Source: Octopus vulgaris | Taxonomy: Eukaryota | Direction of reading: 5' to 3' | DNA length: 64,000 nt | Assembly (NCBI GenBank): GCA_951406725.2 | Contig: OX597821.1 | Location: forward strand, 70,804,001 to 70,868,000 | Part shown: in pieces, positions 1-64,000 of the stretch | Layout of the letters: each line of letters begins with the position of its first letter | Numbering within the stretch: the stretch's first letter is position 1 | The notes under the pieces: generated by a model | What the model was told of the DNA's origin: nothing | Database searches by the model: none | Seen by the model: the letters and a program-made list of their open reading frames with translations, nothing else | Program-made: the position numbers and the translations under genes

Positions 1-9
1 AAATTTTAT

Positions 10-195
10 TCTTTTATTCTTTCCCTTCTTTTAGTCATTAGACTGTGGCCATGCTGGAGCAGCGCTTGAAGAATTTTTACTCGAATGAATCAACACCAAA
101 ACTTATTTTATTGGAGTCTTTTGCCGAACCACTATGTCAAGGGGGTGTAAACACACCAACACCGGTTGTAGAGCGTTGGTGGGGGAAAACACACA
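10..195 (-). mobile_element. tRNA-derived SINE family A, 3' half
   Basis: Reverse complement of the family A 3' end (gctccagcatggccacagtc..atgact) and the ttttgccgaacc / gtaaacacacc motifs shared with the full copies at 1832, 2203 and 55695. Confidence 0.8.
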
Positions 196-205
196 CACAT
201 ACATG

Positions 206-248
<43 letters not shown>

Positions 249-342
249 ATATATATGTATATATGTATATGAATGTATATATGCATATATATATATAATA
301 TTTATTTATGTGTATATATGCATGTGTATGTGAGATATTATA

Positions 343-415
<73 letters not shown>

Positions 416-786
416 GAAAGAGAGAGAGAGAGAAGGGGAGAGGGAGTGAAAGAGTGTGGCTGTATGAGAATGAAGGCATATGTGTAGCGGCTGAGTATTT
501 TAATGTGGGAAGTTCAAATCCGAGACGGCTGGGTTATAGTGTCTCCGTGACATAACGCTTCATTGAAAATGAATGGCAACCGAGGACTCCTGAAGGTCTC
601 AGTCATTCTAGTGGTCACTTCCTTGGGTCAAACATGCTGAGGCATAACAGGTCTTTCTTTCTCTTCTCGTCAGTACACAGGCACGCAAAATAGTAAACGA
701 AAGCACGGTAGAGGTTACTAAGATATACAAGTTCAGGGGCTGTATGGCTGTTGCATAAATAGATAGACTGGATAGATAGATAGATA

Positions 787-975
787 AGTTTCTTTATTGG
801 CCACACAGGGCTGCACACAGATGGGACAAGTTACAAGGTAGAGCTTTTCTTTTGGGGGAGAGAAAAAAAAAGGTGGCGTAGGTTTTCGATCAAAAGTGAT
901 CGTAAAAGGGAAAAAAGAAAAAAAAAAGAAAAAAGAAAAAAGGAAAGGAAAAAAAAAGAGAAAAAAAAAGAAAAA

Positions 976-982
<7 letters not shown>
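787..982 (-). mobile_element. Tx1/L1-like LINE 3' UTR end, 5'-truncated, within (GATA)n
   Basis: Matches the 3' terminus of the 16935-18233 element (gtttctttatt..gccacacagggctgcacacagat..acaaggtagagctttt); (GATA)n on both flanks. Confidence 0.85.
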
Positions 983-1019
<37 letters not shown>

Positions 1020-1335
1020 ATAGATGATATAATTATGCATATATCCCTGTACAAGCATGCACATATATATATTTATATAAACATAAATATACCTACACAC
1101 ATATATATATATTTAATATATATGTGCGCGTGTGTGTGTGTAGACAAAACTTTCTGACGCTCTCTCTTTCTTTCTCTATCCCTCACTCTATCTCTCTCTC
1201 TATCCCTCCCTCTCTCTCTCTCTTTCTCCCTCTCTCCCTTTCTCTCTCTCCGTTTATATATGTATGTATAAGAGAGATTAGTTTATTAGTTGTGCAAATC
1301 ATTAATATATACCCGACTAATACATACACACAAAG

Positions 1336-1444
<109 letters not shown>

Positions 1445-1472
1445 CATATATATATATGTATATATATGTATA

Positions 1473-1511
<39 letters not shown>

Positions 1512-1518
1512 ATATGTG

Positions 1519-1569
<51 letters not shown>

Positions 1570-1831
1570 ATATACATATATGGACGGCTCGTAGTAAATA
1601 GTAAAGTGTATTTTTTGTACATATATATTCGTATGTATAAATAAGTATATTACTTGAATAATAAATACACATATCTATATAAATATATATATTTGTAGCT
1701 ATATACATATGTATGTATTTATGTGTGTGTGTATGTGCGTGTGTTTATACATATATATACTTACAAACACGTGTGGTTTGTATGTAGACAGGCATGTATA
1801 ATGTATATACATAAATATGTTTTATATATAT

Positions 1832-2186
1832 AAGCGCAGAGGTGGCTGTGTGGTAAGTAGCTTGCTAACCAACCACACGGTTGCGGGTTCAGTCCCACTG
1901 CGTGGCATCTTGGGCAAGTGTCTTCTGTTATAGCCCCGGGCCGACCAATGCCTTGTGAGTGGATTTGGTAGACGGAAACTGAAAGAAGCCTGTCGTATAT
2001 ATGTATATATATGTATGTGTTTGTGTGTCTGTGTTTGTCCCACTAGCATTGCTTGACAATCGATACTGGTGTGTTTACGTCCCCGTCACTTAGCGGTTCG
2101 GCAAAAAGAGACCGATAGAATAAGTACTAAAAGGCGGTGCTCCAGCATGGCCGCAGTCAAATGACTGAAACAAGTAAAAGAGAAAG
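1832..2186 (+). mobile_element. tRNA-derived CORE-type SINE family A (probably one of the Octopus OK/OR1/OR2 families; assignment not verified)
   Basis: tRNA-like head with A box (tggctgtgtggt) and B box (gggttcagtccc), CORE-like cttgggcaagtg, internal (TA)/(TG) microsatellite, 3' tail gaaacaagtaaaagag. Confidence 0.9.
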
Positions 2187-2202
2187 ATATATATATATAT
2201 AT

Positions 2203-2599
2203 AGGCGCAGGAGTGGCTGTGTGGTAAGTAGCTTGCTTACCAACCATATGGTTCCGGATTCAGTCCCACTGCGTGACACCTTGGGCAAGTGTCTTCTACT
2301 ATAGCCTCGTGCCGACTAGAGATTTGTGAGTGGATTTGGTAGAAGGAAACTGAAAGAAGCCCGTCGTATATATGTATATATATATATATATGTGCGTGTG
2401 TGTGTGTTTGTGTGGCTGTGTTTGTCCCCCTAGCATTGCTTGACAACCGATGCTGCTGTGTTTATGTCCGCGTAAATAGCAGTTCGGCAAAAGAGACCGA
2501 TAGAATAAGTACTGGGCTTACAAATAATAAGTCCTGGCATCGAATTGCTCGATTAGAGGTGGTGCTCCAGCATGGTCGCAGTCAAATGACTGAAACAAG

Positions 2600-2603
<4 letters not shown>
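2203..2603 (+). mobile_element. SINE family A, full length, tandem to the previous copy
   Basis: Same head, core and tail as 1832-2186; separated from it by a short (TA)n. Confidence 0.9.
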
Positions 2604-2656
<53 letters not shown>

Positions 2657-3067
2657 GAGTGTTTGTGTGTTGCCTGCTTATATATGTGTGTGTGTGGAGA
2701 CAATTGTTAGATTGAATTCTAATCTAAAATCTCCCCCAAAACAATCGACTGCGACGTGGATAATTCTGCAATGCTTTTGTTTAATGGGTTTTGTTTTGTT
2801 TTGTTTTTCTAAAGCATGCCTCTACTTTCTGCTTCACTGTTAAGAATGCAGATGTATATGTTCATGCATAAGCATGCACCAAGTGTACAAGTCTCTGTGT
2901 ATATGTGTCTGTGACGCTTATACCGGGTCTGTATGTAACAATATTTGTAACAATATTGTCTAAGCAGGTTTGCCTGTGGGACACACGTTTACCTAAAATT
3001 AAATTGAATAACAATTATACATTTTATGGCAGATCGTGATCTTAACCTTTTCTTCTTCTCTTTCTTC

Positions 3068-3129
<62 letters not shown>

Positions 3130-3249
3130 CCTCCTTTCACACTTTCGATCCCTTCTCTTTCTTTCTCTCATTCTCTCTATATATCCATATTTGTACGCAT
3201 AGACGGAGACACGTTTATATGTACATATGTATAGGTATATGCATATATG

Positions 3250-3292
<43 letters not shown>

Positions 3293-3449
3293 ATATGTAT
3301 ATATATAATCATGTATAAATATACATATATCTATATGCGTGTATATATCTATATGCATGCATATATTTATATGCATGTGTGTGTGTATATATATTCTTAT
3401 TCCTTTTTAAAAGTATATATATATATATTATTATTCATCTCTATATATT

Positions 3450-3517
<68 letters not shown>

Positions 3518-3603
3518 CTCACATATGCTCACATATATGTGAACATATATGTGGGCATATGTGTATGCTTGTGTACGCGAGTACACATGAATGCATGTGT
3601 GCA

Positions 3604-3649
<46 letters not shown>

Positions 3650-3841
3650 CGTGTGTGTGTGTGTGTCACGAATTATTGAATATGTATGCTTGCATATATA
3701 ATTGCCTATTAGTGTGTGTATGTATTTCCAATTACGCTGTCCTCTCAGTAAGTATACCAGAGTGGAAACACGCAAACCGATTTCTCTACAGCTGTCTTTC
3801 CTGTGCATTATTTTCTCGATGTTTATAAAGGCATTTATATG

Positions 3842-3926
<85 letters not shown>

Positions 3927-4118
3927 ATATATATTTATATATATATATACATACACAGGTGTTTGTGTATTCATGCATGTATATAGGATAGATAGATAGA
4001 GAGAGATAAATATAGATATAGATATAGATATAGATATATATACATTGTATATATTTATGTATACATATATTATACATATATACATACATATATATATATG
4101 CATACATACATACATATG

Positions 4119-4614
<496 letters not shown>

Positions 4615-4637
4615 AGTTATATATACCCACATGCATT

Positions 4638-4681
<44 letters not shown>

Positions 4682-4766
4682 TGTATATACACATACGCAT
4701 ACATATACATACATATATATATATACATATGTATATATATACATGTATATATATATATATATATAC

Positions 4767-4873
<107 letters not shown>

Positions 4874-5410
4874 CATACATATATATTTAGAGAGAGAGAG
4901 AGGAAGAGAGAGAGAAGGAACGAAAAAAGAAAGAATGAAAGATCGGTAAATAGATCGATAGACAGGCAGGCAGGCAGGCAGGCAGATACAAATGTATGCT
5001 GAAAAGTTTTAAAGAATCCTGCTTCCTGCCACTACTCTATGCATTTTGCTATGTACCCAATTAAACTATACTCAATAATTTCCGTATGCAACTGTCTTAG
5101 AATCGGTTAAACAAATTTCACACACACAAAATCTACTAATTTCATATATTAATATAAACTAATATTTTTTTTTTATCTTTCAACTCCTCGTAATAAAGAG
5201 AATTTCTTGCACTCCCAATTTCTTGGGTCGTCTGTGAATTAGTGTGTGAGTTTGTGAATGGTAGTGCACGTACGTTATACGTGTATATTTGTATATAAGC
5301 AGGATGCGTATATAAACGTACATACACAAACACATATATACATCCACATATATATACATGTATACATATATATATATATACATCCATACATATATACCTG
5401 TATGTCCTGC

Positions 5411-5452
<42 letters not shown>

Positions 5453-5714
5453 TTGTATGTATGTACGTATGCATTTATGTATGCCTGTGTGCATGCATGT
5501 AATGTATGTATATATTTCATTTATTTCTTTTCTCTTATTGATTTCACATTTATATATTTATTACACACTTATGTGTTTGCAGGTGACATGTATACACTCG
5601 CATAGACACAAATTCATATGTGTATGAAGTACGTATATATTTAGACATACGCACATGCATGTATATATTTAGACATACGAACACACACACATACATATAC
5701 ACATATATTTATAG

Positions 5715-6320
5715 ATATATACACATACATACATGCATGCATGCATACATATATGTATACATACAGACATACATACATTCATACATGCATGCATTTCATA
5801 CATACATACATACATACATGCATACATACATACATACATACATACATACATGCATGCATGCATACATACATACATACATACATACATACATGCATGCATA
5901 CATAAATACATTCATACATACATACATGCATGCATACATACATACATACATACATACAAACATACATACATGCATGCATGCATACATACATACATACATA
6001 CATACATACATACATACATACATACATACATACATACATACATACATACATACATGCATGCATACATAAATACATACATACATACATACAAACATACATA
6101 CATGCATGCATGCATAAATACATACATACATACATACATACAAACATACATACATACATACATAAATAGATAAATAAATACATACATACATACATACACA
6201 CATACATACATACATACATATACATACATACATACATACATACATACATACATGCATGCATACATACATACATACATACATATATACATACATACATACA
6301 TACATACATACATACAAACA
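5715..6320. repeat. (ACAT)n tetranucleotide array, about 600 bp, with GCAT/AAAT variants
   Basis: Seen directly; it produces the spurious YIHT/MYVC ORFs. Confidence 0.95.
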
Positions 6321-6439
6321 TTCCGGAGTCACACTAGAGTGTATCACGAAATGTGAAAGTGATAAACTGGATTAAATTTAATTGCCGAAACAATTCTTTC
6401 AAAAGTGCTACAAAAATAGCAGTGACATAGCTAATGTGC

Positions 6440-6531
<92 letters not shown>

Positions 6532-6898
6532 AAAATTAATTAAATGCTGAAACTTCACAAATCGTTACTCCCAGCCTCATCTTGTATATAAACGCATGCC
6601 CCAGCATGGCCACAGCTCAAGAGCTGAAACTGGAAAACATAAACATAAACATATATAAAAATACACGCGTATACAATCATAACACTAGCGCTAATATTTA
6701 TATGTGTATGTGTGTGTGTATATATGTGTATATATGTATATTTATATAAAATACATTCATGAAATTAGCACTCACAGAGAGGCATATTCACACACATATA
6801 TTTGTGTGTGTGTGAGAGAGTGTTTATACACACTGACACACACACACATATATATATACATGTGTATGCGAGTGTGAATATATATGGATGGATGGATG

Positions 6899-6976
<78 letters not shown>

Positions 6977-7574
6977 ATGTATGTATTTATGTATTTATAT
7001 ATAATATATATATATATATATGTGTATGTATGTATGTATGTATGTATGTATGTATGTATGTATGTATGTATGTATGTATAATACAGTAAGACAGACAGAA
7101 AGGCAGATTGATAGAGAGACACAGAAAGATAGACGGAGAGACTGAGAGACAAAGAGAGAAATGATTCGATTCATGTATTTATTTTAAACTATTTCTCACC
7201 AATATTTTTTAATATAACATTTCCCACGAAGAAGACCCGTCACCATTTACTGTTGTTAATTTTGCAATGTTTAATTATTGAAATCCAGTCGATACTACTG
7301 ATGTATTTCACCCCTTCTGGGTCGACAGGATAAATACTTTTATTCAGGATTTATAGATTAATCTCCATATAGTATCGCACGCCTGGACTTCATTATAGTA
7401 AGTTTATAGAATTAATAATACTATTATTATTGTTATTAGCTAGTCCTTTGTGCATGTAAGCTTTTGGGGCAGATAGAGTACAGTAGTGGCATAAACATAG
7501 AGTACAGTAGTGGACTAATCCTCTCTTCGGATAATCGATTAATCCATCTCACTAATTTTCATTATGCCTATGTG

Positions 7575-7797
7575 AGAAGCGGTAATTGAGTTAAGTTGCC
7601 GGACAAAATGCTTACAAGTATTTCTCCGGACTTACGTTGTGAGTTCATATTCAGCTGAGGTTGAATTAACATTTCATCCTTATGTGCTCAAAAAAATATG
7701 AAATAAGGAGTATTCGTTGAATACCGAGATCGATATAATCAATAGGTTCCCTACCTCAAACTTACAGGACTTATGCCTTTGGTAGAAAGAATTATTC
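7575..7797 (+). mobile_element. Decayed SINE family B (Nin/Deu-domain type)
   Basis: Diverged match to 35475-35709: acgttgtgagttcatattcagctgaggttg..tttcatcct..gatcgatataatc. Confidence 0.6.
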
Positions 7798-7970
7798 TAA
7801 TCATTCCTATTACAAATACATACATACATACGTACATGTATGTATATATATATATATATATATATAACTTAGAATAACTTGGAAAGGTTTTGGCCAGTAT
7901 TGACCCAGACCATGTCTAACTTAGTAGCACCACCTGGCAAAATATATATATATACATATGCATATATATA

Positions 7971-8022
<52 letters not shown>

Positions 8023-8137
8023 TATATCTCTCTTGCTATATATATATGTACATACATACATACATACAAAGATATACATACATATCATCTCGCTATATAT
8101 ATATATATATATATATAGTCACGTGAGTACTTGATAA

Positions 8138-8229
<92 letters not shown>

Positions 8230-8296
8230 CCTTAAATGGTCCTTTTACATACTGAACACTTGGTGAAATTGATTAATTAATTTTACCCTCAATTGT

Positions 8297-8431
<135 letters not shown>

Positions 8432-8539
8432 CACACTTACGTAGGCTTTCTCACACGTAATTGCACAAACATGAGCAGAATTAGCTATATTTCATTAGCA
8501 TATATACGTATGCTTACACACACAAACATATATCTTCAA

Positions 8540-9047
<508 letters not shown>

Positions 9048-9081
9048 CACGTGTTTATTATAAGTACATATAATATATATA

Positions 9082-9147
<66 letters not shown>

Positions 9148-9187
9148 TATATAGACCGGAGTAAACACATAAATGTGAAACATATAC

Positions 9188-9229
<42 letters not shown>

Positions 9230-9673
9230 CATATATGCATATATATATATTATGTATACATATATCATATATATATATATATATATATATGAGTAAATGT
9301 ATGGCGATGCAAGTTATATAGATCCATATATGAAATATATTTAAATACGTGAAATACAAAATATGTGTATATATACGTAAACACATAAAAAATAGTTCGA
9401 CTTACACAGGTTTCCTATCTTATCATTTAAAGTTCGACTTACACAGAGTACAAATGATACGGATTATTAAAGGAGGGGGAGGACAAGTATTTCTTGTCCT
9501 CCTCCTCTTTAATTCTCTTTATCATTTGTATTCTGGTGAACCTTCTTATATATTTACGCAGATATACATATTTTGTATTCCACGTCTTTAAATATATTTT
9601 ATATATGCATCTATCTGATTTGCATTGTCATAAATTTACTTACATATATATACATACACACATATATATATAT

Positions 9674-9742
<69 letters not shown>

Positions 9743-10313
9743 CAATAAGAGGCTTCCAAAAATGGAAGCGTTGTGCTAGAACACAAGAACACAAAAAGGT
9801 ATAAATTCATGAAAGGAATGAAAATTTAAAACATTTTCCATCTCAACTATATACCAGACCGACGGTTTCTAACTAGTTTCAGCAAACAAACAACGCTTCC
9901 CTTTTTGGAAGCCTCTTATTGTATTTCTATATGAATAAAATATAGTCTAATGACTAATTCGTCTTTTGTGCTAGGCCACTGGTAATAATAATTTATTATT
10001 ACCCTATTTTATTATGTTTATATATATATATATATACACATATGGATCTGTCTAATGTGCTTATTCCTAGGTTTACTTCTTCACCCGGTCACGTTCAAAT
10101 CACTTGAGCACTACAAAAAGTATTCTAAACGTAGAATATTTGAATCTTATCTATCAAATATTTATAAATATATACACACATACATATTTACATATATATA
10201 CATAGTGGAATTTATAGTATATATAGGTGCGTGTGTGTATACATAAATTTAGCTATCGATATATATGTACTATATATATATATGCATGTATATATATACA
10301 TATATATACAAGA

Positions 10314-10521
10314 TATTTCTTTCTTTATTTCTTTATTTCCCACAGGGGGATAAACATAGAGAGGACAAACAAGGACAGACAAATCGATGAAGTCGATTAC
10401 ATCGACCCCAGTGTGTAACTGGTACTTATCTAATCGACCTCAAAAGGATGGAAAGCAAAGTCGACCTCGGTGGAATTTGAACTCAGAACATAAAATCAGA
10501 CGAGATACCGCTAAACATTTG
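10314..10521 (-). mobile_element. SINE family B
   Basis: gtcgattacatcgaccccagtgtgtaactggtactt..aaagtcgacctcggtggaatttgaactcagaac is the reverse complement of the 35475 element. Confidence 0.85.
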
Positions 10522-10707
10522 CATAAATGCAATTCAATAATTACGTAACCTTGTCAATAAAATGATTCAAAAGTGATCACGTCTATCATTCTTCGATTGT
10601 ATTAGACAATTCTCTGTATAACCTGTCAATGTTTATGTCACGTTTTGCTTCGAAACTCAGCGATTCAGAACGGAGGAGGGAAATTTACTTTGAAATATTT
10701 ACTACAT

Positions 10708-10884
10708 ATGGCTGCGTGTTAAAAAAAAAAGCTCGCTTTGGAAGCGAAGGTTTCGGGTTCAGTGCCACTGTGCGATATCCTAGGCAAGTGTCTTCTGGTA
10801 TGTAACTCCGAGCTGCTGAGCAATGACTTGTAAGTGACTTTGGTTGTAGGAAACCGAGTGGAAGCCTGTCGCATATATAATTAA

Positions 10885-10915
<31 letters not shown>

Positions 10916-10916
10916 A

Positions 10917-10988
<72 letters not shown>

Positions 10989-11419
10989 AATACAGACACA
11001 CAAACAAACACACACACACACACACATATATATTTAAGTAATAAAGTTAATGTCTGGTCATAGAGTGACCAATGGTTTCGCATTCCCGAAAGCTGTAGTT
11101 TCGTGGACGACTGACCGAAGACAAATTGAACTCTTCAACTCTTTACATAAAGGCTGAAGCTTGAGTGTGTATGTCTGTATATAGGTGTATGTATATCGTT
11201 ATATTTGTGGATCTCCACTCAGAGGACAGCCGATGTTGGTTGGTTTACGTCTTCATAAATATACGAGTCGGCAAAAGAAAACCGATAAAATACGCAGCAA
11301 ACTTTCAAGGAAAATTCATGAATACTGAGGTCGATTTGTTTCACGAAAACTTTCAAGAAGCTGCCCCAGCATGGCCGCAGTCCAATGACTGCAACATGTA
11401 TAATAAAAGAGATAAAAGA
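10708..11419 (+). mobile_element. SINE family A, diverged and interrupted
   Basis: Head 10708-10875 (gggttcagtgccactgtg..taggcaagtgtcttct) and tail 11225-11419 (ccagcatggccgcagtcc). Confidence 0.65.
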
Positions 11420-11704
11420 CATCGGGTATTTTTCTCCCATCACCCAGTGAGTTTCTCGGCGGATGTAAGCGTGTGTCTGTGTCTATGCCTGTGTGTATAT
11501 GTATACGTGTGTGTGCGCGCGCATGCGTTGTGTGCGTATGTGTGTGTGTAAACAGGAAAAATGCGTGTGTTTGCTTGTGTTCTTTTGATGTGATAATTCT
11601 AATTTGTTTAACCATCGCCCATCTTTAACCACATTTCACTCTAGGAGACTCAACCAATTCCGTTAATTGTATATAGAACACCTAATTGCGTTATTATTCA
11701 GTTC

Positions 11705-11843
<139 letters not shown>

Positions 11844-11943
11844 TATATGTATGCATATACATATATATACACACATATATATATATATATATACACATAT
11901 ATATGTACACATATATACATAGATATATAGATATATTTACACT

Positions 11944-11991
<48 letters not shown>

Positions 11992-12198
11992 TATATATAT
12001 ACACATACATATATATAGATCATATATACATACATATATATATACATATATATTTATATATAAATATATATACTTACATATATATTAACGTGTATATATG
12101 CATGTTGGTGTATGTATGTGTATATATACATTTATATATACACATATGAATATATATATATACGTACATATTTATTAACATATACATATGTATGTATG

Positions 12199-12363
<165 letters not shown>

Positions 12364-12925
12364 ACATACAGAAATATACTTATATTTCTGTTCATACAAA
12401 TGCAGGCAGCGTGAGAGAGGGAGAGAGGAAAATAGAGAGAGGGATAGAGGGATAGAGAGAGAGGGAAAGAGAAAGAGGGAGGGAGGGAGTGAGAGAAAGA
12501 AAAGTAGAAACATAGAAAGATAGATTATAAGACAAATTTCGAGTGAGTTTGACCGTTTCACTTATATTAATATATGCATACACACGCACTCATATATCTA
12601 CGTATGTATGTATACATTTGTATATATGTGTGTATATATATATACCTATATGTATGTATATATATATATATATATATATATTTATTTATATATATACATA
12701 TATGTATATACATATATGCGTGTATATAAATGCACACATATATATGTGTGTGTTTGTGCGTGTTTATCTATATACGTGTAAATACAGACTGTAAACTCAA
12801 ATAATCCCTAAATATAAGCTACTCAGATAAGTTCATTCCGCAGGATCAATGTAAATATTTTTACTCTGTCAATTTGTTAAATATGTTTGAATAAGTTGAA
12901 CTGTCGTTTATGTTAGAAGATCATG

Positions 12926-13014
12926 AATTTATCTGACGAAAACGGTTTCTTTGCAATGATATAACCTTCTCAGTAACCAATTAAAGGAGTCGTTAGAAAC
13001 GGCCGTAATGGATT
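12926..13014 (+). ncRNA. Type I hammerhead ribozyme motif (PLE-type)
   Basis: Stem I aatttat/atggatt; CUGACGA 12933-12939; long stem II (aacggtttcttt/aaaggagtcgtt, with an A.A mismatch at its base); GAAA 12996-12999; palindromic stem III acggccgt; GUA site 13005-13007. Confidence 0.7.
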
Positions 13015-13059
13015 GACACATGTACTTCTTTGTTACACATTTATATATATATATATACA

Positions 13060-13167
<108 letters not shown>

Positions 13168-13269
13168 CATTTATATATATAATTTTAATTATAATTTGTA
13201 TTCATTTATATATGCATACGTATATATTAAATATATATACACACACGCAAACACACACATATAGACAGT

Positions 13270-13344
<75 letters not shown>

Positions 13345-13358
13345 TCAGACAGACAGAC

Positions 13359-13460
<102 letters not shown>

Positions 13461-13479
13461 ATGCATGCTTGTATGTATA

Positions 13480-13970
13480 TGTAGCATTTTCCATCATAGA
13501 GAACATCATCCAAGATTAGAAAAATGCATTAGAAATCGGTTGTAGTTTGTTTGTTTTTTGTCTGCGGTGATCTCCTCCACATATGGAAATGCTTTCTCAA
13601 ATAAACTCGGACTTCATTTTGGAGGACGTTGTAAAATGTACAAGTACTAAGCTCTAAGTGCAATGCGTCCTATAGTGGAAATAGCGATGCTGCTTACGCA
13701 ATTCTCGTTTCCTTGTCTCATATGTACCTGTTCGAAGCTCCAACTCTCCACAAGTTTTACCTTTTTTAAATTTCTGGAATCTGCTGTTTTATGAAGATTT
13801 CCTATCTTGTTGAAGGCTCGAAACAGGGAGTAATTAACAGTCGACAACTGAGGAGGGGGTCAGACTTCTTTTGGTATTTTGTCCCGCATTTGTCTCTCAT
13901 TATGTGTTTAAGCATTTTTCACTCGTTGGTGATGTCCCGTACATGAGGTATTTTATATTTATTTGATTAT
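13480..13970 (+). pseudogene. Decayed Penelope-like element, GIY-YIG remnant
   Basis: 13638-13680 reads YKY*/SKCNASYSG across a frameshift, resembling the PLE VYxxxCxxCxxxYIG motif. Confidence 0.45.
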
Positions 13971-14020
13971 ATATATTATATGTGTGTGCGTGAGTGTGTG
14001 TGTGTGCGTGTGTGTGAATG

Positions 14021-14089
<69 letters not shown>

Positions 14090-14209
14090 GCGTATATATA
14101 TATATATATTAAGATATATATATATATTTATATACATATACATATATATATACATATATCTATGTATATATATATATATACATATATATATACACACACA
14201 CATATATAC

Positions 14210-14245
<36 letters not shown>

Positions 14246-14374
14246 ATGTATATATATTATTATTATTATTATTATTATTATCATTATCGTAAGAGAAACC
14301 AACACGCGTCAATTGCACATTTGTGCATGTGTGTGTGTGTGTGTGCATGTGTGTGCGTGTGTGTGCGTGTGTGT

Positions 14375-14620
14375 CAAAAAGATCAAAGGTCCACGAACTC
14401 ATAAAGGCAGTTTCACCGATTCTGTGGCATATGTATCCACCCCATCCAGGGCGGGAGACCAGTCCATCGCAGAAAGACTCATTTTTGCCAGTTGAGAGGA
14501 CTGAAGTAACGTGAAACGAAGGGCTTTCCTTCTGGACACCACACATCGCCCGCTTCCGGAATCGGAACCACAATTTTACACTCATGAGTGCAACACACTC
14601 ACCACTAAGCCGAGCACTTT
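14375..14620 (-). mobile_element. Decayed SINE family C (tRNA head + CORE, V-domain-like motif)
   Basis: Minus strand: ggcttagtggt..ggttccgattcc head, then tttcacgttacttcagtc..aaaaatgagt..ctgcgatggactgg. The head and core align with 63253-63596. Confidence 0.6.
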
Positions 14621-14746
14621 CATGTATGTTTATACATATGTGCATGCATACACGCTCTCACACACACTCACACACACATATATATATTCATATGTGTATG
14701 TATGTATATACGCACGCACACACGCACTCGCACACACACACACGCG

Positions 14747-14781
<35 letters not shown>

Positions 14782-14794
14782 ATATATTCTATCA

Positions 14795-14995
14795 CTCTTT
14801 TACTTGTTTTAGTCATTTGGCTGCGGCCATGCCGGAGCACTGTCTTTAGTTGAACAAATTCACCCCAGGACTTATTCTTTGTAAGCCTAGTGCTTCTTCT
14901 ATCAGTCTCTTTTGCCGGACCGCTACGTTACAGGGGCGTAAACACACCAGCATCGGTAGTCAAGTGATGATGGGTGGGGACAAACACAGACACAG

Positions 14996-15086
<91 letters not shown>

Positions 15087-15265
15087 GTATCTATGTATGT
15101 ATACACGACGGGCCTCTTTCAGTTTCCGTCAGCCAAATCCACTCACAAGGCTTTGTTCAGCCTGGGGCTATAGTAGAAGACACTTGCTCAAGGTGCCACG
15201 CAATGAGACTGAACCCGGAACTGTGAGGTTGGGAAGCAAGCTTCTTACCACACAGACATATGCCT
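14795..15265 (-). mobile_element. SINE family A
   Basis: Reverse complement of the full family A sequence with internal (CA)n(TA)n. Confidence 0.9.
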
Positions 15266-15940
15266 GTATATATCAAAAGTGTGTGTGTGTATGTGCGCGC
15301 GCGTGCATACATGTGTGTGTATACATGTATCTATACATGTGTGCATGCCTTTATGCTGGTATGTGTGTATATCAAGCCATATGTGCTTGCAAGTACGGAT
15401 GTGTGTTCTTATATATACACGTATCTATGTATATATATATGTATGTGTATGTGTGTGTGTTTATGTGTGTGAGTGCGTGTGTATTCATGTATGCACGTAT
15501 ATACGTATTTGTATATGTTTTAATGTATGTGCTTTAATATATGTGCGTATGTACGTACACTCAATATCCTTTTATATTAATTAACCCCTACCGTTCCCTA
15601 ACTGAGCGGTCCTATCACCAAATGCGTTTCAGCTGTGTCGCAACCCCTCTTCTCCCCGAAGTGCATCATCTCTTTCAAGTCTAGAGTGTTAATTTGAAAA
15701 GGATTAGGTTGCTATTTCCAGCATGTCGAGCGACCAGCTCGAGGCGCTCGCAGCCAGCCACATCGGACTCTGTGTGTGTCCTGTAGCCGCAGCTCTAAAT
15801 GTATTTAACGGTAACGAACACACAGACACAGCGTGTAACCGTATGGCTTACTTACCTGTCTGTCCGTTTGGAACAATCTGGATGGGTTTGGGCGTTCATG
15901 AATGCTTTCTGTCAGTAAAAACTCTGTTTATGAATGGGAA

Positions 15941-15971
<31 letters not shown>

Positions 15972-16070
15972 CTGTGTGAAAGAGAGAGACAGAGAGACAG
16001 AGAGAGAGGAAGAGGGAGAGCGTGTGTATGTGTGTGAAAGAGTGAGAGAGTGGGGAGTGTATGTGTGAGT

Positions 16071-16109
<39 letters not shown>

Positions 16110-16934
16110 TGTGTGTGTGTGTATGTGTGTGCGAGAGTGAGTGAGAGAGAAGAGATTGTATATGTGTGAGAGAGAGGGTGTGTGTGTATGTGTGTGTATG
16201 AGAAAGAGAGAGTGTGTTTATGTAAGAGTGATTGAGAGTGAGTGAGAGAGAGAAGGGTGTATGTGTGTGTGAGAGTGAGTGAGAGAGAGGGTGTGTGTAT
16301 TGGTTATATAGCCCCAGGTTAATGCTGAGGGAGCAGACGTATGGTCAGAGGCAGCCTTTCCAGCCAGGAACATCACGCCTTACGTTAGAGGCGTCTAGAA
16401 ATACATGATTTAGTGTAAGCCGTCCTTATTTAGAATGGAAGGGTGTTTTTTAAGGGAGATGTGACTGTTATTTCTAGGAGATCGTGTAAAGGTTTCCTTG
16501 TTATGTGTGTGCTTCTGTGTCTGACGTGTGCATACACGTGTGTGCATGTATGTATGTGCGTATGCGCGTGTGTATGCATGTATGTGCTTGTGTGTATATG
16601 CATGTGTAACGAGCGTGTAGATGCATGTTTGTGTGTGTGTGTATGTGCGTGTGTGCATGAGTATACTTGTGCATGTATGTCTGTGTGTGGATATATATGT
16701 GGGTACATCAATATGCGATTTCTACTTCTCTACTCGCGTGATGAGTGATAAATGGTTTTTCACCATATTGTCTGGGCATTGGCGTTGGAGGGTCTTCAGT
16801 GTTAATATGTACGTGGAGGAATATGTAAGTTTTGTGCACGTGTGTGTGTATGCGTGGGAATGTTAATGTAAAGATAGATAAAGTGTGAGAGAGGGGGAGA
16901 CAGACAGACAGGCAGATAGATAGATAGATAGATA

Positions 16935-17005
16935 TGTTTCTTTATTAGCCACACAGGGCTGCACACAGATAGAACAAATTACAAGGTAGAGCTTTTCTTT
17001 TGAAT

Positions 17006-17043
<38 letters not shown>

Positions 17044-18233
17044 GGGGGAGTTTCGATCAAAAGGGATCGTAAAAGGAGAGAAGGAGGACAAAAAAAAGGG
17101 GGGTTAAAAAAAGGGGGAGAGGAAAAAAAAAAAAAAAAAAAAAAAAATTGATCAATAGGGATCGTTATCACAGAAATGTCAATATGAAGTGTAAAGGGGA
17201 GGACAGGTGAGGTTTACCCGTGGAAAGAAAAGCCTACGGAAAAGACCACGGTAACCTCGGTCAATGAAGTCACATTTTATATTTCTTTTTTTTTTTTTTT
17301 TGCAAATAAGCAACTCTCTGTTTTCGATTTCTGGGTTCATAGGACTATGCTCAAGGTGGCTTCGTCATTCATACGTGCCATTCTTGCTACATTCACCCAT
17401 CTTTTTTTAAAACATTCGCTAGACAAAACTTGCCTCTCTACTCTCACTTTCCTTTTCAAGTGGTACTTGAAGAAGTTGATGAGAGATTGACTAGAGAGGA
17501 AAGTGTTTGTCTCCAATCCTTTCAGACGCGTCCACCAGATACATTCTTTCGCCATAGCCACAAGGATGATGAAAATAGCTCTTCCTTCCCGTTTGAAGGA
17601 AGGAGGCGTGACAATATTGACGATAGACTCAGCTGATAAACCGACTCGTCCCACACGTGACAGCAGTTGTTCGACATAAGCCCACAGGTCGGAAATTGTT
17701 GGACACTGAACGAGTGCGTGCAGAACGGTTTCGTCGCTCTGACCGCATCTCGGGCAGGTCGGCCCCGTGTTTCTCGAGCCGTGTCTGTAGAGCTTATCCC
17801 GAACGGGTAGCGCTTCTCGGTAGCACTGCCAGGCCAGGGATCTCTGGAAGTTGTCCATGGGCCCTGGCCCGAAAGTCGTCCTGAACAGGCGGGTCAGGTA
17901 CTCCTCGTCGACGTCCAGGTTCGCCCCGAGCTCGTCGTCGTACCTCCCCTCCACTAAACCCCTATAGAATGCTTTGGTTGTGTTGAAGTCACTTAAGGTC
18001 GACCCAGGACGGCAGAGTTGCTTGAGAGCAACGCGACACTCGCGGTGCCATTCGCCCTTCCTCGGCCTCTTTTTGATCCACGACTGCAGTTCGGTCATGG
18101 AGACGAGCTGCGGGAAAGCGTGCCTCACAAACGGCGACCACACCTGTTCACCGTCGTCTACATAGAGCCGGAGATGTCGCAGTCTCAGCGCGTGTCTGCG
18201 CATCATCAACCACGGCATGCCCAGCCCTCCTTT
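16935..18233 (-). mobile_element. 5'-truncated Tx1-like (L1 clade) non-LTR retrotransposon in (GATA)n
   Basis: GC-rich ORF2 C-terminus, then a T-rich 3' UTR with AATAAA just before the end; (GATA)n on both sides. Confidence 0.9.
17337..18233 (-). pseudogene. Tx1/L1 ORF2 C-terminal fragment with RT-associated zinc finger (zf-RVT type)
   Basis: Uninterrupted frame KGGLGMP...W..YREALP..DKL...[18 protein letters not shown]...W...IWWTR. The N-terminal part of the 452-aa track ORF is only repeat and UTR read-through. Confidence 0.9.
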
Positions 18234-18234
18234 T

Positions 18235-18287
<53 letters not shown>

Positions 18288-18316
18288 CAGATAGACAGAT
18301 AGACAGATAGACAGAC

Positions 18317-18390
<74 letters not shown>

Positions 18391-18395
18391 GTACG

Positions 18396-18473
<78 letters not shown>

Positions 18474-18474
<1 letters not shown>

Positions 18475-18805
18475 GTTTCTTTATTAGCCACACAGGGCTG
18501 CACACAGATTGGACAAATTACAAGGTAGAGCTTTATTTTTGGGGATGAAAAAAAAAGTGGCGTAGGTTTTCGATCAAAAGGGATCGTAAAAGGGAAAAAA
18601 GAAAAAAAGAAAAAAAAGGGAAAAGAAACAAAAGAAATGAAAAAAGAAAAAAGAAGAAAAAGGAAAAAAGGGGAAGAGGTAAAACAAACGATCAATAGGG
18701 ATCGTGTATCTCAGTGCCATGATGCACGGTGAAAAGGGGGAAGCAGATAAGGTTTATCCGTGGGAAGAAAAGCCTACGAAAAAGACCACAGTAACCTCGG
18801 TCAAT
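18474..18805 (-). mobile_element. Tx1-like LINE 3' UTR copy in (GATA)n
   Basis: Aligns with 16935-17266; (GATA)n on both flanks. Confidence 0.85.
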
Positions 18806-18811
18806 ATTTTT

Positions 18812-18861
<50 letters not shown>

Positions 18862-19275
18862 TGATAGATAGATAGATCTGAATTAATTTTAATGAGGTCC
18901 ATTTCACCAAAATTGCTCAAGAAATATAAGATTATGCAAAATTAGGGTCCGTAGCACATGTTTAGGGGTTTCGAAATATTTGAATAAAACTGTTTGTATT
19001 TGATCCCCAGCGCAACGGAAATGCGTGTAATTAACCTCATACAAAGCTTTCAGCTACAGAACTTTGTTTCGAGTTGTCTATCACTCATCAGGTAGTGTGG
19101 AAAATAGAATCCCTTTTTTTTTTTTTGTGATCAACTCTCATAGCAATTAATTATAAGGCCAATCGGTAAAAAGAAAAAGTGTACTGATAAACGTATAGTC
19201 AATGAGCGCAGCAGAATGAGACAGTCACGAGTAGAAAAATTCCCTGATTGGGCTTAACATCTAATTATCTTCTTC

Positions 19276-19826
19276 AGTTTTAACTGCTCCTTTCTAGTGT
19301 CCTATTATGGTCATCTCTTATGTGTTTAAATGTACACTGTATTTTTCTATGAATAATATATAGTCTATTGACTAAATTTTTTCCTTCTCGTTAGACCACT
19401 GGTAGCATAGAATTTTTCTATAAATTTTTTCTGCTACCCTAAGATTTATTAATTAATGATAAAAGGTTTTTTGGCTAATTTTGAAAGAAAATCGACATCT
19501 TATTTACTGCCGGAAAATCCGCGCGTGCGCGGAGGATTTTGAAAAAGTTTTAACATATAAACACGAGGCATGTTCTTTATCGCCTCGTATCTATATGTGA
19601 GCGTTGGCATCCTGCTGACGAGGCAACGCCAGTTGTAAGTTAAAATTATTTTGTTTAGTTGACATCAGATTGCCGAAACTGTGCATAGTCCAGGAAAGAT
19701 AGGGTAAATGTTTTATTTTTCATTCCCTTTCAGAATTGCAACTATTAGTGGCTTGGAGTTTTAACTGCTCTTTCTAGTGAGTCAGATGTTCTATTATGGT
19801 CATCTCTTATGTGTTTAAATGTACAC
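19276..19826 (+). mobile_element. HHR-bearing non-autonomous unit of about 485 bp with terminal direct repeat (PLE pseudo-LTR / retrozyme-like)
   Basis: Direct repeat 19276-19337 / 19757-19826 brackets the HHR at 19610-19695. Confidence 0.65.
19610..19695 (+). ncRNA. Canonical type I hammerhead ribozyme
   Basis: Stem I tcctg/cagga; CUGACGA 19615-19621; stem II ggcaa/ttgcc; GAAA 19675-19678; self-complementary stem III actgtgcatagt; GUC site, cleavage predicted after 19690. Confidence 0.85.
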
Positions 19827-19904
19827 ACACACACACACACACATAAACACACATATACATAAATACATACACGCACACACACACATACACATACATATAT
19901 ACTT

Positions 19905-20395
19905 TCCTTTTAATTGTTTTACTCATTTGACTGCGACCATGCTGGAGCGCCACCTTGCAGGGTTTTTTCAGTCGAACAAATCGATCCCAGGACTTATTTC
20001 TTAAGCCCAGTGTTTATTCTATCGGTCTCTTTTGTTGAACCACTGAGATACGGGGATGCAAACACACCAACACCGTTTGTCAGACGCTGATGGGGCGGAC
20101 AAGCATATACAGGGACACACGCACATACATATATGCGTGCATATATATATATATATTATAATAAATTAGAGATAAAACCACTATTAGGCAAATCAAACAA
20201 TGAAAAACATAAGCCAATACATAAAATTAATTTAATTTATATTATTTTAAATATATATCAAAAGTATTAAAAGTTTAATAAAAGATAAAGAGTAAAGCAC
20301 TACGATCGTTTCCTGGCTGTACCAATTAGAATAACAATAATTTAAATTCAATTAATAATTCGAGTTATGGTTACAGTCAATCTTCAGGCTGATTG

Positions 20396-20449
<54 letters not shown>

Positions 20450-20464
20450 CTAAAAAATAATCAG

Positions 20465-20542
<78 letters not shown>

Positions 20543-20740
20543 ATCTATATATACTATATATACATATATATACATATATATGTCGTATATATATATATAC
20601 TTCTTCCAGTTTCCGTCTACCAAATCTATTTACAAGGCTTTGGTCGGCCCAAGGTTATAGTAGAAAACACTTATCCAAGGTGCCGTACAGTAAGATTGAA
20701 CCTGGAACCATGTGGCTGGGAAGTAAGCTTCTTACTACAT
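19905..20740 (-). mobile_element. SINE family A interrupted at its internal (TA)n by an HHR-bearing element
   Basis: 3' half 19905-20105 and 5' half 20600-20740 flank the 20160-20400 insert. Confidence 0.8.
20160..20400 (-). mobile_element. PLE-derived element with degenerate HHR (20296-20392); same family as 63725-64000
   Basis: aaattagagataaaaccactattaggcaaatc.. shared with 63728; minus strand reads CUGAAGA..GAAAC GAUC GUA. Confidence 0.7.
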
Positions 20741-20744
20741 CAGG

Positions 20745-21880
20745 TTGAGTCAAATGTTTCTTCGTATTTCACGCATTGGTTAATAATTCAAACAAATGAC
20801 ATACAGATAAGTGTTTGTCCTTCGAAATGTATCCCATCATGCCCTATTACCTGTTGCCATCTTTAAGCCAGATGCTGAATCCCATGCTTATTATGTTTGT
20901 ATGCTTTAGAGGCAAAAACTCCGTGCTCCAGTCTTCAACCTCGTCCAATTTGTTGGACATCCGTCCGTGCAGGAAATTAGTCAAGGCTCACAAAGAGGTT
21001 GGAATCTGATGAGGCAAAGGTCTGAACCATCAAGTCCCCCAAGTTTGCGTTCGGTCACTTTGGCAGTGTGTACTGGAGCATTGTCATTCTGTGAGTGTGT
21101 ACGTCTTCGTTTGACCAGTGTCGGGTAGCGGTCATATACTCACTACAGATGTTGAGGTTAAAGGTTAGCGTTCACAGAATGACCATGTAGGACAAGCTCA
21201 AAGTGTAACAACCCCTTCGAAATTCTAACGAATACACATAACCTGTTCAAACTGCCTTTCTTTGACAAGTTCTAAAACCTGGCTGGAACAGAGCCGCTGA
21301 TTTCTCTTATTAGGATAACGAACATCAGATCCACTTTTCATCTGTTACGATTCGATGCCACAAATGGGCATCTGGAGGGTTTGCCAGCAGTTGTCTGCAC
21401 ATGCTCACATGTCGTTGAGCCTGTTCATTGGTCAGTTCATGAAGAAATTTTCGACAGCGACTGTTCAAAAAGCGAGCTTATGGTGGTGTCGATTGATGGT
21501 GCTTTGTGAGGGACCAAGTTCAGCCGACGATGCATGAGTGCCTGCGCTTAGCTGTTGTTATAGTCATTTCAGGCAAAGCGTTATTTTCCACAACAGAGGC
21601 ATACCCTGACCTTGTTTTGTCTTTGAGACTGGTGTCACCTTCCTTGAAATGTCTAAACCAGTTTTGTGCGATATGTCCGTCGACAGTCCTTAGGTTCTCC
21701 ACACGATTTATTTCCTTTCCTGCTGCAATTCGACCCAGTCCTTTTCTTTTTATTTTTCCACAAGCAGTGTAAAATGGCAGTAACTGCAATTTTCTCACCT
21801 TTCATTATCAAATCTATAAAATAAATCATAAACAATATATTTCATATGTTATTTATGGAAATAAACACTAAACAAATCAG
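20745..21880 (-). pseudogene. Decayed mariner transposase
   Basis: HTH region AQNWFRHFKEGDTSLKDKTRSG, an RIVT-DEKW-like motif near 21335-21355, and C-terminal RWQQVI..DG..F; stops and frameshifts present. Confidence 0.85.
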
Positions 21881-22069
21881 TGACCATTGGACAACAGGTT
21901 GTATCAGATAAATAATATAATGCGGAGATACAAGTCATCAGATACCATCGGTGAAAATCTGGAAAGCTTTTGACTCAGCCCGGTGTGTATACATATAATG
22001 CGTAGAGAGAGAGAGAGGGGAGAGAGAGGTAGCGATACATACATATATATCTGTATACACACATATGTA

Positions 22070-22243
22070 TATAGTTGAAATTTATAGAAAAGCAAAAGAC
22101 AAAGACAGGTGTATGAATAAGTGTATTAGTTTGTCGCTCGGGAAAGTGAGAAAGTGTTTCACGTTTCGAGCCTACGCTCTTCAACAGAAAGGAATAAAAG
22201 AAAATAAACAGAGAGAGATTAAAAAACTTGAGGATTTAGCGAT
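22070..22243 (-). mobile_element. Short repeat family carrying a U6-variant HHR-like motif (22157-22190)
   Basis: Minus strand: ttt CUGUUGA A GAGC guag GCUC GAAAC GUG aaa. Homologous to 55060-55235 and to the 50-kb tandem units. Confidence 0.6.
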
Positions 22244-22245
22244 CA

Positions 22246-22339
<94 letters not shown>

Positions 22340-22348
22340 CATACATAC

Positions 22349-22411
<63 letters not shown>

Positions 22412-22691
22412 ACGAAAAGAAAATATAAAATACACGTGGAAATGTAAGGGTAAAATATGAAAAATCAACGAAAATGCATATTGCAAATAGAGAAAGGCTA
22501 TCTAATGCCAGGTAACGACAAATATATACATTTAGATTGAATGAGGTAGTAATACGAGTGATAAAAGTCATTATTATGAGATGATTATAAGATGATAATA
22601 AAGTAAGAGAAGAAAACGAACCAATGGTTTACGCAAAGCTATTCATCGTTTGAACAACACCATTTATATATATATATATATATATATATAC

Positions 22692-22899
22692 ATACTACGG
22701 AGATGTACTTGCATAGCAAGTGACTTGATCTGAGATCATGTGCTGAAACAAAAACAATTGCAGCATGGAAGGTGTTTATAAGCCATTTAAAAACACACAC
22801 AAAAAAAACGCTAGATTCATTTCAACATTTAAATTTAATTTGTCAAAATATTTTCGTCGCTTTGAAACCGCGACCTGTTCACTGACAAAATTCCGTGCA
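22692..22899 (-). mobile_element. Short repeat family carrying a G3-C8 HHR; second copy at 38412-38550
   Basis: About 140 bp shared with 38412-38550; both copies have (TA)n on the left flank. Confidence 0.75.
22839..22889 (-). ncRNA. Type I hammerhead with compensatory G3-C8 core
   Basis: Minus strand: UUUGUCA GUGAACA G GUCGC gguuucaaa GCGAC GAAA AUAU UU UGACAAA. Confidence 0.65.
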
Positions 22900-22923
22900 T
22901 ACATACACATACATATATGCATC

Positions 22924-22986
<63 letters not shown>

Positions 22987-23983
22987 ACATACGCAGGCAC
23001 ACACACGCACGCATACACACCACATAGTACTTAGATTGATTTATACTCGCACGTACCTACACAAGCTAAGACATTGTCTGTACGCTTGCTGTGTGTACGT
23101 TATGTATATATGCTTGTGCGCGTATTTGTATTTATATGATGTACACACACACACAGTCGCACGTGCAAACACTTATATGTATTTATTTATGTATGTAAAC
23201 GAAAAAATGTTTAATTCTATTCGAATATAATATGGCAAGATTTCAGAAGCAAATACATGATTTTCCAGTGAATAATCGCATTTTTCAACCCTTCTTGACG
23301 CCTCTTTACAAGCCTCGTGTCACTTTTTTTTCCCTCTCTGCTCCATTCGTAAACTACGATAAAATGTAAAATGTTTAATTAATCTCCTTAGCTTCTCCAC
23401 ATTTCTACCAACAAATATTTGATTACATTTTCTACATTAAACAACAGATTGTCTCCCCCCCCACCTTTTTTTTTATTCAATTACGAAAGCGTTGGATTGT
23501 TTATTGATTTCTTTGCAGAGTCTTAAAATCCTTGGATTTCTACGAGAATAAACCTTCGCTTGTATATTACTACCGGCGAACAAGCTAGGCAGTTGCATTG
23601 AGTATGCGTGTTCGATAATGTATACAACTCTAGTGCTGCTTCTAATTCCAATTTGAATTTATTTGTTCGTTAGCCGGGGAATACCAGCAAAATAGGTTTT
23701 TACACTACTTGCATACGGCGACTCAGTTGCTTCCAATTCAGTTCAGGTTCGTGATTCTGATAAGGTACAAACATGGCGAAATATCGATATCGATCACTTC
23801 TGAATTCGATTTGGGGCGAGTTGTCTCGATGTCTATGACTTTCAGGTGTTTTTAACACCCGGCGCTTTGAGAGAGTATTCTGCACCGCGCTAATCCGCAG
23901 CCTATAGGTGTACATATGTGTCATGTGCATTGCGTACGTGCGCTCGATAGTGTGTGTGTGTACATATATATATACACACACAC

Positions 23984-24066
<83 letters not shown>

Positions 24067-24068
<2 letters not shown>

Positions 24069-24467
24069 CTGTCACGTTCTTGTTAGACTGACAGTATACA
24101 ACCATTCTATCGCCCCACCACCGTACAAGTCTCTACGAGAGATTTAGAAATTCAATATTTCTTATTTTGATAATCAGTGGATAAACTTCACTGAATATAG
24201 ATATATAGAATTACGAAGTCGAGGCAAATATCACCAGCTGACCGGTGTCTGCTACTCTTGTCCGATGAAGGACAATGATCCTGAAACGCGGTGTCCCTAG
24301 ATGTAGTTCCGGCAGCCGGGGGTGTTTGTCTCCCCTTCGTATATCTATATAAGAACACAGGGAAAAAATGTGTCAAAGCTATCAGGAGGCGTTCGATGCT
24401 TCCTTGGGCTATACAGCGGTGGTGTACCCCCTACTGTCACGTTCTTGTTAGATTGACAGTATACAAC

Positions 24468-24475
<8 letters not shown>
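24067..24475 (+). mobile_element. 365-bp unit with terminal direct repeat of about 43 bp and a decayed C4-variant HHR
   Basis: tactgtcacgttcttgttag..aaccattctat at 24067-24110 and 24432-24475; CCGAUGA AGGA caauga UCCU GAAAC at 24262-24287; (TA)n flanks. Confidence 0.65.
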
Positions 24476-24547
<72 letters not shown>

Positions 24548-24570
24548 ATATGTGTGTGTACATATATATT

Positions 24571-24916
24571 CTTTTACTCTTTTACTTGTTTCACTCATTT
24601 GACTGCGGCCACACTGGAGTACTGCTTTTATTCAAACAAATCGATCCCAGGACTTATTTTTTGTAAGCCTAGTACTTATTCTATCGGTCTCCTTTGCTGA
24701 ACTGCTAAGTTACGGAGATGTAAAGACATCAGCTTTGGTTGACAAGCGATGGTGGTGAGGACACACAAATACATACATATATACATATATACATACATAC
24801 ATGTGTGTGTGTGTGTATGTGTATGTATGTGTATATGTATATATATGTGTGTGTGTGTGTATGCATGTGTGTATGTTTTATATACGACGGGCTTCTCTCA
24901 GTTACCATCTACCAAC
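24571..24916 (-). mobile_element. SINE family A, head truncated
   Basis: Reverse-complement tail and central region. Confidence 0.8.
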
Positions 24917-25551
24917 TCCATATATATAGATGTCTGTATGAGTTAGAGGTTACGCAACCATCTAAGGGATAATAAATATCCAATATACAACGTCTTCCCC
25001 TCGCTAGTTCGTCCCGTAAAATTGAAATAGGATGTAATTCACCTAACGTGTGGAAATTACTCCTGGAAGTGACTCCCATTGCCATAAGATGTAATCCCAT
25101 GGATTATGGATATCACCTTGGAATTGACGTTTTTACCATTCCTTACTATTTCTTTTATTATGTCATTATTATATTTTATTATTTTACCTTACTTCCTCAC
25201 AAGTTAGATCCCTAAAGTTATGCTCTCTCTGATTAGTCACTGTCCAACCCCTGTGAAATGTTTGTTCAACCACTGTAAAATCCCTGTATATTACTGGCAG
25301 GATATAGAAAACCTGGCAGATTGGGCAACCCCAGAGTAGAAACAGGGGCAAGACCTTGGTATTTTTCACTCATTTATTCTTATTCATTTAAATTTTTATT
25401 TATCTATTTATTTAATTGATTATTTGCTTACTTCATTTGTTTATTCTGATTACTTATACATATGATTGTAATTAATTAATAAATAGATATACATGAATGC
25501 CTACAGGCTGATGGTTGTCGATTGATTATCCTCTCCATTTTCTTATTTGCC

Positions 25552-25589
<38 letters not shown>

Positions 25590-25590
<1 letters not shown>

Positions 25591-25616
25591 ATAGATAGAT
25601 GGATAGATAGATAGAC

Positions 25617-25663
<47 letters not shown>

Positions 25664-25704
25664 CAGGCAGACAGACTGACAGACAGGCAAACAGACAGAC
25701 ATAC

Positions 25705-25754
<50 letters not shown>

Positions 25755-25948
25755 GTAGGTAGGTAGGTAGGTAGGTAGGTTGGCAGGTAGGTAGGAAGGT
25801 AAGTAGGTAGGTAGGTAGGTAGGTAGGTAGGTAGGTAGGTATGTAGGTAGGTAGGTAGGTAGGTAGGTAGGTAGGTAGGTAGGTAGGTAGGTAGGTAGGT
25901 AGGTAGTTAGGTAGATAGGTAGGTAGGTAGGTAGGTAGGTAGATAGAT
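25590..25948. repeat. Compound (GATA)n/(GACA)n/(GGTA)n tetranucleotide array
   Basis: Seen directly. Confidence 0.95.
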
Positions 25949-26203
25949 ATTCCACAGAAGAGATCCCGTGATTCTTGGCATAGAAGACAGTAGCAGCGTT
26001 CAAAACAAAATTCAAACTTAGACTCCGATGTGTTTACATAGGATCGATTTCCCTAGGAAAAGAATGGCTAGAAGAAGGCTCAAGTTCAGCGGGTCCAGAG
26101 GCAGGTAAACAAATTAGACACATTAAATATATTAAGTTATATTTAATATGTCTCTAATTCATTTATCTACATAATTGCCTACATATACTCATATATATAT
26201 ATA

Positions 26204-26296
<93 letters not shown>

Positions 26297-26538
26297 ATTT
26301 ATGTTGCAAGATACCTGTTGTATTCCGAGATGATCATTTTCCGTTTTTGCTAAACAAACACACGCACTGTATATTCCCACTTCACTTGTTTCTAACTGTT
26401 CTTATTCTAACTCGTGTTCATTGTACGGACAATAAACATGAGTTGGAATAAGACTAGTAATACGAACGAATATATATAGTGCGTGTGTTTATTTGGCAAA
26501 ACAATGACCATCCCGAAATGCAACAATATACATATATG

Positions 26539-26580
<42 letters not shown>

Positions 26581-26659
26581 CATACACATATATTCATTAC
26601 ATATATATATATATATATATATATACATACACACATATATATATATGCACACACGCGCA

Positions 26660-26700
<41 letters not shown>

Positions 26701-26777
26701 ATATGTATGTATGCATGTATGTATGTATGTATGTATGTATGCATGTATGTATGTATGTATGTAAGTATGTATGTATG

Positions 26778-26808
<31 letters not shown>

Positions 26809-26968
26809 CGTTAAATTCCATTTGGTTAAGTAGGTAAGGTAATCAATAGAATATATATATATATATATATACGTTTGTATGCGTGTATAAATGTAGGCAT
26901 ATATGTGTGCATGTATGCCTGTCTGTTTGATTGTGTGTGCATGGGTGTACATGTGTGTGAGAGTGTGT

Positions 26969-27045
<77 letters not shown>

Positions 27046-27163
27046 TGCACGTGCGAGTGTGAGATTGCATTGATATACTTCGAACAAGAAACTTGTCGTC
27101 ACAGGTGTTGTGGACATGTAGAGTTTATATGAAGTACATGTCAACGTATCAGACAGATAGATA

Positions 27164-27205
<42 letters not shown>

Positions 27206-27888
27206 CTTCCTAAGTCTGTTGGTGTGTGTGCATGATTGTACATGTATGTATAAGAGGACGTATACATTGTGTTATGTTGCCGGGCTCTCTGTGTCGGTTT
27301 GAGCGCCGATGTGCTTCTGGTTGTCTTTATGATCGTATTTGTGTATTTGTTGACATGTAAGCTATAATTTTGGTGTATTTGAATGTATAACTGCGTGCGT
27401 GCATCTGTGTGAGTGTGTGCGTATGGTTGTATTTCTATGTATGTGAATGGGCTGGCTTTATTTGTGTGTGTGTGTGTGTGTGAGCATATATGCGTTTGTG
27501 CATCTCTGTCTCTTTCATCAAATTGAGTGTGAGTGTGAGTAGTTATCCTTCTCTCTATTGCATCTGTGAGAGTAAAGCTCTATACCTGTGAGTACGTCAT
27601 TTACGAGTACATGCCTGAGCCTGTATGCATGGGTGTGTGTGTGTATGTATAATTGTATCAGAGAGCGTCTGAGATTGTATTCTTGTGTGACTTTGTACCT
27701 CTGCGTTTGTGTGTATTGTCTGTTTCTCTTTGTTGAGTATGTAGCTGTGCGCACAATTTACGTATAAATCTGTGTTTTGAGATGCGTAAGGGTCCACAAT
27801 TTTGTGCATTGGTTCGTATGTGGCGCGCGCCTCTTTATGTGAATGTTTTCGCGTATGAGTGTATTTTAATATATTTGAATTTATATGC

Positions 27889-27945
<57 letters not shown>

Positions 27946-28859
27946 TATGTATATATGCACCCTAACATGTATGTCTATTTTATGTTGAAAGTGTTTGTCT
28001 GTATGTCTTTCCTTGAGTGTGTGGTGCCTATTTATATGCATCTAATTTATATATGGCTTATTGATTCTCGTTGCATGTAGTTTTTGTATGTGTGTATGAT
28101 TCTATATGCGTCTACATTATGTTATTCAATGGTTCTATATGTATTTGAGCATGTATGAATATATATGTGTGTGTATACGTGTGCGTATGCATGTGTATGT
28201 GTGTGTGTGTGTATATGTGTGTGTGTACATGTGAGACTTGGGCAGCTGTTGAAGTGGCCAACGAACAGAAAGTAACCACCCCCACACCGTCAATCCTTCC
28301 CCCAGGTGACCGGAACCCCTGCTGTCCAAGTGTCAACTGCTGCAGGCCGAAACCGATATTTTTCTTCAGTTTCGAAACAAGAACTCCCCCCTCCTCCTAT
28401 CCCCATCCTTCGTCCCTTACCCTCCTTAGCTTTTCTTCATACCTCTGTGCTCCTCCTCCACCACCACCACCACTCACCATCACCTTCCGTCCCCGTCTTG
28501 CTTCGAGACAACCACTTGAAATTTTACCAACAGTTTAGGGAGAGAGACAAGCGTACAACCACTGCCACTAACGGCCCCAATACTAGAACCACCATCAACA
28601 CCACCACCATTACTAATATCAAAACCAGAATCTTCACCATCACCACCACAACCACCAATATCAAAACCGCAAACACCATAAATACCACCACCACCACCTC
28701 CAGCGGTACCACCACCACCTCCACTATAACCATCACAACAACTACCACCATCAGCACTAACATCAGCAACATGAGAATCACCAATAATAACATTACTTTC
28801 AATAGATGCCCCACCACCGCCGCCGCCCTCGCCCTCCCACCCACCTACCTTATCACATA

Positions 28860-29905
28860 TGCGGTCAAGCTGCTGGAAATAGCAGCGAAATCTTTCTCAA
28901 ATTACAATCGACTGTTTAGAAAAAGGAGGAAAACTGTGGAAAATGAATTCATAGAAATCCCTAAAAAGTGGGATGGTCACGAACAGAAAGCCTTTGAATA
29001 TAGATTGGCTCAATCAGGGTTACCTTAGGACCACGCATCAAGAACCTCATCAATATCACCAAGCAACAAACAGCAGGTGCTTGTATCTTTCTGGTCACTC
29101 ATCCTGTTAGAAATAGCAGCCAAATTTCACTCAATGCACAACTAGTCATCGTACAAAGTGAAAGTCACATTGAAGAGTGTAGTGAAAGGGCGAGACGGTC
29201 GTGTTTGGATCGCTTTGGATCATTTGATTGCTCACTCGGTACCGTCCTGGGCCTTAACAACACAGACTACATTACACGTAAACCAATGAGGAAGTATTTT
29301 CTCGATTGCTTGATCTGTCAGAAATAGCAGGCAAATCTCCTTCAGATTATATCTTGTTGTCTTGCCTTAGAGAGGAGCTCGTTGCGTAAAATGCCCCTTC
29401 AAACCGCTAAAAAGTAAAACATGATTATATCTGAGATCTAGAATTTCTTCGGTCATAAGTCTGCCTGCAGGCAGTTGACTGAAAGTTAAACAACAACAGC
29501 ATAAACATAGCACGAACTGCCGTGAGAGCCTTTACCTGATTTCTCGACCAGCTAAAAATAGTAGTCAAGTCTCTCAAGCTACACGCTACCATTCAGAAAA
29601 AATGGAGGTTACATTTATGCACTCTAATCCGAGATAATCTTAGAAACACTATGAGGCAAATTAGTCACGGTTGGAACGCCTTTGATCACAACTGAGGTTG
29701 GAATAAGTAAAAGAAATCTGGTATGGTCCACCTAGGGAGTTATAACGCTGCTTCTTGCAGTGCTAGAAATAATAGTGAAATCTTTGTCAAATTACACACT
29801 GCCTTCAAAAGGAAACTGCGCATAAGATAATGTAGTCTTAAATACAAATGACAAGCGGGATGGTCAAAGCAGGATTGTCTTATCGTTACTGACTTAACTG
29901 AGCAG
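28860..29905 (+). repeat. Five diverged same-orientation copies of an old dispersed repeat of about 170-200 bp
   Basis: The ctgctagaaatagcagccaaatct..gggatggtca..gcctttgatca..aacaac-type motif recurs near 28870, 29105, 29315, 29550 and 29760; other copies at 15690, 16300, 41270 and 45990. Confidence 0.6.
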
Positions 29906-30075
29906 ACAATGAGCTCCCTCGTGTCACATACCATACGTGTGACATCACAGTCAACATCAACATTACCACTATCATTATCGACATCACCACGATCAAGACT
30001 ACAATCACCGGTCACATGTCTGGCCTCCGTCGGGCAGGGTTTGATCATTCTATGTAACTGACCTGCATAAGATGC

Positions 30076-30300
30076 TCATGTACACCTGTCTCTCCACGCC
30101 ACTGATGTTTGTCCAAAGCTAAGGCTGCCCACTTCGATATTTCTACCAAAAGTAGAGACCTCCCAAAAGTGAGAAGATCTAGTCAAGGTATTTCGATACC
30201 ATTTCGATGGATTTTTATAGATTTTGGTGTTGAATAAATTCTGAAAGTGCATTTTCGCAGACGACGACTTTGGCAATTTTAAAATTTCATGTGAAAGGAA
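30076..30300 (-). pseudogene. RTE LINE ORF C-terminal remnant
   Basis: Minus-strand frames give KLPK.. and KWAALALDKHQWR, like the RTE RLPK..WExLAxDRxxWR motif. Confidence 0.5.
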
Positions 30301-30399
30301 GAGTTGAGCTCTTGTATGACATGGACTCGAGTTGTTTATTCTGCTTCTTTTGTGTGTGTGGTTCCTCGTATAGGACAATTAAAGATAAGATATGGAGTT

Positions 30400-31300
30400 A
30401 AGAAGTTGCCAAATTTTTTTTTGAGAAAGTCAAACTATCATAACACATTTGCACCACATTTGTCCCTCCTCCCACCTACTCAATCCAACACCAACCACCT
30501 TCCTTCCAGCCACCCGATCTTTTCAGACCAACATCCTACGTTGACATTTCCGGCTCCTCCAATACGACTTTTGCTAGCCCTTAACATATTTTGTGCAACC
30601 TAGACGCTCTTTTATTTCTCATTTCCGTCATCCCTCACCTAGTCTAGATCCTAAGTCTGCTCATGGATCTCCATGCTGCACCTCCAGAAATGCCATCTCC
30701 TACCTTAAATGTAAATTCTGTTGCTTAACACCCAACACCATTCTCGCTGATACATATACGCTCATATTTATACATTCACACATATACACACTTTGCATAT
30801 ACTTCATCCTTACCCTTTACCCAAAGCACATACACCGTCAATAAACATTTTAGCTAACTGATCATGCATCCATACACACTGACACACACGCATGCGCGTG
30901 CGAACCTACTTAAACCTATCTTACAGATACTTCATCAAACACGCATAAACCCACTTCACATAAACACATATAAACAGATACACACACACACAAACATTTG
31001 TTTTTTTCTCACGCTTATCTTTGTTACTAATGTTTACATTAAAAATGCAGCCTCCTTCGTTAGTTCCTTTCTACCATTCAAATATTCTTCCATTTTTCTT
31101 ACTCTTCTATCTTGACGAGAGACCACTGTCCGAAACGTCAGGAAACTATCTTTGATATTCATTGTTGTTTTTGCCTTGACTTTAAAGCGTCTTACTTTGA
31201 TATATATTTAATAACTGACTCAGATATAACCCAGATTATCCCTGAATATTTTATTTCAGATAAAATACTGTCTTTATCTTCTCTGAATGTTTGAATTGTT
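30400..31300 (+). pseudogene. Decayed Penelope-like element 3' end with HHR remnant (31105-31145)
   Basis: TFPAPPI and HGSPCCTSRNAISYLKCKFC resemble the PLE linker/GIY-YIG motifs; downstream UUGACGA GAGAC cacu GUCC GAAAC GUC. Confidence 0.55.
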
Positions 31301-31859
31301 TTAGATTTCATAAACGGTTGTGTGTATGTATCTGTTCGCGCGCGCGCGTGTGTGTGTGTCACTTTTTAGCTCTAAGATCATAGAAATGAATGTTCTGACC
31401 AATCCTTTTTCAGACGTAGTGTATCAAGGACTAAGTAGTCGCATGTTACTTGTCTTTTTTTTTTCTGGATGTCACAACGAGAATTGAGGGGAATTTACCT
31501 GATATTTCTCGCTGATGAAGCAACTACGTTGAAAATTCTTTGCTGCTTTGTAAAATTCTCTTTGACAAATTCCAATTGGCGTTATGTTAGAATAAACAGG
31601 CCGCCGACATCTTACAGTGTCAAGAAACATGAGCTGAGTTAAGATTTGAAAGTGGCTCGACATTTATCATTCTTTTATCTTTGCTGGAAATATTGAATCT
31701 TAAAAGAACGATACAGTGTCCACAGACATGGCTAATTAAATTTATTCCATATGATAAATGAACGGGGCACATGTTGAAAACGAAGGAAATTCAGATAAAC
31801 AGCCAATGACCGTACGCTACGTGTATATGCCTGATGTTAGTCGTGACGCGTTCAAATCA

Positions 31860-32662
31860 CAGGCAAATGATGGGACCATGGGATTTCTCCCACTTGTATT
31901 TCCACACACACAGAATGATTAGAATGGTTGAAAATAGATATGATCACGATGTTTCCCTAATATCATGTGACTGTATACACACACACACATCATCAAAGCG
32001 AACAGAGCTTTTGACAGGCGGTACAAACGCGTATGGAACAACGAACACTTGATAAAGGCCATCAAAATCAGCGTATACATAGCCATAGCCCTTACTATCC
32101 TCCTGTTTACGACTCCTTGAATGCTGACACAAGCGCCACCTCCGCATCATCCTCAACATCCACTGGAGTCACTTCATCACCAATGTTGAGGTCACCAGCA
32201 TCGAGGTAATGTTGCTGTAGTCCTACCTACACTGATGAGCAGACCACGCCCGGAGGATGAAGGATCATCGCCTGCACAATATCACGCTGTACGGGGATCT
32301 CTTCAACAGCCATTGCGACAGAGGGGCAACAGAGAAGTGATACAAGGGTCGTTCGAAGAAAATACTTTGGTGCCTGTCATATCGAGCATCACCAGTGGTC
32401 AACGCTGGTCGAGGACAGTGACATCTAGCATTTCACCATCAACCATGTTGCCTCCACCTTTGAAAACGCCCATAGAGCCATTCTCAAGGACAAAAAAGCG
32501 CAGGAAGAAGAACTGCAACACAACATCATCAAATCTTGACCATACCTTCAACTGCAGCCGTGTATGCCGGTCCCACATTGGCCTTGTCAGCCAATAGCGT
32601 GCTTACAGGCACCGTGGACCAGATTTTCCTTAATTTTCGTTCGCGAAGCCAAGTCAAGAGCA
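31860..32662 (+). pseudogene. RTE-clade LINE 3' fragment
   Basis: LLEC*HKRHLRIILNIHWSHFITNVEV..SIEVML and terminal [18 protein letters not shown] (C-x-S-x-IGL-x-SH motif), short 3' UTR with gaagccaagtcaagag tail. Confidence 0.8.
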
Positions 32663-32731
32663 AGAAAAGATATATGTATATATATACATATATATATAAA
32701 TATATGTATATATATACATATATATATATAC

Positions 32732-32808
<77 letters not shown>

Positions 32809-33184
32809 CAGATAGGTATATATATACATACATATATATGTATATATATAGATACATATGCATATACATATACATATATATATAATACTAAAGGGTAAAA
32901 TTAATTAATCAATTAATAATTAATCATTTTACCAAGTAGTTCGGTATGTTAAAAGAACCATTATCGCTAACCTAATACAAAGATTCTATAATTATGATTA
33001 TAATTATGCATATAATTATAGAATTTTTGCATATATAATATATATATATATATATATATACATATATACATATGTATACATATATACATATATATGTATA
33101 CATATATACATATAAACATATATACATATATACATACACACTCACATATATATACATATACATATGTATATCTATATACATACA

Positions 33185-33256
<72 letters not shown>

Positions 33257-33693
33257 GCAATTAGATGACGATGCATACAAATGCTATAGAGTCCTTTTTG
33301 GATGGGAAGAGTCAAATATTGCACGCGGGACTCGAACTCATATTACATGTAGATTATTGTAATGTTATTATCAGTCCTGATAAACATAAGGCAAGTTCGA
33401 ACCGGTGAACCAGCTTTTTGACTCGGAAAGTATATCCCGTTTATTGACAAATTGTGTGTAGACACCTATATTATTGAATTCCTGCTGAGAATTTGAACTC
33501 AAAACGCGAAGTCGGGCATAATGCTCCGTGTGTGTGTGTGTGTGTACGTGTGAATATATGCAAATATATGCTTCATAATTTATACACATCAGATATTAGC
33601 ACCTATCCCAAAACACAAAATACGCACATGCATACGTATACATGCGCATATACATACAAAAACATGCATATACATACTCATATATAGCCATAC

Positions 33694-33823
<130 letters not shown>

Positions 33824-34339
33824 GCACCTAAATATATGAATATATTAGCTCCATATTGCAAATATTTGAACATCTAATACAGAAATCACTTCATGTATAC
33901 ACACACACATACGTGCGCATGCACACATATATACATATATAAATATATATACATGCATATACATATACACATACACACATATATGCATATATGCATTTAT
34001 ATATATATTTGTTTGTATGTAGTTGTGCTTATAAAAACATATTAGCAATTTTCACTTATATCTTTGAAAATTGAAAAACTATTTTTACATACTTTATCAT
34101 TCAAAAGTGATCTAAATTGAAAAATGGCTTTTTAATAAAAATAAAAAATATGAAACAATATAAAATTAAAAAAAACCAACACCAATATATAATATAAAGT
34201 AATATAAAAGTCATATAAAGACATACAAAATAAAATATGCAATAAACAGGAGACGGAGAAAGCGGCTTCTCTGTCGTATCTTTTTTTTTTTGCCCTTTTA
34301 TTTTATGAAGTATTGATTGACAACTTAGTTGCTATTTAT

Positions 34340-35050
34340 GTTCTTGTTGTTGTTGTTGATGATGATGATGATGATGATGATGATGACGACGACGATGGTG
34401 GTGGTGGTAGTGGTGGTTGTGGTGGTGGTGATGACGGTGTTGTTGGAGTTTGTTATTGTGGTTCTTGGGGAAGTTAGTGACGGCGAGTTGTTGGTGTGGA
34501 GGGAGAGAGATGATGGTTGCCGTGAATGTGTTTGGTTGTAGTTGTTGCTGTTAGCATTGTGATTTTGGTTGCGGTGGTGGAGCTGATGATGGTAGGTAAT
34601 GGTGGTGGTGGTGGTGGTGGTAGTGGTGGTGGTAGTGGTGGTTGCGGTGGTAGTGGTGGTAGTGGTGGTGGTGGTAGTAGTGGTGGTTGCGGTGGTAGTG
34701 GTGGTGGTAGTGGTGGTAGTAGTAGTGGTGGTAGTGGTGGTGGTGGTGGTGTGGTGGTTTTGGTGGTGGTGGTGGTGGTGGGGTTTTGGTGGTAGTGATG
34801 GTGGTGGTGGTAGTGGTGGTTGCGGTGGTAGTGGTGGTGGTGGTGGTGGTAGTGGTAGTGTGGTGGTGGTGGTGGTGGTAGTGGTGGTGGTAGTGGTGGT
34901 GGTAGTAGTGGTGGTAGTGGTGGTGGTGGTGGTGGTGGTGGTGGTGGTGGTGGTGGTGGTGGTGGTGGTGGTGGTGGAGCGGAGGATGATTTATGTTGTT
35001 GTTGCTGCTGTTGTTGTGAAGGTAGCTGTCGTTCTTGTTGCTATTGTTAA
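34340..35050. repeat. (TGG)n/(TAG)/(TGA)n trinucleotide tract, about 700 bp
   Basis: Seen directly; it gives the spurious poly-G/V/H ORFs. Confidence 0.95.
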
Positions 35051-35157
35051 GTTGTTTATTGCCATCAGTTTTTAAATATATTTTTAAACATATGCAACCG
35101 TACATCTAATATATATTCCTATGTGCCTGTGTGTGTTTATACACAGGGAAAGATGTG

Positions 35158-35189
<32 letters not shown>

Positions 35190-35474
35190 AACAAACACAC
35201 ACACACACACACATACATACATACATACATACATACATACATACATACATACATACATACATACATACACACATGCATACACTACTGGATATACATACCA
35301 GGATCCCGGTTCAATCACGATGCGTGCCATCGAGGTTAAGATCTATAAAATTGGATCGACCCCATATCTTTCAAGTTAATTGAGCAAACGGAAACTGTAA
35401 AGAAGCCCATCGAGCTGGTTGTAGTTGTGAACCTACTTAAGAAATATGTTAATGTTATACGTGTCTGTGAAATG

Positions 35475-35709
35475 AAGGCGGCGAGCTGGCAGAAACGTTA
35501 ACACGCCGGGCGAAATGCGTAGCCGTATTTCGTCTGCCGTTACGTTCTGAGTTCAAATTCCGCCGAGGTCGACTTTGCCTTTCATCCTATCGGGGTCGAT
35601 TAAATAAGTACCAGTTACGCACTGGGGTCGATGTAATCGATTTAATCTGTTTGTCTGTCCTTGTTTGTCCTCTCTGTATTTAGCCCCTTGTGGGTAGTAA
35701 AGAAATAGG
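35475..35709 (+). mobile_element. Young full-length SINE family B (tRNA head + Nin/Deu-type domain) with 19-bp TSD
   Basis: B box gagttcaaattcc; gtcgactttgcctttcatcct..ggggtcgat..taagtaccag domain; TSD tatacgtgtctgtgaaatg at 35456-35474 and 35710-35728. Confidence 0.92.
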
Positions 35710-37536
35710 TATACGTGTCTGTGAAATGTTTAACACCACTTACACGTTAATTCAAATGTTTACACAACAAAATCGCCATCGTTGAACGACGGAGATCCAC
35801 CATCTGTCTATATACATACACATATATGTATACACATATAATGATTCTTTTCTGGAACAGTGGATCTCAAAGCATATAATAGTATAATAGCGAGTAGGTA
35901 TTAGGTTGAAAATCATCTTAAGTAAAATAAAGAAAAAGTTGATTGTTGCCCGTAGGTGTCAAATCCACATCTCTCGTAAATATGACAGACGCTCTACCAT
36001 TGGAGCAAAGCATTCCTTCGACTTTTCTTTATCCATTTCAGAAACTTTATTCATATCAGCGACAATTGTATGCTGTTTGCATCATAAGAATTTTGTAAAA
36101 AGAGAATTTGAAATAAAACTTTTTACGAAGAGTGTATGTTATATATACACACACACTTATATATATGTATGTGGGAACGTGTATGTGTGCGTGTGTGTGT
36201 GTGTGTGTATGTGTAGGCACGCATTTATATATATATATATAGGTAGATATATCGAAATATATGCGTGCATACATATATATATATATTCATGTTCACATAG
36301 ACTCCCACATTTATACACTCAAATATATATATACATATGTGTGTGTGTGTGTGTGGCGCATGCGTGGACAATGAGTCTGTGTGCATGTGTGTGACTGTGT
36401 ATGAATGTGTGTGATTGTAGGTGCGCGCATGAATCTGTAAATCCTCGTGTTCATCCAATTTATTCCGCCTTAAATTAAATCAGTTTGAAAAGTTAGAGAA
36501 ATAAATAAAACACACACACCACAACAACACCGCAAAAACACAACAAGAAAAAAACACAAAAAAAAAACATCAGAAAAATAAAGCAAATACAAATCAGGAA
36601 ACAAACATTGGTAAAAGAACTGGGAAAGTTTTCTGAAGAATGAAATAAAATCGGAAGAAAATTAGAAGAACTACAGAATATCATGAAGAATTGCATAAAA
36701 ATGTTTCTAAACATTAAAAAATGCTAAATTAATCATCTTAGTATTTGTGGGAGGGGTGGGAGTATGTGTGTGCGCGAGAGAAAGAGAGAAAGAGAGAGAG
36801 AGGGGGCTGAGGGAGGGGAGGCGATGTGTGTAATTTGTAATCTTTTCAATAATTGAGTTGACGAAGGTGACGACGACGATGATGATGGTAAGGTGGTGGT
36901 GGTGGAAGGGGTGATGGCGTTCATAATGGTGGTTAACCGTGATGACGACGACGACGACGTCATAGATTTCTTAGCCATTGGTTTGTTGCTGCCCTTATGT
37001 TTCACAAATCGTCCTACATCGGAGTGGCTGAAGGGATGAATGCTCGTCCTGGACAATTACAAGTCGATGGCTACAAGAAAAGAATAAACAAATGAAAGAG
37101 GAAACGAGACTTTCTCGGGGGCAAGGTCGTTTTGGACGAAGAACTGTATGTAAAATGGTTAGTATGTAAGTTCTGGGAGCGTGTACACAATATTTAAAAA
37201 CCGATGGAAAGAGGATTAAGTAGCTGAGGAGAGGTTTTACAAGACGAGCAGCCTGTGAAGAGCAAAGACAAATTGTTATAGCGAGAGAAAAGACATAAAG
37301 AGAAAAAACAGTGGCTCTGTGGGTTGAGGATTTTTAATCACTGAAGTGGCCATTCGTCGAATGCCTCGGTCCCAGATATGGAAGTAACATCCGGTTGTCG
37401 ACCTCACCAGACGCTGGCAAAGTGAAAGGATAGGTTCAAATATAGACGAGACCGGCTTTAACATTCATCTTTCTGATATTGATAAAAGAAAGCACCAGTC
37501 AATCAATGAAATACTGGAATCGATTTCTCTCTCTCA

Positions 37537-37573
<37 letters not shown>

Positions 37574-37655
37574 TTTCCCCCTCTATCTCTCCCTTAATTT
37601 CTCTCTTTTCTCTTTTCTCTCTTTCTTTGTCTCTCTCTTTCTCTATCGTTAATTC

Positions 37656-37700
<45 letters not shown>

Positions 37701-37806
37701 TTCTCTCCAAGAGTCGGGTACGCTATTAAAAAGATGTGAAAGGCCACCCGCACTAATCTACAACATGCAAGTATGTATGTATGTATATATATATATATAT
37801 ATATGT

Positions 37807-37838
<32 letters not shown>

Positions 37839-37854
37839 TTATATCCATGTGTGT

Positions 37855-37923
<69 letters not shown>

Positions 37924-38496
37924 CATACATGTGTGTGTATGTATGTGTGTGTGTGTGTGTGTGTGTGTAGGAAAAAATACACTAAATAATTTATATGGAG
38001 GCAATACAAGCGGAAACCAGAGGAACATAATTAATAACCACACTCGAAAATCAAATGCATACATATATTCTTCTACATTTATAAAACGGAAATAAAAAAT
38101 CCAAATATATAAATATAAAGATACACATAAAATATACAGATATCGATGTGATACATAAAGCACAGTGAATTTATATTTAAAAGTTATAATATATTGGTGT
38201 AATAAAAATATGAGATGATAAAGTATTAAATGGACAAAGTAATACAAAAATTAGAAAATTTAAAAGTTCCATCTACAGACCGTTTCCGAGACGTGCCGGC
38301 TCACTTGGAGCACTACATCTCCAGTCTGTATTTTACTTGCGAGTATTGTTAACACTAGCAAATTCAAAATAAAGCTGTGTATTTTATAGGAAATATATAT
38401 ATATATATATACAAACAATTGCAGAGTGGAAGGTGTTTATAAGCTATTTAAGAAACACACAAAAACCGTTAGATTCACCTCAACATTTAAATTTAA

Positions 38497-38546
38497 TTTG
38501 CCAAAGTATTTTCGTCGCTTTGAGACCGCGACCTGTTCACTGACAA

Positions 38547-38547
<1 letters not shown>
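38497..38547 (-). ncRNA. Second G3-C8 hammerhead copy
   Basis: Minus strand: UUUGUCA GUGAACA G GUCGC ggucucaaa GCGAC GAAA AUAC UU UGGCAAA. Confidence 0.6.
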
Positions 38548-38601
<54 letters not shown>

Positions 38602-38609
38602 TATATAAG

Positions 38610-39093
38610 AATTTTTTGCGTAGTGAGATTAAAAAAACCAAGGCTGTGTAGATATTAGTACATTTATAGATACAAGGTCTTACAGCAGTTTCCAGGATAT
38701 ATATTAATTATATCCCTTCATCGGAGACGGTTTGAGAGGATGATTAAGTAATAGTTAGTTTAGATGTGATACAAAATAGAGAGTAAGGTGGAGGAAAGAG
38801 AATAGATGTAAGATATGTATGGATATTGAGGTTGTAAATCCATTTTTTAGGTAGAACGGTATATATGTAGGATTCCAATACCCTATGAGTAAAGTCCAAA
38901 ACTCCAACAGAGTTTAAAATGGGTCCTTCCAAATATAGAGTTTATACGCAATGTAAGATTCCCTTATGTGTGAGATCCAGCAGATTTTAAACTTTAAACT
39001 AGGAATGACCAAGTTTAAAAACTGCTGGATCTCGCTCATAAGGGAATCTTACATCGCTTATAAACTCTATATTTGGAAGGACCCATTTTAAAC
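38610..39093 (-). mobile_element. PLE 3' remnant with inverted segment
   Basis: Inverted repeat 38912-38994 / 39011-39093, an RVLESYI peptide on the minus strand, and the downstream HHR at 38677-38728. Confidence 0.55.
38677..38728 (-). ncRNA. Hammerhead-like motif with CCGAUGA (U4C) core
   Basis: Minus strand: GUCU CCGAUGA AGGGAUAU aauuaau AUAUCCUG GAAAC UGCU GUA AGAC. Confidence 0.55.
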
Positions 39094-39951
39094 AAGCAAG
39101 CATACACACACTCACACAAGAGAGAGAAATTACAAGGAAAAGCGAGGTAGATGCCAAAAGCGGAAAGCTGAATAAAAGTGGAACAAGACTGATTTGTGTC
39201 CACTTTGACCGTAAAGTTGCGCAAAAGTTTTGGCCCGACGTCCCTAAATAAAGACAGTTACATAATGAATTATTCTACATAGCATACACCTTTATGCGAG
39301 CATGCTGCGCATGTGTGTGTGTGTGTGTGTGTGTGTCAGAGAGAGAGCGTGTTTGTGTGCCCGTGCCTGTATGTGAGTGTCCCAACAGTGGTTTTATGTG
39401 TGTTATGAGGCTGCCCCCATTTCAAATAGGGTCTTCTCAATCTTATCGTAGGGTAAAGAGGGATTCAGCTTTCTATGGTGTGACTGTCGAATACGGCGAG
39501 GAAAATGTTAGGACCGCAACAATATTTCTTCAACCATCAATGTATTTTGCTGTGTCGATGGTCATCATGTTTACAGCAGCATCTCGTTGCCGAAGAGGAG
39601 GATAACGACGACGACGACGGCGAAGATGATGATGGTGGTGGTGGGGTTTTTTTTTGGGGGGGGGGGCAGTAGCAGTAGTAGTGAAATTCGGGAATACACA
39701 GCTCCAGTGGATGTTGTGTAGCATTCCTGCTATTATCTTTGCTTCTATAATCTCTCTCTCTCTTTCCCTCCTTCTCTCTCTCTCTCACGCACACTCGTTG
39801 TTTCTTTATCTTCTTTACTTCTTTCCTTCTTTCCTTTCTTTCCTATTTTAACACAACAAATAAACTGAAGCCTCTCAACTTTAACAACAATGGCTGGGTT
39901 TTTTCCTCTATTTATGTATTTATTGCTTTTATTGTCATTGTTGCTTTATAT

Positions 39952-40004
<53 letters not shown>

Positions 40005-40058
40005 TATGACAATGGTCAACAACGAATCTTCGGTTGATGATGATGATGATGATGATGG

Positions 40059-40094
<36 letters not shown>

Positions 40095-40270
40095 ATGGTG
40101 GTGGTGGTGGTAGTGGTGGTGGTTTGGCGGATGCTGCTTATAGTGCATCTATGTGTGTGTATACACATATGTAAAGATGTATATATATAATATATATATA
40201 TATATATACACATATATATATATATATTTATTTATTTATAAATACATATATATTTATATATACATGTGTG

Positions 40271-40377
<107 letters not shown>

Positions 40378-42710
40378 GCACACACACATACATACGTAGT
40401 GTGCAATGATTAATTCTGTTTTGCTTCGCCTCTGTTTATCTAACCATCTGTTTATGCAGTAAAGTAGACCTAAACACAGTAATATATACATTCCACTTGA
40501 ATAGTTCTTTGTTTTTTTTTTGTGGGTTGAGGACGGGGTTGTGAGGATCGGAGCCTTCTCTTCGTTTGTTGTTTCTTTCTTTGTTTCGTGACATCAATAA
40601 AGAATATACTTTCAGCTGGTTTCACAACTGTAATAGGCATTGGGCTTATTACACAGGAAATAACTAGCGCATTGATACTAATAAGGTAACCGGAAACGGA
40701 TGATTTACCGGAAGTGAGTTTTCTATAAGATAGCCTCTAGCTGGAATGGAGGAAAATTGATGGATGGTGGTAAAAATAACTTTACTAACAACAACAACAA
40801 CAACAACTGACAGTACATCAGATGAGTTTTCTTGGAAGAAAAAGAAAAGAGGAGGAAAAGGAGGTAGAAGCGTAGAGAGGAAAATGAAGAAGAATAACGG
40901 GAACAACAATAGAAAGAAGACAAAGATCCGAAATTCAACAATGTGCAGACTAACTTTGAAGTATTTCCTTTCTTTTTATGAGGAGGAACTCTCAATGTGC
41001 CGCTGAACTATAACTGTAAGGGAATAGGGAGGGAAATAGCTGTTGTACGGATGTGCTATGTCCACCTTGTAAAAGTGGGCACATCAAGGACTTCTCGATC
41101 TTAAGAAAACCGGACACTACACTCAAACCTCTGTTGACAATGTTGTTGCCGAGGAGATTCTTTGGAAAATTTAGCTTTAAAAAAATATGGTTGAATTCTG
41201 CGTCACTGTTGCAGTTGTAGTTGTAATTGTTCTTGTTGTTGCTGTTGTCCTGGTGTTATTGTTTTATTTTTTATTTTTAACCCCGAGGTTACTCTTGATT
41301 GAGCACACATCTATCATCAACACTAGACCAGCCTTAACCAACAAAAGCATTTTGTCAAGTATAACAGCATTCCATTCTAGACTATCCAATCTGCCCTCGT
41401 TTTACGACAGTACGATAGAGTTTGAGGCAAATTTGGCTACCTTTTCCAAGAGATCAGTAGATTTTTCTTTGAGTTATGTTTTCTCTGTGTGTTTGTGTGT
41501 GAGTGTATTTGTGCGTGTGTGCTCGCGCGCGTGTGTGTGTGTGCATGTGTGGTGTAGCATGTCGTGCAAATGATAGCGCCTTACTTTTCTAATAGTTTTT
41601 CTCAATCTTGTTCTTTTTCATCAACTTTATTTCATAAACACGATTTGCAGATTGAGGGACCTGATTCGAACAAGTGAAAATTGTCGGAGCTTTTCTGTTA
41701 AAAGAAGACAACATTCTACGATGCATGGCATTTGCAGTTCACGTTCTGAAACTATTATCAACGAGAACATTCCTTAGAAATACAAACAAACCAGATCGTA
41801 GAAAAAACAGCAGAAGAGGCTTAGTATCGGCTCAGGCTTCGAGTATTGTTTATTACTCTCTACATGCTAGAAATATTGCCAAATTAGCCTGAAATCATTC
41901 CCTAGTTTCTTAAAACCAGAAACGGTTTGGAGTATCTAGCAAAAAGTACATTTTGTTTGAAGAATGCATGAAATGGCGAAAGTTGGAATGGTTCCGATGT
42001 GTAGCGCCGAATTAAGTCGACTGGGCGCAGCTGCTTGGACACAAAGGATTTGGCACGACTGGGCATTCAACCTGCTATAGCGAGGGCACGTTTTGACACT
42101 GAAGGCTAACACAAATGCGTGTAAATTCACGCGCAGAAATATAAATATACAGATGGTGAGAAAGAAACACTACAATTTGTTAAATGACCATTGACTGACC
42201 ATGATTCTTTTTCCTCATAGGCATAACGAGGAATATGCTCACACACATGGCCAGAAAGATGGAGAAAGGGAGGGAGAGAGAGAAATATTAAAACGTCTAA
42301 TATCAAATAAGTCAGCGCCGAACCAGTGACATCAAATAAGCGGCGCCAAACCGCCTCTGCCAAAACAATTGTCCCAAAATGTCTCATACACGTTTAACTG
42401 AAGGCCTTTCTCGTGACATCCCAAAGTGGTGAGGAAAAAATGGAGAAAGATTTTGTAGTCTGACTTGAAACCTTGTCTGAGTGATTGCAGCAGTATACAT
42501 TCCATTAAAGGCACGTAGCGCTCAAGTGATGTTATCAAGCTAACAAAGAACATATGTTGTTCACTAGAGGGCGTCTGTGCAGTTTCTTCGAGGTCCAATA
42601 TTATCTAAAAGGCTTAGGTAGATCTGAAGCTCAGTAAAAGACATTGCTGCTGGCGGTGCTGTGGTGTGAGATCGAGGTGGGAACACATGATTGCGAAATG
42701 AACTTGATTA

Positions 42711-42924
42711 TATGAGGGGGAAAGCTCCCGGCTTTAAGGGTATCGTGAAAGACCTGGTTTAGGGACCAAACTTCTGAGTTCCTTTACAAGTTTAAAAAAA
42801 ACTGAAGGACCGCTGTTTTAAGTGTGTGGGTCTGAGACGGGAATATGTCGCATAAAATCATAATTAACTGGTCCTCCTCTATTCTCTTTCACCTAAGGCC
42901 AGGAACTTTTCAGCACCCCTTCGC
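42711..42924 (+). mobile_element. Internally deleted mariner (MITE)
   Basis: Degenerate TIRs tatgagggggaaagctcccggc / gccaggaacttttcagcacccctt; internal KCVGLRREYV transposase C-terminus. Confidence 0.6.
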
Positions 42925-43149
42925 ACACCAATTTTGGTGCAAAGTGTAAAGATTAACCATCTTTAGGGATAGTGATGGTAATCATGTTCCCCACTGTGTT
43001 CCCCTCTCTTTCTCCTCCTCTCTCTTTTTCTCTCTATCTCTCCCCCCCCTCTCTCTAAAACCCCGCACTAAAAATTCCCCTCTCTCCTAGAATGGAAACC
43101 CTTTGAAATTTTCCTTTTGCATACATTTTCTCCATAATGTCAAACGACA

Positions 43150-43340
43150 GAACTTCCAGCTTAATGCCAACTCCATCAATCGCATCATTCTTGTAGAATA
43201 TTGGATGACCAAGGGCGCCACTACTTCGTTCATCTAATTCATTGATTTCCAACAGAGGTACATATCAACACGACTACAGTATGGCGTGGAGAACTGATGT
43301 CGTTTAGGGCTCCGGATTTGTTCCGGTTCTCTTCAGTCGC
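43150..43340 (+). pseudogene. Possible LINE RT remnant
   Basis: TDVV*GSGFVPVLF resembles SGVPQGSVLGPxLF; heavily decayed. Confidence 0.35.
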
Positions 43341-44618
43341 AAACTTCAACTTTGCCTTTCAACAAATCAACTTACATGTCCTACATGAGTGATGCATGGG
43401 AAATGGAGGGATACCGGAACTCAAGCGGCATTGAAAATAATGATGAATATATCGATGGATATATCGATGAGTAGGAGGTAAAAAAAGCCTCGTTAGAGGG
43501 TTTGAAACCTCATCTTATTGTATTATTTGTAGTGGTTTATAACCTCAATTGTGTGTTTAAAATAAAAAACATGCTAAGTAAGAGGTTTTTGTGTCTCCTT
43601 CTTGTAAGAGGTTTGAAACCTCATACTGAGTTTTTAAAAAAAGAAAATATGTTTTCGAGAAAAATCCAATCGGCGGGTATTGGGTTTCGTCTCTGATTTA
43701 TTCATTTTATTTCATTTTCATTCATTTATGTGTTTGTCCAGCCCGCAAAGCTACACAATCTTTGTATTGTCTTTATGACAAATTTTATGAAATAAAGTAT
43801 CAACCCTATACTAAAATCGTTCTTTTGTCCTTTTCACTGTCTCTCCCTCTCCCTCTCTCTCCCTCTCTCTCTCTCTCTATCTATCTCTCTATCTATCTAT
43901 CTGTCTGAGAATCATATAAGTCGAAGGGATCACGAAAGGACCCTAACCCTTTCACCAATTCTATATGATCTTATGAAGACAAAAAGAGAAAGAAATGGAC
44001 GTATGGACGATTAGAATGATGCCTTACCTGACTCTTCACTTTATCAACCTTGCAAGAACGAGAAAGCAAAGTGAACACAGAAAAAAAATGTGTCCGGGTT
44101 AAAAAGGCAAAATATACGTGGATCGGTGTCCGGATGCGAACACCGATCTTCCGATTGGATATTTCGTATCAATTTCAGATGTTCACGCTCGAACTGATTA
44201 TGTTTAAGGGAAATAATTGATGACTGTAAACCTGGTGGACCACGTGGGTGTTTTGTCATCAGGTGGCACCACAAATACAAAGAGAACGGACAATAAACGT
44301 CTGGTGTAGCTTGTTCATGAAGCACAATTTCACCTCCTTCTTTGACAAACAATATTGAAGATCTAACGTTGTGGATAGAAGTGGGAATGGGGTGGGGTGG
44401 GGGTTGTAGAAATAAAGAGAGAAATAGATTAATTAAGGATGGGAAGGGGAGACTAAAGTAATATGTGAGTGAGTAAAGAGAAAGAGAGGGGGAGAGAGAG
44501 AGAGGGGGAGAGAGAGAGAGGGTGGTGTGAAAGAGTAGGAAAGAGAAATATGAAGTGGAAAGAAGAAGAAAGTGAGAAAGCGAGGGAAATTCAAAGAAAG
44601 TAGAAACAGATGGAATGT

Positions 44619-44658
<40 letters not shown>

Positions 44659-44808
44659 GAAGTGAGAAGAGGGTAGGTGAGAAGGGAAGAATTCAGAATG
44701 AGTGAGGTTTACTTAAGAAAGATGGGTGGATGGCGAAAGGTGGGGGGGGGTAATAATGGACGATGCATCGCAATAAAACTCAGGAGAGATTATGTATGAT
44801 AGATAGAT

Positions 44809-44851
<43 letters not shown>

Positions 44852-44912
44852 GACAAACTGAAAGAGAGAGGTAAAGATAGAGAGAGAGAGAATGAGAGAG
44901 AGAGAGAGAGTC

Positions 44913-44951
<39 letters not shown>

Positions 44952-44974
44952 TAGACAGAATGAAAGAGAGAGGT

Positions 44975-45024
<50 letters not shown>

Positions 45025-45874
45025 GTAAGTAAATATTTGAAGCCTCCATAAAAATCATCACGACGAAATAGCAGCCGTGTGGTTACTAAGTTTGCTGCAT
45101 AACCTTGAGGTACCGGGTTCGATCCTCTGTATCTTCTACAAATAACGCTTAACATGATTTGGAGTCGACCTGAACAAAGTCAGTGAATTTTGATAAATGA
45201 AAATTGCGCAGGTATCCTGTGGACGGATTGTAACGGTTTTTGAGTGGAGTAGAAATCCGTATCTTGGTTGAACTGCACACCATTTGGCTGCCTTTAGCGG
45301 AGCTCACAGCAGTGCTAGGGTTTGAAAATGGCAGCGCGTCTGAGGCTAACCGGCGGGTACTAGTTTATTCTTCTATATGCATAAATACACTCTCATAATC
45401 ACGGCTGGGCCTTCATGCCAACAACAAATATACGCACTCACTGCTTCTCTTTCACTTCCTTATTTGTCAATTGATTAGCCACTTAACCAATTAACTAGTG
45501 GATAGTTTAATTAATCAGTCTGTCAATCAATTAAGCAGCTAGTTTCGTCAAAGTCGTTTCGTTGCCATTGACAACCTCATCAATGACTTATCCTCCCATG
45601 TCCAGGTTAGACTAAAATCGCCGTGGCTACAGACCTGGCCGAGTGGTTAAGAATTTAATTTCACAATCATGAATGGAATATATATAAAATTCAAACTCCA
45701 ACTGGTGTCCGAGATTATATGGAAATCTCAGTGATGGGGTGTAGCTGTAATTCGAAAGTCCAACCATGGCAAACACTGTGACACGTGGGGTTAGGACTGG
45801 GAATTAAATTAAGGGTACAAATATGTTAATTAAAGGTTATACGTTGATTTAGTGATCTGTTATTACACACACAA

Positions 45875-45923
<49 letters not shown>

Positions 45924-46411
45924 ATCTCATATATTGATTCAATGGAAATAAAGGAGATGATAGCTGAGCCCTGGTGTGGTCGCTCGCTCGTCGTGCAAGA
46001 TATGGCAACCAAATTTACCTCATAATCAAACTCCATCGTTTAAAATATTCTGAATAATTTACTTCAAGAAACATTGAAAAAATTACCTTCTTACAGTCAT
46101 GGCTGGAATACCTTTTGATCACAGGTACTGGTCGATTAGCACTGACCTAGTGCTAAACAAAAATTTCAACACAAACGAGAAATTCTAAAGAAAGGAAAGC
46201 AGAACCTAAGAGAAGGTTATTTATTAGAGAAGAAGAAAAGTGATTCATATCTCATAGAAGTTAGCTTTGTCCTTACAAAAAGGAGAGCAAACGGTTGTTC
46301 TTTTAAAATTCGTTTCAAATTGTGAACTTTTAAACGAAAAAGCATAATTGAATTAAAGGCGACAACAAAAATTTGCTAAACAAAAATAATAATGTTATTG
46401 ACGACGACGAC

Positions 46412-46467
<56 letters not shown>

Positions 46468-46581
46468 CAATAGAGAAGGAAGAGGAAGAGACCGATGAGG
46501 ATGAGGACTGTGATGAACATTAAGTCGATAACAATAACAATACAACAATAATATTAATGACAAGCATAATAATAAGACAAC

Positions 46582-46663
<82 letters not shown>

Positions 46664-47096
46664 TAATAATATTTGTAATAAAGATAATAATGATAAACTA
46701 AATATAATTAAATTAAAACAGGAAAACTAAGATCCCCTCCCCACACACAAATACAAAGAGAAAAGTGATAATTTCATTATCTCTTGTAGGGGTGTATTTT
46801 TAGCTAAAAATTCTAAAATTCCATACAAAACTGAATGGTCAGGAAATAATGAAAACTGTTCTTTATGATCTTTACATTAAATTCATCAACCCCAAACAAT
46901 TACGGGTGTGTTAATGCCTGTAAATTTCGCTTTTTTGTTTTTGTTTCTGCTACTGTTCGTGCATATACATACATAAATACATATATACATACACATATAT
47001 ATATATATATATGCATGTTTATATAATATATGTATATATGTGTGTGTGAGTGCGTCTATATATCTATATATACATTCTATTCACATATATATTTGC

Positions 47097-47158
<62 letters not shown>

Positions 47159-47776
47159 ACATACACATATATATATAAATACATATATATGTGCATGTTT
47201 ATACAATATATGTATATATATGTATATCTATGTGTGTGTGTGTGCGTTTATCGATCTATATATACATTCCATTCATATATATATATATATACGTTTACTC
47301 ATTGTATGTTTTCTCAGTTTAACAAGATCTTCCTTCTCTCTTTTCATCCACAGAATATTAATTGATTCATTAGACTCAAAGGACATTAAAAGGATTTACT
47401 GAAGGGCAAGCGAAGCTCTTCCCAAATTTAGAGATATGATAATCAGCCCCGCTTGCCTTTCATTAGGTTCGATGTAATAAACCTATTTAGCAGGAAACAA
47501 AATAAAGAACTATTTAACATAGACACGGTAAACAAAGTGTTTCTCTTTAAATCGTAGTATTTATGTTTTTATCACCTCCGTTCTCGTTATCGAACTCTTC
47601 TCTCCGTCTCTCTCCCTTTCCCCTCGCTCTCCCCCCCTTCTCTCGCTTCACCTTTTGCTTTCTTCTTGTTTATGTAGTTACATATTTAAGTCATTCAAAC
47701 CCGTTTGCTTTTTCTCATTCTCTTCTCTGCACACATATATGCACATATACACACACATACATGCATATAAATATAT

Positions 47777-47824
<48 letters not shown>

Positions 47825-48744
47825 TTGTATATATATATATATATATATATGTTTGTGTGTGTGTGTGTATGTATGGTTGTGTATATATATACATATACAT
47901 ATATACACGTATAAATGTATGTGTATATACGTGTGTTGTACATGTATGCATATGTTTATATTTATGTGTGTGTGTGCGTGCGTGCATGTATGTATGTATT
48001 TCATCTGCAACTTTCTAACAATCTTCCTGCAGGGGTTAGAATATTTCGGTTCCATTCTTCTCTTTTAAATTTAATCCCCTCTAACCATTTTTCTTCGCAG
48101 AATTTTTTTCTTTCCTTCTCTCTTTCTTTCCCACTCTCTCTTTTTCCGTTCTCTCTCTCCCACACTTTCTTTTCCTCTCCCCCTCCCTCTGTCTTTCTCG
48201 CTAATCTTTATCACTCTTTCTTTTTGGCTCTCCCACTCTCTCCCTCCCTCTCTCTCTCTCGCTCTCTTCCTTTTTCATTCACCTTCTCTATTTCACTTTC
48301 CTATTTCATTCTCTCTTTCTCTCCGTCTCTCTTTATTTTCCTCTATTTTCTGTTTTACCATTCCATAAAATCCAAGCATAACACACAAACACAAGCACTA
48401 ATACACACACACGCACACACATACTCGCACACACCTTTAAACATTCTAATGAACACACACATACAAGTACACAACCAAATACACACGCACGAGCGCATGC
48501 TCGTCGTTTTCACATATTTTACCCAAGATTTCATATTTCAAGTAATTTCAATTTCATACTCCCTGACTACTCCTCTTTCTTCTCCTATTTAATATTGTCT
48601 CCTCCTACAAAGTTGGTTTTATTCTCAATATAAATCCGCACATCCTCGATCACGCCCCATTTCCAGGGTTGGCATGGAATCCTCAGCGCCACCATCACCA
48701 CCATCATCACTATAATAAGAATTCTCGCCACTTTGCCGCATAAA

Positions 48745-48954
48745 TAATAATAATCCTTTCTACTGGAAGCACAAATTTGGGGGAAGGGATTAAGTCGATT
48801 ACATCAACCCCAGTGTGTAACTGGTATTTAATTTAATCGACCCCGAAAAGGTGAAAGGTAAATTCGACTTTGGCGGAATTTGAACTCAGAACGTAAAGAC
48901 TGACGAATTGCCGTTAAGTATTTTGGCCGGCGTGCTAACGACTCTGCTAGCTTC
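48745..48954 (-). mobile_element. SINE family B
   Basis: Reverse complement of the family B head and Nin/Deu-type domain. Confidence 0.85.
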
Positions 48955-49482
48955 TCATCATTATCATCCTGATCAACATCATGATTGTCATCTTCATCAT
49001 TATCGTCATCCTCATCATCCTCATTATCATCATTATCATTATGCTCTCAGTGTTTCTGTCGCCTTCAATATTATCATCTTTACCAACATTTTTCTAATCG
49101 TCGTCATCATCATCATTATCACTATCAACACCACCATACGGCATTCCTCCTCCTTCTCCTCCTAATCCTCCTCCTCCTCCTCATCATCATCATCATGTAC
49201 CAACGCCACTAACGGTGTCATCGTAATATGGTAGCCAACGTGTCTTCGTTCGCTTCCTTTTTAATATAAACCGACCGGTAATAAATCTATAATTGTTTAC
49301 GGCTTTCAACGTTTCATGCCTCATTATTTTGCCGACCAATGAGTTAATTCTTTCAGTATCTCAAATACTTTATCGGGAATCTCAACACAAAAACTACACA
49401 ACTAAACTATACTCAAGACAAAATTTCAATATCATATGTATAAATATATATGTGTATATAAATATGTGTGTGTATATGTATG

Positions 49483-49538
<56 letters not shown>

Positions 49539-49615
49539 AGTGTATGTATGTATATATATATATCATATACATGTATATGTATATATGTGTGTGTGTGTAT
49601 ATATATATATATATC

Positions 49616-49646
<31 letters not shown>

Positions 49647-49678
49647 TGTATGTATATGTATATGTATATATATGTGTG

Positions 49679-49718
<40 letters not shown>

Positions 49719-49721
<3 letters not shown>

Positions 49722-51004
49722 TGTTATCGCCATATTAATATGGCAGTCTTATAGATATAAGACTAAAAGCTGTCGCTGATTAGCTCCATGAGGCCATCGC
49801 CTTAAGATAGCTATTTGACACACAAACTGTGTCCATTATAACCTTCGAACAAGGGAGGTCAGCCGCTTCACACTGCTAGTCTGTATATATGTATGTATGT
49901 ATGTATTGTTGAAATTTATAGAAAAGAAAAAGACGAGGACAAGTGTGGGAACAACAAGAGAGTGTATTAGTTTGATGCGCTCGGAAAAAATGAAAATATC
50001 TTTTACGTTTCGAGCCTGTGGTCTTCAAGAGAGAGGAATAAGAGAAAATAAAGCAGAGATCCAAGGATCAAGGCGTTGGGCGTTAGTAAGCTTCGAAATG
50101 TGTGAAGCGGCTGACCTCCCTTGTTCGAAGGTTATAATGGACACAGTTTGTGTGTCAAATAGCTATCTTAAGGCGATGGCCTCATGGAGCTAATCAGCGA
50201 CAGCTTTTAGTCTTATATCTATAAGACTGCCATATCAATATGGCGATAACAATTAATTTCCAGTAACGCTGCCGTAATCTCTTTTAGAGAGACTTAGTAA
50301 TTTTAATATTTCTATTATATATATAGGTATGTATATATGTATGTATGTATGTATGTATTGTTGAAATTTATAGAAAAGAAAAAGACGAGGATAAGTGTGG
50401 GAACAACAAGAGAGTGTATTAGTTTGATGCGCTCGGAAAAAAATGAAAATATCTTTTACGTTTCGAGCCTGTGGTCTTCAAGGGAGAGGAATAAGAGAAA
50501 ATAAAGCAGAGATCCAAGGATCAAGGTGTTGGGCGTTAGTAAGCTTCGAAATGTGTGAAGCGGCTGACCTCCCTTGTTCGAAGGTTATAATGGACACAGT
50601 TTGTGTGTCAAATAGCTATCTTAAGGCGATGGCCTCATGGAGCTAATCAGCGACAGCTTTTAGTCTTATATCTATAAGACTGCCATATCAATATGGCGAT
50701 AACAATTAATTTCCAGTAACGCTGCCGTAATCTCTTTTAGAGAGACTTAGTAATTTTAATATTTCTATTATATATATAGGTATGTATATATGTATGTATG
50801 TATGTATTGTTGAAATTTATAGAAAAGAAAAAGACGAGGACAAGTGTGGGAACAACAAGAGAGTGTATTAGTTTGATGCGCTCGGAAAAAAATGAAAATA
50901 TCTTTTACGTTTCGAGCCTGTGGTCTTCAAGAGAGAGGAATAAGAGAAAATAAAGCAGAGATCCAAGGATCAAGGCGTTGGGCATTAGTAAGCGTCGAAA
51001 TGTG
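49719..51004. repeat. About 2.4 near-identical 450-bp tandem units preceded by a 154-bp inverted copy
   Basis: Unit marker ttgaaatttatagaaaag at 49909, 50361 and 50810; 49719-49872 is the reverse complement of 50101-50254. Confidence 0.92.
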
Positions 51005-51433
51005 CTTAGAAAGTATTTAAAAAAAACAGCTTTCAGGGACGATGATAGTGTTTTGGCGTAGAAGGTTGTAATTTTTTCCCATATCGAAATTTGATAAGCT
51101 GAAAACAGTTGTTTTATAGTTTACGGTTAGCAACTGTGGTTGCTATGTATGCGAATGAAAATTCAAATTGAGGTAATGGAACAGGTAAAATCCAGGCTAG
51201 CAGAACCACAGAAGTAATAATTACTCAACACGGAGTACTCCACTAGCTACTCATTAGGCTGAAGGTACCTTAGTTAAAAGGATCCCAAGTTAACTCACTA
51301 GAGATTTTTACGTCCAGGATTCTGCTAGAAAACATATGTAGCCAGGATTTTACCTGCTCTATTTCTTCAATTTTAATATGTGTATATATATATATATATG
51401 TATGTATATATATACATATATATATATACATAC

Positions 51434-51489
<56 letters not shown>

Positions 51490-51519
51490 ACGAAGGGTGC
51501 TAAAAATGTATATATATAT

Positions 51520-51725
51520 AGGCGCAAGCGAGGCTGTGGTAAAAAGCTTACCTCCCAACCACATGATTCCGGGTTCAGTCTCACAGCAGGGTGCCTCGAG
51601 CAAGTATCTTCTACGATAGACTCGGGCGGACTAAAGCCTTATGAGTGGATTAAGTTGTTGGAAACTTAAAAGAAGCCTGTTATACATATATATGCATGTG
51701 TGTGTGTCTTTACGTTTGTTCGTCT
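51520..51725 (+). mobile_element. SINE family A, 5' half
   Basis: aggcgcaagcgaggctgtggtaa..gggttcagtc..gcaagtatcttct. Confidence 0.8.
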
Positions 51726-51746
51726 GCATGTATGCATGTACATATG

Positions 51747-51811
<65 letters not shown>

Positions 51812-51859
51812 GGACACACACAGGGAGCGTAACATATTTGAGAACGGATTTATGTTTAC

Positions 51860-52100
51860 AAAAAACAGACATATGATAATAGATAATAGCATTATTTATC
51901 AAAAAATGTTATGAGGATAAAAATAGACCTTCTTTTCTATAATTCTATTCAATAAAGCCACCTTCAGCTTCAACAACTGCTTCTGTATGAGATCTAAATC
52001 ATCTACATGCTCGAATCAAATTGTCCTGGTTCATTTTGGACATTACTCTGACTATGGCAGCTTTCAAAGAACTTTTGGTGTTTTGGGTGTGTTCATTGAC

Positions 52101-52144
<44 letters not shown>

Positions 52145-53060
52145 AACAACACTCCACATGTAATAGTCCTATGGATTGAGATCTGGAGAATTAGGGGGCC
52201 AGATGTTAGGGGTTATGTGATCATGAACATTTTCAACCATCCATTCTTATGTTACTAGAGCCATGTGTGGTAATGCAGAGTCTTACTGAAGCACATATGC
52301 CCTTCCATAGCATGTACTGTCTATCCAGGGCTTAATAATTATTTCCAGGACCTCAATGTAGGCGGTAGAGTTAACTCTAAGGCCTTGGGGAAAGAAGTAA
52401 GGAGGCATCACATGTCTTTCATTGCTGACAAGTCCTAAAACTATGACAGTTACAGGAAATTTTGTATGCACGACACTTGGAACTTCAGAATGGGCTGCCC
52501 ATAACCATCTGTCATTTCTTCTAACGTATTGATTTTGTTCAAAATTTTTCTCATTTGAGAAAAACCAAATCAAATCTTCTGCTGGATTTTTCAGTTTGTT
52601 TAAGAACCTTTTAGATCTGATGTAGTGATTTTCTTTTGCTTTTTCGGACAAATTCACCTTTCCTCATCACATAAGACTTATATCCGCTGTCTTTGTGGAC
52701 AACATTTTTTACTGTTCTTTTTGACACATGGAGATCTTTTGCAATTGAACTCATGGACTTTCTGGGGTTGTAATCAATAGTCTGTTGAACTTGCTGGATA
52801 CCTCCAGGTGTTCTGATGATTTCAGATTGTTTGGATGCTTTTAATGCTAAATACTGGTGATACGTTTCCATCTTCAGTCTCTAGCTCCTTACAAACTTTG
52901 TAGACGAAAGACCTGGCAACTTTTAAAAACCGAGATATTTCTAAATCGCAATGCTCAGCCTTTATAACCACAATAACCACAAATCTGAAACAAAGATTAT
53001 ATAGAGTTTGCAAAAAATACAGCAATGCCCCAAAAAAGGTATGTCATAGACACACACGAC
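51860..53060 (-). pseudogene. Decayed DD37D (maT-type) Tc1/mariner transposase
   Basis: WFFSNEK..Q*DSALPH..WPPNSPDLNP*DYY; I count 37 residues between the 2nd and 3rd catalytic D. Stops and frameshifts present. Confidence 0.88.
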
Positions 53061-53179
53061 ATAATAATCCAACTGACTGTTCCAATTCTCAACGCTTTTC
53101 ATTACATCTCAACCAAACTTTGTTGACTTTCAACGTAAGTTGAATTTAACGTACGACAGTGTCTTATAAAGCTAGATTT

Positions 53180-53692
53180 TTAGAGTTCTATATTTAAGAG
53201 ATGAGGAATTATGTATATTATTTACATTATTTACCTTCGACGGATATTTGTCCTCATCTTGTTTGTTATTAACACAACGTTTCGGTTGAAATACCCACCA
53301 GCCTTCATCAGATGTTTTGGGGAAATTTCGAACCTGGGTTCTCATTCCTAAGGTATTTTTCGATGTTATTATTTCTCTATATGTCTCTATTGAAGTCTGA
53401 TGTCGGCTCCATACCGATTAAATAATACAGTTCTATAGTTAAAAGATGAGGAATTATGTACATTATTTACATTTAAATATAGAGCTGTATTATTGAATCG
53501 ATATGGAGCCGGCATTAGACTTCAATGGAGACATATAGAGAAATAATAACAGCGAAAAATACCTTAGGAATGAGAAACCAGGTTCGAGATTTGCCCAAGA
53601 TACCTGATGAAAACTGGAGAGTACATCAGCCGAAACAATGTGTTAACAACAAATAAGATGGGGACAAATATCCGTCAAATGTAAATAATGTA
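53180..53692. mobile_element. Fold-back element built from a 245-bp HHR unit, with 12-bp TSD
   Basis: TSD aaagctagattt at 53168-53179 and 53693-53704; direct repeat 53186-53228 / 53431-53473; inverted arms of about 210 bp; HHRs on both strands. Confidence 0.85.
53271..53316 (-). ncRNA. Minimal type I hammerhead
   Basis: Minus strand: AACAU CUGAUGA A GGCUG guggguauuu CAACC GAAAC GUU GUGUU. A mutated inverted copy lies at 53599-53644 (+). Confidence 0.7.
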
Positions 53693-53913
53693 AAAGCTAG
53701 ATTTATACATCCTAAATTTGCAGAAGGGTTTGTCGTTGGGGCAGTTTAGCTTAATGATAAAATACTTGACGCGTAATTACAGGCATGTGAGTTCGAGTCT
53801 CATGACTGGCCGCCGACAGATTTTTCTGCTAAATATGGAGAGTTTATCCTGTTCATGCTATATTATTAGCAATATCCTGCGTTTGAGAATAAAATTATTT
53901 CTTTATCTGTATC

Positions 53914-53950
<37 letters not shown>

Positions 53951-54084
53951 CATGTTTATACGTTTTATTAATAATCTGAAGTTAATGAGTGGCTCAAGGT
54001 CCAAGAGATTTGTTCATTGGTACTTAGCAGACACGTGTGTTACGTGTGTAAACACATATATATGTATGCGTATATAAGTATATG

Positions 54085-54163
<79 letters not shown>

Positions 54164-54931
54164 ATATATACATACATATACACACATACGTGAATGTCTG
54201 TGGAGGAAGTGCACTTACACATTTTGGTCATAGCTTTACGGGTGTAGTGATCACGATGCGCTGTTATTATAGGTTGTAGATTTAGACGGAAGGAAAAGAG
54301 GAAAGAAAAAACGACGAAATGGCAGAAGCGAAGAAGAGAAAAGGGAAAAGTTCTGAAAGTCAAAATAAAAGGGAGATAAACGAATGATAGAATTATTGAA
54401 GAGACTTTTAGGCCTTATATAATAGAAATTCCAGCCAAATTAAACGGACGCGAGTGAGTAAAGCAATTAAAGACCCATTAGCTCTTATTGGTTGTTTAAT
54501 TATTAGACTTGTAACCGTAAATAGGTTACTTTTACTTGTAATCGTTTATCAAATGTAGTTGTAAACATGTAAACATGATCCTTAATTATCTTAAAACATG
54601 TCCGACTGTATTTAGGAAGTTGTAGCAATAATAGTCGGCGCACAGGTAACGCTTTTCTTGGCTGTTTATTAGACTAACGTAAATACATTTACGAAAGATG
54701 AACCCCCGAGTTAAGGAAGGTTAATTAGTAAATATAATTAAGCCAATTAGTTAAAACTGACTCTGTATATCACCGTGCAAATAATGACAGATTAGTTTGT
54801 AAACATGGTATTGCTGTTGTTGTTGCTGTTGGTATCGTCGTCGTTGTTGTTGAACCAACTGGTGGACTGCCGTACTAAGCTTATGACAAGTTATCACGTT
54901 TACATACATACACTCCACCACCACATATATA

Positions 54932-55053
<122 letters not shown>

Positions 55054-55059
55054 AGTTCG

Positions 55060-55235
55060 TTAGCCACTACACACATTTTTTTCTCTCCTTGTTTTTTTCT
55101 GTGTCCCTTTCTGTAGGAAAGCTTAGGCTCGAAACGTAAATGACTTTTTCTATTCCTGAGCGTTATACTAATACATCTGTTTGTTTTGTGCACCACCTGT
55201 TTTGTTTTGTCTTTTGTTTTGTTTCTTTTCGTAAA
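55060..55235 (+). mobile_element. Copy of the 22070-22243 family with decayed HHR-like motif (55107-55142)
   Basis: cttt ctgtagg a aagc ttag gctc gaaac gta aatg. Confidence 0.6.
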
Positions 55236-55255
55236 CTCTCTCTCTCTCTCTCTCT

Positions 55256-55325
<70 letters not shown>

Positions 55326-55694
55326 TCGGATGTGTATGTGTTTGTGCCTGTGTGTGTGTTTATGTTCAGTTATAATTAAAATAATATTACATTAATCTAA
55401 TGGGTCACTAAATACTTTTGTAGTCTACAATTTTATTATTCTTAAACAAGAATATTACTGAAAGCGACTTCGAAGTTTCCGCCAGTTATGTATATCAAAC
55501 TGCAATTTGGTTCTTGCAATACTGTCTATTTACAGAACAACACTCGATGTGGGACAGAATCGTAAGAAATTGATTGCTCATATATAATTCTTGTGATTAA
55601 ACCAAATAAATATACACATATGCAAACATTACATACAGGCGTATATATGTATACATACACTCATGCGCGCGCGAACACACACACATATATTATA

Positions 55695-56114
55695 CTCTTT
55701 ACTCTTTTCTCTCTTTTACTTGTTTCAGTCATTTGACTGCGGCCATGCTGGAGCACCGCCTTTAGTTGAGCAAATCGACCCCGGGACTTATTCTTTGTAA
55801 GTCCAGTACTTATTCTATCGGTCTCTTTTGCCGAACCGCTAAGTGACGGGGACGTAAACACACCAGCATCGTTGGTGTCAAGCAATGCTAGAGGGACAAA
55901 CACAGACACACAAACATTTACATACACATACATATATATAAACATATATACGACAGGCTTCTTTCAGTTTCCGTCTACCAAATCCACTCACAAGGCTTTG
56001 GTCGGCCTGAGGCTATAGCAGAAGACACTTGCCCAAGATGCCACGCAGTGGGACTGAACCCAGAACCATGTGGCTGGTTAGCAAGCTACTTACCACACAG
56101 CCACTCCTGCGCCT
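55695..56114 (-). mobile_element. Young full-length SINE family A
   Basis: Near-exact reverse complement of the 1832 and 2203 copies, with a repeated aaagagt-type tail. Confidence 0.92.
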
Positions 56115-56632
56115 ATATTATATATATATGTATATATAATATATATAAATGTATACATATATACACATGTATGTGTGTGTGCGTGTCTTTATATTTGTAT
56201 GTCTGTGTGCGTGTCTTTAAATGTATGTGTGTGTGTACGTGTGTAGTGCAAGAAACGGTGCACACATAGCAAGGAAATTCACAGGATATACAACGGAAAA
56301 TAACGAACGCGGACAGTGGCGCATGTGTCATTTCTTCATCAATTATCCGTTAGCTCTCATAACACTTCCGTCTTCCTCGCTCCTCTAATGTCTTGTCCAT
56401 GTTACAATTTACATTTCAAACTATCCCAAAATTCTTTACAGTACACCGTTAACTAATCAATCAATTAATCAATCGATTACTTCAGATTGTCAGTGCATGT
56501 ACTGTTATGCCACTATTATTGACCAGCTGAACTGAATTCTGTTTTGTATACGTCTAAATGACACCCCCTCTCCAAATCTATTTGGGGACACACAAGGAGT
56601 ATTTTCTTTCTCCTCTGAAGGTCTCAGAAAAT

Positions 56633-56660
56633 AGATAGATATATAGGCCGGCAGGCAGGC

Positions 56661-56699
<39 letters not shown>

Positions 56700-56750
56700 T
56701 AGGCAGACAGATAGTTAGCTAGCTAGCTAGCTAGCTAGATAGATAGATAT

Positions 56751-56830
<80 letters not shown>

Positions 56831-56871
56831 GCAGACAGATAGTTAGCTAGCTAGCTAGCTAGCTAGCTAGC

Positions 56872-56951
<80 letters not shown>

Positions 56952-56964
56952 CAGATAGATAGCT
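56633..56964. repeat. Compound (GACA)n/(GCTA)n/(GATA)n array with internal higher-order duplication
   Basis: The block taggcagacagatagttagct(agct)n(agat)n occurs twice, near 56700 and 56828. Confidence 0.9.
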
Positions 56965-57169
56965 ATGTTTGGATGTTTGTATGAATGTATACTTTTATAC
57001 GTATACATATATATACAAATATATACATACATATGTATGTGCATGGATGTGTGGATATATATACATGGAAGCATATCTGTATACGTATATACACACATAT
57101 ATACACACCCAATACCGCCGCCCAAAACCCCAACCACACATGCACACACAAACACAAACATACATATAA

Positions 57170-57423
57170 ACTTATCCCTCGACTATCGCGGGTGTTACGT
57201 TCCAAAACCCCCGCGATAATTGAAAATCCGCGAAGAAGAAACAATACTCTACTTTATATCTTTTTTTTATGAACTTTTATAATTTGTATATTTTTTATTT
57301 TATCATAAATGCAAAGCAACACCACGGAAGAATCGACATAAGTTTAAATAATAAACCGCGATAGGTGAACCGCGATAGGTGAACCGCGATAGGTGAACCG
57401 CGATGTGGCGAGTGATTACCGTA
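57170..57423. mobile_element. Tigger/pogo-type MITE
   Basis: TIR-like atccctcgactatcgcgg / ccgcgatgtggcgagtgattac; subterminal 14-bp ccgcgataggtgaa repeated three times. Confidence 0.7.
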
Positions 57424-57844
57424 ATCTTAATGATCGTGTCTGATTGCGTATGTATGTGTCTACGTGTGTTTATGTATGTGCCTGCTTTACATATGTGTGT
57501 GTGTGTGTGCGCGCACGCGTCTGCGTTTTTGAAAATGTTTCTGCGTTTCTGTATCTATGGATCTCTGCTGTGCGTCCACATTTGGATGTATTCGTGTTTA
57601 TGTGTCGTTTCATGTGTTTCGTATGTTTACGTAGAAGGCTGGATGAACCTCCTGTAATAGCCTTCATGCGTTTGTTGGTGTGGGTGTGTGCACGTATCTA
57701 CCTCCTAGTGTTTATATGGATGGATATGCGCTCAGGTTTTGTAATTTTCTATACGGATGGGTTTATGCTGACGTTTGTCTATGTGTAACTGCGAATGTGT
57801 TCATGAGTGCTTTGTAAGTAATGATACGTGTAGGTCTCTGCGTG

Positions 57845-57887
<43 letters not shown>

Positions 57888-58194
57888 GCACATTTGTATG
57901 TATATATGCGAGCATGTGTGTATGTGTGGTAAGTATGTATGTTAGTATGCGTTTCTGCCGTGCAAAGACACCAAAGACAACAGAGATAGCTGGGAACTCG
58001 TCTTCTTTTCATTTCCTGCCAATCTCAAAGAAATACCGAAATGCTTTTTCTAAGACTGTTTACGCACGTAAACATACGTATGTGTGAGTGTGTGGGGGTG
58101 TATTTGCATGCATTTATGTATGCATGTATACACGTGTTTATGTATGTATATGTATATATATGAATATATATGTATAAACATTGCAAATGTAATG

Positions 58195-58249
<55 letters not shown>

Positions 58250-58254
58250 GTATC

Positions 58255-58286
<32 letters not shown>

Positions 58287-58299
58287 TGTATGTATGTAT

Positions 58300-58363
<64 letters not shown>

Positions 58364-59902
58364 GCACATTTGTGTACATACGTATGCGTACTTATATGAA
58401 CGTATGTATGTGTATGAGTAGATGATTGTTGTTCTTCTCCTTCTTCATCTTCCCCTTCGTCTCCTCCTCCTCTTTTTCCTTCTTGTTGCAAAGTTATTTT
58501 TCGGATTGATGGTCTTTACATGTTAAAAAGTATCCGAAAGCTTGCTTTCCACGAGACCCTCCCCCCACTCCACGCCCAAACATCCCCGACCCGATCCAAC
58601 ACAATCCGTCGTCACTGAATCTTTAATGCGGAGACGACGCAAGCTAAGAGAGATGGCAATTTCCGATATATCCGTTTTACAAGACAAACCTAATATTTTG
58701 CGCGGGATTGCTCAATCAAATTCAATAACGAGCTGTGCCATTTTATGCCATTTCACGCCATTTCACGCTATTTCTCGCCATTTCACGCTATTTCTCATTG
58801 AATTTATATTTAATCTCATCCCTAGCAGACTTTATTCCTGTCACTGCTTCTTACGTTGCATTTCATTTCTGCCCTTTAATTCCTATCTCTGTTTGTTTGA
58901 TTCTTACTTCTTTCTTTCTGCCATGCATTTCTCTCTACCTTTCTATTTCTCTCTCTCCCCCTCTCTCTCTCTCTCTCTCTCTCTATCGATCTACGTATCT
59001 CTCTATTTATCCACTCTATCTATCTATCTGTCTGTCTTTATCTATCTGTCTTTCTGCTTCGTTTTCATTTCTTTCTTCAACTTTTTTCTTTCTGGCTAAT
59101 TGTTTCACTCTTCCAATACATTCTACCAATGTGTAATTTGTTTATGCCTTTATTTGTTTTCATTTACTTATGTTCTATTATCTCCCTTTTTATTCAGTCA
59201 GCCATTTTTTCTTTTTAGTTTTTAGTTTCAAGTTTTTTGTTGTGTTCGTTGTTTTGTTGTTGCTTTTGTGGTGTCATTTCTTTTTCCGTTACTTTTCCTT
59301 TTTCTTCTTTATTTATTTATTGCCTCTCAATCAATCATTTTATCCCTTTTTTTGCACTCATTTTGTTTCATATTTTTGATACTTTCTAGATTTTCTTTTA
59401 CCAAGCAATTTTATTTCCTCACATCCTTTCCTTATTACTTTACGATTTCTCTATTCCTCCACAGATTCTAGAGTCTGAAGAATTCTCAGTTCATGTACCA
59501 ACTGCTTAAAAAGAAGTCAATAATCCAGTTCGCCCTTCGAAGACAATACACCACAAACAAAAAAATACAACACCACACATTCAGAATACTTCTCTGTCGC
59601 AACGAATTGGTTTTCCTCTGAAGTCATTAGAACGAGAATAAACGGAAAAGACAATCACATTATTGTTTATACACATGCATCTATGTCTGTGTTGTGTGCA
59701 GGTGTCTGTGTGTGTGTGCATGTATTCTGGTTTCACTAAGGCCCAGTGATACTCATACCCAGTGGTTAGAATTGAATATAAACATGCTTTAGGGTAAAGC
59801 GTTAAGCGAGTACAGAAACGCGAATCTTCTTCTCTTAATCACTCTCTCCATAATTGATATTAACGTGTGTGAGTGTGTGTGTGTGTGTATGTAGCGGGGG
59901 AT

Positions 59903-59947
<45 letters not shown>

Positions 59948-59977
59948 GACAGGACAGCGTGAAGGACAGGAAAAGAA

Positions 59978-60022
<45 letters not shown>

Positions 60023-60123
60023 ATGAGGGAATATCATTACAAACTTACAGGGAAAAATTCAATTTAGAAATACTAAATAAAATTTCACAAAATATAATAT
60101 ATATAAAAGGTGTTTTTTCTCTA

Positions 60124-60196
<73 letters not shown>

Positions 60197-60199
60197 TAT

Positions 60200-61079
60200 A
60201 TTAGCAAACGCACTCGTCTTTTGGGCGGTTTAAGTTGCTTTGGTGGTATTTGTTATTTTTTTCACCAAATAATTGAACTACCTTGAAGGTTTATGAATAG
60301 CATGGCAATCAATGTTTCCGACTAACCTGGTAACGGAAAATGAAATTGAAGGCTGGTTATTGTGGCGGTCGTTGCACTTTAATGGTCATAGAACAGATAA
60401 GTTTGTGAGTGATGCAAAGTAGAGCTGCTGAAGTGCTTTGAGAGTACATTACGGATAATGACTACAAAATATAGTTGTTTTACATGAAAGCGAAATTTAT
60501 CTACTGTATCTTTATCGTAATTTTTAGGGGTTCTTTTTTTGGCTATGGCTTAGATTTTAGCAAGTGGTATTTATACCCTAATTTTCTTAAATTACTTTAT
60601 ATTGTACCTGTAAAGGTCTGAATTTCCTAGCCACATTATTACTGTATATAATGGTAATAATACGACTTTATTAAAATTTTCCCTGTTCCTTTTAAATAGA
60701 GGGCGACGTTTAAAGTTAGGAACGCAAACGAGCTAACGTACTGAGTATTTTAGAAATAAATGTTAAATGCAATTTTCAACTGAAGATCGCAAAGCATGTT
60801 TTTCATGCAAAGCGTGAAATCAATCGGTATTGAAATATGTATTACTCATCTTTGTATTCCAATCAAAGGTAAACCTGTGACTGAAATGTTCATTGCATTG
60901 CTTGTGTGTATCTTTATCGTAATTTTTATGGGTTTTTTTCTTTTAGCTATGGCTTAGATTTTAACAAATAGTATTTATACCCTCACTTTTCTTAAATTAC
61001 TTTATATTGTGCCTGTAAATGTCTGAACTTGCTAGCCACCTTATTATTACTGTATGTAACGGTAATAATTCGACTTTAT
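60200..61079 (+). mobile_element. PLE 3' end with tandem pseudo-LTR of 402-bp period
   Basis: RSLHFNGHRTD resembles the GIY-YIG RxLxxRFxxH segment; direct repeat of about 167 bp at 60505-60671 / 60907-61079 brackets an HHR. Confidence 0.7.
60774..60835 (+). ncRNA. Type I hammerhead ribozyme
   Basis: Stem I tttcaa/ttgaaa; CUGAAGA 60780-60786; stem II cgc/gcg plus gcatg/catgc (U.U at its base); GAAA 60816-60819; stem III atc aatc ggt; GUA site 60827-60829. Confidence 0.75.
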
Positions 61080-61414
61080 ATATATATACGCATACATATA
61101 TGTGTGTGTGTGTTTGTATGCGTGTGTGTGTGTCAGGGTGTGAAAATGTATATGTATATACATTTATATACATATATGTTTAGATATATATGTGTATATT
61201 AAGATATGGATGTACATGTGTGGGCGTGAGTAGGTATACACGCACACATATGCACACACATACGCGCATGCTTACACACCCACTTCTATGAGTATGGATG
61301 GATGGATGGATGGAAGGATGGATGGAATTGAATTTTCTTATTTCTGGCTTAGAAAAACATCATTTCATATATATATACATATATATATATTATACATGTG
61401 TGTGTGTGTGCTTG

Positions 61415-61605
61415 TGTTCGTGCGTTTTTCTTTGTCCCCCACCCCCATCCACCCCACCCCCATCCACCCCACCCCCATCGCTTGAGATCGATAGAATAAG
61501 TACTAGGCCTAAAAAATAAATCCCGGAGTCTATTCGTTCGACTAAAAACCCCGAAGGTGGCGCCCCGGCATGGCTGCAGGCAAATGACTGAGAGAAGTAA
61601 TAAAA
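61415..61605 (+). mobile_element. SINE family A, 3' half
   Basis: gagatcgatagaataagtact..ggcatggctgcaggcaaatgactga. Confidence 0.7.
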
Positions 61606-61670
61606 AATAAACGAGAGAGAGATTTATGCATGTATGTATGTACGCATGTATGTATATATGTATACACAGG

Positions 61671-61749
<79 letters not shown>

Positions 61750-62038
61750 CGTGTAAAGAGGCAAAGAAACATATGTGTGTCATCCATAAATGGATGCGTC
61801 ATGCTGCCATTGAAGCAGAAACCTTTGTAGTTGCGGACACGTTGTTTGTAGTGTTTATATATTTGTTTCTGTAGAAGTCATAGTCTAAGAAATCCTTGGA
61901 AAGAAAAGCGAAAGTCGTCCGTTTCAAGACTCGGCTGCATGAAGACAGGTGCCAAGTGGATTATTTACTTCACGAACCTGGAAAAGAATTCGAAATGAAT
62001 TTAACAAATGTTTACAGATCCGAATTTAGGGATATGGG

Positions 62039-62152
62039 AAGGCAGCGAACTGGCAGAATCGTTAGCACGACGGCCAAGATGCTTAGTGCCATTTCATCCG
62101 TCTTTACGTTCTGAGTTCAAATCCCGCCGGGGTCGTCGGCTATGCTTTTCAT
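62039..62152 (+). mobile_element. SINE family B, 5' part; a decayed inverted copy lies at 62490-62648
   Basis: aaggcagcgaactggcagaatcgttagcacg..acgttctgagttcaaatcccgcc. Confidence 0.75.
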
Positions 62153-63252
62153 TGCCTGATTGATTCGATTGATATACTATGGTATCGATTTCTAACCGAA
62201 GTCGATTGTTTGGCGATCGATCGGTCCAACTGATCTGTTTGTCTGTCTGTCTGTGTGTCTGGTATCTATTATGTTCTCTCCACGAATTTTGAAAATGAAC
62301 GTTTATTTCTTACATTTACATTCAGAACGTAAAGACACGTGACTAGAGACCACAGCTGCAGTGAACGCTTTTGTGAAACGTTTCTTTAGCCCCAGGGCAG
62401 GGAAACCAGGTAACCTCGGGCAGTTACCTGGCTTCCAAAGCGTATAAGTGACCGAGATCACATTTCCCCCCGAATGGCTCCGTTGCAATTTTGAGGTGGG
62501 GGAAGTTGATTACGTTGACATCATTATTTAATAGATAAGTTAATTTGTCGTCCTCTCAGCAGAATTTGAACTCAAACGGTAGATAGTCAGAAGGAATGCC
62601 ATTGAACATTTTGTTCGACGCGCAACCGATTCTTTCAGTTCGCCGCTTTGTTTGAATACATTTGCATCAAAATTGTTTGTTTGTAAGATTGTCCCATTTC
62701 TATTTTGTTTAGGTTTCAGAAGAAGATGAAAGGGAAATGCCCATAATTTTAGCTGGACTTCGACGTTGGATTGGGAAAGAAGGACGGAAGAAACTGCTAG
62801 TAATGTGTTGCGTTAGTTTGAAGTTGCGCATATTTCTCAGGGCCCTGATGATCTATAAAGGTCTAGTGACCTGTCCCTAGGGAGAGTTAACTATATTCTG
62901 CTTAAAGTCATGAAGCCGGGGTTAGTTAGTTAACTGAACGGTTATTTCATTAGAGACCATGTAAGATGTTTTACATTTTTACATGGAATGTGGCCAATAA
63001 AATATGTATTTCTTTAGTGATTTCTTCTGTGTTTAAGCAATTATATATATATAATTATTATTTGAGGGAATAAATCCAAACTTACAAGGAAAAATACTAA
63101 ATCAAATTTCACACAATATAATATATATATATATAATTAGAAAAAAACCCATCTTTTATCAATTCAAAATGAACAATTAAAAGTTTTAATTGCTCATTTT
63201 GAATTAATAAAAGGTGTTTATTTTCTCATTATATATATATATATATAAATAT

Positions 63253-63716
<464 letters not shown>

Positions 63717-63850
63717 TATATTATATTAAATTAGAGATAAAACCACTATTAGGCAAATCATACAATGAAAAACTTAAGCCAATACATAAGATTATTTAAT
63801 TTATATTATTTAAATATATAACAAAATTATTAAAAAACTATAATTAATAT

Positions 63851-63918
63851 AACACTACGATCGTTTCATGGCTGTTAATTTCTTTAAATTTTCGAGTTAC
63901 AGTCATTCATCAGGTGGT
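63851..63918 (-). ncRNA. Type I hammerhead in a fold-back element; the mirror copy starts at 63965 (+) and is cut by the window end
   Basis: Minus strand: CAC CUGAUGA AUGACUGU..ACAGCCAU GAAAC GAUC GUA GUG; inverted repeat 63881-63934 / 63947-64000. Confidence 0.75.
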
Positions 63919-64000
63919 TTAAATATTTAACTTGGCGAGGTTTAATCAAGTTAAATATTTAAGCCACCTGATGAATGACTGTAACTCGAAAATTTAAAGA

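What the first reader, a model, noticed from the sequence alone, without database searches (positions are those of the whole stretch)
19276..19826. Perfect canonical hammerhead inside a terminally redundant, hairpin-rich unit of about 485 bp
Seen: all core nucleotides are intact with a GUC site (19610-19695). There are extra hairpins at 19515-19540 (ccgcgc/gcgcgg) and 19563-19588 (acgaggc/gcctcgt), a terminal direct repeat of about 60 bp, and no ORF. Inference: a monomer plus overlap is what reverse transcription of a circular RNA or a PLE pseudo-LTR leaves. This is the best candidate in the window for a still-active ribozyme.
Basis: partly seen in the sequence, partly recalled or inferred. 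Interest (0 to 1): 0.72.

Follow-up and report, generated by a model that had tools for sequence, protein, structure and literature searches.

The report
Decayed copy of Penelope-borne retrozyme
This is one aged copy of a widespread non-coding jumping repeat that carries a hammerhead (predicted self-cutting RNA); the ends of its many sister copies match the footprint of Penelope-type copying enzymes, which likely spread it, but this particular copy is predicted to fold poorly.

Summary
The hammerhead, hairpins, terminal repeat and lack of an ORF are real. The stretch is one copy of a dispersed ~486-nt non-coding repeat; 455 exact core-plus-stem-III matches lie in this genome, against 0 in the control. 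Copies carry the Penelope-like (PLE) footprint: 3' ends in two narrow zones that run into (TA)n, ragged 5' ends, and head-to-head insertions. In 45 of 48 such insertions one arm uses each zone. The two passes of an overlap came from one template. The family hammerhead has a ~48-nt branched loop II and a likely 5-bp pseudoknot, kept in subfamilies only ~70% alike. In 11 of 77 two-armed insertions both arms stop within 40 nt after the predicted cut (3.2 expected), which hints at cutting in vivo. This copy is a poor candidate for activity: it is predicted to misfold by ~11 kcal/mol, rank 62 of 71. Hydra-clade PLEs are the likeliest driver, but no significant sequence link was found. Cleavage and circles are untested. 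The scan already noted similar octopus elements on other DNA. Verdict: new member of the non-LTR retrozyme / non-autonomous PLE kind.

The parts
19276..19337 (+). 5'-truncated start of the insertion: partial second pass of the unit (left copy of the terminal repeat)
   Evidence: contigs of runs X11 and X12 carry a 9-nt piece that this copy lacks, X13 matches the window
19338..19826 (+). one full ~486-nt non-coding unit of the repeat family
19401..19440 (+). tail hairpin; its 3' strand (about 19429-19440) resembles a motif in Hydra-like PLE tails (link not statistically significant)
   Evidence: motif kept in a subfamily ~70% alike
19447..19456 (+). zone II: second preferred 3' end of family copies (inferred RT start); internal in this copy
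19511..19541 (+). GC-rich hairpin
   Evidence: compensatory pairs at 19513:19539 and 19518:19533, inner pairs often broken
19551..19600 (+). long hairpin (acgaggc/gcctcgt core) that competes with the outer extension of hammerhead stem I in the predicted circular fold
19599..19706 (+). type I hammerhead with bulged, extended stem I, long branched loop II and palindromic stem III; predicted cut after C19690
19604..19632 (+). predicted 5-bp pseudoknot, 19604-19608 with 19628-19632 (stem I bulge with loop II)
19635..19663 (+). AU-rich hairpin inside loop II, damaged by several private changes in this copy
19757..19826 (+). right copy of the terminal repeat; the 3' end at 19826 lies in zone I (preferred 3' ends from 19820 across the unit junction to about 19355)
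19827..19895 (+). (CA)n/(TA)-rich microsatellite into which the 3' end runs; no target-site duplication of 5 nt or more

Best explanation
This is an aged copy of a dispersed, non-coding ~486-nt repeat with a type I hammerhead, likely copied into AT-rich microsatellites by the reverse transcriptase and GIY-YIG nuclease of a Penelope-like element acting in trans. Shown: family membership, two narrow 3' end zones ~105 nt apart that run into (TA)n, ragged 5' ends, two-armed insertions with one zone per arm, both passes or arms drawn from one template, and a conserved, covarying hammerhead. Inferred: a PLE protein (most likely Hydra clade) binds the RNA, nicks (TA)n on one or both strands and starts copying internally at zone I or II. 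The template is a circle or a head-to-tail read-through, so copying can pass the unit junction and leave a monomer plus overlap, as here. The hammerhead would process multimers to monomers, as monomer or through the palindromic stem III as a dimer, with a pseudoknot holding stems I and II together. This copy started in zone I, ran one unit plus ~70 nt, stopped, and has since decayed.
For: Family: 81 matches from 40 of 3123 first-look candidates scored; 455 vs 0 control. Ends: of 285 segments in 176 loci, 73 aligned 3' ends at 19362, ~54 at 19453-55 and 21 at 19820-23; true junctions fall in two zones. (TA)4 within 20 nt after the end in 57/81 and 73/95 of the two largest classes vs 467/5700 background. 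78 head-to-head pairs; of 48 with both ends at main sites, 45 pair zone I with II, 3 are I+I, none II+II (p=6e-11). Same template: overlaps differ at 11% and arms at 17% of polymorphic sites vs 40% for random pairs; shared rare variants 10.9 and 8.2 vs 0.9 per 1000. Core conservation 0.97 vs 0.90 overall, position 7 free (the 3' half is biased by pattern selection). On 80 copies 90.8% of cells pair, 55 cells with double changes vs 23.4 shuffled. These footprints match PLE descriptions (PMC8557442 passages; PMC11167929). Hydra-like PLEs here have intact 778- and 899-aa ORFs, a type I hammerhead with ~50-nt loop II and two 3' ends into (TA)n.
Against: No autonomous PLE with sequence homology to the unit was found among the loci examined. 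The tail motif shared with Hydra-like PLEs is not significant (local alignment 135-420 of 500 shuffles as high; weight matrix 268/1000). A Neptune-like family also ends in (TA)n. Most copies read through the predicted cut (24 of 40 at risk), and 5' ends are not enriched within 6 or 10 nt of it (p=0.45, 0.48). One subfamily has an A-A mismatch at the base of stem II (21 of 95). Pseudoknot covariation traces to about one two-step path on the tree, and three divergent copies (L334, L335, L389; also L385) keep only 3-4 of 5 pairs. Cleavage and circular RNA are untested.
Confidence: 0.85

Rival explanations
1. The units are truncated 3' ends (pseudo-LTRs) of an ordinary protein-coding PLE whose body I did not sample.
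For: Same end footprint as coding PLEs; most copies are short (median 210 nt).
Against: 32 of 285 segments exceed one unit and one holds ~2.5 units joined head to tail without ORF. Masked upstream flanks share no coding sequence. No homology to the three PLE families examined.
Confidence: 0.07
2. The repeat is spread by a non-LTR (LINE-type) enzyme, as a SINE-like element, and the two-armed forms come from LINE-style twin priming.
For: LINE-like fragments are common in these loci; 5' truncation and inversion also occur in LINE copies (own knowledge).
Against: 3' ends are internal to the unit at two fixed zones, with no poly(A) or fixed terminus; both arms point outward and each ends at a proper zone; six runs of 5 or more T argue against a Pol III SINE transcript (inference).
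Confidence: 0.05
3. The hammerhead is a passive relic: conserved only by descent, never cutting, and the element spreads from uncut read-through RNA.
For: Most copies read through the cut; in an Anolis PLE, hammerhead mutants did not affect insertion in vitro (PMC11167929); 8 of 9 Xenopus retrozyme dimers did not cleave (10.64898/2026.07.22.740005).
Against: Core kept across subfamilies ~70% alike while stems I and II covary; both arms stop at 19691-19730 in 11 of 77 pairs vs 3.2 expected, at most 2 in other 40-nt bins.
Confidence: 0.15

Closest known systems
Metazoan non-LTR retrozymes (Cervera and de la Pena 2020, PMC7229834; Li, Clavereau and Pollet, bioRxiv 10.64898/2026.07.22.740005)
   Same: Non-coding unit with type I hammerhead, low GC, strongly self-paired predicted circle, coexisting with PLEs; monomers, dimers and partial tandems.
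   Different: 486 nt (above the 170-400 nt of the 2020 paper, within the 51-972 bp of the 2026 survey); mostly dispersed fragments rather than arrays in my sample; no TSD; (TA)n targeting with two-armed insertions; long branched loop II with a predicted pseudoknot; circles not shown.
Hydra-clade Penelope-like elements (Craig et al. 2021, PMC8557442)
   Same: (TA)n targeting, partial tandems, inverted 5' copy, tail on one end; local Hydra-like families have a type I hammerhead with ~50-nt loop II and palindromic stem III.
   Different: No ORF; no significant sequence homology; tail about 105 nt rather than 30-40.
Non-autonomous Chlamys PLEs such as MRC1 (PMC8557442 passage)
   Same: Non-coding, head-to-tail multicopy insertions with pseudo-LTRs.
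   Different: Those usually share 3' sequence with an autonomous family and mostly lack canonical hammerheads; this one has a hammerhead and no matched partner.
Pseudoknot-stabilised hammerheads (Perreault et al. 2011, PMC3088659)
   Same: [quoted passage not shown]
   Different: Here it joins a stem I bulge to a ~48-nt loop II that holds an extra hairpin, in an animal repeat; untested.

Membership tests
Type I hammerhead | CUGANGA / GAAA / UH core with three stems, stem I open | tested here: met
Type I hammerhead | Self-cleavage at the UH site | not testable with these tools
   Only indirect: arm ends at 19691-19730; this copy predicted to misfold
Non-LTR retrozyme | Short non-coding repeat unit with a type I hammerhead, no LTR/PBS/PPT | tested here: met
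   PBS/PPT not searched separately
Non-LTR retrozyme | Tandem units, at least two consecutive complete hammerheads | tested here: inconclusive
   L003 and L375 hold consecutive units; this copy has one hammerhead; long arrays were not searched for
Non-LTR retrozyme | Abundant circular and linear monomer RNA | not testable with these tools
   Only contigs of runs guessed to be RNA were available
Non-LTR retrozyme | Highly self-paired monomer | tested here: met
   Circular-fold z -1.4 to -4.7 in six real units, -8.7 for the family majority
Penelope-like insertion footprint | Partial tandem (pLTR-like) copies, 5' truncation, inverted 5' copy | tested here: met
Penelope-like insertion footprint | Two internal RT start sites giving a tail on one end | tested here: met
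   (45 of 48)
Penelope-like insertion footprint | AT-rich / (TA)n targets, TSD not discernible | tested here: met
Autonomous PLE | RT plus GIY-YIG ORF | tested here: not met
Non-autonomous derivative of a named PLE | 3' sequence homology to an autonomous partner | tested here: inconclusive
   Only an 11-13 nt motif shared with Hydra-like tails, not significant; three PLE families sampled of many

The most novel reading that the evidence does not exclude
A retrozyme whose genomic copies record the PLE mechanism: one protein complex nicks both strands of (TA)n and primes two cDNAs on one RNA at two fixed, non-interchangeable start zones, and in about one in seven two-armed insertions the template was hammerhead-cut RNA. 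That would be in-genome evidence that a pseudoknotted, long-loop-II hammerhead cuts in vivo and that Hydra-clade PLEs mobilise retrozymes.
Probability: 0.4. Interest if true: 0.7.

Novelty: new member of a known kind. Interest (0 to 1): 0.45.

Why it matters
How animal retrozymes get into DNA is proposed but not shown (10.64898/2026.07.22.740005 says the mechanism remains open). This family gives a short RNA with mapped start zones, a strict one-zone-per-arm rule and intact candidate enzymes in the same genome, so the question can be tested in vitro. It also shows a hammerhead form that Rfam misses. The window's own copy adds little; better preserved sisters are the ones to test.

Tried and rejected
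Rfam: no hammerhead match. ADAR-type editing written back into copies: rejected, A>G 18.7 vs T>C 17.9 per 1000, p=0.55. Sharp pile-up of 5' ends at the cut: not seen at 6 or 10 nt; ratio 1.93, p=0.02 at 30 nt, a post hoc window. Flank comparison was confounded by inverted arms and redone with masking. Short antisense matches to a Neptune-like ORF (E 0.25-13) were treated as chance. Tail-motif link to Hydra-like PLEs failed two significance tests. The A19681G change in the stem III palindrome does not change predicted duplex energy (-15.9 both), so it is not a reason for inactivity. Expression: no RNA holder listed; contigs of four guessed-RNA runs cover the family unevenly, much as DNA-type runs do, which says nothing on circles or strand. 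No empty insertion site among the joints shown (31 not shown). My fold ranking handles the A-A subfamily poorly and models neither pseudoknot nor dimer. Literature searches for this family in cephalopods and for twin priming in PLEs listed nothing describing it; supplements of PMC8557442 and Repbase were not seen and may hold it.

Full report
Observation. The sequence holds a complete type I hammerhead at 19610-19695, the only hit of my descriptor in the window. Rfam does not detect it, probably because loop II is about 48 nt (inference). The hairpins, the terminal repeat (62 vs 70 nt, one indel) and the lack of an ORF of 50 aa or more are confirmed.

Family. A search of the own genome (2.8 Gb, 227 contigs) gave 81 matches from 40 of 3123 first-look candidates scored, 80-92% identical over long stretches. 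A core-plus-stem-III pattern gives 455 matches and 0 in the reversed control. I mapped 190 loci; after removing duplicates 285 segments in 176 loci remained. The sample was picked by similarity and by two exact patterns, so it is not random. Median segment length is 210 nt; 32 exceed one unit and one spans about 2.5 units with no ORF. Nearest-neighbour identity has a median of 93.5%; this copy reaches 93.6%. A further subfamily, about 70% like the majority, has copies up to 97.6% alike. Contigs of three unlabelled runs, likely DNA, join the same left flank to the element, two with a 9-nt piece missing in the window, so the insertion is not fresh.

Insertion footprint. Aligned 3' ends are discrete. 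Inspection shows two true junction zones: I, from 19820 across the unit junction to about 19355, and II, 19447-19456; the peak at 19362 is alignment running on into TA. (TA)4 follows in 57/81 and 73/95 cases of the two largest end classes, 17/23 and 5/30 in the smaller ones, against 467/5700 background. 5' ends are spread. There are 78 head-to-head pairs; in 48 both outer ends lie at main sites, and 45 of these combine zone I with zone II, 3 are I+I and none II+II (p=6e-11). This is the PLE pattern of an inverted 5' copy and a tail on one end (PMC8557442, passages and section 11) and fits the two internal RT starts and two-strand cleavage of AT-rich DNA shown for an Anolis PLE (PMC11167929, parts 1-2 of 4). 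Overlapping passes and paired arms come from one template: 11% and 17% differences at polymorphic sites against 40% for random pairs. That fits a circle or a tandem transcript and argues against random template jumping; it does not choose between the first two.

Hammerhead. Core positions are 0.97 conserved against 0.90 overall, with position 7 free. The core is intact in 35 of 46 passes not chosen by a hammerhead pattern. On 80 of 88 spanning copies (8 with large indels or duplications left out) 90.8% of cells pair and double changes number 55 against 23.4 in shuffles (relatedness inflates this). A 5-bp pseudoknot joins the stem I bulge (19604-08) to loop II (19628-32): its first pair is U-A 44, C-G 18, U-G 17, other 1, about one C-G/U-G/U-A path on the tree. 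As a fresh test I fetched 20 loci of divergent subfamilies: of 24 hammerheads, 18 keep 5/5 pairs at a fixed spacing, 4 keep 4/5 and 2 have lost the 5' strand, while stems I and II change in step. Pseudoknots of this purpose are known in all three hammerhead types (PMC3088659, passages). Stem III is a 12-nt palindrome, the usual dimer signature (PMC4209133, part 1 of 4).

Did it cut? Only indirect evidence. Among 68 segments anchored downstream, 24 of 40 pass through the site; enrichment of 5' ends is seen only at a 30-nt window (p=0.02, post hoc). In two-armed insertions both arms stop at 19691-19730 in 11 of 77 pairs (3.2 expected, 0 of 10000 permutations as high; other 40-nt bins hold 0-2), with none of the 11 crossing 19691. 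A weak hairpin at 19693-19726 could also cause fold-back there, so this is suggestive.

This copy. The family majority folds into the hammerhead unaided; this copy does not, and its hammerhead lies 10.8 kcal/mol above the ensemble, rank 62 of 71. It has 30 differences from the majority, 15 of them in 19589-19710, including private changes in the loop II hairpin and the stem I extension. It ends in zone I at 19826, in a (CA)n/(TA) tract, without TSD.

Driver. The genome holds intact PLE ORFs: a Neptune-like 781-aa family whose hammerhead is a short U3-A8 variant, and 778- and 899-aa families with DKT, C-terminal CxxC and CxH and no CCHH, which match the Hydra description (the CxCX5C linker was not seen, no tree was built). 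The Hydra-like families have a type I hammerhead with a ~50-nt loop II and two 3' ends into (TA)n. They share an 11-13 nt tail motif with the unit, but alignment and weight-matrix tests were not significant. I put Hydra as driver at about 60%.

Comparison. It works like a non-autonomous PLE and fits the non-LTR retrozymes (PMC7229834, parts 2-3 of 6; 10.64898/2026.07.22.740005, parts 1-3 of 5), with circles and cleavage untested. Searches listed no description of this family; supplements and Repbase were not seen. That the host is octopus-like is my inference from genome size and repeat content plus earlier notes. The scan's notes, read after my analyses, report similar 485-534 nt two-armed elements in this and other genomes; a sequence look-up did not return them, so I cannot say whether the same-genome note is this family.

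Noticed in passing
L228-L256, 3' UTR of the 781-aa Neptune-like PLE: Minimal hammerhead with the U3-A8 core variant (UUGAUAA), 5-bp stem II and a CAUG palindrome; many intact 781-aa ORFs suggest a young family.
   Followed up: partly
L361-L372: Hydra-like PLE families with intact 778- and 899-aa ORFs, long-loop-II hammerheads; many 778-aa copies have CCGAAGA in place of CUGAAGA in the core.
   Followed up: partly
L192, L193, L200-L206, L209, L211, L220: A second hammerhead repeat family, with two motifs about 240 nt apart in L220.
   Followed up: no
subfamily including L005, L008, L026, L058: A-A mismatch in place of the usual G10.1-C11.1 pair in 21 of 95 copies; other subfamilies have an extra base after A9 or a sixth stem II pair.
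   Followed up: partly
window 19704-19735: GUAAAU followed by a pyrimidine tract and UUUCAG resembles splice signals just after the cut site; PLEs are known to keep introns. No matching joint among those shown.
   Followed up: no
window 17337-18230 (- strand): C-terminal fragment of a LINE-like ORF (zinc-finger-type CPRC motif), interrupted by (GATA)n.
   Followed up: no
window 19900-20130 and 20155-20390: Two very high-copy short repeats next to the element; the first looks SINE-like (recalled, not tested).
   Followed up: no
L373-L382: Younger subfamily about 70% like the majority, copies up to 97.6% alike, with the same two end zones; better material for bench tests.
   Followed up: partly
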